DNA of 63,725 bases, counting the filler, from Intoshia linei (taxonomy: Eukaryota; Animalia; Orthonectida), in assembly GCA_001642005.1 (NCBI GenBank). It is 4 parts of 4 records of this genome, joined end to end, with 100 filler letters (N's around TTAATTAATTAA, not from the genome) between each part and the next. Parts side by side here need not be neighbours in the genome. Positions count along the whole stretch, not along the records: positions 54,345 to 63,725 come from LWCA01001367.1; 3 more parts are not named here. One strand, written 5' to 3'. Positions within the stretch are counted from its first letter, which is position 1, and every line of letters begins with the position of its first letter. The notes under the pieces were generated by a model that saw nothing but the letters and a program-made list of their open reading frames with translations, was not told the DNA's origin and made no database searches. Both the position numbers and the translations under genes were made by a program. Shown piece after piece: positions 1-63,725 of the stretch.

Positions 1-566
1 TAAAAAAATTGAACTATTGGCAAATATACCTAAATTTGACATCCTCAATTTACCTAAAAATTAAATTATCTACGGCAGATATCAAACTCTACACGTCAAC
101 ATATGGTATTGCTACGACAAATTCTATGGATTCAACAAAGGATCTTAGTTTCTTTGAAGAAAAAAAAGGCAGTTATGAATGACTTAAATGACCTAATCTT
201 TAAAATCATTTTGACTAATTTTAATCTTATATATATATCAAGGAAAAGTTAAATTCAATGGATCGTATAACAATAAAAAATGTATTGTCACAATACCATA
301 AAATAGGATGCCTTATGAGCTTTAAAGTCCATTTGTTACAATGTCATTTCAACAAATTACCAGATACACATCTTGATTCTGATGAACATGGGGAACGTTT
401 CCATCAAACTTTGAAAAAATTTGAAGAAAGATTCGCCGGAAAAAATATGATATCAATGATTAAAGATTATGTGTGGTACACAAAAAACACCAAATTGTCA
501 TAAATAAATTTTTTTAAATATAAATCTACATATTTTTAACGCTTTATAGATTTTTTTTGAAATCTA
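1..566 (+). mobile_element. DNA transposase 3' remnant, copy 1 (Chapaev3/CMC-like)
   Basis: ORF 258-503 has MSFKVHLLQCH...DSDEHGERFHQ...MIKDYVW, the C-terminal motif of the invertebrate SLKxHFL..SDEQGERFHQ..MxDYCW transposase family. Confidence 0.7.
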
Positions 567-599
567 NCTATTTTTGTTATGTCAAAGAAAATATCAATT

Positions 600-1163
600 T
601 AAAAAAATTGAACGATTGGCAAATATACCTAAATTTGTCTTCCTCAATTTACCCAAAAATTAAATTATCTACGGCAGATACCAACACGTTAACATCTGGT
701 ATTGATACGACAAATTCTATGGATTTAACAAAGGATTCTAGTTTCTGTGAAGAAAAAAAAACCAGATATGAATGACTTAAATAACCTAATCTTTAAAATA
801 ATTAAAATAATTTTGACTAATTTTAATCTTATATCAAGGAAAAGATAAATTCAATGGATCGTATAACATAATAAAAAATCTATTATGACAATACCATAAA
901 ATATAATGCTTTATGAGCTTCAAAGTCATTTGTTACAATGTCATTTCAACAAATTACCAAATACACATCTTCATTCTGATGAACATAGGTAACGTTTCCA
1001 TCAAACTTTGAAAAAATTTGAAGAAAGATTCGCCGGAAAAAATATGATATCAATGATTAAAGATTATGTGTGGTACACAAAAAACACCAAATTGTCATAA
1101 ATAAATTTTTTTAAATATAAATCTACATATTTTTAACGCTTTATAGATTTTTTTTGAAATCTA
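600..1163 (+). repeat. Second, more degenerate copy of the 1-566 segment
   Basis: Near-identical to 1-566 with scattered substitutions and frameshifts; the copies are separated by a single N at 567. Confidence 0.85.
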
Positions 1164-1262
1164 ACCAAATTTTCATTGCTAATACAGTATAAGGTACACA
1201 TTTTGGGGTAGATGGTATATATCAAAATGTTCTGCTCTTTTCAAAAAAAACCAATTTTTTTT

Positions 1263-1952
1263 GGTCCTTATTTAGTTTAAGACCAATAGTTTGAACTTTT
1301 TTATTTTGTTTTGTTGTTTTTTCGATCGATACAAAAATTATTTATACCAATTATTGACTGTAAAATCGATGTTTTATGATATTTTTGAAAGCATTATTAG
1401 AGAATCTATTAAGTTGAAATTTGTTAAATTTTTAATCCAATACATACTGTATTATAAGTCCAGTTATATTATATTTTTAACTTTGAAACTGAAAAAGAAA
1501 TGACCATTAATCAATGAATTAAAAAATAAATAATGAATGTTTAATGGTTTCAAAACATGATTAACATTGTATTACTTAAATTAAAATTAAATTTTTTTTT
1601 TTTTTAAAGTTTTATGGGATGATATATTTAACCCATAAATAAATAAGTCTTAGAATTTGAGCGAATGTCAAATGACTTTTTTCAAAAAAGGTTCCAGTTC
1701 TCACAAACATCGATTTAAATAAAAAATAAATTAAAAAATTAAATTACAATTCGACCCCGCTTTAGGGAAAACCTCGGTGTGGGGCATACTCGTGTTTTGG
1801 GGCACTTTTCAAAAAATGGTGTCCCAATCCGAGGTCTGACTGTATTATTTTAGTCCAAATGACAAATGGACTTGTTTATAAATTATTAAATTTAATTTAA
1901 TTTTTTATTTATAAAAAAGTTTAAACTATTGGTCTTAAACTACATAAGGACC
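1263..1952. mobile_element. Non-autonomous TIR element (MITE) with GG termini
   Basis: ~40-bp TIRs GGTCCTTATTTAGTTTAAGACCAATAGTTT.. / ..AAACTATTGGTCTTAAACTACATAAGGACC; T-run on both sides (possible 8-9 bp TSD). Confidence 0.75.
1747..1842. mobile_element. Small pogo/Tigger-like MITE remnant nested in the 1263-1952 element
   Basis: TA|CAATTCGACCCCG ... CCGAGGTCTGACTG|TA, degenerate TIRs with TA flanks. Confidence 0.35.
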
Positions 1953-3529
1953 TTTTTTTTAAAAATTAGGGTAAAGGTTCGGATCAATTTTTTATCTACA
2001 GTAAATATCGTAAATTTTCGATTGGAATATGTTATTTACTTATATACACTTGACGTTAATTTTTAATTTTTATTGAAATTATATTTTTAAAGGGTCACAA
2101 AATTGAATTTAACATCAACTTGAATATAACTTAATTCTATATATTATATAAATTTCTTTATATATACTTTAAAAATGAAATATCTCAAGATTACGATCTA
2201 ATCAGATAGAATGACAAACATTATTCGAATCCTGACAGTATTATCTAAGCCATACACTAAATTTTGTTCTGCTCTTTCAAAATTTTTCTGAAAATGTTGT
2301 ACCGTGTAACATATGATTTCATATACCACTCTTGGATTCAAGTTATCAAAATATATTATATTCAAAAAAACTGTAGGTGAAAATTATTGATGTTAGATAT
2401 ACCAATCATCATAGTTGGTATTTATAGATCCTTCAAAAAGTTTAAGAAACACTGCATTAGACCTTAATGATTAAGGTTCATATCTTTTTTAAATTATGAA
2501 AATTTGAAAGACGGGTATGTAGTTGGGTGTATTTTTGAATACAGATCAGAATTTAAAAAATCGATTTTCAATAAAGTCAGTAGCGACATTACGAACATTA
2601 AACTATTAAGTAATTAAAAAAAGAAGTTAAAATTTAAGTTTATTTTTTTTATTTTTTTATAATTAAACTTAAATTTCTGCTTCGTTTATAAAAAAAAATT
2701 AAAAACTTTTGTATATTTTAATCAATCATGTTCAGTTGCATCTATGCAACTTTATTTTTTGTAACTCTTTTTTCATATATTTCTTAACTTTTTATGGTCT
2801 TGCGCGAGGTTCACAATTGAAGTATGAGATTTTACATACTTGTAGAGAATAAAAAATGAACTCATGGCAAAAATACTTTTTTTCTCGTTAACTAGGTTAA
2901 CACCATAGTGTACATTCTTAAAATTGGGAATTAAAAACATTTATAAATAACTAAATTTTAATCGGAATATATCACAACCGAACCACCGTGGTACACTGTA
3001 CCAAATACCCTTATCTGAATCTTTGAATAAATTTTTGTAAAATAGGGTGTTATTTTGCTAAATTGAACATTAAAAAATTATTTTTTTGAATATCATAATT
3101 ACATTGCGTAAATATAAAATGTAAAGTCTAGAGCGGGCTATGGGTTATATGACACTACGGATTGTTTGGGAAAATTGTTTTTTTGGGTAGGATTTTTATT
3201 TTTTGGTGGCCTAGATCTGGTAGATTCGGATTTGATGTATAAGATGACTATTGACAAATATTTTATTATCATATATAGGTTACTAGAAATTATGGACAAA
3301 TAAATTATAACAGAAGAGTCGGTCAAAGTGTAGCTAACTTGGTTGTGTCTTTTGTTAATTCTATCAATGCATCTGAAATATTGGGTGATAAATAAATATA
3401 TTTGTATTTTTTTTTCAACTCGTCAATGAACTTATCAATAATAGCTAATTGACAACGGTGGTTGATTTGCTGGTTTTTATTACTCACAAAAATAATGATG
3501 TTAATTTTTTTAATCTATAAATGATAATT

Positions 3530-4048
3530 TGTATAAATGTCGTATAGAATGTGTACAACTGTGAAGTGTACACATTCCACGGGCAAGTCGTAGAATGTAC
3601 ACATCTTATGGATAAGTCGTATAGTATACAGTACAGATTAACGTAACAAGGCAGGATATATTATTAAGATTAAAAATAATTAATTCAATTTATTAGATAT
3701 AAAATTTATAACTGGAAACACGATATTTGACACAGAAACCAATTGATAACTAATCAATTATTTTGTTTTCTAAAAATCTTAAAAACCCCTCTTGGAAGTT
3801 TAGTTCAAAAAAAATCGTAATTAAATGGTTTGAATTTAACTAAATGAAAGTTTTACAAATAAAAATCAATTTAAAAATAAACATTAACTTGTTAATTTAA
3901 CTCAATTGGTAAATTCGTTGTTAGCAAAGCATCAATTATGTATCTAACTCTGAATTGGCGTCTAAGACACATTCTTACTCAAATATATTCTACGACCTGG
4001 TCGTGGAATGTGTACAACTGTGAAGTGTACACATTCTATGCAACATAC
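3530..4048. mobile_element. Foldback-type element, same family as 37185-37676
   Basis: Ends TGTATAAATGTCGTATAGAATGTG / CACATTCTATGCAACAT; palindromic GAATGTGTACAACTGTGAAGTGTACACATTC near both ends; internal unit AAAAACCCCTCTTGGAAGTTTAGTTCAAAAAAA. Confidence 0.65.
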
Positions 4049-4161
4049 TTGACTTGGAAATTAATAAAAACCATTTTTGCTCGTGTTTATATGCTGCTAT
4101 GGATAAAAAATGCACAATTCGATAAAGTTTATCTTTAAAGACAAACTATTCAAATTGAAAA

Positions 4162-6429
4162 ATGACATCGAAATCAACAAGTACTTATAATCGATTGAAT
4201 TGGGAAGAATCTGTAATTAAAAATTTTATCATAGATTAAATTTCTCGTAGGAATTTGCAATATTATGCGAAACTTGTTTGGGAGTGAATCCATTTATTCG
4301 GATGACGAAAGAAAAATATGGCCGAGAATGTAAAATTTGTAACAGACCATTTACAGTGTTTCGATGGTGTCCTGGTCGTGGTATGAGATTTAAAACCACT
4401 CAAATTTGTCAAACGTGTTCAAAAATGAAAAATGTATGTCAGACTTGTATATTTGATTTGAATTATGGTAATTTTATATTATTATGTGATTAAAATAAAG
4501 CTGAAAAGAGTAATTTAATATTAAAACTTTAAATCATTTGATCTAATCAATATCTCTAGGTTTACCCGTTGAAGTTCGAGACACAGCAATGAAAATAAAA
4601 GATGACGCTCCGCGTGAAGGAGTGAATCGAGAATACTATACTCAAAACATGCGAAACGAGGTTTTTATGATAAATAAATTCATTAATTTTTTAGCTCAGT
4701 GTATCTCAAGCCGGCCAACCATTGTCACAGTTTGATCCAACGAATGCGGATCAAAATCCAATGCTCAAACGAATGTCGCGTACTGAGCCGTATTACAAAC
4801 GTAACTTGCCTCATCTCTGTTCTTTTTGGATTAAAGGCGCTTGCAAACGTGGAGAAGAATGTCCATATAGGTATTGAAAAGTTAATGTATTATTATTATT
4901 ATCAATAGACACGAAAAGCCTTCCGATCCAGATGATCCTTTATCTGTTCAAAATATTAAAGACAGATATTATGGATCTAATGATCCTGTAGCTCAAAAAA
5001 TTTTATCTCAATACAATTCACTTCCAAGTATTGTCGCACCAGAAGATAAAACCATTACTACAATTTATATTGGCAATGTTAATAAAGCTGTTCATGAACG
5101 AGATTTAAGGTTTATTTTGTTATTTTTTTGTTTTAATTTGGTGTAGGAGCTACTTTTATCAGTTTGGCGAAATTAGATCTATTATTATGGCGTATAAGCA
5201 CAACTGTTCATTTGTCAATTTTACTACACGCAGAGCAGCCGAATTAGCCATCAACTCTTGCTCGACTGGAGTCGTAATCAAGGGTATACTACTCAACTTG
5301 AACTGGAGTAAATCCGTAGGTGTTAAAACTGACGATGAATCAAATTACCCTATTGTTCCAGGATTGCCAGGTAATTTACGACTTTATAAACTAAGCTTTG
5401 TTTTAACTAATTTCCTTAATACGCCATGTATTACTATTTTGTGGTTCAAGAAACTTTGTTTACAAATTTTATATTTTTTGACAATCATCTGCAGTATGAG
5501 AACCCAAAACTAATAATAGTTTGATTTAATGTTAGGATTTCTAAGATGAATACAGTATACTTCGCTAACCTAAGTGGTATAAATCATTTTAATTTTTTGG
5601 GAAAAGGTGGCGCTAAAAAAATGTTTAGCAGTTACTGACAGTACATAGGCAAAGCCGTGGACAGGGAGGACTAGAGGCCATATGCCCGGGCTTACAATCA
5701 TGAGGGGCCTACTTTTTAAATTTAATAATAGGTGACGTTGGAAAATGTTTTAAGTATACCAAAATTTCGATAACTAATACGATTTCCCACGGTTATTTTT
5801 AATTTATATTTAATGAACGATCGCTTAAGCAATGCATAGAGGTCTACAATTTCCAACTGGCTAAGGCTTCACGGGCCTATAAATAGGACATTGATAATTT
5901 TCAGGGTGTAATCTATTAAAAATTACTCTTTAAGTCATTCTTGTGATTCAATTTTTGAATCACGTTATGAAAATATTTGGTAGGATAGCCTTAAGGTAAT
6001 GGTTAATGATTTTATTTATTTTTAACACTTCCTTTATGAGAAAATTGGACAAAATCTTAGTAGAAAAAAGTTTTAGTAATTTTTGATGGGATAACTGTTG
6101 GCTTATTTATTGAAATATGTTTGTGTCACGTTTATAAATTAAGTCTTCCTCTATACCTATTTTACTGTCAATATGATAATAATTACAATGGATGTGATAA
6201 TGCTAAATTCAAAGTGAAATGTTATGGAAATATTTATTATATTTTAGACGCTTCAAATTTTGTTCCAAGCAAAACTATTCAAATTAATCCTAATCCTCAT
6301 ATTGCACCACCTCCTCCAAAATATCCTAAAAATGATGAAGACAGTAAAAATGGTAATTATGTTCCACCGCCTCCTAGTAAGGAGGTATATTATCCAAGTC
6401 AAAACCCAAATAGGTCTGGTGATATGTAA
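4162..6429 (+). CDS. RBM22: Pre-mRNA splicing factor RBM22 (Cwc2/Slt11 family), 7 exons
   Basis: Exons ~4162-4212, 4251-4467, 4560-4660, 4695-4870, 4909-5109, 5147-5370, 6249-6429. Motifs [39 protein letters not shown] finger [23 protein letters not shown]-terminal [11 protein letters not shown]. Confidence 0.96.
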
Positions 6430-6767
6430 TATACATATTTGTAATATATTTTCATTAAATAATCTAATTTTTATCTTCTGTCATGAATCATGATTAAAAA
6501 GTCAATGTTCGTTTTTTCAATTCTTACTAAGAATCTCAGAATTTATATATTTAATTTTAGTACGTAAAAAAATATTCACTTTTTTTACTTACTCATACAA
6601 AAAAATAATTATAAAATATAATTCTAAAACAAAATATATCCAATAATTATTTAACGGTCTAGTCGCCTTGTTCTTAAACATACAACTCTACGGAACACTT
6701 ATTTCAACAATTTTTCGCTGACCCATAAAAAATTTCTAAATCACTTAATAGATTAAAGATTTGATAA

Positions 6768-7902
6768 CACTGTCCAACAAAATTTCGACAAACTGACCAA
6801 AAGTCTTGTTATATGTAAGTGAACCAGTATAAATCTATTTTCAAAAAAAATTTATTAATTTCAAGATTGGCTTTGGATTTAATTAAGGGTCAAAGTTTTT
6901 CTTTAAAGAGGTACACTCCACCGTGAGATCTATTTACAATTAATATTGTATATTAAAAATGGTAAACTCAAATTAGTCGTCGGTAAATTTTTATTTATAA
7001 TAGCGTCTACATATGTATAAAAAAAATTGTCATTAATTAACTATAATTTTATTTATTTATTTTATTTTAATTTTAAGGCAACATCGACAAACAATATGAA
7101 ATAAAAATTTTATGGATGTATTACTTACATTACACGTAAAATCAACTTTTTCGGGTTACCCCTAGATGATCAAGGATGTAAGTGAGAGATATAAATTTCA
7201 AAAATTAATATATAAGAAGGTATCAATTAAAAGTATATAATAAAAAAAGTAATAATTAGATAAATTTAAAATTTATTTTTTTATTGAACACCACCAAACA
7301 AAATCACAAATCCTATTTAATGATCTACATCTTCCAAAACGTCTGTCATATAACATCATAGTTTGATGAAATTGTTCACCCTTTTTGTCTGACTACATAC
7401 CGCAGTTTAGCGCAAAGAAATCTAAATGACATTCTAGGTAATGCATTTTTATGGTATAAAGGCAGTTAATGGTATTTTATCAATAATTCTTCGATTAAAT
7501 CTTTGTAATTTTCAGATCGATTGTTTCCAAGAAAAAATGAGATTACATTTTCCAAAGTATTAAACACATTTTTTTGTTCAGGTTTAAGGGTAGATCGAAA
7601 ATGTACATCTTTTAATAGTTTTCTAATTTGTGGGCCATTAATTTAGCGTCGCTAAAATTAGGAAAAATTTTTTTTAATGATGGCAATGCCTTTGGTGGTC
7701 CATCGATATTGTATTGTCTATTCAATCCACATAAAAATTGTTTAATTAATTAAAGTTTTATATGAAGTAGTGGTAAAATTATTTTGCATCAGACGATCAC
7801 GATCTTTAAAAAGTAAAACAAAATATTCATTAAAAAGGTTTAACAGTCAGTAATTTATTTATGATGGTCGCAGTAAGTTTGTAGTATACGTGTTGGACAG
7901 TG
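6768..7902 (-). mobile_element. Chapaev3-like DNA transposon, internally deleted
   Basis: 12-bp perfect TIR CACTGTCCAACA/TGTTGGACAGTG, 3-bp TAA TSD; minus-strand decayed transposase pieces (LPLLHIKL, GPQIRKLL, KMHYLECHLDFF, GEQFHQ). Extra right TIR+TAA at 8171-8185. Confidence 0.8.
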
Positions 7903-9466
7903 TAATTTTTGGTTTAAATGTTTGGTGAGAATGCAATTATAAAATTAACTCATCGCTTTAATTAATTGAAAGATGTAATAAAAGTTTGATTTGACATATA
8001 AAAAATGTCACTATATTTTTTTTGTGGGTATAAATTTAATAGAATAGAACAATTACTATTTAAAATATGACATGTTTTACGATCTTAAATTGTAAAAATA
8101 TTTATATCGTTAGAATCACAAAAATTAGTTGATTATTTTAATATATGTTACATTTAGTTTCGTTTTGCAATGTTGGACAGTGTAATAGCAAAAATAGAAG
8201 ATATCAATTTGAAATTAAAAAAGATTTGTCCATTTTTAGTTAAACTGCACCATGTTCCATGGATCAGAGTAGAATCTACCATGATCGAGTCCACTCAAAA
8301 ATTAAAAATAGCCACTGAAATTTATTTGCAATATATCCTTTATACCATATAATCCAATCCATTAACAAAAAACATTAACAAATTAACTTTGTCACACAAA
8401 ATAGTTATCGCCGAAAATAAATTTTTTATAAAGATCTCAATTTGGAAAATTTATCATCATTCTAAAAAATTTCGAATGATTCCACAGAAAAGGGTTCTCT
8501 GTAAGGTAGATTCGGTTTTGCCATAGATATTTTCAATTTAATTTCACATTTTGAAAAATAAACAATGCTACCAACATCAAACTGGTGCCAGCCCTGCTTA
8601 TTTTATATTTAAAAAATCTTTACATTTGTATTTCATATACATTCAAACATATTATTCGCCTGATTAATTTTTATTTACAAATAATAATTAATTTCTATAA
8701 AGGTTAATAACATTACTAATTTTTCAATATATAAAATAGAGTATTTATAATTTTTTCGACCAGCTAACTACGGCTAGCATATTGTTGCTGCTACTGGCAC
8801 CCACACCAAACTGGTGGAAGTAATGCTGGTGTCACCCTGTGGATAACATTTTTATGCTATTTGTATCAGTCAAAATATAAATTATACATGGTTGAAATTA
8901 AATTAAAAACTTTATATGCATGTATATTCAAACAATTGCTTTACCAAAACATACAATTGGAATTGATATAATTATGCCAATATGAAAGCTGAAATTCTTA
9001 TAAAATAGTCAAACAAGCTAGATGGAAGGTTAAAATATAATGTATAAAAGGCGATAGAAGATTTAAATATATACTGTACTGAATTTTATCTAAATTTAGT
9101 TATTACTATTAAAGAAATAATTATTGAGATATAAAAAGAAGGTTTGGAGAAATGTTACTTTATTGTGAGCAACTGCATTGCGTGAACAAAAAGGTATGAA
9201 CAACACACCGATCAAAATTTATGAAAATGTAGTCAAATTTCTGAATATAAATAAGTATAAGCAATATAGTAACTACGATTATAATTATTTACAAAAACCC
9301 GATAACACAATTTTAAATAAAATTTTTAATTTTTGCTTCAATCGAATAAAAAAATTTGTTGCATCTTAACATTCTTGTATTAAAATATCAAAAAAAATTT
9401 GAAATATTATTTAACAAATGATACTAGTCATGGAAAAATAACAAACATTTAAAGATATTTTCGAAA

Positions 9467-12400
9467 ATGAATAATTTGAAATATATAATTGAAAAATTAA
9501 ATCAACCACCATTCAACAAAAATTATACATTAATTAAATTGAATTCGCTAAAAAATGATGCACTGTTACAAGATTTGATGGACATTATATGTCATATTGA
9601 AAATAAGGTAAACAAACCATTATATTGTATATGAGATGAGCAGACATTGAAGCATTAATATTCAATGTTCAGTTGTAATTCTAATTTAAAAATTTAAAAA
9701 ACATTGATTGAAATTTTTTCTCTAAACCAGCGGTTCCAAAATAAGGGTATTGGGCCCCTAAGGTGTCCCAAAAACTAATTTAGGTTACCAGCTCGTATGA
9801 TACTACATATATGTATGCTCAGTGAGCATTGCTCACACTTTATGATTCATAAATGTATTCATATAGTGCGTGGGTTCTTACCTGGGTGCTAAATCGGTTT
9901 TTGGGGTGCCAGAAAATTTTAGAATAAAAATAAAGTTAAATATATTTATTCATTTAACTTTTTATTTTAAATTTCAAAATATTCAAATTGAGGGAGTTTG
10001 ACTTTACTAATAATTAAAAATTTTGCTAACGGACCACAAAAAGTATTCAAAGGCCAGTGTGCAATTTTACATTAAATAATTTAATTTTAAAAATTATAGA
10101 AAAGTGTTGATATTAGAGATATTGATCAAAGTGTTACAATTTCTCAAATATTGCAGTCACTGAGGATTTTCAAATACAAACCACCGATAAGCTACTCGTA
10201 TATATTTATTACTACTGCATACATTCTTACTATTTCTCTAAATTAGAATAAATTTTAAAAATTTGTTGGAGCAAGTTGACAAAAATTTAATATTCCAAAT
10301 AATTGGATGGGCATTGGAAAATATTAACGATTTAAAGAGACGAGCATACCTAGGGAAATATTTGGTTAAAATTGATGTTCCAGTGGAATATCGACATGAT
10401 ATAATCATGTCTGATTTATTGCAACAGGTAATTTCAAATTCATCAAAATTAATGCAAACCCGACCAATACCAGCAGTAATAGATGACAGCCCCACGGCGT
10501 CAACAGTGAAAACTTTTTGATACCCATGCGAATAAAATGAAATTTTTGGCTTAATCCTTTCAAAAAACAATTACAAAAAATAGCAACTCTTATTTTACTA
10601 AAATTCTAAAACGCGTTGGCTACTATTTATTATTATTATTATTATTTTCACATCTAAATATATTAATACAATACAAAAAAGAGTATAATTATAGTATACT
10701 CATAAATAAAGTCATCATAAACGGTTTTATCAATAATTTCATCATTTTTTTAGTTATGATGATTTACAACCGATATAATGTATTGTGTAACAATTCACCT
10801 TAGACTAAAGTCAAAATAATTTAATTAAATTTTTAATTTTGGTGAAATAATTGAATTGGTTATTTATTTAGCTATGTTTTTGGATTGTTCAAAAATATTG
10901 CAAAAAGGGAGTTTTTCCTTCATGGTTGGTAAAATTGGTTAAATTAAAAAATATAGGAAAAATAGGATTTTTACATAAAACGGATATTTTTTGGTAACAT
11001 TATTATTATTTATTACATGTAATAAATGTAAATATTATTAAATTGTAATGACGGGATAAAAGATGGGATTTTGGAAATCATAATGTATCGATATTTTTGG
11101 CTTTGGTATAAAATCCCAACATCTGGCAACTCTGCAATAATGAAATAAATATAAACAGAAATATAAAATAATTTTTTAATTATGCTGGTAACGTCTTTGA
11201 TCACTCATTTGGTTAAAAATGAAACTCAGAAAATGGTAAACCATGGTTAAAATCGTAGGTTTTTATTTGATGTATAATTTGAATATTATAAAATAAATTA
11301 GTACAACGTTTGTATCGAAAATTTCAAAATATCTCATAAAAACCGAGAAACAATGAAATCTAGTGAATTAAATACAGGTGAATTGAAATATGACATTGTT
11401 GAAATGGAAAAGGAAAAAGAACAACTAAGTCGTAGAGTTGAAAGGATAAAAACAAAAGCATCCTCCATTCAAAACCTGGATTTAATTATTCCTGCTGCCA
11501 AAAAATATAGAAATGAATATGAACGACATCAAACACTCAAAATGGAAGAATTGCAACAGAGGCAAATTGTATTTTATTTTATATATATTAAAATTTACAC
11601 AAAAATTAGATTCGACATTTGGAAAGTAAATTGAATCGTCTAGAAAAAAATTTGGTTGATGCTCAACAAAATAGTTTGGCGGCAACAGAATCAGGTTAGA
11701 TTTGTCTACATTTTTAATAGCATTCATTAAATATTGAACTAGAATACATATACAAAATATATGTACAATAAATGCATAAATAGATTCAAAACATTTATAA
11801 TAATTTACATTAAATTTTTCTATTAAAATAATATGAAATTAATTTCGAAATCACATCAATAATGTAACATATACAACATTGAATTTAGGGCATGTCTTCT
11901 TAACCTGAATGCTAAATCAGTTTTTTGAGTGGCAGATAATTTTTATTTAGTTAATAAGTTAAATTAAATCTGAAAATAAAGTTAAATTAATGTCAAATTC
12001 TGTTTATTAATATATAACATTTAAATATGTAAATATTAACATGTGCGAAAAAAAATCAAAATAATGATTATATTTGTTATGGATTTACTAAAATAAATGA
12101 TATTGATAAATTGGACAAACTACAGTGTTTTTTATTGTAATGTTCTGAGGTTTGAAGGTCTCTAGATTTATCAGCGAAACTTATTCAATGATTTTAAGAC
12201 AATCGCGACAATCGCTCACTCTATGACAACTATACAACTACGCTATAACAACTAAACAACTAACTGGTACAACACTACACCTCTCACCAAACCTTACAAT
12301 TCGATTGCCAGGGCACCAAGGCGCGGCTACCCACTAACTGACTGGTATTTTTGACGATTTTTCATGTCGACAAGTTTACTGACATTTAGGTCATTTGGTA

Positions 12401-15400
12401 GTTTTTAAGACTTTCCGGTCCCATTCGCAACTAATATCTATGGAATATATATAGCGTCAGCTGATCTATGCAACACAGCCTGTCTGAACTAACATTTAGT
12501 TCAAAAAAATTACTCATCCAAAATTTCAACATTTTCTGATTTGGCACACTTTTAGCAGTATTTTAAAAAAAAATTAAAAAAATTCTTAGTGGCGTTTTTG
12601 GGTAAAGATCAAAAATTTAAATAGATGGAGATTTCAATGTCTTAAAACTTTTGAGTTCAAATTTTTTTAATTTTAAAAGATTCAAACAAATTGTAAAATT
12701 TATTTGAAATGGCATATATATGTATAATATAATATATAATAATCCTAACTTATATAATATGCTACGCGATTTTTGTTTGTGTGTTCAACTTTATTTAAAT
12801 AACTATGCGTCTTAGAATTTTTTAAAGACCATATTTCAATTACAGTTTTTTCCGGTACGTATATTAAGATAAATTCCAACCTCCCAATAACACATCTTAC
12901 GGGTCAAACTCACTCGACTCTTTCAGAATGAAATTCAACGAATTATATCTACAATCTATCACCACACCAAAATTTCTTAAAAAATCATAACCCAATAACA
13001 CATCAAACTCCTTAATATTCCAATTTTCATCAACATAACAACTCATATTGAAGCTAATACAACTATAAAATAACAGAAATGGACACATTTTTCCCAACCA
13101 CTTTTCATTTCCAAATGCCGCCTTAAACAACTTCTGATCTGACACAACTAAATTGCTATCTTCAACTAATTCAGCATTGATCAAACTATTTGTTGCACCT
13201 GTATCAACTTAACACTTAACAACTACATCTCCCCTTTTCATTTAACAATAATCATAACACTTTTGGTTTATTTATACTAAAAAACATAAAGAAAAAAATT
13301 ATTGATTAGAGTGTTATCCGTCTTTATAATGTAATGTTTTGAGGTTTGAATGTTCTTGAGGTAATAACAACTAAACAACTAACTGGTACAACATTACATT
13401 TATGTTCAAAGGTTTTTTCGAATTCAAATTTAAAGCCATTTTTAACCATTTCACCTATCAATTTGTTGTTATCGTAGTTATAATATTACATTTTTTAGAA
13501 TTTAAGATTATTACATTTTTGGGGTGCCAAATCGAATTTATTGAATTAAGGCATACTAAATAGAAAAAGGTTAATAACCTATGATGTAAGGTGAGAAATT
13601 TTTTTATACAAATGAGACGCAAGATTATTTCACTTTAAAAAGCGGTCCGATTGCAATAAAACGTTACCGACATCAGATATATTTGTATATACTTTAAGTT
13701 TAAGTGAAACCATACATATTAAATATATCATAGTTGAACTTATATATATTGCTAACATTAATAATCTTGTAAGAGTTAATGATGAATATGATAAATGCAT
13801 AAATTGAAACTTTTATATTAGATTTGAACAATTTCAGTTTTTATATTTTAGGCCTTCTAAGCCGTATAAATGAAACTACCAACACAAATAGATTCTTTCT
13901 AAATGAAAGACTACCTTTGATCTACCAAAATTTGGAATGCGATTTGAAAATATTGGAATATGTGGACAATGAGAAAAGTATAAGTGAAAACGATTTAGAA
14001 ACATATAATCATGAAGTATTCATTATTATTTATACATATATTAGGTTTTCCCCTTTTTTTGATTAGAAAACCCCATTTTGCGTATAATTTATATATTACT
14101 ATTAAAAACCGTAGATATTTTATTAAAAATACACGATGATACAACCAAAATTTAGTTAGCGTGCTGATTAAATGAAAGTGGTTGTAAGTTACAACTTGTA
14201 AGACAATTATTTTTGTACAAATTAAAAATATATAATATTAAATTAATGATAACATTTTATTTAAATTATTAGATACACATATTATAAATTCAATTATCTA
14301 AACTTTCATATCCAGATGATATTGTAGATTCATTTGAACTATTGGAATCGTAATTTGGTTCCTCATCTCTTACTGCAACAAATCTAGGTCTAACTGGATA
14401 CCCCATTCGAACTCTTTCATAATTGCCTCTAAGTCGATTTACATACATTTTCATCCTTTCTGCTTTTATGTATGGATCTGCTGGTTGAAATGTGGGGAAA
14501 TCTGCCAATTTTTTTATTTCAAATTTCTTCAATGCACATTCTCTGTCAAAATTTATCGCTCTCTGTATAAATGAATCATTTACTTTACTTGATTCAGTCC
14601 CAAGTTTACAATTAGGAGTACAAGATCTTGCACGAGATTTGGACTTTGAACCTTTCTCGGACGATGCGGAATCATTTAAATTTTTTAATTTTTTTGTCTA
14701 AAAATGAAAATAATTTTGAAATTGAAATTTTAAATATTACATTTTTATGTGCCATGTTTCTTTTCATTGAAACGTATTTATAGTAATTATGAATGCCTTT
14801 ATAGTTTGATGAATAGTTGATAGTTTTTTATGTCAGTTTAATAATTTCAAATCTAAAATAATGGTAGACAAGAATATTTTTTTAATTTTAAATTTCAAAC
14901 TTACCACAAGAAAAATTTTCAAGAATGAAAATCTGTTGGAAATAGCATTCATTTCATTCATTTATTTAGAAATACTGATTTCTTTGTTAATTAGTCCATT
15001 AAATATTCTTTTAAATAGCAAATCAAATTGAATTTAATATTGTTTATAATCCATTTTAATTGGTAGTTGCAAATTGTTATATATTATGTAGTTGTATAAT
15101 CGGGTTTTCTGTCATGTTGACGTTTGAAGTGAAACGTTACATTAAAATGGTATATTTAAAAATTTCTTTGTTGTGAAATTCTGCAATTTTTATTTGATAG
15201 TCTCCGTTCATGTCACTTTATTATAAAATATTTCTGCCATCAAAGTCATAATATACAATTAACTACAATGACACTAGGAGTTTATTTATTATTTGTAAAA
15301 TTAATTAAGCCAATCAGAAATTCAAGTTTAGGAACCACTCCTTTAAAGGGTTGATAATAGTGAGTGTATCATTTTTATGTAAGAAATTATTACTGAATTT

Positions 15401-17841
15401 ATTTTATTTATTTGTTGGGTATAATTAAAAAAGTTCACCCTCCGCAGAGCTAGTTTGCATGATTAATGAATTATATATTTACAATTTTGTAAGCATTTGC
15501 AATGGATTTTCACGGCCAAGTAACTAATTTTTTCTGAAACATGGTAGGACATACATTAAATAGTTCATTTAGTAAAAATTTATTTAAACGGGGGAAAAAA
15601 TTCAAAAATTGATATGGGAGTAAATGTTCAATGTATGCATTTTTATAATTTTAATTAATTTAGTTATTATCATTAAAAGATTACATAAATAAATTGATGG
15701 AATCAAATACGCTCAAAAAAAACGACGATGAAAGCGATAGATTAAACATGTTTAAACAACAAGTACATTTTCCTTTCTTTGTTATTATAATTATATTATA
15801 ATTATACTATATATGTAGTACATATGTATAATATACATTGTATATTATGTACATTAGGGTACCATAAATTGACTTTTTTATAAAATTGATAAAGTATAGA
15901 CATATTGAATGATCGAAAAACTAATATGTTTATAATCAACTTTTTGTAATTAGGCTTTACTAAAATCTGAAAAAATCCAGTCAATTGCAGAAAAATTGGA
16001 AGAAAACAGAAGAATGTTTAAAGAATTATCTGAAGAAGCAACAAATAAAGCTAAAATAATTGAATCAATGGGTGAAATAATAAAAGCAGATAAAGTAATT
16101 TCATCCATTTTACCACTAATTAGAGCCGAACCTACCGTATCCCGTATCCCACTTAGGAACCTCGACCAAATGTTTTAATATCATTACGTTTTGAAGGTCA
16201 AATATAAACGGTCAAGTCCAGACCCGTGGAGAGTGTCTAAGGATATATGACATTACGCATTATTTACGAAAAATTTTTATAGGTCATATTTTGATGTTGA
16301 GTGGGCCTAAAGTATGTTAGCGTCGCGTCTGTCACTAATTCATAAAGTTTTAAACGTTACTTATTTCAACAACTTAATATTTTAAATTTTGAAATTCTTA
16401 TTGATTGGAGATTGATAATATCTACAGTCAGGCCTCTCAATACCCCTACTGTATATATATTATTGTTTGTTAGACGTAGAAAATGAATTATTTAAATCAG
16501 TGGTAGTCTTACGTTTTTATTTCATTGTCCCTTCTGAAAAATTAAATATTTCAGGATCCCATTTGGAACTATTAATTAACATTTCACATATTAGATAAAA
16601 TCGTACGTAACTTCCTTACGATCAAAAAACAATGAATACAAAGAAAAAAGACAATGTTTAATTGATATCAAGGCTGAATGTGGTGTTTTATCGAGAACAT
16701 TGCAAATTTTGGATAAAAAGAATGAAAAAATTAATATAAAATTGGTTACATTTAAATAATGTTAAATAAAATAGTATAAAATGGAAATCTTATCGTAACT
16801 AAAAATGTTCCATATAATTTTTTTATTTTTAAAAATTGAAGTTTTATAATTTATTTAGAGTGAAAATGAATCAAAGGTGGGGATAAGTGGGTATTGGGAT
16901 ACAAACAAAAATTTACAAAAAGTTTCCTCCAAAAAAATGGAATTTGATGAAACCAAAGTGAAATCTCTAGATGAAATTTCTCGATTAGTCACACAATTGA
17001 ACATTAGCATTGATCAAAAAAAGAAAATTTTGGCACCAATCATGCAGGAATTGAAGCCTCTTCGTGAAAATCACGGTGTAATTACCTATATTATCCATTT
17101 CCAAGAATCTCATATTTTCTATATATAGTCGTGTCCAAATTATTAATTTTACAAACTTTTTTTATGCATTTTTTTCTATTTTATTTTTTTAGTTGATGAA
17201 AATATCCGTCTTTCTTTTTCAGTATTTTGATTTTTAAAATAATATTTCATGTAGAATATTTTGATGGAATATAACCATAAAAAGAAAAAATACGAAATGA
17301 CTCAAGCTGACATAGAAAGCAACATGTCTGGTTTAGAAAATGTAAAATATATAATTATAATTGTCCATTTAATATTTTTCTAGAATGTAAACAAATTAGC
17401 TGAACTGATAATATCATTGGAAAGTAAAATTAATTGTTCAACTAAAAATTTGCACATTCTTTGCATTGAACAGGAACGATTGAACGATGAAAAAAATGTT
17501 CATTTTAACAGAGAAAATGAAGCTAAAATGTCTTTCAAGTATTTTAAATTTATTGACTGTATTGTATTGTTAAAATTAACTACTTTTAAAAATTATTAAA
17601 ATCTAATTTAAAATTAATAAAAATAAATTTAAGAGAGCAATGTATACAAGAAATTCATAAACAAGAAAGCAATTCAATAAATCTAAGAAAAGAACAACAA
17701 AGATTAAACGAAATGTATGAAATAAACAAAAAGGATGTGATAATTTGGAAAAATATTCAGACCATATTTAAAACCAAGTTAGACTTGATTGAAAATAAGA
17801 AATACAATGATAAATTGAATCATTTGATTGTTAAAAATTAA
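9467..17841 (+). CDS. IFT81: Intraflagellar transport protein 81, multi-exon
   Basis: Start MNNLKYIIEKLNQPPFNKNYTLI; LKRRAYLGKYLVKIDVPVEY; ELKYDIVEMEKEKEQLSRRVERIK; KVKSLDEISRLV..KKKILAPIMQELKPLR; stop TAA 17839-17841. Confidence 0.93.
12136..13398 (-). mobile_element. Miniature non-autonomous LTR retroelement (Ty3/Gypsy-derived) in an IFT81 intron
   Basis: Related TG..CA LTRs at 12136-12279 and 13330-13398, 5-bp TSD TTTAT, PPT GGTGAGAGG next to the 3' LTR on minus; aspartic-protease remnant C*VDTGATNSLIN leading into ORF 12897-13184. Confidence 0.82.
14290..14767 (-). CDS. Hypothetical ~144-aa protein nested antisense in an IFT81 intron
   Basis: Exon 14767-14741 (MKRNMAHKN), 43-nt GT-AG intron, in-frame exon 14697-14290; AATAAA downstream of the stop. 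Confidence 0.6.
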
Positions 17842-18050
17842 TAAACATATCCAAATCTAAGAAAGATATAACGTAAACATTGCATTTATTTATATAACTA
17901 CATTGCATTATTAAATTTAATTTTGACATTGTAATAGGTACCGCATTTTGATACTTGAGAATAATATATTATTAAATATTCCATTTTAAGGTATATAATA
18001 ATACACTGTACACCTACATTGTATTAAATTAAATATGAAGGTATATAATA

Positions 18051-19516
18051 TTACTCCTTTTCGTCAATTTCCAGTATATGGGCTCTATAGACTAAATAAT
18101 ATAAACCGTCCGTCACCATATTATGTGTACAATCAAAATATGAATCAACTTTCAATTTTACCTGAAATAATTCTTTTTTAATTTAATTTTATTCTAATTA
18201 CCTCATCTACAATTTTTTTAATAGTAAGAGATTTATGCTTTTTCATTATATTTGATATAATTGAATTAATTCTAAATATTTTAGTTAAACTATTTATAAT
18301 AATTTACAATAATTGTCTGTTTTCATTCAATGTGTAAGTAAATTGATTATTTCTTGTTAAAACATGATTGACATCTTCTAAAATGGAATATGACATGTAT
18401 AATATATTATACGCAAAAAATCAGTACCGAATCGGTATTAAAAATTAAATTGAAAATATGTTTTATGAAAACTACAGTAGACCTTACCGCACACAAACCA
18501 CGGATAACATACTCCCATTAGATTCTACTACTATACAATAATATATTACCTAAATTCAATATATTTGAAGAGTTTGATTCAAAATCTTCATTAATCGAGT
18601 AAATATTTTCTAAATAAAAATCATTAAGTGATACAAAGTTATATTTAATTATTCCAAACAAAACAGAAAACTGATATCAACAAGTACCATTATATTTATT
18701 GATATTATCTTCCTTTAATAATCCAATGTCTATCAATTGCTTAATTGTAAATTTGGCTTGTTCATCTTCAATTCTGGTTAAAGTTGAAATTTCCTAAAAC
18801 AATTCATTATATGTTTTTCAAATTTTATGTTCGTAAAACTACACCAGAAAATATCACATTCAAATGGATTTTCAATAAAATATTAGTTAAATCCATAGTA
18901 TAACATTGATGAAAATGAAAATAGATGATTAAGTCAATTTTAAATCGATTTAAGATTCAATACAACAATAATAAAATATGAATTATTAACACGTAAATGA
19001 AATTATACCTTAAAGGAAAGAGTTGATTTTTGGTTAAATAGATATAAAACCATGAGATGGTAAGTATTTACACAAAGACTATACAACTTGCAATTGTCAT
19101 TTTCATCATATTTAAAAAAATCTAAAGTAGCCGTGCTAAGTTTAGGATGTATGAGAAGTTTTCTAGTTGAATATTCCTGAACATATTCACTAAATTTATA
19201 ATGTATACTAATAATGTACAAATTTACTCTTGAAATAATTTAAATGCTGAATTTAATTCATCCGGTAAAAGTAAATATTCAGGAACATTAGAACAAGGCC
19301 ACGATAAGCTTTGTAGTACATAAAATTGAGTATTTCTTTCTAAGTTCTAAAACAAAATGATATAAAAAAAATTAATATTAATCATAATTCTGGTCAAAAA
19401 TGCCTTTAAATAATAACCTCATAATTGCTATAAAATGTTTCAGTATAGTTTAATGAAAATTCAATATCATCAACCATGTTTTTTAATTTTTTGCAATTAT
19501 CATAACCAAATTCGTT
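18051..19516 (-). CDS. Divergent cullin, 3' part (5' end lost at contig break)
   Basis: Exons encode GYDNCKKLKNMVDD, YVLQSLSWP, RKLLIHPKLSTATL, VNTYHLMVLYLFNQKSTLSF (cullin homology region) and INSIISNIMKKHK (neddylation-site segment); stop 18051-18053. Confidence 0.8.
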
Positions 19517-19701
19517 CTATAAATATATAAATATACAAAATACAAAAATTGTAGAATTAAATGAAAATATTATATAAAATATAAAATAATATATAAAATG
19601 CGACGCGATTTTTGTTTGTGTGTCTGTGTGTGTCCTACTTATTGAAATAACTAGCACTCTTATAATTTTTTAAAAACCACATTTCAATTACAGTTTTTTC
19701 C

Positions 19702-19801
19702 NNNNNNNNNNNNNNNNNNNNNNNNNNNNNNNNNNNNNNNNNNNNTTAATTAATTAANNNNNNNNNNNNNNNNNNNNNNNNNNNNNNNNNNNNNNNNNNN
19801 N
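19702..19801. other. Artificial contig spacer
   Basis: 44 N + TTAATTAATTAA (stops in all six frames) + 44 N. Confidence 0.97.
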
Positions 19802-19819
19802 ATATATATTTAATATTTA

Positions 19820-21063
19820 GATATTATATTTTCATCGGAAAAATGTAACTGAAACTGATTTAATGATAGGTTAAACATGAAAGATTTTAAAAAATATTTT
19901 ATAGATAATTTAATAAATGTGGCTAAAAGCGTCGTAATTTTTATAATATTAATATTTACACCATAAAATTATAGAATACTATTGATGGAGTTAAAAATGC
20001 GTACGCCATGTTGAGTAACATTAAAAATATATATAACCAAACAATTGAAATTGAAACTAGTTTAATTTCAGCAAAAATTGAAACAATCAATCCAACCTTA
20101 AAAAATTATGGTAAATTTAAAAATATCCATTTATATTATTAATTAATTACAACTATTATTAAAATAGAAAGTAACGTAAAACTTAAAGATTCCAATGCAA
20201 AAATATCATTAAATTTACGAAAACAAAAAAAAATTGAAAATTTGACAGTTGCAGTATATTTTTTTTAAATTTAAATTTTTTAGTTAAAAATCATTAAAGC
20301 TATAAACAACTCTAACCCAATCATGGAATTCAATGCTTACAGTAATTCAGTTGAAGTTACAGAAAAATTAAAAGGGTTGAAAATGGTTTATTATGTTCCA
20401 TTTTTGAATAAACTATTAAAAATGCGACTGTTTGCAACAATCAATAAAAAATACTCTTTTAATTTTAATTATAATACACAAAATTATCTATTTGTTTAAA
20501 TAAGGGTTCATATGTTTCAATTTTATTCATTATATTTTAGTTTATTGGAAATATAAGTTTTATGGCAATATATCTCTCTCATTGGGATCAAATCTAGAAC
20601 TATTTCACATTAACAAGTTTATCATCATCGATCATTACAATACAGTTGAAAGATTGATTAAATATGATAAACTTAAATTTATAATACTTCCGGATGATAT
20701 CAAAAAGTTTTCCTTTTGAATGCCAATTGTTATATTAATTAATTAGAATTTTTTTTGACGAAGATGTGAATATAGTACAATTATCCGTATCTGTCATGTT
20801 TTATATTCAAAATTTCACTGGTAAAATAAGGAAAAATTTTATTAATGGTTATTTAGATTCTAAAATACCTTATAATATATGCTTTGACTTGTACATAATG
20901 GATGTTTCCGGTAATTCATATGATTTGGATCGAAAATTATTTCACTTAACCAGAAACAATCAGAATATTATACAGGTAAACGACATAAATGTATTACATT
21001 TGACAATATTATTTTCAGGTCGGAACAAACACCACAAAATCTTTGTTGGAGTGTATTGTTTGA
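19820..21063 (+). CDS. 3' part of an unidentified multi-exon gene
   Basis: Series of short open exons separated by ~30-55 nt GT-AG introns; last exon 21019-21063 VGTNTTKSLLECIV*; no family recognised and phases not fully resolved. Confidence 0.45.
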
Positions 21064-21127
21064 TAACATTTGTTACATTTTAATATTTATAAAGTCCATT
21101 TAAAGATTTTTCCCTTATAATAAATAT

Positions 21128-23746
21128 TTAATGTGTAAATTTGGCTATAATGTTTGCAATAGATAGACCTATATATAAAGCGTCAAAAGCATACATAAAA
21201 GGTTTAGAGTTAAATATAGAAGAATTCGGATCTATATCTGATATAGGATTTATTTCAACTTTTTCAGAATATCCAGTTTCTCTATTTATGCAATTATATT
21301 CATTGTTGATAATAACGCAATTTGCGTATATTTTACGACATTCAGCGCAATATGCGCAATCATTGTGAGCTACTATTGAAATGTACATATTTGTGAAATA
21401 ATTGGTAAACAATTCATGTCTTGGTCCAAATATCATTGAGGCAATGTCTACAGAGAGTATAGTGCTTGATGTTTTAACGTCTGTGTCTATATCCAATGCC
21501 ACCATGTACAAATAGTCAACAATAGTATCATCAATCTAAATAGTTAATATATTTAATAATCTTTAGAATATTATTCAATGTATCTAGAATTAACGCGCAA
21601 TCCAGGGTCATGCACTGTTTGAACAAAGTACAAAACAGTCCTTCTAGTTTCTTACAAAAAATTAAAAATGTCAAACGCAGCTCAGTTTCGCAATCCAAAG
21701 TATTCAGTATACGATCCTAACTTATATTTTTTTTGAAAATCAAACTAGTCTGAAAGTTAAAAAAAAGATTATTCTGATAGAGCTTATGCCAGTTAATATA
21801 AATAGAAAAGTTCAATCCCAGAAATCTACGCATTGCCGATGAAAAATAATTTTTAATACAGATTACATGAATATTATCATTTGATAATTTATTAACCAAT
21901 ATTTTTCAAATATTTCTATTAAAATAAAAAGTTGAAAATGTAAATATTGATCCTACAATTTCAAAAAAAATGTGCATTGAACGTCACACATTTCCAATAA
22001 AATATGGGTGAAAATCTATATAATTCATTCGTTCGCAATTTTTCAATTTCAAATTATCATTTTTAAAACATTTTGTGTAAAATTTAAATTAAAACTACGA
22101 CAACGAATTACTAAAGTAATACAACTTCGTTATTATCATTTTTATATGTATTACAATCCTTTGCAATATTTGTAAAATTTACCTGAAATATGTTGATTCC
22201 GTTAATTATTGATTCATAATTGGTATTTGTAAGTATTTATTAAATTGGTACTGAATATATATTATCACATTGAAAATGACAAAATAGGTTTTTATAGTTT
22301 TATTTTTTCTGGAATTTATGCTATTTATGACAATTTTTAGGATTGGACTGTTTTTACTTTATTTTTAATATTATACATACATTCTGTCTAATAAATTCAA
22401 AAAATGGAATAACAATTGTTTTTAAAATTCTTTACCCAAATGTTAACAAACAAAAAATTAAGATGGAATAATTCACTTTAAAGTAAATAGTAATGTGATG
22501 TAACGGATCCACCTGAAACAAATTTGGGAACCACTCCTTTAAAGGATTGATAATAGTGAATAGTAGGATTTTTAAGTTAGATTTTCAACGTGAATTTATT
22601 TTTTAAGTATAATAAAAATGTGCTCTCGGCAGAGCTAGGTCCTGTTTGTACGTAGTATGTAAATTTATTTTTTGGTAGTATAAAAATGTTCCCTCGGTAG
22701 AACTAGGCTACGGGGATTGATAATAGTGAATAGTAGAATTTTTAAGTTAGATTTTCAACGTGAATTTTTTGATATAATAAAAATTGCCTTGGCAGACCTA
22801 CGTCATGTTTGTACATAGTTTGTACGTAGTACATAACAGTCAACCTAGTATTAATATAATAGTGTAATTAATAATAAAAAGTACGAAATATTTTATTTTG
22901 CTGAAACGAGACTTGAGCCAATGAAGAGTAATATCTTCCAAAAAACAAAAATCTGTGCTAATGTCGCCAGTCTCACGTTTAAAGTCAGGTTTGAGATAAC
23001 CCAGCATTGAAAGAAGAGTTGAATCAACGTCTAAAGATTTATGAGTTTTAGTGTCTGAATTTATATCTATAAAGGAAATAACTACTTCATCATACCAAGT
23101 ATCACCAACAGGAAATCTAATAAAATAAGACATAATCAAATAAAAAATCATAATACTTAATAGAATTAGTAGATTTATCAATTTGAACAACATCATCCAT
23201 TTTTCTTGGTTCCAATTTCATCCTATAAATGTGGTGATATAAATATAAATGAGACCAGGTGAGTGCTTCCAAAACATTTATTCCGGATGTCGATAGTCCT
23301 TCATCATATTGAATGTAAACCATTCCAGCAAACCTATCAGATGTAGATACTAACTCAACATATATTTTATCATGTTCATTTACTGCATTCGTAATATTTA
23401 ATGTATCCTCTTTTAATTCATAAAACCAATGCAATTGTTTAAATACATTATGATTCTTAAACTTTGAGATTTCTTCATTTTTAGTGATTTTAAAGACACT
23501 TTTATGAAATCTTGAGTCAACAATTGTCACAAATGACTCATTATTTTGAACAATTTCAACAATACAATTCATAGCAGACTTTAATTTTATTACTTGTTTT
23601 TCTTGTATCATTAACCGAACCGTATCTACATTTTTAAGGTTCTGTTCTATTGAAAATGAACCGTTACACCTATGGTTGCAGACGCATTGGGATTTGTATA
23701 CCACGTAGAAACATTGATATATCAATAATGCAAATTGTATATCCAT
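21128..23746 (-). CDS. Hypothetical ~409-aa secreted or surface-anchored protein, 3 exons
   Basis: Exons 23746-23157, 23116-22885, 21535-21128 join in frame through GT-AG introns (40 nt, 1349 nt); signal-peptide-like N-terminus, Cys clusters, hydrophobic C-terminal tail. Confidence 0.7.
21715..22262 (+). repeat. Copy of abundant dispersed repeat family A
   Basis: Matches 40025-40340, 42850-43140 and, inverted, 24915-25450. Confidence 0.85.
22527..22835. repeat. Locally duplicated repeat unit (family B); related copy at ~15330-15460
   Basis: GGAACCACTCCTTTAAAGG.TTGATAATAGTGA...GCAGAGCTAG shared with 15330-15460; partial tandem copies here. Confidence 0.7.
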
Positions 23747-24480
23747 TCTTCAAAACAGTATACTTAAAAGTGTATTACTTTAAACGTATTTGTGAGTAAA
23801 GTTTATTTATTTATTAGATTATAATTCTATTTACTTTTATAGGGTTTTTCTATGTTGATTGAAAAGCTTGCATAGTGTATTAAAATATTTATCAATAGTG
23901 GTTGAAAAGCTAGAAATCATTTTTGACGTCAATGCACTATGTAAATTCGTCAATCGAGATATAAAAACCCTATAATATAAATATTTATAAAGCTTATATC
24001 CTTAACTTACATTAAATGAAATGTATTTATGTTACCATTTATTTGAAATATTATTCGGACTGCTATCACAGAGAATTGCCCATCCCTGGTTTCGTAATTG
24101 ATTATCATTTTGGTTTTAATTGTTGTCGCATATGAAAACTACACTGAACCAAAAGTTACTTTAGATTCTAATTTTTAAATGAGATTTAACTAATTATATT
24201 AATAGATATAGTACTAGTTAGGGGTCGCAAACCCATAGCCATTGCGTCATTCGAGATAGTGCATTAGCAATTTTGATAAATTAAAATTTAAATTGTGGGA
24301 TAATTGAAAAAGGAAATTTTAAATTGTAAGTAAGATTCATTTTCTTTCAGTAATCCGTGGTAGTGGAGAAATAACCTAAAAACTTTCCGAATCTACTGGA
24401 AAATCTTTTCACCTTATATTATATTGGTTATTTAACACCGGTATTTTAATAATCTCTATTCACTTAATAATTATAAATTA

Positions 24481-24733
24481 CCGTATTTTTCGGAGTATAA
24501 GGCGCACCCTGTATAAAAAACAATTCACAACACAAAATTCACATATAAGGCGCAAGAAATTTTATTAAGAGAAGTTTTAAAAAAATAAAAATAATTTATA
24601 GTTTAGTGAATAAATTAAGAATCAAATGGTACAATATATAGTTAAAACAAAATTTTCCCTTGCAAAATCCTCATATAAGACGCATTCCTAATTTTTCATG
24701 GAAAATGTGCGCCTTATATTCCGAAAAATACGG
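24481..24733. mobile_element. pogo/Tigger-type (Tc1-mariner) MITE
   Basis: 27-bp TIR CCGTATTTTTCGGA(G/A)TATAAGGCGCAC with one mismatch, TA TSD, internal TATAAG(G/A)CGCA repeats. Confidence 0.9.
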
Positions 24734-24914
24734 TATGTATTTTGTAATTTCGATTTCAAAAAAATAGTTTTTCTAAAGTTGACTCATGAAAAATCTCGAT
24801 CGAACTATGATATACAAATTGTACGATATAAAAATAATATAATACATTACATATAGTACTATGATTACTGTAATTTAATATATACGAAATCAGCACTTTT
24901 CAATGTATATTAGG

Positions 24915-25790
24915 GTGGATATTCAGTACCAATTTAATAAATACTTAAAAATACCAATTAAGTATCAATAATTAACGGAATCAGCACTTTATAAAAATAT
25001 TTCAGGTGAATTTTACAATATTGCAAAGGATTGTAATAAATATAAAAATAATAATAACAAACGTTGTTATAATTTTAATTTAAATTTTAAACAAAATGTT
25101 TGAAAATTAGAATTTGAGATTGAAAAATTGCGTAGCAATGAAAATAATTCCAAAGGAATCAATTATATAGATTTTCACCCATATTTCTTTATTGGAAATA
25201 TGTAGACGTTCAATACACACTTTTTATGAAACTGTAGGATCAATATTTACATTTTTAATTTTTATTTTAATCAAAATGTTTGAAAAATATTGGTTAATAA
25301 TATGTTAAAAATTATTTTTCATCGGGAATGCGTAGATTTCTGGGGTTGAAATTTTGTATTTATATCAACTGGAATAAGCTCTATCAGAATAATCTTTTGT
25401 TTTAATTTTCGAAAAATTAATTATTTAACAATTTTTGTTTAATAAAATATTTCGGAAAAAAATATAGTAATACTAGAATGCTTTTTTGACTATGAAGGTG
25501 TCACTTATTCAGATTGAAATTTTTTGTGTGTGTTAACAAGATACAACTGTACCAGTAACTTGTAATTTTTTTTAAATTTTAGGGCTGTTTTCATTAAAAA
25601 AAAGGTAATTTAGGGTTTTGGCCCTAAAGATGTATTTTTTTTTAAATTTAAATTTATGATAATATTTATGATTTTAAAATCCGTAGCAGAGTATATATTT
25701 TTTTAATTTAATTAAAGGGGCACATTTAATTGTATTGAGTGATACTCTATATGTAATTCATTATAATTTAAAGAAACTGCTGTTTTTTGC
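24915..25790 (-). repeat. Copy of dispersed repeat family A (inverted)
   Basis: Reverse complement of 39700-40340 and 21715-22262 segments. Confidence 0.85.
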
Positions 25791-25962
25791 AATTAATTTT
25801 TATATTTTTTAAAAAAAATCGTAAAAAATCAGGATCGGCAAAATTTTACCATTTTGCCGTGAGGCCTCCGATTGCTAAAAAAAGAACCATTTCGATTCAT
25901 TGGAATCGTCACATCACTAATAATAATAAACAAAATATGATCCATAATAAATAATAAATTAA

Positions 25963-26178
25963 CCCTTTCACTGTCTAATACTATTTTATGATGCATCACC
26001 ACACGTCTAGAATTTATTTTTGAAATAAAACTTGTATTATTTTTAAATTACCTATGTGAAAATTTATGAAAATAAAAGAATAAAGTTTTTCAAAATTATG
26101 CTGTGTATATCATTGAATACACAGACGTGTGAAGTGAAATTGTTGTGTATAGTATAGAATACATAGACAGTGAAAGAG
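25963..26178. mobile_element. piggyBac-like MITE
   Basis: TTAA|CCCTTTCACTGTCTA ... TAGACAGTGAAAGAG|TTAA. Confidence 0.85.
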
Positions 26179-27014
26179 TTAATAACGAGAGTTAAGAGTG
26201 TATTTTAATTTAATTTTATTGTTAAAAAAAGTTCAAAAGTTATCTTCATTTTAGATAAAATTTTTTTGTTGTTCATCTAGAATTTTCTGGTAACCAGCAA
26301 TGGTCCATATAGACCACTTTCTTAAATTTAAAATTTTAAGTTTAAACTCCCACATTATATAAAATCAATTATATCAGATACTGTATTGTAAATTAATGTA
26401 ATTGAAAAGTGTTTCAATTCACACGCATGATTTATTTTTAGAAATGCATATTGTACAATTGTATAGAATGAAAATAAAGCAACAACAACCATGAATGTGA
26501 CGAAAACGATAAAAATTTGACACACAAATAAGATTAATGCCATTATCTAAATTTAATAGTTAAAAATTATAATCATTAAAATCGATATATTCAAATGAGA
26601 ACATAACACATTACATTACGATATAATCGACAAATGGCGTGTTAAAGTGTATGTCTCATATTAACTGTTAATAAAAATAAATCCATTATACACAAAGTCG
26701 TTTTAATCGTATTATTGATAAAAACGATAACAAATAATCACTTGAATGAGTCGCCCGTAACATTATTGAATCCTCTCATTGTTAAGATAATATAAAAAAT
26801 TTAGAGTAATTTACTTATTATCTTGGAAACGTATACGAAAAACAGACCAACATCCATAACAAAAGAGTTGGATACGCGAAATGTCGATATCGATGAAGCT
26901 GACAAAGAATAGAATACAAAAATAGATTTTTGAGTCACCAATTTCCACCTAAATTTTCAAAACTCTAACAATTTATCAGACCACTAAATTATAATAAATT
27001 AAATAGAGCTGAAA

Positions 27015-30000
27015 ATGACAGATGCATGTACAAAACCTAAAAATGTTTTAAATGGAGTGGATGGAGACTATAAAGTATATATTTATGTTAATGGAATTTG
27101 TTGATACATTTATTTAGTATAATACAAAATCTCATGACACGGCAATTTATAGAAACTTAAATTCCAATAATTCGATCGAAAATAATGATTTTGTGCAAGA
27201 TTGCATGTAATTTAAACCGCTAGATAATTTATACATTCATATATTCAGTTATATTTTAATGTTCATTTTCAGAAATAATGGGGCCACTAAAGTCAATTTA
27301 AATTATAAAAATTTACAAAATTACGTTAAAATGTATGACGATGGAATTTCGCATGTGTCTTCTGAAACCTGCTCAGTTTTATATAATACTAATGGTGATT
27401 TTGGAGTAGTTAATCCGATGAACACATCGTCAAAGTTGGAGACGAATGACTTTCATCACAAATTAAACATTATTGATGAACACGTTCCGTCTTTAGCATA
27501 TTTTAATCAAAATCAAAATATTAAATTTCATGGAAATAATCAGTCTCCACACGTTTATCAAACTAATCATTATTCTGTAATTATTTTATTCTTTCAGTGA
27601 GATTTGATATGATTAAAGACACACAATTTGATTCCAATTTAAAAATTAATTTTACGTGTACCCGCCATGTTCAGTATCATTTGAATAAATCAAAGATTGT
27701 TAACTTTTTTTAAATTAATTTCATTTTTTTCATTTTTTAGGAATTTTTACCTTTTTCTCAAGCTTCTAATGGAATTTACAATGCCGATCCAAATTTCAAA
27801 AACGAAATGGATGCACAAAGGTACTTTTAATTTCTAGATTGGAACCTAAAGTAATAGTTCGGCCTTATTTTATTAGTAATAGTACCACTGATTTTTTCAA
27901 TTCATCTGGCCCGCGCCATTGATTTCTATGACCCAACAAAAAAATAAGACAATGAACTGAATTTTAAACTCACCATTTGAGTCACTTAGATTTACTAGTT
28001 TAAGCTTATTTATAATATGTCTTGGTTCAACTTTTAACTTTTTTAACTCGAATAAACAAAATTAACTTTGGTATTATAAACTTTTAAAGAGACTGTATCT
28101 CTTTTTAAATTTTGAAACAACATGTAAAAAAAATCAATTTTAGATTTGGATGGGAATCTGCGCCAATTGAAAAATCAAATCAACCTTATTCTCATATAAA
28201 ACGAATGGTAGATGGAACTGGGGTCGAATACCAATCATGCCGAGATTACAACAAACAAACTATTACTACTACAGTTGATAGTAAAGCTCGGGTAGATGTA
28301 TTATTGGAAGCAAAACTTAAAATCGACAATTTTAAGCCAAATACCAGGAAAATAAACGTTGCTAATAGTGAAGATGGTAGAGACGATAAAAATAAGGATA
28401 AATGGAGAAACCCAGTTCTCGCTGAAATTATTGAATATTTATCAAATAGTGACCCCATTATTGTGTCAAATGCAGCTAGGTACTTGCAACACATTTCTTT
28501 TCGAAATATTCCCATCAAGGATAAAGCTGGAGATGCTGGAGCCATAAAAATTCTTGTTAAACTTACAGTTTGTGATGTTTACCATGTTCAAAAATATAGT
28601 ACATATGCTTTAAAAAATTTACTTTATAATGATAGCGACAATAAGAATAAGGTAACCTTTTTTGATTATTCAGTAAAAAATATAAACATACCTGGACACT
28701 AGAACCCTGCATGTAATCTCATGCAATGAGCCATAGACCCTTACCGAGATTTAAGATGAAAATAATGCAGAAATGTAAAAAAATTTAATTTAGTTTTCAG
28801 TAATACAATACTAATTATTTTCTAACTAAGTTCTCGAATTATTTTGTTTATGGAAAAAAATTTAAAATCGTATTTCAGCGCTTCTCAACATTCTTTCCAT
28901 ACGAAATTCATTGTAAGTTTATTGTAAACTTTATAATAAACTTTATGTATAGTTTTTTGGTTTAATTATGAGGAATTTAAACATGATTAAAAATAAAAAT
29001 AAATGAGCTAGAACTGAATTTAAAAAAACAAAATGGTCCCCAAAGCATGGTAAACCCATCAAAGAAATTAACTAACATCATTAACCATATAAACCAAATT
29101 TAAACTGATTATAAAGAAAAAAAATTCCATTTTATATTTATCTTAACATTTTTGTATGAATTTTGATGATTACATTTGAAGGGGTAAATATTATAACCCA
29201 TTTCATTTTTTGAATGCTTAAAATGAAAAAAGGCATCACCTTGCAAAATGGGTTTTCTAATAAAAAAAAGATCAAAAGTGGACACCATATTGTAGTACAA
29301 TTGTATAGTGTAGCAATTAAAAAAAATTGAAATAATTTTAATACCAATTTTTAGATTATCATCTAAAACTTTTAATTTTAAATGTAAAAACAATAAAATT
29401 ATTGTAACAATCCTAAAAAATAGTTATAAAATCATTTAAATGATGAATTTCAAAAAAAATTCTAAATAATTGTACCTGTAGTACAGTGGTTACCGATTGG
29501 GGTTCAAACTATATTCCAGGGGACCGTAAGATTTAAATAAAATATACAAAAAATTTATCAACTTTTATTTATTTTAATAGGAGAATAATATAATTTTCGG
29601 ACCGTTAATTATTTCAAATTTTTTGTTTTAATAAATTAGTTTCGAAATAAAAAAAAATAATATTAAAGTGCTTTTTTGACCGTGAAGTCGTCACTTATTC
29701 AGATTGAAATTTTTTGTGTGTGTGTTAATATGATACAACTGTACCACCTGTAAAAATGTTTAAATTCTAAGACTGCTTTCATTAAAAAAAAAGGTAATTT
29801 GTGGTTTTGGCCTTGAAGATATATTTTTTTAAATGTAAATTTATGATTTTACAATACGTATCAGAGTGTATATTTTTTTAAATTCTTGAACTCGTTTGAT
29901 TTTCAAAAAAAAAACAATTGGGCTTTTTGATCTGTAAGATGTGAGTTTGAGAGGTTGAAATTTATTGTGCTAACACCTCCGGAAAAAACTGTAATTGAAA

Positions 30001-33000
30001 TGTGGACTTTATAAAATTCTAAGACTGGTAGTTATTGAAATAAACGATAATACACACACTTACACAGACAAAAAAATCATATTATATAAGTAAGCATTAT
30101 AATTTCAAAAAGGTATATCTTCATTGTCAAAACCATAAATTACCATTTTATTTAAAAACAAAAAAACTTTTGATTACCTCGATATACATTATTGTTATAA
30201 TTTTATGAGTATCTACTAATAACTAAAATCTAGCTACTTTTTTTAAATGCCAATGGAATAGAATATATTAAAACCAATTTGGAAAATTTGTCAAATGTGA
30301 ATAATAAACAAGAAATGGATGATTTGATTGTAGGTATAATCTGCAATCTATCTTCTTGCAAGGTTAATCAATTTTATTAATTTTAGTTTATTCGGAACAA
30401 GGTTGTTGAAGTAGTTCAACGGTTGAACTGCTATGGACTAAAATTATAGTTCTTAAACTTTTTTGTATAGTACCCCAAACTTTTGATTTATTATTATCAT
30501 TTTTAAAATAATAAATAGAATTCTAAGACAGATTTTTCCAATCATTTTTTGTAAAACATTTAAATCTGAAAAATTGTTATTTTCACTGTCTAAAAGTTAT
30601 ACAACATTGTAATTCAACATCTGAAGCGAACATTTCATAGTTGTAAAATTGGAAATTTTTATTCAAGATGAGAAAACCGATTATTTTCTTAAAATTTGTA
30701 AAAATTTTCCTCCGAGTACATAACCCTTTTCAATGAAATACTTGCAAAAAAAATGTTGAACCATTAATATTTTTTGATATACATTTGTATATTTTGTATA
30801 GGAAGTAAAAATGGAAATATTTTTATCAATATTGGAAATTTTTATAAACACGTATTATTTTCCTGGAATGATGGACGCAATAAACATGGTAAAAGACAAT
30901 TATACTGGAAAACGAGTTTTGCATACATCTTTATCATTTCATCATTGTTTGGCTGCTATTCGGTTAGTTTTGTTTGATTTACACTGTATTTGAAAATTTA
31001 ATTGTAAATTTTAGAAATTTAAGTTCTGAAGTTAATGAAATACAAAATTATTTGAGAAATTATGAAAATTTTACAAAAAGTTTGTTGCGATTCATAGAAA
31101 AATCTCTGTTAAAAGAAAGTGTAAATAATATTCTCGTAGAATACGTTACGTGTACTCTTCGAAATTTAACTTTTAATATTCTCAAGGGATCTAAAGGTCT
31201 TACAGTCTATATTATAGATAAAACCTTAAAAAAGTCAAAATCAGGTAATATTATTATGATTAATATCCCAACGAAAAATATTAAAAATTAAAATTTGATT
31301 CTTTGGGGGGAAAATTGCTTGGAAAGTGATATAAATGTTTATATAGTAAAAAATATGCTTATAAATTTTATCATACAGGCTATAATTATAATTATATAAG
31401 GGTGTCAACTTAAATCCAACCATTTTTACTAAAAATCAAAATTTACCAACACTAAAAGGAATATTCCAGTTTTACAGAATTGCAGAGTATCCCATAAAAA
31501 CTCAATATCAGAAACAAAACAAAATGAAGTTCTCAAATAGAAAGATTAGTGATAAACAAGTTATTCCGGACGCATCAGATTCAATCAAAGTTTTCACGTG
31601 AAATCAACAGTTAATCTATATGGTGTAACTACCAAGGGTTTCCATAGTTTTTGATATTCCTTGCCTTCGTCAGTCGTAATTGTTTGAATTATACACTGTT
31701 TACTTCTCTTTTTGCATGCCTGTTTCAGAAAATTCAGCCCTTCAAGCACGCAGGTTGGTAAATTGGGATTTTTCACATAAAAGGTTGGTAAAAGTGGGTT
31801 TTCCCCATAAAGGTTGGTAAAATTGGGATTTTTCCTTAGGGGTTTGTAAAAGTGGATTTTTAGTAAAAATGGTTGGGTTTAAGAATATTATCATTATATA
31901 ATTTAGCGACGTTAAAATCAAAAAATATTGACAAATCATATGATTCAAGTTCAACAAACAAAGAATTTGATAAATCAAACGATACTTTAGACTTATTAAC
32001 ATCAAAACCAATTTTAGCCATGTTAATTCGATTACTATACCATTGTACTTTAACAGGCATACTTGAAGCGACTGCAGGAATAATTCAAAATTTAACCATA
32101 TGGAATAACTCATACATATCGCCAGTGATACGCGAAAATATTAGAATATTGAAGGGATTACCAATATTGGTAGAATTTATATCATTTACCGATATTAAAT
32201 TAGTCGTAACTGCCATTTTAACCTTGAGAAATTTAGCCTACAATAATGATAATAAAAATTTAATTTTTAAATACTGTATTCGAACCATTATTGGTAAAAT
32301 TCCTGAAAATTTACAATTAAAAAATGGCAATTCAAATCAAAATAATCATGATTATGCCAACTACATTGAATTAGTTGCGGCTATATTACGATTAACAAAT
32401 CAATTGTCTAAAAAAAATTCAGAATGTGTTAAAGAATTAATGATTGAAAAAACTTTTGTTACTTTGAAAAATTTATCAAATAATACAGAAAAATCTTTTC
32501 CCGAAATTAATAAACTATGCAACAAAATTTTATTATCCATGTGGAAAATTAAGGAATTTCGAAATGAATATAAAGAAAATGGATTTGTAAATAACCGTAA
32601 AAATGATGTCAAAGGTATTTTAAAGAATGCTAATGATAATAATTCTTTGCAATTGACTAAATCAAATTCTTCTCAATTTAATCCTTTTAATGATACAGAA
32701 AATTATTCTGAAAGACCTGTTGATGTTACCTCTACTATAAATGTAATTTGTTTTATTGGTATCAAATATTTATTTTCCTATTCCCGAAGGAATTAACTTC
32801 TGAAAATTAAAATTTCACTTTCCAAAAATTGTATTGGAAATTGGGTTTTAAATTTTTTTAACTTTAACATTATTAATTTTTTAAATAAACGATCAACACT
32901 CAACAACACTAACACACAAACATTGAATTTGATATAGGTAAAGGGATTTTACTGATATACATAATATAATGTGTGAGTAATCATATTACTATGTATTTAT

Positions 33001-33288
33001 AATGGTTTAATTCAATTTTATAGGACTCAATAAACAATTTTCAACCCAATATAGATAGACAAGTAACTTAATTTTTTTTAAAATAATATCTATAATTAGG
33101 CATACAATAATTATGCGTTTACTCAATCACCATCCATTAAATCCAACACTTATTGTACTATAAAAGATACACCCAAAAAACTGAAAAAAAAACAAGAAAA
33201 TTTCAATTCATTGAATCATTTAAATATGCATGAACTTAAAGCAAAAATTTCAGATCGAAATGAAGAAAATAATAATGCTTGGGTTTAA
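27015..33288 (+). CDS. p120-catenin / delta-catenin family armadillo-repeat protein
   Basis: WRNPVLAEIIEYL..VSNAARYLQHISF, NLSSCK, FRNLSS, VEYVTCTLRNLTF, ILEATAGIIQNLT, LKGLPILVE; ends NNAWV* (delta-catenin-like PDZ-binding tail); start codon less certain. Confidence 0.9.
29575..30150 (-). repeat. Copy of dispersed repeat family A in a catenin intron
   Basis: Reverse complement of ~39460-40025. Confidence 0.85.
31410..31883. mobile_element. TIR element with 33-bp subrepeats and a possible transposase scrap
   Basis: Inverted ends CTTAAATCCAACCATTTTTACTAAAAATC / GATTTTTAGTAAAAATGGTTGGGTTTAAG; minus-strand TITTDEGKEY segment loosely resembles Merlin/IS1595 transposases. Confidence 0.5.
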
Positions 33289-34377
33289 GCTTTATTGTTC
33301 TATTTTAATGAATAAAATTATTTTGAAATTCATTAATTAATTCTTACATTCATTTAATAATGTGTTCAATTATAATGACTACTTTTATAAAGTGAATTGT
33401 TTATGTTAGAGTCCTGTAACGCAAAAGTAAGCCCGTTGGAAAATACAGAAGTTTGACAAAATTTTTTAGCGTTACACTGCTGGAGTAAAAACATTTCGCC
33501 TCAATATAAAAAAACACATTCTGAAATAATTTATTGAAATATAATTGTAGCCCGTCATATGCCCCCTAGCCACGTCCCTGGGTCGGATATGTCGATATTA
33601 TATAACAGTGACCACCAAACTACTGCCTGAAATTGAATTTTACCGGCCCGCCAATTACAAAATGCACCGGTGATATCTTACAAATTATCATATATCATCG
33701 ACTTAGATTATAAATATATACTATCGAGTCGATAGTATCGATTTGTCATTTCTAGATCATGAGAAACTTATTAATTCATTGACTTAAATTTTAAATTGCA
33801 ATTTAATGTACCGTCATATATATTTTCCATTTGGCTTTATGTTATTTCATTGATTTTATTAAGTTTGAGGTTTATTCAATTAATAAATATTTAATTTTTT
33901 TGAATTTATTTAATCATATTTTAAATAAAAATTTAAGATCGTAGTTACTAATTATTAATTTTTTTCAGAGATGATATACGACGATATAATTTTTAAAAAG
34001 ATGAAAATTTGAAAAATGTAAAGTAGAGTCTAGATCGAAGGTGCACAACGTGCGGCCGTGAGCAATAAATCTGATCATAATGCAATATATCATTTTACTT
34101 CAAATTGAAAAGTTAAACTGAGATTTTATTCAAGATCTATTTAAAATATTTTAATCAAAAAGTTACATTCTTGACTTAGTCCCAGTTTCTCAAATTTTGG
34201 CGAAGGGCACACAAAATCAAGTCAGTCACTGATATCTTTTTTTATGTCATTATTATTATTTACATATTTTTTTGTTTTCCACTCTAATGTATCAACAAAT
34301 CAGTTTTTAATAGAACTTTTTCCTGTTATCCAATTATTATTTATTATTTACCGAAAATTAATCAATAATTTTTTTTA

Positions 34378-34630
34378 AATCAGGGTTTTTATTATGGAAT
34401 TAGTCGGTAGAATTATTGTTCTAATAATTTGGTAAAATGGGATTTTTTATAAAAATATAGGTAAAAGCTATTTTTTTCGTTAAGGGTTAGTAAAATTTGG
34501 TTTTTTCTTTTGGAATTAGATACGGTCGTTTTTATTCTAAAACTTTGATAAAAATGAATTTTTAAAAAAAATATTGGTAAAAAAAGATTTCTTCCTTAAG
34601 GGTTGGTAAAATTATGGTTTTTTCTCATAA
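34378..34630. repeat. Degenerate ~33-bp tandem repeat array (family C)
   Basis: Units like GATTTTTCCTTAAGGGTTGGTAAAATT; related arrays at ~10910-10995, 31755-31875, 55370-55700, 56075-56330, 56680-56740, 57050-57200. Confidence 0.7.
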
Positions 34631-35139
34631 AATTATATTAAATTAAATGATTTAATGAAATATGTTGAAAATTGTAGATTCGCCTACAATCATCTAAATT
34701 TTCGTATTCACCCCTTGGGGTGACCAGTCACCCTATAAGAAGCACTGCATTAATCCTACTATTGCTATTTATTCCGATTCAGATAAATGACAAATAAGTG
34801 TTAATATATGAGTGATATAAAGATTAATTTTAATTGAAAATTATTATTAAACTTGCTGATATTAAAATTTAAAGAAAATTATTTTATTAAACCTAAAATT
34901 TAGGTCCAGACTCTGGACTCTAGAGTAAACTTTCTCAATGTCGAAGTAAATTTTGTGCGGCCGTAGTATCAATGAGAAACGTAGCATTGTGGCTGAATTG
35001 GTGGAAAGATTGTGAAATTTGGAAAAGATGTTCAATGTCAGATTGATATATAAAATGTAAAACAAAATATAATTGTTATTTTTAGTATCCCCTTTAAATT
35101 TCCCTGTAGAATCAGCTTTATAAAATATTAATATACTAA

Positions 35140-35405
35140 CCAAGAAGAGATAATATTTATGATTTTAAAATCCGTATCAGAGTATATATTTTTTGAAATT
35201 CTCAAACTCGTTAGATTTTCAAAAAAGGACAATAGGGCTTTTTTACCCGTAAGGTGTAAGTTTGGGAAGTTGAAATTTAGGAAATTTAGTTTGGGAGGTT
35301 TGCTAGCACGCCCGAAAAAAGCTGTATTTGAAATGTGGACTTTATAAAATTCTAAAACTGGCACACACAAACAAAAATCGCTTAGCATATTATATAAGTT
35401 AGGGG
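35140..35405 (-). repeat. Partial copy of repeat family A
   Basis: Reverse complement of ~39510-39770. Confidence 0.8.
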
Positions 35406-35499
35406 TCCTTACTAACATAATATGCTTACTAAAGACTGAAACATTATGTATAATACATTGTATAAACATTTATTTTAAATAGAATTAACTTAATAACCT

Positions 35500-37086
35500 C
35501 TATATTATATTTGTGGGTTCCATAATTAAATTTGATTCATTTTTATGTGCATCAGATTCCTTTCTAGGGGATGATTGTAAACGGCGTAATTCGGTTCCTT
35601 CAGTCTTGATATAATTATTAAACGTCCTGACTTGATTTTTATCCAATGCTTGAGACTCGGTAATTGAAAGATGATCATTGAGACATTTGTACCACTGCAT
35701 AATTTTTTGTCGAAACCATGTACATTCTTGATAACCATTACCGGTAGTTATTGTGTTGATGTATAAATTTTTTATAAAATTTTTTCGATCAATTCCTTCT
35801 TCCATGTCTCTTAAATCTGTACAATCCGCTTCATTTGTACATTGAAAAATACAATCAGGAACATGTGGTTCACATTCTACTAATCCAAACTTATCCGAAA
35901 TTATGTAGTCCTTTTCAACTTTTCCTAAAGTTTCAATATGAACTTCGACATAATTTGAGTTTATACATATCAGTGCTTCAATAGGTAAAAAATTCTTTAC
36001 ATATTTTAATGGAAGTTGAGCAATTTTGCAAGCTATAACCAAAACATCGCTATATATATTGTTTTTCATTACTATTCCATTCAAATAACATTTTTTATTA
36101 TCATTCTTTTTAAAATTTTTCTCGAGTTTTAGAAATTGTAAATATACAAGGCTTTGTACAAATACCTTTAATCTCATCAATATCTTTAAAGAAGAGACTA
36201 AATTGCGTCTGGCAATAATAATATCAATAAAATAAGTCGCTATGCCGTCAAGGTATATTTTAAATCTGTTAAATTTAAAGAATCCAATTGTATCTTGAAA
36301 CAAATTAAACCAATCTTGATTTGAAGCATTAACACAATTTCTCTTAATTCTGCAAAATAAATCCAGCGGTGCATAATAATTTATTTGACAGTAATCCAAA
36401 TTCAACTCCATGTCGTTTACCACGGCATTCTTGTATTTATTTTGACAAGATGATATGTATTCACCAAGTTGCGTAGACAAGGAATTTTCATAAATTTGCG
36501 AAATTGGCATATATGAATTATTATTGTTCATACCATGTTCATCTTTTGGTTCAGGATCAGTATATTTCGAAGATTTGAATTTATAAAAATCTTTGCGCAG
36601 AAAAGTGTCGATGCTACAAAATTGAATTCTCGCGAGCTTTCGTTGAATCTTTTCACTTGATTTAACTTTTTTATCAATAAATTCCTGGTTAAACGATTTT
36701 CTATTAATATTATAGCAATCATGGCAAGTACATTCTTTATCAGTGTAAAAATATTTTCCTCTATTCGTCTTTATTGTTTTATTGAATTTATTTAAAAGAA
36801 TATTGTATTTAATCCTTTCTATTGACATTGAATCAATTCTAATTAGTCCCATATCTTTCAAAGTATCATCAATTTTGGCTTTGGTATATAAATCGTTGCA
36901 TTTAGTTTCATCGTCATTATTTTGATTAAATCCTAATGCATGATCTAATATGCATGTAATTTTTTCTATTGATGCATCAATGTCATTAGAATTTATTGAC
37001 TCTGGTTTATTTTGACTTGGTCCAAGGTAGTTTTTACTGTGGCAGCAATCATTATTTCCTTTACTAAATTTTCCGAGATATTGCAT
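35500..37086 (-). CDS. Hypothetical 528-aa intronless protein
   Basis: Long uninterrupted ORF in very AT-rich DNA; AATAAA downstream on minus; no family recognised. Confidence 0.75.
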   Translation of the reverse strand: MQYLGKFSKGNNDCCHSKNYLGPSQNKPESINSNDIDASIEKITCILDHALGFNQNNDDETKCNDLYTKAKIDDTLKDMGLIRIDSMSIERIKYNILLNKFNKTIKTNRGKYFYTDKECTCHDCYNINRKSFNQEFIDKKVKSSEKIQRKLARIQFCSIDTFLRKDFYKFKSSKYTDPEPKDEHGMNNNNSYMPISQIYENSLSTQLGEYISSCQNKYKNAVVNDMELNLDYCQINYYAPLDLFCRIKRNCVNASNQDWFNLFQDTIGFFKFNRFKIYLDGIATYFIDIIIARRNLVSSLKILMRLKVFVQSLVYLQFLKLEKNFKKNDNKKCYLNGIVMKNNIYSDVLVIACKIAQLPLKYVKNFLPIEALICINSNYVEVHIETLGKVEKDYIISDKFGLVECEPHVPDCIFQCTNEADCTDLRDMEEGIDRKNFIKNLYINTITTGNGYQECTWFRQKIMQWYKCLNDHLSITESQALDKNQVRTFNNYIKTEGTELRRLQSSPRKESDAHKNESNLIMEPTNII

Positions 37087-37184
37087 ATTCTATAATTTTT
37101 TAAATTAAAATACATTCATTAATTGCATAATGATAATTAATCTGTGACCACCTTTTAAGATAAAAATTTATAATGAATATATTA

Positions 37185-37676
37185 TGTAGATGTTGCATAG
37201 AATGTATAAATTTCATGGATTAGTCCTAAAATGTGTAAAATTTTCATTTATATTTTAATTTAAGTTTAATTTTGGGTTTTAGAAATTTTTTTTGAACCAT
37301 ACTTTTAAGGGAATTTAAGATTTTTTTTTGAACCAAACTTTCAATATGGGTTTCTTAGAAATTTTTTTAATCAAACTTTCAAGGAGTTTTTAAGATTTTT
37401 TTTGAACCATACTTTGTGGAGGTTTTAGGAAATCATTTTTGAACTTTAATGGTGTTTTTTTATAAAAATTTTTTCGAACCAAATTTTAAAGAGTTTTTAG
37501 GAAAGTTTAGTTCAAAAAAATTTCTAAAAAACCACCTTGAAAGTTCGGTTCAAAAAAAATCCTAAAAACCCCCTTAAAATTTGGATCGAAAACTATTATA
37601 AAGAAACCCATAAAATTTGGTTCAAAAAAAAATAAAATATAAATGAATATTTTACACATTCTATACGACATATACA
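37185..37676. mobile_element. Foldback element with inverted arms of ~33-bp tandem repeats
   Basis: Ends TGTAGATGTTGCATAGAATGT / ACATTCTATACGACATATACA; units TTTTTTGAACCA(A/T)ACTTT..GG.TTTT switch orientation near 37500. Confidence 0.78.
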
Positions 37677-39234
37677 GTCAAAATCTCATTTAACGAAAAT
37701 GGAAAAACGTTAAAATGGCATACTCGTTAAATGAATTTAACGAAAATATTAGAAATGTAAAAATAACCATAGATTACGATGAATTTATTTATATTGACCC
37801 ATAATATTAATGATTCCCTTCTATTCTGTATTCTGTACGAATGGCCCACTGTAATAAAACAATTATTAATAAAAAGGATTTGAAATTTTAAGTGGGAAGA
37901 GTGATTAAATATGAAATAAATTAACATTTTACGCATTTTATTATATTTATGAATAAATTAAAGTTAAATTACCTTAAATCTTTGTTGAAATCAGTATTAA
38001 AAATCAGTATCAGTATTTTAAAATCAAATGAGATTGTAAATAAAATAATTAAAATGTACTGAGCATTGAAATATTACAAGCTGTGGTTAAATGTATGTTT
38101 TTTATCCTTAGATCAAAAACAACAAAATACTATTTTGTTATATATAATTGTTTATCTATTTTGAAAATAGATAAACAATTAGATAATTATAAAATAAACC
38201 ATAGTACCAAATTGATTATAATCAATAATTATTAATTGAAACATAATTACTGTATTGTATTATTAACAACAATAATAATATTATTTTAGATTATTAAAAT
38301 ATTATACTTATCGTAATGTGATAATTATCCCTTCTAATAGAAAAATAATTACACTGGTAATTAAACGCATAGTAATATATCAAAGACAGGGATTGAAACC
38401 GATTCAAAAAATCGACGTCGACTCGTAAATATTTTATTAAAAATCCTAATAAAGCTATAATTCACCTTATATATACTGTACAGGAAAGATTGGCTTGCCA
38501 TAGTTCGTTTAGTAAATAATTTTAGTGTCAAATATTTCCAGCTTTAATTTTATAGACAATTCAAATTTACATTGACTTGTTTCATAAAAGATTGGCAAGC
38601 CAAAAAAAAATTTTGGCTTAAAGTTCTAAAAATATTAGTAAAATGAAATAAAATATGAAAATTTCTTAGTATCAATTTTTTTCAATCCAAATATCAAAAA
38701 TCTGGAGCCTACCTTATATCACTTTTCTTAATCGTGAGTTCACTTAAAAAAATGGATCTCATAATTTTATTTAATCTTTAAATTTTTTTAATATTTCCTA
38801 ATTCGCTATTTACATAAAATCAAATCTATTTTTTACAATTATATACCAATTAGTTAGTGAGAAATATACCATTAAAAATTTAAAATTTTGACAAGGATAT
38901 ATAATGAAAGTTGGTGCCAATAGTTTATAGTGGCTAATTTCTAAAGATTTGAAGCAAATATTCATGATGTAAAAATAATGTGTAATTAGGAATCCTAAGA
39001 AGTGGAGTAATAATCATATCATATTATGATTATTATGAATGAAAATTGAATGAAAAAATGTATTACTAACTTCATTCATAAATATATAAAATTTCAATTT
39101 TTTTGGACAAAATGATGCTTTATAACAGAAATCTTGTCAATTGTGATCTTGATTTTGCTGCAAATAGTCCTGGAGCTGAAAAAGATTGTTCTCATTAATT
39201 AATAATATAATATGATACCAAATAACAAAATTAA

Positions 39235-40340
39235 TACCAAAGTGCATTTTTTGATCATGAAGACGTCACTTTGTGAAATTAAAATTTTTTTAAATTCTAG
39301 GAATTATTTTAATTTTTTAAAAAATAGGGCAATCTAGAGTTTTGATCATGAAAATTAACTTTTTTGAGATTGCAATTTATGATAATACTTATGATTTAAA
39401 AAAACATATAACAGGTTGTATGTTTTATAAAATTCTAAGTTTTTTCGTTTTTAAATAAAAAAGTAATTTATGGTTTTGACAATGAAGATATACCTTTTTG
39501 AAATTATACTCCTTACTTATATAATATGCTTTGTTTGTCTGTGTGCGTGTGTTATCGTTTATTTCAATAACTACAGTCTTAGAATTTTATATAGTCCACA
39601 TTTCAATTACAGTTTTTTCCGGGGGTGTCAGCAAAATAAATTTCAACTTCCCAAACTCATATTTGACGGGTCAAAAAGTCCAATTGTTCTTTTTTTTGAA
39701 AATCAAACGAGTTCAAAAATTTAAAAAAATATACACTCTGATACGGATTTTAAAATCATAAATATTATCATCAATTTAAATTCAAAAAAAATATATTTTC
39801 AAAGCTAAAACACCAAATAACTTTTTTTTTTAATGAAAACAGCCCTAGAATTTAAAAAAATTTACAGGTGGTACAGTTTATCCTGTACACACAAAAAATT
39901 TCAATCTAAATAAGTGACACCTTCACGGTCAAAAAAGTATTTTAGTATTCATATATTTTTTTCCTAAATATTTTATTAACAATGTATGTAAAACAAAAAA
40001 TGTAAAATAATTAACGCTCCGAAAATTAAAAAAAATAAATAATCTGATAGAGCTTATTCCAGTTGATATAAATACCAAACTTCAGCGCCATAAAATCTAT
40101 GCATTTCAGGTGAAAAATATTTTTCAAATATTTCGCTAAAATAAAAATAAAAAATGTAAATATTGATCCTACAATTTCAAAAAAAATGTGTATTAAACGT
40201 CTACACATTCAAATAAAGAAATATGGGTAAAAATCTATATAATTGATTCCTTTGGAATTTTTTTCATTGCTACACAATTTTTAAATCTCAAATTATCATT
40301 TTTTAAAATTTAAATTAAAACTACAACAACGAATTACTAA
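39235..40340 (+). repeat. Longest copy of repeat family A, with an internal long inverted duplication
   Basis: Contains CCTTACTTATATAATATGC..TTTGTTTGTCTGTGTG; 39240-39500 is a diverged inverted copy of ~39690-39945; short copies also at 12742-12900 and 19585-19701. Confidence 0.8.
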
Positions 40341-40497
40341 AATTTTTTTATAAAAAGGTTATTTTATGAAGTAAAAAACAGCCAAATGAGTTTAATCTAA
40401 ATTACAATAAATATATATAAATGTAGTTGTAATAAATAAAATATAATACAAAATATGAAATAATTGGTTATAAAATTTATTAAAAATACAAAAAATT

Positions 40498-42095
40498 TTA
40501 AAAGTTTGGAAAAGGCAAATTTAAAAAAGTGGTAGCCATTAAACAAAAATTATAATTTTTCTTTACAGTTAAATTAGATTTAGACAAGTCTTGCTTAGGC
40601 TGAATAATATTACCATTTTCAAGATATTTCCAAAATATTCGATCGTAATTATGTTGAATGGGTTTTATTTTTCCAATAAACAATTTAATGTACGAATTGA
40701 AGAATTTTGGTAATTTATACATTTTTTTTCCTTCACTTTTTTGACAATATATTTCACAATGAGAATCGAAAAGTTGAATATCAAATAAAAATATGTTGAG
40801 TAAATAAGAAGGTGGGATTTCTAGAAAATGCAACAATAGAATGGCGACTTTAAATTCAATAAATTCATCGTTGTTGGGGGCTTCGGATACAAAACTTTTT
40901 ATTTCGCTTTCTTTAAACAATTTTGATATATTTTTCATTTTATCTAAGAATATAATGTAATATTGACTAAGAAAATAATTTTATTCTTAATCAAAGTTGT
41001 TTAAAAATTACTAATATTCGCTGTTTGTATAATCCACTCAATACGAGGATTAGAAAATACACCCGTATGATCAGAACATGTTTGTGCCAAAAAATTATCC
41101 AATTTACAAAATTTGTTGATACATTTATTCAATAAATTATAATCAAAATTCAGCAAGTGAAACAAATGATAAGTGTATCGTAAGGCATCGTCAATATTAT
41201 AACTATGATTTCTACCTGTAAATGCGACAAAATTAGATGAAACATTAATCAATCTAATATATTTGGATTTTACGAGATTTATAGTTCTTGTATCTTCCGG
41301 ATTAGTATCACTGGAAATTTCTTCGCACGATACTAATTCACGTTTTCTTTTGTTTTGTCTAAAGCTACACGTGTTATAATCTAAAAAATTGGCTAAATTC
41401 AGATATAGCGCTACATCAAAACTAAATTTATGCATGACGTTTCTACCCATTTTTTCAACACCATATCGAAAATCTTTGAATTTAGGAATGTTATAGTATC
41501 TGCGAAATAGCAATCCATTTGTGATGTCATTATATGTCAAAGTGTTAATATAATTGGTGAAATATTTTTTGCAAAAAAAAGGGATTTTATATTCATCATT
41601 TTCACTTTCAACATTATTTATGTTTTGTTTTTTAAGATTAATCCAACAACCTTTTTCAGGGTCTATACAAACATTTGATATTTCGATTATTTCAAGATCA
41701 TTAATAGTTAATTTTGCAAAATATAACAAAATTACACCAATTTTTATATGAATATACTTTTCATTGTCTGGAGCATTTTTTATAAAATTAATAATTTCCG
41801 CTTCTGAAAATCTTCTCACGGGATTCATAGGTTCAATATCGTTTCGGTAACTTTTAAGTAAAGTGTCAACTCGTTGAAATGATTTTATATGTAATCCAAA
41901 TTTTTTGTAGTATATTGAATTTAATATGACAAATAAACAACATATTGTACTTTTTTTATATTTTTTTTTTAGTTCTAATAATTTGGCATAATCGTAAAAA
42001 TCATCTTCGTCGAAATTTTCAAGTTTATCATTAAAAAGACAGAATTCTTCCCAGAGTTGATTTTTTTGTTTTTCTGCTTTGGTGAAAGGTTTCAT
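40498..42095 (-). CDS. Tyrosine-recombinase (Crypton-like) derived protein with two tandem, apparently inactive domains
   Basis: ORF 42095-41001: KKYKKSTI, FSEAEIINFIKNAPDNEKYIHIKIGVILL, VALYLNLANFLDYNTCSFR. ORF 40938-40498 repeats FKESEIKSFVSEAPNNDEFIEFKVAILLL..ATTFLNLP. A phase-1 GT-AG intron (e.g. 41011-40944) joins them in frame. Confidence 0.7.
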
Positions 42096-42567
42096 TTGAA
42101 CATATAATAAATATTAAGGTTTTTATATTAATTACGCTTCATGAACGCAGTTTCTAGTAAGAATTTTTGATTTACATGAATGTTAATAAAATTAAAGTAA
42201 AATGGTAACGTAGCCAATATATTGTCACTAACGTTAGTCTTCAATGATTAATAATCACTATGGCAAGTTTTTGTCAAAATACAATATAAATTGTCAAAGA
42301 AGAACTTTCATAAAAATTATCATTTTTCATTATTGCTTAGTTATATAAATCATAATTTGTTATAAAAAATTTGAAAAATGTCAAAAAAAAAACTTGTCCT
42401 AATAATCACTATTGTTATCATTTTGATATTTATTCCACAATGAGCTACCAGACTTGCCAGAAAACTGATTAAAATATTAAGAAAAAGTACTAAAAAATTA
42501 AGGTGATAAAATTTTAAACTGACAAAATAATTAATAAGTTAAAACATAAAATTTTAAGTTACATTAC

Positions 42568-45122
42568 TGTAGTATCCAAGAAGCACATATTATAACGTTG
42601 TACTTTATTGATTAAACGATAATTGTTAACTCGTGAATGTTAGATACAACATTGGTGTCAGAAGTGCTAAGTGGTAAACCCAACATATTGTTATCGAATG
42701 ATGGTGACTTATTGATGAACGTGAAAGATTGGATTGATAAATTTGAAAATTTTAGACTTTTGCATTATGATGATTCATCATATAAGAGAATCGAAAAGTA
42801 GTTTTATTGAAAATATGCATCTGTGACGAGGCGAAAAGACGCTTAAAACTATTATTTTTTTTTTGAAATATTTTATTAAAACAAAAAATGTGCATTGTAC
42901 GTCTACACATTTCCAATAAAGACATATGGGTGAAAAATCTATATAATTCATTTTTTCGCAATTTTTAAATTTCAAATTTAAATAAGAAACTAAAAAAACT
43001 TTGTTAATATCATTTTTATATTACAATCCTTTGCAATAATGGTAAAATTCGACTGAAATGTTTATAAAGTGAAGATTCAGTTAATTATTGATACACAATT
43101 AGTATTTTTAAGTATTTATTAAATTGGTATGGAATATATGTCATCTCTATTTTAAATGACTTGGATTGTGTTATATGTTATATGGATGATATTATAGTAG
43201 CATCTAATGATAAAGATCAGTATAAAAAAGATTTAAAAGAAGTGTTTATGCGAATACACAAATATAACATCACATTAAAGCTTATTAAAACATTTGTTGG
43301 TCAGGAAAAAATAAATATATTGGGCCACGTTGTTGATAAAGACGGAATTAACATTGACCCAAATAAAGTAAAAGCTATAGGAAATATAGCAGCACCTACC
43401 ACTCTTAAACGGTTACGTTCTTTTATAGGAATGTGTAGTTATCATAGACAATACATAAAAAACTTTGCTGATATAGTTGGACCATTACATGACTTACTAA
43501 AGCATAGATCGCAATTTATTTGGACTAATGATTGTAATAAGGCTTATATTAATTTAAAAAATTTAACTTCGGCACCGGTACTATCATTTCCAATAGTAGA
43601 TGTACCTTTCATTCTAGAAACTGATGCTTCAAATAAAGCAATGGGTGCCGTGTTAAAGCAGAATGGGAAAATAATTATAGCAACGTTGAAAAAGAATTAT
43701 TAGCCGTAGCATGGGCCATTCCAAAATTTAAATATTATCTTTATAGTACTACATTTACAGTTATTACTGATCATCGACCTCTAGGTGTATATTAGAAATT
43801 CCAAAAGATTAAGTAAAAGGCAATTCAAATGGATTCAACAACTTGAAAATTACAATTTTGAAATAATATATAGAGAAGGAAAATTTAATTATACTGCAGA
43901 TATACTGTCACGTCCCCAGTTTGATTCCGTTAACTCTATCAAATTTGTACCAGTTTCATTTGATGTACAGACATATCAATCCAATAATAATGACTGTCAG
44001 AAAGCTTTATGTAATATTAATGAAATCACGAAAGATAATATATATTATCGTTTTAAAAAGAATTTAATAATAAAGGATGCCATATTATATTTTAAAAAAG
44101 GTGATATTTTGGTTCCAGTAGTTCCACCAAAATTAATTCCAAAAATTCTGGAATATAATCACACAAATTACAGTTATTGTCATTCTGGAATTTCAAAAAC
44201 CAAACGAATACTTAATCAACTCTATTTTTGGCCACAACAAACACGCACAATTGTTAGCTACCTACAAAATTGTAACATTAACAAGTCTCGTAATCATAAT
44301 TTTTATAAAGAATTAACCTGTTAAAACTGATAAATTTAATTTTCTTTGGCAAATTGATATATGTGGTCCTTTCACTGAATCGAATAATGGTTTTAAATAT
44401 GGTGGATGGGTTGAAAGTTGTCCTGTTTTTAATATTTCTGCAGATATTATATTTGATGTTCATTCACATCATTCAGCATTCACATATTATAACTAGATAC
44501 GGACCTCCGTTAGAAATTCATACGGATCTTGGTAAACAATTCGAATCTAATTTATTTAAAGAATTATGTAAGCGATTTGAAATAAAACGATCTACTTCAG
44601 AACCATATCGACATCAACAAAATGTGGCGGTAGAACGATTTTATCGATATTTTCGAAAGAAGTTGAACATATGTTGCAAGAATGATGGGTCAAATTGGGA
44701 CGAATATTTAAACGATATATTGTTATCCGTTCGTCTATTACCCCATGAAAAATGGAGAATCTCGCCATTGGAGGTTTTATTCGGGTCACAAAGAAGCTCA
44801 TCCATTCCAAATTACTGTTTGAAAAGTTCTTGGAAAGACACTCTGGCGTATAGAAACAATTAAGATAAAAAAGTTCAAAAATCAGTATCCTATCATGCTG
44901 AAAATTTTATATCTAATGAACCAAAAATTTCTAAAGAACAACTTAGATACAAGTCTCGAGTCTCAAAATTACCATCAAAATTTCAAGACTACATCGTCGA
45001 CTTAAATGGAGAGGTGTAGTGCAATAACAAAATATCTTTATTTAATACTCTATTATCGTTATCGCACTAGAACATACACTCAAGATTATTTTAAACTTGT
45101 GATTAAACTTATAAACACTACA
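42568..45122 (+). mobile_element. Decayed Ty3/Gypsy LTR retrotransposon
   Basis: LTR-like 42568-42651 followed by PBS TGGTGTCAGAAGTG; RT YMDD, RNase H ETDAS, integrase HHCC remnant and IHTDLGKQF..VERF in RT-RH-IN order with frameshifts; PPT AAATGGAGAGG then TGTAGTG..CACTACA (45015-45122). Confidence 0.92.
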
Positions 45123-45202
45123 CATAATACAAAGTATTATTTTATACTTTATTATGGTACAATATTAAATATTTCTTTATATTGTCATGTGCAAAATTTC
45201 TG

Positions 45203-45857
45203 TTATGTTAAGTTATTTGGTTTATATAGATGTTTTGTTTTATTCAACATACTAAAACTTCTCTCTATTCCATTAGATGTTGATGGTCCATTTCTTAATG
45301 TACTGTACAGTGAAGGAGGCTTAGATTTATTCAAAGCCATCATTATATTTGTAATGTTATTGGTTTTCAACCTTTTTTCTATGTAATGAAGTATTTTGCA
45401 TGGATCTGGAACAAATTTTAAATTTTGTAATGTTTCAAATGCTTTATTAATGTTAAATGAGTCTTTTGTCAATTTAATCACATCATCAATAGTGTGCAGT
45501 ACAAGTTGGCCATTCATATTACTATCAATTTTTTTACAATCGAATAGCATTAATTTCTGAGGGTTTTCTAATGTACCAACCATAACATTAACATATTTAA
45601 CATCATTTAAATCTCTCATCCGATATCATCAATATCAATTGATTTGAGCAACACAGTTTAATTCTTTCAATTTCATTCGAATATAATAGGTCAACTTTAC
45701 CACGACAGTTATTTTCAGAAAGGTTTACCTATATTGATAAATAATTATTTTAATTTTATATTATTTAATTTATGTAATGGTATGTCTGTTGACAAAAAGC
45801 TTTTAACACTTCTAATGCAAAATCACTCTTAACTTTTAAGTATTTTCGTATAGGAAT
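45203..45857 (-). pseudogene. hAT-like transposase remnant
   Basis: ORF 45619-45203 ends with STSNGIERSFSML (hAT C-terminal dimerisation motif); runs up to the contig end. Confidence 0.6.
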
Positions 45858-45957
45858 NNNNNNNNNNNNNNNNNNNNNNNNNNNNNNNNNNNNNNNNNNN
45901 NTTAATTAATTAANNNNNNNNNNNNNNNNNNNNNNNNNNNNNNNNNNNNNNNNNNNN
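45858..45957. other. Artificial contig spacer
   Basis: N44-TTAATTAATTAA-N44. Confidence 0.97.
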
Positions 45958-46235
45958 ATTACTCACAAAACAAAGGAATTTTTTATCTAATAACGTTAAA
46001 AAATATTTAATATTGTAACATAATAAATCTTAATATTTAATTTTTTAAATTATTTTTAACAGGGGGGACCAAATTAAATGTTTAATGTATTTATTATAGG
46101 TTAAAAAAGTTAGAATTTTATTTTGATGATTTTATAGGCTAGAAAAAGCTTGCCCTAATTATAATATACATACATACTATGTATAGTACATATAACTAAG
46201 AGGTCATCGTTTCCATGAAAATGTCATTTTTATTT

Positions 46236-49200
46236 TTATTTTTTTTTGTTATCTTCTTTTCTACTTAGCGTTAAAATTATTTCATGCGTAGAGTTTTTTA
46301 TTATTTCTACCAAATCTTTGTGAGTCAATTGGCTAGTTGGTATTGAATTTATCTTTTCTAATTTGTCTCGAACTGAAATCATGTTGGTTTTGTAAGCTAA
46401 ACCGCCATAGTTAATGCTTTTAATGTAGTAGCCTTCGCAATCAAATGTATTAGAACCTGATTTACCGCAACCCACTACACTTAGCCCAAGTGTACTATTA
46501 TCAAAGAGAGGTATTGTGACTTGAAAAGGTGACGACCAGTTGAGATCGGAGGGTAACTTGCCATTAAATAGTACTAGCAATTTTTTCTTAATTTCCTCGT
46601 TTCTGGAACGTAGCATTTCTTCTTCAGATAGACAACGCTGAGTTACATCTGCAGTATCTACATATTGTTTCGGTGATTTTCCATGTTTTTCTTGAATTTT
46701 AATGTTTTCTTGAATATGAAATTGAAAATCATTTTTGGGAATAAATGTTAATATGACGCTGCGATTAAGATTTGAACGCAAAATTATTGACTTGACAGTC
46801 ATTCTTTCAACATCACAAAGGTTTTCCCCATTTACAGCTACCAAATAATCCCCAATTTCAGGTTTTGCGTTGTCACTACGCGCAAATTCTAATTTTCCTT
46901 CATTTATCCAATTTATCATAATTTCATCAATTAAATAACCGTTTTTGTGTTGATCAGCATCATCATTAAATGTTATTGACAATTCCTTTTCACCAAGAAT
47001 GAGAAATACGTTTCTGTATAAGGCTGTGGGTAAAAAATTTTCAATTGATGACTTTGATGAATCTGAATCATTCTGATTCAATATTTTGTTTTCTAGTATA
47101 TTTGAAACATTAATATCATCATTAGAATCATTGACATTACCATGCCCATTAGTAAATTTGTCAGATTTTTCATATGCATCTAAAAATTTATCATTAGCAT
47201 TGTTTTCATCACTGACAACGTCACTATTTAAAGATTTATCATTTTGATAATAGCGTTGAATTATGGATTCTTTTTCTTTGTGTCTAGACACGACAAAGGT
47301 AATTGAATTTGATAAAGATTTGAGTATAGCAACAACTTGCAAATGTCCATATTTAGTTAAAATGGTACCGTTAACTTCCAATAAACTGTCTCCTATAACT
47401 AACGGCACTGCAGAACGTGAAACAAGTCCATCAGGTACGATTTGTCGGATAAGATGTACTTGACTTCCTTTAGTAGGTTTTGTGGTGCCTTCCAGTACTA
47501 GTCCCAAAGTTTCTTGGTTTTCTTTAAACAACTGCACTAAAAATATTTCAACATTTTCGGTACTCAATCGCTTTCGCCATTTTTCAAGGATAAACATTTT
47601 GTCTTTTTCAGTCATTTCACCATTATTTTTAAGATAATAACTTTTATGTGCCGATATTGGTCGTTTCAAACAAAGCAATACAACTTCACCAGCATTCTTC
47701 AATGTTTCAAATGCCTTTTCATTTTCGACATTTAGCAAGCTTTTTCCATTGACTTCGATAATTTGGTCACCTACTAAAACATTTCCATGTTTCTGGGCTG
47801 ATGAATTTTGTGTAACTCTGCTTATAAAAACTCCGGGGACAAATTTATTACCCTGACACGTCCGATAACCACTAACTTTTATTCCTAGTCCACCATCTTT
47901 TTTATGTAAAATTACTACAATTTTAACACAATTTTCTTCGTTATTTATAATGGTATCACTATTGAATGATTTTGAAACTTTTTCAATTGTATCGTCCAAT
48001 GCAACATCCGGTTCGATAATAATTTTGTTATCGTTGGTCAAGTGAATACGGTTTAAACCTTCATGGAATTCTTTCCATTCTATATGCAGTTTATCAACCT
48101 CTTCCCATATGTTTTTTGATTCAATTACACATTTTAAATCTTTGTTACCATTAAAATCCTTGTAATCAAATTCACTTGCTTCTCTGCCAATAATCAAATG
48201 GACATTATTTCCCGCGTGTCTGAGTAAAGTAGCCACTTGGGCGCAATTTGTTCCTTGCACGCTAAATTCACCAATTTGTAAAATGTTGTCTCCACTTTTT
48301 ATTCTACCGTCCCGGTGAGTTAAACCACCGGATACAATTGTTTTTATTATAATGTTTGATTTTTGTGCATCGTAAATTCCAAAACCCAGGCCAGATTTGT
48401 CAACAACCAAATCTATTACTTCAATTTCAGCATATTCAGATGGAATCTAAAATTTAAAAAATTAGAATGATTGGGAGGATGGAACCACCAAAAAAAATTT
48501 TATTTGAAATTCAATATTTTTATTGTTATTGGGTACAACTGAAAACAATTTGAAAACCTGAATGAATGCAGGGGTTGCCAAATCGATCCATCTGGGCCCT
48601 GGGTCCATATAAAATTGGTGATGTGAAAAAAATGAAAAAATGTGATCAGGAAAATATTCATTTTTAATCTTAAGAAAATGGAAAACTCTGTTGACCTCTG
48701 ATTTAATGCATAATTATAAAATTTACCGGTATATTTATAGTTACATCTCCATCATCGGACGGATTGTAAAAAATAAATCTGTATTTTTCTCCATCGAAAT
48801 TTTCTTTAAAAAATTCTTCGAAATTTGTAATTGGTGACAAAAAATTTCGATTAATAGCAATTAATTGATATCCAATATTTACATTGTATCTATAAATTAT
48901 AAAATAATGCTAATTGTATAATGCCGGTTCGCGAAATAATTGCGTGAAAAATTTTTGAAAAATCGTGAGAAATATGACCAATGATCATTAAGAGGATTAT
49001 TAATTTTTTTAGTATAGCCATCTTAATATTCGCAATTTTATCATATACTACAGATCAAATGTAGTGTATTAATTTTAAGAATATATTCAAAATTTTTTTC
49101 CGGTGTGTATTCTAATAAAAAAATTGCTACTCAACCCCTCCACTTGAAATAAGCTAAATTTCTTACCTGTATGAGAGAAAATGAGCGACATTTTTTCAGT

Positions 49201-51182
49201 AAAATTTTCAATTGAATGACCCATATTCATTAATAAATATGTAGATTTCAATGATACGATAGTGAACCTTGTTTACTCATAGAATGTAAATTCTTTCATG
49301 ATATTTAATTTCTAAGGTAAATATTTCTTGAAGTATGTTAAAACAAGTCAAGTGTGTATTTTTATCACAAAAATACACATTTTGCCATCACTGTGGTATA
49401 CTAAATGAAATTACCTTTGGGCAATATTTTGATCAATTTTGGAGATAAAATAAGAACCAAAACAAGATTTAGATGTAATAACATTTTTTTGTCTTTTAAT
49501 TAAGATTCCATACAAATTAAACATTTTTTGAAATTTAGTAAAAGAAGTACAAGTAGAAAGATCAATGTGATGTTTTTTGTCCAATTCAACGAATAAAACA
49601 TTTGTCAACTCTCCATTAAAATGCTTACTTAATGTAGCATAAAAAGTAGGATCTTTAGTTTTCAAAATCATGAATGAATCGTTTCTTGATTTTATAATAT
49701 TATTTATTCCTATATACTCCCTAAACTGACCATCAATGATTTTATTTGTATCTCCATTTGTAACGTATGGACGACACACCTTTATTTGATTTGTACATGT
49801 TTGTTTTTTTATAGGAATTGTTAATTCAATATTGTTTGAATTATCATTTTTAATATTTTTTTTCTCTTTGGACTTTGATTCCAAATCTGGTTTTGTTTTT
49901 TCTATAAAATTTTATATTATAAAAAACATTAAAATACCCGAAAAAAAAGTAGCATCAATATATTTCCATAAAATTCAACTATTTTTCAAATCGGGTATAA
50001 TAAAATATATTGAAAATTTTAAATTCTATGAACCTGTAATTTTGATTGAAATGAGACGTTATTAAAGTTTACAAAATTTTTATAATCCATTCTAACATTA
50101 ATCAAAATTAAATATAATTAAAGCAACTTGTCCAAAATTTTCATTTTTGATAATTAATCAAAAAAATAAATGAAAATGAAAGATTTCTTGACTAGCTAAA
50201 AATTGTAATGTTATCGATAACATCATATTGCCTGTCTTAAAAATAGTAAGAATTAACGCATTTTTTTATATTTATACAATTTTCAATTTAAAATTGTTCT
50301 TTAAATTTTTATATTACAGTTTTTATTCACAATAATTGGTATTTAGAAAAGTAAAATCAATACATTTAGAATACACTATAAACATGTTAATTTAACTTGT
50401 TAATTAATGAGGTATTGACTAAAATGTATGGAACTATTTGTTCAATTCATTAAGTTACCGTCCCAACATTATACTTTATAGCGCAATTTTAAATATTACA
50501 TATACAGGTAATATTCATTATATTTAATTTGTGATTTATTTTTACAAATGAATTTCTGTGTTAGATTGAGATAATTTAAATTTTTAAAATATTTTGTATT
50601 ACCTACATTTTCATTATTATTGTTTCGCTTAATGCACGTTTACTTCAATTATTTAATTCAATTTTTAGAGATTTAATTTTAACTAGTCTCAAAACACCTT
50701 AACCAGATTGAGCTGAGTCAGCGTGATTTAATAATTGATTTTGATTTATAAAAATATATTATCAAAATTTACTTTTTTCAGTTATAGTTTGTTCAATATT
50801 TGACATGTTATGGATTTCATTAGTTTCAGTTTTTTCATAGAAACTATTGGATAGTTCAATTTTATCTATACCCTCATATGATCCTTTGTTGACGACTATA
50901 TCACCTTTTTTTGTTATAATAAATTGATGAGAAGCTAAATTTTGTCTTGATCTTTTATTCCTTAATTGTCCCAATGAATTTTGCATGTTCAAGTACATTT
51001 CCATTACTGGTGATGTTAATGTACTTACAAACATTTTACTATATTCACTTTCAATTCCCTTTTCTTTTAAAAAAGTTTGCAACCATTTTGCAGATTTATT
51101 GCAATCTAAATTGAATCTTTTATTTCAATCAATTTAATGAATTTAAGATAATTATAATTGTCTACATTTTATTGTTTTTCAT
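46236..51182 (-). CDS. Multi-PDZ polarity protein, PATJ/MPDZ (MUPP1) family
   Basis: N-terminal L27-like LQTFLKEKG..STLTSPVMEMYLNMQNSLGQLRNK (51082-50955); 2.2-kb terminal exon with about five PDZ domains (GLGFGI, GLGIKV, TLGLVL, ELSITF, TLGLSV); degenerate PDZ pieces in exons 49884-48728. Confidence 0.88.
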
Positions 51183-52210
51183 ATTTAGTATTTAATTAGT
51201 TGTAATTATAAAAGTTTACACAAAAATACTTATGATGCTATTGTTATTATCTTCTCAAATAAGCTAATGTAGCCAATAAATTACCTTGTAATGACATTAA
51301 AAAATATTAAAATATATTATCAAATTGCTATGGATGAAAAATATAAATTGTTAAATCGATATACATGGTTATTTTTAATTTATACTTGTAAGTTTGAACA
51401 ATGTTCAATGAACATTTTATGTGCATATAATTTGATGAATTAAATTTTAGCCAGTTGTTTTCTATGAACTATTCTAGAGATTATCTATTGTCGGTCATTT
51501 CTATATAAATTTATACAATTAAAATTTTATAATTTTGTTTAACCAAACTTTTTTACTTTTTAAAACGCGCCCAGAGTATGTTTTTTAAAGTTAAGGGTTC
51601 ATTTTATTTTTAAAAAAAATAGAAATTGGATATTTGACCCTGAAGGACTAAATTTCAGAAAATGAAATTTGCGATACTGGAAATATACATCACTAAAAAA
51701 ATTGCATTAGAAATTCAGTTTTTTTAATTTTTTAAGTGAGCGGTAACACAGATATTCAATTTTATCTGTATTTATATGATGGTGGTTGAATAATATTCAT
51801 GCTTAGATTTGTGGTTAATTAAATTCAAAAAAAAATATTCAATATTAAAGTTTATATTTGCCAATTTGAAATTTATACTTTCTAATTAAGATTTAGTAAA
51901 ATTTTTTGTTGGGTCATATTTTTTTATTTTATAGGTTAAAAAACCGCTAGTTATATTCAAAAATATTTTGGATAACAAGCCACAATTAAAAAAAACGTGG
52001 TAGACTCCCCGACGAATCTCGGTACGACCCTGGATCTAAGTGATAACATTCAAATAAACGAAATATTAATTTTAAAAATAGACCATGAGAACTAAACGCA
52101 AAAATATAAAAACCGAATAAGTTTGACATACGACTAGAAAAACGTGACAATTTTTTTGATTTATTTAATTTAAAATAAATTTAATATTTACAATACTAAA
52201 CAAAACAGTA

Positions 52211-52864
52211 TTAATCAGAATCGGAAGAAATTGAAAATACATCATTGTAATCTGAATCAATCGTGTAATGGGTATCAATGGAGGAAAGGCTTGAAATGGT
52301 TGTTACACTAGTCCTAGAGCTGACTGTTCTAGCAGAAATATTATCATCATCGACTTCAGTATCACTGATATAATTGTAAACTTGACGTCGTTCTTCATTC
52401 TCTTCATTGATGACGTCGGACGCAATGTGGTTAAAATCCAAAATTTGATTTAATGGAGGTCCCACCCAGTTGTATAGGTTCCTGCAAATTTGTCTCTGTC
52501 TATAAGTATTATTATTGGCAAAAGTATGAGATTCTGAACTTGTTCTAGTGGGTCTATGCTGAGAATACACATGAGAATCGGTGTCATTAAAATCAACTCT
52601 TTGTAAAAATCTTTGATTAATAGTAACTCGTGTATTAACTTTAATTTTTGAGTGTACTATTCCATTGCAGTTTATATCAGTGTGTATATAATCGTATTCT
52701 TCATTACATAGTGGGCAGTGGTTGGATCGATTTGTCCATTCACTCAAGCAAATATAACAAAAGTAATGATAGCAAGCATCTCCTCTCGCTGGTTTATTTA
52801 TATCGTCGAGGCATATTGCACATTTGTCATCCATGTGAACTATCCTTTTATGCATCATTTTCAA
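52211..52864 (-). CDS. RING-HC finger E3 ligase, Topors-like, intronless
   Basis: CAICLD..DACYHYFCYICLSEW..CPLC C3HC4 RING followed by YDYIH; ERRQVY; Ser/Asp-rich tail. Confidence 0.8.
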   Translation of the reverse strand: MKMMHKRIVHMDDKCAICLDDINKPARGDACYHYFCYICLSEWTNRSNHCPLCNEEYDYIHTDINCNGIVHSKIKVNTRVTINQRFLQRVDFNDTDSHVYSQHRPTRTSSESHTFANNNTYRQRQICRNLYNWVGPPLNQILDFNHIASDVINEENEERRQVYNYISDTEVDDDNISARTVSSRTSVTTISSLSSIDTHYTIDSDYNDVFSISSDSD

Positions 52865-53315
52865 TTTTGGTAGTTCGTCCAGTCACACCAAGTAAAACAT
52901 TTTGTAAATTAAATTATTATTTGTTACTATAACATTATATATCCTAGTTATATATACATGGGAGTGAAGTTGAATTGTTATAACTTATAAAGATTATAGA
53001 AATAGTGAATTAGTGTAAGCTAATTATTGTAATTTATAATAAGCTACAGTAGTGTAGTGTTTTGGGATACTGTATTTTGATAACTAAACTGGATTGTTAT
53101 TTTATCTTTCCTATTTACGTTTTAATTTGTATTTATTTTGATTAAAACTTATAACAAGTATTTACCTACAAGTAGTATGCTACTACTCGTAGCATACGAT
53201 CGCCAATTTTCATATTTACATTAAGAAACTGATTGACTAATAACTAGGGCAATTTATTTATGACCAAAAATTCAAAAAAAATATGACTTTTTATGACAAA
53301 TGCATTTATTATAGT

Positions 53316-54244
53316 ACAGCGGATCCAAAATGAAGATACTGGGACCCTAGAGACCCCAGAAAATGTTTTAGAGTGCCAGCTCGTCTGATACTATAACTCA
53401 TAAACAAGGATGATACCAGCAATGCTAGTACTAAAATTATTACCAGCATAGCTGTTTTATTACCAGCAAAATTAATCAATTTTTTAAATACGATTAAATT
53501 TTGATGTATAATCACAATTTGAATTGATTTAGAATAAAATCTCTTATTATCATTTTATATTATCGTTCAATAGCATGAATTCACTAAAACACTTTAAAAA
53601 AGACGGAGTTNATATATCTTACAAAATGTGAACTGATTTTAAAAAATGATCATATACAAGGATGATACCAGCAAAATTAATCAATTTTTTAAATACGATT
53701 AAATTTTGATGTATAATCACAATTTGAATTGATTTAGAATAAAATCTCTTATCATTTTATATTATCGTTCAACAGCATGAATTCATTAAAACACTTTAAA
53801 AAAGACGGAGTTAATTATATGCAATGTTTAGTATACTCAAAAAGAATCAAATACATAAATTCTCATTCACACATGGCGTCATTGAGGAACCATTTAAAAA
53901 TACATGGTGACTTGGACAATGTTTCTGTCACGCCAAAAATAACGAGTATTTTAGCAGTTAAGAAAGATGAAAAATTTCCAAATTTGCCTTATATAGACAG
54001 ACAAGTAATTGTAACGTGTTGTTGCAATCACGTTATGCCATTCAACATTATAGAAGACCCTATTTTTCAGTGGGTTTATTAGTGCATTGCAAATCAAGAT
54101 TTATAATATCTGAAAGTTAAAACTTTATCCTTAAAAATTAAATATGAAACGATATTTTAAATCTGAGCTAATATCCATAATGTTTGATTCGTGGAAAAAC
54201 CCAGTCAACTCAGTCAGACATGTATGCGTCATGTTATATATCAA
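53316..54244 (+). mobile_element. hAT-like transposon 5' remnant with degenerate BED finger
   Basis: Terminus CAGCGGATCCAAAAT.. (similar to 9728); ORF 53777-54082 QCLVYSK..ASLRNHLKIH..MPFNIIEDPIFQ; local duplication around a single N at 53611. Confidence 0.65.
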
Positions 54245-54343
54245 NNNNNNNNNNNNNNNNNNNNNNNNNNNNNNNNNNNNNNNNNNNNTTAATTAATTAA
54301 NNNNNNNNNNNNNNNNNNNNNNNNNNNNNNNNNNNNNNNNNNN
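54245..54343. other. Artificial contig spacer
   Basis: N-run, TTAATTAATTAA (54289-54300), N-run. Confidence 0.97.
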
Positions 54344-54372
54344 NGTTATTTAATTATATATCATTAATATAA

Positions 54373-57555
<3,183 letters not shown>

Positions 57556-57578
57556 TCTATGTCAATAAATTTTTGTAT

Positions 57579-60325
57579 TTACGAAATTTGATTTAATATT
57601 TTTCCGACAAAGGTTGAATTATTTTTCCAAGTTTGGTAACTATTTTTGGTTTGGTCAATTTTTTGAAAGAAGATTGAGGGTTCCAGTCCTTTCCAATAGC
57701 TATAGATATATTTTCGGTGAATTGACTTTCCTTGGAATAAGGGTAAGGTAATTTTGTTATCTAAACATTTTTTATAACGTCATCATTATAAACTACCTGA
57801 TGTTTTCTTATATTTTCATTTTTTTTGTTTGATAAAAAAACATGAGACATGTTTACATCTTTTCTTTTTTGTTTAGGAGCTGTTACAATTATTCTATTAA
57901 TTAGAATTATTAATTAATAAAAAAATAAATTATATAAATTTTAATTTTCAATTTACAAAAAGTTAGTATTTGTTAGGTGCTGTTTAAAGATTTAATAAGA
58001 AAAATAAACATTGCTGACTAAAGGGGAAATGCCCGTGAACAATTAGTGGTCCAAAAACAATATTATTATAAAAACAACCTTCTTTTTGGTTCAATTTCAC
58101 AGCCTGGTCCACCCCAACAACCCCAGCCAGGTAAAGTCAAATCAATATCTTTAATTTGTTCTTTATTGACTTGTTCATCTTTCATTTCCTGAAAATCTTC
58201 AAAAACATCATCGTCAGCGAAAGCTTCTTGAATCAATTCATCGTTTTTTAATTTTAACTGGACGCCAATAGGCATTCTTTCATTATTAACAGCTACATGT
58301 ATATTTAACAGTGAAATTTAAATTAATTGAAAAAATACCTCTGTTGGTATCAATTCGAATTTTTATTTTTCGATCAAGATGTTTCTCAATATTTACATTT
58401 TTTGGCGACTTGATAGAATTATCAATTTTTAAATTTTTATCGACCATTTTGTCTCCTAAAAGTTTAGCAACATTTTGAGATTCTACGTCCAATGCAATAT
58501 ATTCAGTTGATTCTGAAATATGTTCAACAGAATTGTTAGGATTAGAGATGGATTCAACATCATGTTCTAAATCAGTTGGGCCAAATTTTTGACTTAACTC
58601 GCGTTTTTTGTTGTCCATATTGTTTCTTTTATCTTGTATCTATTTTAAATTAACTTTGAATAAATTTTAAATATTATTAACAATTTCGCTATTTTTTAAT
58701 AAAAGCAACTTTTTCTTCATGGATTTACTTGTACCGATTTTGTGATGCTTTAATGACATTCTTTCCTTAAATTTAGAAACTTTAAAAAATGAAGTGAAAA
58801 CAAACTTTTATTCTATCAATTTTAGCCTGTTCTAACATAATGACTCCTTTTTCTTTAGATTCGTTCATTTCCAGTTTTTTTAATATTGCTTTTTCTTCAA
58901 ATTTTTTCATTTTTCGGTATCTAGTTTAGTTAGAAATGAAAGATGATGGTTTACTTTTTGCTTTTAATTTTATTTTGATGTCTCATTTTATTTTCGCGGT
59001 ATTTTACTAAAGCTTTATGTTTTCTCAACTCATCACGGCGCATAATAGCCTAAAAATAATAAAAAAATATAAAATTATAATTATATAAAATTACATTTTG
59101 GAGTTGTAAATTGTCCACTTCTGGTGATTTTTCACGAGGCAATAATTTTATTATTGATTTTTCATGTTCTGTCAGAGCCTTTAAAAAATTAAAAAAATCT
59201 AGATAAATAAACCCGAAATTTTTCTAATTTGTCAACAGAATCATAATTGTCCATTTTATTACTTTTTAGAGGAAACGACACATTGTCAGCCTATAGTACA
59301 AGATTTACATTATTTTTAAACAAATACAAATTTCATATGATCAACAGTTTCGTTCCATTCGTTCAATTTTTTCTGAGATTTAGCATAAGTGACTTGTCGA
59401 TTTATCTAAATAATTTATATATAGCAGGGGTGGCCAACAGCCGATCCCGAAATTTTTTGAGTCAATCGCTGCAAAAATTATTTATTTATTTGACATATAT
59501 GTACTTAAAATAAATACTATCTACTTGAATTAGAAAATGATTTAGTAATTATGCCAATGTATACTCACTGAACATTGTTCACCTGTTCTTAACCTTAAGG
59601 CCTGTTAATAGTCTTAAGGAACAATTTTTGGGACAACAAAAATCAATGTCAATATTCTGTAAAAAGTCAGAAAAAGCAACGATTTCATCTTTTAAATTGA
59701 GCTACATGTTAGCGAAAAATGGAACACCGTTTTCAGATGGTCAATTTTTAAAAGATTGTTTTCTCGGAATTTTTGATGATTTTTTTCAAGCTTTCATAAT
59801 AACATATAATAAAATCTGCCATTGCAGATTTGAAATTATCACGTAATACTGTTATGAGACGAATGCGACACCCCGATAGAAAACACTAGATTAAATTTTT
59901 TTCATATAGTTATAAAATTTCGGATCAGCAAAAACCTAAATCAGATTGAACATTTGTCAAAAATTTTAAAAAAACGTTTAAAATGACTAACAAATTAATT
60001 TAAATAAACCTTCTCAGATTCAAGGGTCGACATTGGTTTTTCAACAACTTTATATTTTTTATTAAATTCATCAAGTTTTCGTTTCTTTGAACTGACAGAT
60101 TCGATTTTATTTGATTTTGTTTTTCTATACACAGAATTAATCATTTTAGATAGTTTAATCATTTTTGAGTCAAGAGGTATATTTGAAACGGAATCGTTTG
60201 TATTTTTTCCCCGAGTTTTAAATTTTCTAAACAGTTTTTATTTTTGCTTTATATTTAAGAATTTACACATTCTGTGAATCTAATTCAGTTATGGCTGTCA
60301 ATAATTTCGAATGTTTGTCTGTCAT
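57579..60325 (-). CDS. UTP14: U3 snoRNA-associated protein 14 (SSU processome)
   Basis: IQEAFADDDVFEDF..DIDLTLPGWGCWGGPG; ERMSLKH; C-terminal LPYPY..IGKDWN..KPKIVTKLGKIIQP; start MTDKHSKLL at 60325. Confidence 0.93.
59425..59880 (+). mobile_element. hAT (Buster/SPIN-like) remnant in a UTP14 intron
   Basis: Left end CAGGGGTGGCCAAC; ORF 59628-59846 ATISSFKLSYMLAKNGTPFSDGQFLKDCF. Confidence 0.7.
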
Positions 60326-60593
60326 ACTGTTTATAATACAGAATATTTAAAAATTATAATAAGTATATTTTTAAATGTTGTATTTCTCTAATTTCAATAA
60401 AATTAGCTTAAAGTTAAGATTTGCCAAGTTAATTATGTTGTAATAAAGTTTCAATAAATTTTAATTCAATTTACAAGTTTAAATTAATATTAACGATATT
60501 TCATTTTTCACATGTTTTGATAATGAATGTTTGATTTTCTTACATTCTGGTTTTGTTTTTTACTTTTTCGTTTAAGTCTAAGAATTATTGAAT

Positions 60594-60654
60594 ATGATGA
60601 CAATCATTTCTTACCTACATTCTTTGATGTATAATGAAATCGGATTTTGTCTGA
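60594..60654 (+). ncRNA. C/D-box snoRNA candidate A1
   Basis: Box C ATGATGA, box D CTGA; CTTACCTACATT is complementary to conserved LSU rRNA AAUGUAGGUAAG. Confidence 0.65.
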
Positions 60655-60665
60655 ATTTTTAGTTT

Positions 60666-60717
60666 GTGATGATTTTCTTTACCTACATTTGAATGAAATG
60701 AAAAAGAAATTATCTGA
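60666..60717 (+). ncRNA. C/D-box snoRNA candidate B (A-related)
   Basis: GTGATGA ... TTACCTACATT ... CTGA; keeps the same guide while the rest has diverged. Confidence 0.55.
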
Positions 60718-60739
60718 ATTTTTTTATTTTGTATTTTAT

Positions 60740-60795
60740 ATGATGAATGGTCTTTATGATGTATCCTGATTATATTTACATGCACTACCATCTGA
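60740..60795 (+). ncRNA. C/D-box snoRNA candidate C1
   Basis: ATGATGA, internal CTGA, GCACTACCAT followed by terminal CTGA; ACTACCATC is complementary to SSU rRNA GAUGGUAGU. Confidence 0.6.
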
Positions 60796-60835
60796 AGTTT
60801 TTTGACTTACGAATTTTGACGTTTTAATGATTGAA

Positions 60836-60896
60836 AGGATGAATATGATTAGTCTTTATGATGTATCTTGATTACACCCACATGTCTAATATCTGA
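60836..60896 (+). ncRNA. C/D-box snoRNA candidate C2 (diverged)
   Basis: Variant box C AGGATGA, shared GTCTTTATGATGTATCTTGATTA core, terminal CTGA with a different 3' guide. Confidence 0.4.
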
Positions 60897-60922
60897 AGTA
60901 TTTCAATTTTTATAGTTTAAAA

Positions 60923-60983
60923 ATGATGACAAATATTTCTTACCTACATTCTTTGATGTATAATGAAATCGCATTTTGCCTGA
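60923..60983 (+). ncRNA. C/D-box snoRNA candidate A2
   Basis: Paralogue of A1; also ATTTTGCC overlapping box D, complementary to LSU GGCAAAAU just downstream of the first target. Confidence 0.65.
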
Positions 60984-61030
60984 ACTGACATTTATTTAAG
61001 TATTTTGGAGAAACGGTTATTTTGTTTTAT

Positions 61031-61086
61031 ATGATGAATGGTCTTTATGATGTATCTTGATTATATTTACATGCACTACCATCTGA
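61031..61086 (+). ncRNA. C/D-box snoRNA candidate C3
   Basis: Differs from C1 by one base between boxes C and D. Confidence 0.6.
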
Positions 61087-62057
61087 AGTTTTTTAATACA
61101 CCGATGCAGCGTTTTCCATATATCGTCCACCAGATAATTTTGAAAAAATTAACTCACTAATTAAAAGTCAATTTATTACGTTTTCATTAAAAATTTTTTG
61201 CTTTTGTCTAGTAATGTTGATTTAGTGGTTTGCGATACATTTTGTAGTTTATTACCGCTCCGTCGTGAAAAAAAGTGTGGTTCACCAATATACTTTACAT
61301 TACAGTTAATTTGCTCCGTTGAGTAAACTACTCTGAGTAGGTTATTTTATTCGATATGAACCAATTCAAATTTTATGCTAACTTTGTCACATTTTCTTGG
61401 ACTAAAATCTAACCGCAGACAAATGCAATATCGCATATTTTTAAAATTATTACAACCAATTTTAAAGTTCAAAATCAAGCTTTTCAAGTCACTCAAATAA
61501 GTTGAAAATTGTGTGAATTAAATTAAATTTTTAAATTTAAACTCGGGTTTTTCATTGTCATTTGATTTAATTTTATGTCTACTAATCATAAAAAATAAAT
61601 AAAATAATATCAAAACAACTATAAAATTTAACCACGCTGTGTAGGCAGAAATTAATAGAGCGATATTTAAAGCCGTTATAATTATGAATAGATTGTTAAA
61701 AAAATTTTAGAACGCGTGGTGGAGTTTATTAGTATTGCTACGATTATTTACTTTTTATACTAATTATAATTGAATGTATTTTAAATCTCATGTAGAATAC
61801 TCATTGGATAGTTGTAAATTGTTAGACTAAACAATCTAATATTACGCTGTTCTAATTGTAAATTTTCGTTTATTTTACGTAGTCAAATTGTAGTTACAAC
61901 TAAAAATTTTACATAATGAGTTTTTATCAAGCCAGTCAATAGAAATTTCAATAGTGATAGTAAATACAAAATAATATCACATTATGTTATGGTAATAGCG
62001 CAAACATTTTATAGTTTTTGCGTTGATTGTTGTTTAATTTAAATTTAAAATTTTGAA

Positions 62058-63725
<1,668 letters not shown>

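Follow-up and report, generated by a model that had tools for sequence, protein, structure and literature searches.

A spliced gene of Intoshia linei encodes two apparently inactive tyrosine-recombinase units and was probably domesticated from a Crypton-type transposon

The gene A3Q56_04007 of Intoshia linei encodes two whole tyrosine-recombinase units in tandem, each with a core-binding and a catalytic domain, and it is expressed, spliced, and intact in frame. We put the probability at roughly two in three that this two-unit, apparently single-copy gene was domesticated from a Crypton-type transposon as a putative host DNA-binding regulator that does not cut DNA, working most simply as a tethered pseudo-dimer; the exapted DNA-binding role, which we infer, is the last step of this reading. 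The gene lies on the minus strand of a 63,725-nucleotide stretch of AT-rich animal sequence (~26% GC), the whole of which we call the window.

As the first-pass annotation of this DNA proposed, two adjacent minus-strand reading frames are open over long distances here (ORF1, 41001-42113, and ORF2, 40498-40980; 370 and 160 aa, stop to stop), 364 open codons having a chance of ~7e-15 at the local composition. The FxExEIxxFxxxAPxNxxxIxxKxxxxLL motif said to be common to both frames is real (14 of 40 positions identical, 35%; E 2e-7, pairwise BLASTP), and a second proposed motif, AxxLNL, occurs as written in ORF1, whereas ORF2 reads AxxxLNL. Many GT/AG pairs could join the two ORFs in frame, and the suggested phase-1 intron is found with acceptor 40944 and donor 41011; the alternative donor at ~41061 has no joint among those listed. 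The 41011/40944 join gives a product of 509 aa (~490-510 aa had been predicted), identical to the database protein A3Q56_04007, labelled P0001 in our set (Table 1). The intron falls in the linker between the core-binding and catalytic domains of unit 2; the corresponding linker of unit 1 is uninterrupted.

Table 1. Features of A3Q56_04007, with positions counted along the window.
Feature	Coordinates	Strand	Basis
Exon 1 coding, aa 1-361 plus one base	41012..42095	minus	First in-frame ATG past a stop, at 42095
Intron, 68 nt, phase 1, GT-AG	40944..41011	minus	Joint in X3, X4, X5, X6; absent in X1
Exon 2 coding, aa 362-509 plus stop	40498..40943	minus	RNA-like contigs to 40515 at most
Unit 1 core-binding domain, SAM-like, four-helix, aa 6-92	41820..42080	minus	Core-binding profile, 58 bits
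Unit 1 catalytic domain, aa 93-247	41355..41819	minus	Intact-relative profile over aa 6-246
Polar linker, aa 248-270	41286..41354	minus	C-terminal profile without match
Unit 2 core-binding domain, aa 271-361, continuing to ~aa 366 in exon 2	41012..41285	minus	Profile, model, helix-B scoring
Unit 2 catalytic domain, aa 367-509	40501..40929	minus	19.2 bits, 0/500 shuffles; aligns to Cre 33-285

Because the A3Q56_04007 record is a gene prediction, we checked the splice join against contigs from five of the six listed sequencing runs (X1, X3, X4, X5, and X6), none of which is recorded as RNA. The joint 40943/41012 is present in contigs of X3, X4, X5, and X6 (4/5 runs, from two studies), so that the expected splicing together of the two frames is confirmed, and the DNA-like run X1 retains the intron on one 1901-nt contig with 4 differences. 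In X3, X5, and X6, contigs likewise lack 10 GT-AG introns of the armadillo-repeat gene next door, and we therefore read these three runs as RNA-like. This neighbour, which served as the RNA control, is a multi-exon gene on the plus strand (27000-34903) with 10-11 GT-AG introns of 37-1621 nt in the runs. Transcript contigs of A3Q56_04007 extend upstream of the exon 1 ATG to at least 42225, and exon 2 contains no GT between 40515 and the stop. The depth of RNA-like contigs is 439-1556 over 40515-42225 (minus strand) versus 62-99 for the armadillo-repeat gene in the same runs, although contig depth cannot rank genes.

A profile of intact relatives, for which 23 of the 69 relatives qualified by a complete C-terminal motif, has two matches in P0001, one of 141 bits at aa 6-246 and one of 23 bits at aa 285-505. 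Unit 2 alone scores 25.8 bits, which 0/1000 shuffles reach. The earlier reading spoke of two recombinase domains; there are indeed two units, but unit 2 starts inside ORF1 (at ~aa 271-285) with a core-binding domain of its own and spans the intron, so the ORFs are not domains. Scored alone on aa 248-362, the core-binding profile gives a weak match (13/1000 shuffles reach its score).

The recombinase fold, for which a structural check had been proposed, is found by profile comparison with Cre, by Foldseek, by structure comparison, and in the Atlas model. A profile of P0001 and 16 relatives finds Cre at E 4e-11. The model of unit 2 (aa 270-509, from a 42-sequence alignment; pLDDT 79) matches Cre with a Foldseek E of 3e-5 and in structure comparison with a Z of 13.9 and an rmsd of 10.0 (223 aligned), ending just short of Cre His289; the high rmsd likely reflects a free hinge, because matches restricted to the catalytic domain lie at 2.5-2.8 Å. 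A single-sequence model failed (pLDDT 35), and as the unit 2 model was guided by aligned recombinases, the fold it shows cannot count as separate evidence; the Atlas model of P0001 independently matches integrases over aa 4-260 (TM 0.58 by target). P0001 has the fold of the tyrosine recombinase superfamily, in unit 2 by an alignment-guided model.

The active sites of both units are heavily altered. In unit 1, which reads FAKLTINDL and YNTCSFRQ as first described, Arg-I is replaced by Thr130 (41706-41708) and His by Cys243 (41367-41369), and the Lys position reads Asn158, in an unsure alignment. The earlier description of this site as dead therefore stands for Arg-I and His but not for the catalytic Arg of HxxR (Arg-II), which is kept within YNTCSFRQ as Arg246 (41358-41360). 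In unit 2, Arg-I is replaced by Pro405 (40813-40815) and the chain ends a few residues before HxxR, the early stop that had been noted for this domain. Arg-I, His, Arg-II, and Tyr are all present in 22/22 intact units, which were selected as intact. Set against the R-H-R-Y tetrad with Lys and Trp/His of an active tyrosine recombinase, the two units read T130/C243/R246/none and P405/none/none/none, and judged by these residues the protein would be inactive.

The linker that follows unit 1 (aa 248-270) occupies the place of the helices that lead to Trp and the Tyr nucleophile in intact enzymes, and it bears out the claim that domain 1 has no recognisable Tyr segment. The basic run NKRKR that opens it may be a nuclear localisation signal. 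Searched over the window in six frames, a profile of the segment after HxxR gave no match (best E 3.4) but recovered 6/8 control loci; a missing third exon with the Trp and Tyr helices was rejected on this result. In two alignments, MAFFT put Tyr307 or Tyr279 under the nucleophile column; we rejected the first candidate, and the second is unsupported. Tyr307 (41175-41177) scores -5.9 as a nucleophile (52/5000 shuffles) and 16.2 as the helix-B tyrosine of the unit 2 core-binding domain (0/5000), which it is; Tyr279 scores -15.6, compared with at least 65 in intact members, and 377/5000 shuffles reach its score with the best gap chosen.

We consider it very improbable that some catalytic activity, that of a nickase or resolvase, persists in unit 1 through Arg246 combined with Tyr279 or with a tyrosine supplied in trans. 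In its favour are the kept Arg246, the position of Tyr279 36 residues after Cys243 compared with 35 in intact enzymes, the resemblance of KYI at 278-280 to the KYID of the family, and the MAFFT placements; but Arg-I, His, and Trp are gone, the nucleophile score of Tyr279 is far from that of intact members, Tyr307 fits the core-binding helix far better, and the table in the available part of PMC4381057 gives Cre R173A without a recombination rate. Since Tyr279 lies near the right distance, the linker may be a fully decayed remnant and not a clean truncation. The truncation would have preceded the duplication.

An exhaustive search identified 65 relatives at 21-39% identity. No ortholog was found: word-seeded searches with ORF1 and one alignment returned P0001 alone, and the closest exhaustive match has 39% identity. 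The named relatives are insect proteins, and the relatives are single-ORF proteins of ~300-450 aa with a core-binding and a catalytic domain and no further known domain; 14 of the 20 scanned match Phage_integrase at E<=0.01, with 12 above the cut-off of that family. P0001 itself has no Pfam or NCBIfam family, and Pfam gives no GCR1_C match in it. The proposed separateness from the DUF3504 genes holds, with DUF3504 matched by 0/21 proteins (P0001 and 20 relatives, E<=0.01) and by neither of the two ORFs at E<=1. In a DIRS/Ngaro retrotransposon the recombinase would be linked to RT/RNase H in one element without a DDE integrase; this reading was rejected, as the reverse transcriptase next to the gene is encoded on the opposite strand together with rve and Integrase_H2C2.

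In metagenomes, eight related loci of one sub-clade (L001-L008) lie on contigs of 1.0-1.8 kb, each matched by a single recombinase reading. Five of them, from one sample (L003-L007), are mutually 74-88% identical and several are frame-broken; the longest ORFs of the frame-broken L005-L008 span 124-197 aa. Short contigs with a single recombinase, in several diverged copies per sample, resemble a Crypton-type DNA transposon, and CryptonI is described in the accessible part of PMC3212892 as a group of insect elements with the recombinase only. The relatives appear by sequence to be Crypton-type, and the label CryptonI is one that we infer. The single recombinase ORF of CryptonI is found in the relatives on short contigs; P0001 has two units, and in place of dispersed copies and an intact catalytic site it has single-copy-like depth, an indirect measure, and a dead site.

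Copy number, for which a check had also been suggested, was judged from contigs of the DNA-like run X1. Depth is 6.3 on the A3Q56_04007 contig, compared with 6.7-14.2 on six further non-repeat contigs among those listed, 41.5-62.9 on Gypsy pieces, and values in the thousands on the repeats that flank the gene; the gene occupies a single contig, unbranched over 1.9 kb. Depth and lack of branching hint that the gene is single-copy, depth not being itself a copy number.

One repeat flanks the gene in direct orientation (40181-40262 and 42883-42966). The same repeat is also present at 21898-22221 and 24956-25291, so the flanking copies are not element ends, and we rejected them as such in favour of a common dispersed repeat. 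The high-copy, non-coding family to which we refer covers 39500-40345 and 42830-43100, with further copies near 21727-22221, 24956-25709, 29591-30106, and 35149-35360; its copies are 70-90% identical, its X1 depth is in the thousands, and it is possibly a non-autonomous transposon. A broken Gypsy-type LTR retrotransposon (43092-44863, plus strand; X1 depth 41-63) carries RT/RNase H, an integrase zinc finger, and an rve core in three frames. Elsewhere in the window, a 529-aa open frame without Pfam match (35500-37089, minus strand) is covered by RNA-like contigs in X5 and X6, and contigs of X3 and X5 that end loosely at 35522 may point to an extra exon or an alternative form; ordinary host genes are represented by a multi-PDZ protein exon of 736 codons (46236-48446, minus strand), a RING-finger protein (52211-52882, minus strand), and a protein kinase exon (54373-54816, plus strand).

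The direct-orientation repeat copies could suggest that the gene belongs not to the host but to a mobile element or an endogenous virus, as an accessory gene without catalytic function, which we regard as highly unlikely: the repeat recurs elsewhere in the window at a depth in the thousands, the retroelement beside the gene lies on the opposite strand and encodes a DDE integrase, and the depth of the gene itself looks single-copy. In addition, a scan of viral contigs with the relative P0005, by which only close relatives are detectable, found no relative, and a viral structure search gave generic integrases only.

The two units are identical at 38/183 positions (21%). They are sisters in two quick trees (SH-aLRT 97 and 94), the first with eight near-duplicate rows omitted and the second with 36 chosen rows, although this grouping joins two long branches, one of which is flagged for odd composition. 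Simulated neutral decay of the frame yields on average 5 stops at 90% identity and 27 at 45%, and leaves 1/300 frames stop-free at 90% identity and 0/300 at 80%. Together with this simulation, and with a neighbouring Gypsy element broken over three frames, the open frame despite the low identity of the units argues that the frame has been maintained; the divergence of the units may partly predate the loss of catalysis, from the time of the active element. Conserved columns are kept at 24/37 in unit 1 and 7/37 in unit 2, the latter an undercount with the C-terminal part of unit 2 unaligned. Both units are less basic than their intact relatives: the net charge of the catalytic part is +3 and +2 compared with a mean of +7.3 (range 2-15, 22 intact units), and that of the core-binding part +1 and +1 compared with a mean of +5 (range -1 to 11, same units).

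Low charge and the strong decay of unit 2 would also suit a transcribed relic, that is, a functionless, decaying tandem Crypton insertion spliced by chance, and so would the lack of an ortholog in the homolog searches and a repeat-rich locus between high-copy repeats and a broken Gypsy element. We nevertheless hold a relic to be quite unlikely, for it is at odds with a 509-codon frame open across a precisely spliced intron, with the number of stops accumulated under simulated neutral decay, and with the broken frames of the decaying metagenome relatives L005-L008.

Domestication as a DNA-binding regulator would have proceeded by an internal duplication that made the two units, after which selection would have kept the frame open. 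The core-binding and catalytic domains of each unit would together grip DNA and leave it uncleaved. In Cre, the C-terminal helices provide contact between subunits; their loss in P0001 would remove both the nucleophile and an inter-subunit contact, with covalent tethering taking the place of assembly. As a pseudo-dimer, the protein would then recognise a site of two parts and serve as a factor in transcription or chromatin, with unit 1 as the predicted main binder and unit 2 more decayed. According to the available parts of the sources, Arg mutants of Cre and Flp retain binding to their sites (PMC4381057), the helices of the core-binding domain make contacts in the major groove of DNA (PMC3537659), and MrpR is a dead recombinase working as a repressor (PMC10516654). 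With the gripping domains kept and the chemistry lost, the binding of these mutants and the MrpR precedent favour a host DNA-binding regulator; the lack of an ortholog, the low net charge, and the decay of unit 2 count against it.

Domestication might, more narrowly, have served defence: the host would keep P0001 to repress the transposon family from which it came, with the inactive pair of clamps occupying Crypton ends or promoters and blocking the active recombinase. The retained DNA-gripping domains and lost chemistry fit this as well, MrpR offers a precedent in what it does to its prophage (PMC10516654, as far as available), and dead units stand beside intact ones in several parts of the tree. 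We judge it unlikely, given that the homolog searches identified no intact family recombinase from Intoshia (most matches being unnamed), that the window contains none, and that P0001 is far from all intact relatives, at 29% identity at best. A more general host regulator remains our preferred reading.

We further find the same truncation in other proteins. The profile match ends at 248-259, around HxxR, in P0013, P0015, P0039, P0042, P0043, P0044, P0045, and P0059, some of which may be pseudogenes; P0018 and P0060 also end near HxxR, but with their catalytic residues intact, and may be no more than fragments. Dead units occur in tandem in P0015 (two) and P0044 (three), which group together in trees, and P0042 has a weak BTB match fused to its dead unit, echoing the pairing in KCTD1. 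A search with P0045 gave 16 relatives, 4 of which align over 99-100% of its length at 45-52% identity; P0079-P0081 share its Arg-I to Asp and His to Arg changes and end just after HxxR, and P0078 has other changes plus a third partial unit. P0045 and P0078-P0081 thus form an unnamed family nearest insect proteins, with tandem dead units, ~50% identity, and ends mostly after HxxR, and they are a candidate domesticated gene family in their own right. A single origin of the Intoshia units with this insect-type family was rejected (tree constrained with five insect-type dead units, p-AU 0.0023), and the architecture therefore arose more than once.

From these cases we draw a wider suggestion, offered tentatively: invertebrates may have repeatedly and independently made CryptonI-type recombinases into putative DNA-binding proteins by dropping everything after HxxR and chaining the clamps in tandem, forming an unnamed class parallel to DUF3504 that would include the insect-type family, P0015, P0044, and the BTB fusion P0042, with the Intoshia member as a tethered pseudo-dimer and possibly a core chromatin or Ndc10-like centromere factor. 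The repeated cut at one structural point suggests a simple way in which a recombinase becomes a DNA clamp. Several uncharacterised insect proteins can now be tested for a role in transcription or chromatin, and their hosts are far more tractable than an orthonectid.

The domestication of dead Crypton recombinases is already known from the DUF3504 genes, Ndc10, and Gcr1, as described in the available parts of PMC3212892, PMC13465315, and PMC5095916. The DUF3504 genes ZMYM2/3/4, WOC, QRICH1, KCTD1b, and KIAA1958 are likewise Crypton-derived, expressed, and without the catalytic Tyr (PMC3212892, PMC13465315, in part), but they belong to the CryptonA side and have lost Arg-II, which unit 1 of P0001 keeps, and they have one DUF3504 domain per isoform within a longer protein, whereas P0001 consists almost wholly of two recombinase units. 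Yeast Ndc10/Cbf2 and Gcr1 have a Crypton-derived, recombinase-like centre without a catalytic site and function at the centromere or in transcription (accessible text of PMC3212892 and PMC5095916); they derive from CryptonF, have a GCR1_C domain that P0001 lacks, and are not tandem as described there, and Ndc10 is not among the structural matches listed for unit 2. MrpR (PMC10516654) and SroF (bioRxiv 10.1101/2025.11.27.690993) do appear among these matches (Z 9.2 and 9.7). Both use the recombinase fold for DNA binding, MrpR having lost recombinase function, but as far as these sources extend they are bacterial phage proteins of ~320 aa with one unit, unrelated by descent to the Intoshia domestication. 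Cre of phage P1 is the best solved match by profile and by structure, over both domains; Cre is active, whereas unit 2 stops before the residues matching His289, Arg292, Trp315, and Tyr324. CryptonI transposons (PMC3212892, in part) would be the recombinase family from which P0001 came, since its relatives are single-ORF proteins, include insect proteins, and occur as several diverged copies in one metagenome sample; P0001 differs from them in its two fused units, the intron in unit 2, the missing catalytic tetrad, and the apparently single copy. The available part of the same source reports CryptonI only from insects and mentions no domesticated CryptonI gene, and in the open-access literature we found neither this gene nor any domesticated CryptonI described. 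With its two-unit layout, in a protein that matches neither DUF3504 nor GCR1_C, the gene adds a probable domestication from a recombinase lineage outside the DUF3504 and yeast genes, in a highly simplified parasitic animal.

Follow-up and report, generated by a model that had tools for sequence, protein, structure and literature searches.

Mammalian SNORD32A, SNORD33, SNORD34 and SNORD35A lie in separate introns of the gene RPL13A, one snoRNA in each. The target of SNORD33 is listed as human 18S-U1326 and that of SNORD34 as 28S-U2837. The SNORD33/32 clan has been followed back as far as the last eukaryotic common ancestor. In Drosophila, box C/D snoRNAs are found one per intron and H/ACA clusters are intronic. 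The silkworm has an intergenic cluster in which two duplicated C/D genes lie 251 bp apart, with conserved motifs upstream of each transcription start. Polycistronic snoRNA clusters are standard in yeast.

Clusters of the same kind are also the standard in plants, trypanosomatids and Euglena. We describe here six box C/D snoRNA candidates from the orthonectid Intoshia linei that combine traits of these systems. The window, i.e. the whole stretch of DNA that was analysed, comprises 63,725 nucleotides, filler included, assembled from parts of four records of GCA_001642005.1. The cluster lies in the 9.4-kb piece (positions 54,345 to 63,725) that comes from contig LWCA01001367.1. As in RPL13A, SNORD33-type and SNORD34-type units stand side by side on one strand, and this adjacency implies that in both cases the two families have one transcription unit in common. 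The Intoshia cluster differs from the RPL13A group in that there is no ribosomal-protein host, most units have no exons between them and each family is locally duplicated. No SNORD35-like member was found in the cluster. Like the clusters of yeast, plants, trypanosomatids and Euglena, it has several snoRNAs on one strand and U-rich spacers that are short, an arrangement implying a joint precursor that is cut between units. Unlike in yeast, the host is an animal, the spacers of 11-47 nt cannot hold the stem-loops cut by Rnt1, and the precursor is a predicted one. The insect examples illustrate that animals can carry clustered snoRNA genes, but the Intoshia spacers are 5-20 times shorter than the 251 bp of the silkworm.

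Organization of the cluster

A preliminary description of this DNA had placed six snoRNA-like units here, each bounded by a C box and CTGA. Reading of positions 60200-61500, in combination with a motif script, recovered all six, with their boxes, within 60594-61086 (Table 1). All are on the + strand, with a C box at the start and a CTGA D box at the end. The C box conforms to RTGATGA in five units and the D box is CTGA in all six. The exception, C2, has GGATGAA as its C box or, 8 nt further in, ATATGAT. By expectation, the two strands of the entire 9.4-kb piece would hold about 3.2 copies of RTGATGA; five are present on one strand within 493 nt. The box architecture and its clustering are thus far above chance. 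The spacers, in order, measure 11, 22, 41, 26 and 47 nt with a T content of 46-77%, in agreement with the T-rich, 11-47-nt spacers first reported.

The candidate internal D' and C' boxes are degenerate (TTGA and ATGAAA in group A, ATGA and TGATTA in group C) and are kept among paralogues. In folding, A1 forms a terminal stem of 4-6 pairs, A2 forms some pairs if its second CTGA is used, and the C units form a weak one or none. Minimum free energy folding yielded no significant structure, in line with what is usual for C/D snoRNAs.

Table 1. Positions of the snoRNA units, their boxes and guides, and the flanking genes (coordinates of the window)
Feature	Position	Strand	Description	Internal elements
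UTP14 gene	57596..60325	-	Pfam exon matches; exon map of OAF65272.1	12 exons; second intron 59406-60009
Interval, UTP14 start codon to A1	60326..60593	.	268 bp, AT-rich; candidate divergent promoter, from geometry only	
Unit A1	60594..60654	+	61 nt, SNORD34-like	C box 60594-60600; D' guide 60607-60621; D' box TTGA 60624-60627; C'-like ATGAAA 60634-60639; D box 60651-60654
Unit B	60666..60717	+	52 nt, shortened A-type paralogue	C box GTGATGA 60666-60672; guide 60673-60688; D'-like box TTGA 60689-60692 or TGAA 60690-60693; D box 60714-60717
Unit C1	60740..60795	+	56 nt, SNORD33-like	C box 60740-60746; D'-like ATGA 60756-60759; C'-like TGATTA 60767-60772; D guide 60779-60791; D box 60792-60795
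Unit C2	60837..60896	+	60 nt, C-type paralogue, guides diverged	GGATGAA 60837-60843 or ATATGAT at 60845; 5' element 60846-60857, then ATGA; D box 60893-60896
Unit A2	60923..60983	+	61 nt, SNORD34-like	C box 60923-60929; D' guide 60936-60950; D' box TTGA 60953-60956; D box 60980-60983; second CTGA 60985-60988
Unit C3	61031..61086	+	56 nt, SNORD33-like	C box 61031-61037; D guide 61070-61082; D box 61083-61086
Beta-tubulin gene	62059..63725	+	Pfam Tubulin and sequence reading; cut by piece end	introns 62116-62154 (39 nt) and 62533-63150 (618 nt)

Paralogy and selective conservation

The division into two paralogue groups and the loss of similarity outside the boxes, both noted previously, were reproduced. 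A1 and A2 are identical at 57 of 61 positions and C1 and C3 at 55 of 56 (93-98% inside the units). The 40-nt flanks of the paralogues are only 35-50% identical, compared to 32% expected at random from composition; the likeness of C1 and C3 extends about 6-8 nt past the boxes. All C boxes, terminal D boxes and assigned guides are spared by the four differences between A1 and A2 and by the single one between C1 and C3. The lone C1/C3 change turns an internal CTGA into TTGA and is the only one to affect a box. Alignment with A1 and A2 identifies B as an A-type copy shortened by 9 nt. C2, aligned with C1 and C3, keeps the internal box region and has different spacers. Within this contig, the repeat families of the units are confined to the cluster.

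Behind each of the three C-type units comes an AG and then a T-rich run (60796-60803, 60897-60915 and 61087-61094). After C1 and C3 the sequence reads AGTTTTTT, and TTTTAT precedes both. These conserved flanks, which form no stem, may mark mature ends or a processing signal.

Basis of the rRNA target assignments

Targets were judged on generic eukaryotic rDNA from metagenomes, taken in place of Intoshia rRNA. The rDNA contigs were fetched by means of the two LSU words of the preliminary description; at least 119 contigs hold both, nearly all of them 7 nt apart. Six rDNA loci were compared. One of them (L001) was identified as SSU, 5.8S and LSU by Rfam and the other five, as SSU plus LSU, by BLAST against it. 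Words present in at least five of the six loci were considered conserved. Perfect antisense matches of at least 11 nt to such words number six in 18.8 kb (both strands); four of these are in the cluster, and each of the four is directly followed by a D'-like box. An rRNA-antisense 11-mer at 55863-55873 on the minus strand is not surrounded by boxes. A1, A2, B, C1 and C3 each have an antisense element of at least 10 nt whose end is 0-3 nt from the D or D' box that follows; C2 is borderline.

Units A1, A2 and B

A1 matches the Rfam family SNORD34 (RF00147) over model positions 1-79 with 30.0 bits (E 0.017 over the piece, 0.001 over the cluster), and A2 does so with 24.3 bits. Both scores are below the gathering threshold of 38 bits, which leaves the two units outside formal membership. 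The guide UUACCUACAUU, the two-base gap and the UUGA D' box are nevertheless common to A1, A2 and the SNORD34 consensus, in the same register. The resemblance extends to the C box, the D box and the overall length. Indeed, A1 and A2 span the whole 79-position model in 76-77 nt, so that group A is not miniature: its length equals the SNORD34 consensus. The epithet 'ultra-short', applied earlier to all six, therefore holds for the compact B (52 nt) and C units (56 nt) and not for A1 and A2. Unlike SNORD34, A1 and A2 have a weak terminal stem and a D-side spacer that differs between the copies, at two positions. Moreover, the SNORD34 gene is an RPL13A intron resident, in contrast to the intergenic, tandem setting of A1 and A2.

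The group A guide CTTACCTACATT is antisense to conserved LSU AATGTAGGTAAG, as had been proposed. The D' guide of A1 and A2 forms a 15-bp duplex (13 Watson-Crick and 2 G-U pairs) with LSU AATGTAGGTAAGGGA in all six generic eukaryotic rDNA loci. By the D'+5 rule, methylation is predicted at the U of LSU AAU*GUAGG, that is, the SNORD34 site. Since guide, gap and register are the same, A1 and A2 appear to be aimed at the LSU uridine of SNORD34, which we take to be human 28S-U2824 in older numbering.

B also pairs with this LSU site, over 15-17 bp and with an anchored duplex score of 13 in six of six loci, and its positions 60679-60689 are a perfect 11-mer antisense to conserved rRNA. The pairing register is 2-3 nt off the A-type target. 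B would be aimed 2 or 3 nt downstream of that target, according to whether its D' box is TGAA or TTGA.

A second guide had been attributed to A2, directed against nearby LSU sequence. One part of this claim stands: GGCAAAAT lies 7 nt downstream of the LSU site in metagenomic rDNAs. The match of A2 to GGCAAAAT is however only 8 nt long and includes the first C of the D box, and the putative guide to LSU GGCAAAAU, with 7-8 bp that make use of the first D-box base, was rejected. The A2 D guide can form 12 bp with 5.8S GCGAAATGCGAT, in one locus only (L077) and at a place where A1 is mismatched. This 5.8S site is present in only four of the fetched rDNA loci and varies among eukaryotes. As a candidate, the 12-bp match would be at least as good as that to GGCAAAAU.

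Units C1, C2 and C3

C1 and C3 match Rfam family RF00133 (SNORD33/SNORD32/Z195, which includes Drosophila snoMe18S-Um1356) with 26.0 and 26.6 bits, respectively, over model positions 46-79 only. The gathering threshold of this family, 44 bits, is likewise not reached, so that neither unit is a formal member. Only the 3' half matches, and the units are 56 nt long as against a model length of 85. What they have in common with the family is the predicted SSU target and, identical at 17 of 17 positions to the SNORD33 consensus, the D guide CAUGCACUACCAU plus CUGA. In both groups, therefore, scores are below gathering, yet the functional core of A1/A2 equals that of SNORD34 and the core of C1/C3 that of SNORD33.

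The D guide of C1 and C3 forms a 13-bp duplex, with one or two G-U pairs, with SSU (G/A)TGGTGGTGCATG in all six generic rDNA loci, which upholds the complementarity to SSU rRNA claimed for group C. The U of SSU GGU*GGUGCAUG, equivalent to the SNORD33 site 18S-U1326, is predicted to be their target. The most likely layout of the group is a C box, a 9-nt spacer, ATGA, 7 nt, TGATTA, a 19-nt spacer with the guide, and the D box. The 9-nt 5' spacer of C1 and C3 is probably too short to guide; on this layout they would be single-guide RNAs.

The 5' element of C2 is antisense to LSU AAAGACTAATCG in six of six loci, through 11 Watson-Crick pairs and one G-U pair, a match that the best of 60 shuffled guides equals. 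Its D guide finds only 10-11-bp matches, in variable parts of rRNA, and its internal boxes bear a weak likeness to snoZ169 (E 0.33). Because shuffled guides score equally, C2 is treated as an orphan with one candidate target: it is possibly a guide for LSU AAAGA*CUAAUCG.

Neighbouring genes and sequences

The preliminary description regarded the cluster as intergenic and divergent from UTP14, with the UTP14 start codon about 270 bp away. This is correct: UTP14 is on the minus strand, opposite to the units, and its annotated start codon, at 60325, is 268 bp from A1. The 12 exons were obtained by mapping protein OAF65272.1 back onto the DNA. Pfam Utp14 (PF04615) matches were found on UTP14 exons, and one exon is 97% identical to the 529-aa Intoshia linei protein OAF65272.1 (A3Q56_07018); these searches used one exon at a time. 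Most UTP14 introns are 34-46 nt long, one is 185 nt and one 604 nt. The last of these, the second intron, is about 15 times the usual size and has a slightly higher G+C content. It contains a 72-aa ORF on the opposite strand (59628-59846) and may be an old insertion. Pfam returned no match for the ORFs in this intron or for those near the cluster.

The beta-tubulin gene is on the same strand as the cluster, about 970 bp downstream of it. In its 39-nt first intron a TACTAAC branch-point-like motif comes right after the donor. No RNA gene was recognised in its 618-nt second intron, by Rfam or by sequence reading.

Three other Rfam matches on the piece were discarded. A SmY-like match in the 604-nt UTP14 intron (E 1.2, not significant) and a snoMe28S-Gm1083 match (E 9) were taken as chance, and a snoMe18S-Um1356 match at 58495-58572 on the minus strand (25.3 bits, E 3.6), inside a UTP14 coding exon, is probably chance as well.

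Between a kinase gene and the 3' end of UTP14, positions 56053-57270 hold a block in which direct and inverted repeats are based on a motif resembling TTTTACCAAAC. The arms 56694-56738 and 57048-57092 are 91% complementary, and 56053-56082 and 57240-57269 are 93% complementary; the block has the appearance of a foldback or MITE-type element. At 55449-55706, downstream of the kinase gene, there are 3-5 degenerate copies of a 55-nt unit with ATTTTACCAA, spaced 81-122 nt apart, whose motif shows kinship to that block.

Precursor and transcription

The units are on one strand and too close to one another for separate promoters. An arrangement with one snoRNA per intron would have GT...AG around each unit and an exon between neighbours, and this is not what is found. 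The B-C1 spacer has no AG. Between A1 and B, the exon would be 3 nt long and its donor would be the C box of B itself. The other three junctions have room for exons of only 5-23 nt. A strict one-per-intron arrangement is thus excluded, in keeping with the earlier view that there is no room for it at every junction. As it is impossible at B-C1 and implausible at A1-B, several units would share one precursor. At least A1, B and C1 would have to belong to one precursor segment and be separated by an endonuclease. We hold with good confidence that at least part of the cluster has a shared precursor. It had also been argued that introns of this animal are too small to host snoRNAs. The size of most UTP14 introns bears this out, but the 185-, 604- and 618-nt introns on the contig make it a tendency and not a rule.

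The boxes, the paralogy, the conservation restricted to the units, the complementarity to rRNA, the likeness to two families and the splice-site constraint are best explained as a whole by six C/D snoRNA genes from two ancient families, locally duplicated and most likely co-transcribed as a polycistron. This overall reading is probable. That the six units are real box C/D snoRNA genes is, on its own, very probable, and we lean moderately towards an independent polycistron over an intronic cluster. In the scheme that this suggests, RNA polymerase II would transcribe the units together from the 268-bp interval, used divergently with UTP14. A promoter common to the cluster and UTP14 is a tentative element of the scheme, and somewhat doubtful. 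Endonucleolytic cuts in the U-rich spacers would release the units, which exonucleases would then trim back to each assembled snoRNP. No hairpins were seen in the spacers when units were folded with their flanks; the spacers are too short and too U-rich for Rnt1-type stem-loops. If expressed, A1 and A2, as SNORD34 orthologues, would with fibrillarin form snoRNPs that direct 2'-O-methylation of the LSU U given above, and the SNORD33-type C1 and C3 would guide methylation of the predicted SSU U.

The snoRNAs could be genuine and yet lie, as one cluster or in blocks, inside one or a few long introns of an unannotated non-coding host or of the beta-tubulin 5'-UTR, with release through splicing and debranching plus internal cleavage. 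The contig does have long introns (185, 604 and 618 nt), but none of the three holds a snoRNA according to Rfam. A donor-like GTTTAAGT is located 24 nt upstream of A1, an AG follows the D box of C1, C2 and C3, and micro-exons of 15-23 nt are formally possible at three junctions. These candidate splice sites weigh little, since GT and AG abound in a sequence of 75% AT; besides, with an AG two bases past the D box, a branch point would not fit outside the snoRNA. The intronic H/ACA clusters of Drosophila offer a precedent, but several units in one intron would still need endonucleolytic separation. We regard this arrangement as unlikely. Far less probable is that the units are separate RNA polymerase III genes, each with termination at the T run behind it. 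Yeast, plants, flies and worms are known to have Pol III-made snoRNAs, and five of the six units have a run of at least five T no more than 15 nt past the D box; such runs are, however, expected anyway in spacers with this T content. No A-box- or B-box-like element was seen in the units, and upstream promoters would not fit into spacers of 11-22 nt, which makes separate Pol III units unlikely.

A different question is whether the cluster is functional throughout. B, C2 and perhaps one copy of each duplicate pair could be decaying without a target. B has lost 9 nt relative to A with a shift in its D' register, and C2 combines a variant C box, a D guide with no conserved rRNA match and a 5' match that shuffled guides equal. 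B nevertheless keeps its C and D boxes and its 15-17-bp LSU duplex, the internal box region of C2 is unchanged, and neutral flanks of similar age are already near-random. Such partial function is conceivable, if somewhat unlikely. Finally, very AT-rich DNA is rich in TGATGA-like and CTGA words, and the units might be a satellite, transposon fragments or a chance pattern. Against this stand two independent family matches, guides to known methylation sites in the right register, conservation that is limited to the units and the lack of further copies on this contig. We consider that the units are hardly anything of this kind.

Evolutionary implications

The Intoshia units add new members to known families. 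Their arrangement has parallels elsewhere but is unusual, and unusually tight, for an animal. The elements belong to old, well-known families, and such clusters are ordinary in plants, fungi and protists. The literature searched contains no paper on Intoshia snoRNAs, and within it this cluster may mark the first time that snoRNAs have been annotated in an orthonectid. It provides two concrete, testable rRNA methylation sites. At least three junctions need a cut between neighbouring snoRNAs; we know of no enzyme that makes such cuts in animals.

Conserved C/D snoRNA families number roughly a hundred. The chance that the same two would be paired in Intoshia and in RPL13A is then unlikely, roughly a few per cent. 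Because the same families adjoin in mammalian RPL13A, the Intoshia cluster suggests that an old SNORD33/34 linkage has been kept and has outlived intron hosting. The adjacency of SNORD34- and SNORD33-type units at both loci points to a linkage older than the divergence of the bilaterians, which makes the history of snoRNA host genes testable.

A broader and speculative proposal, rather doubtful in its entirety, is that the shrinkage of most orthonectid introns (to about 35-45 nt) drove methylation-guide snoRNAs from ribosomal-protein gene introns into tight, independent polycistrons. These would share promoters with ribosome-biogenesis genes such as UTP14 and depend on an endonuclease as yet not known from animals, the SNORD32/33/34 linkage having survived the move. 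The cluster offers an example of how snoRNA genes may be organised in a highly reduced animal genome with tiny introns.
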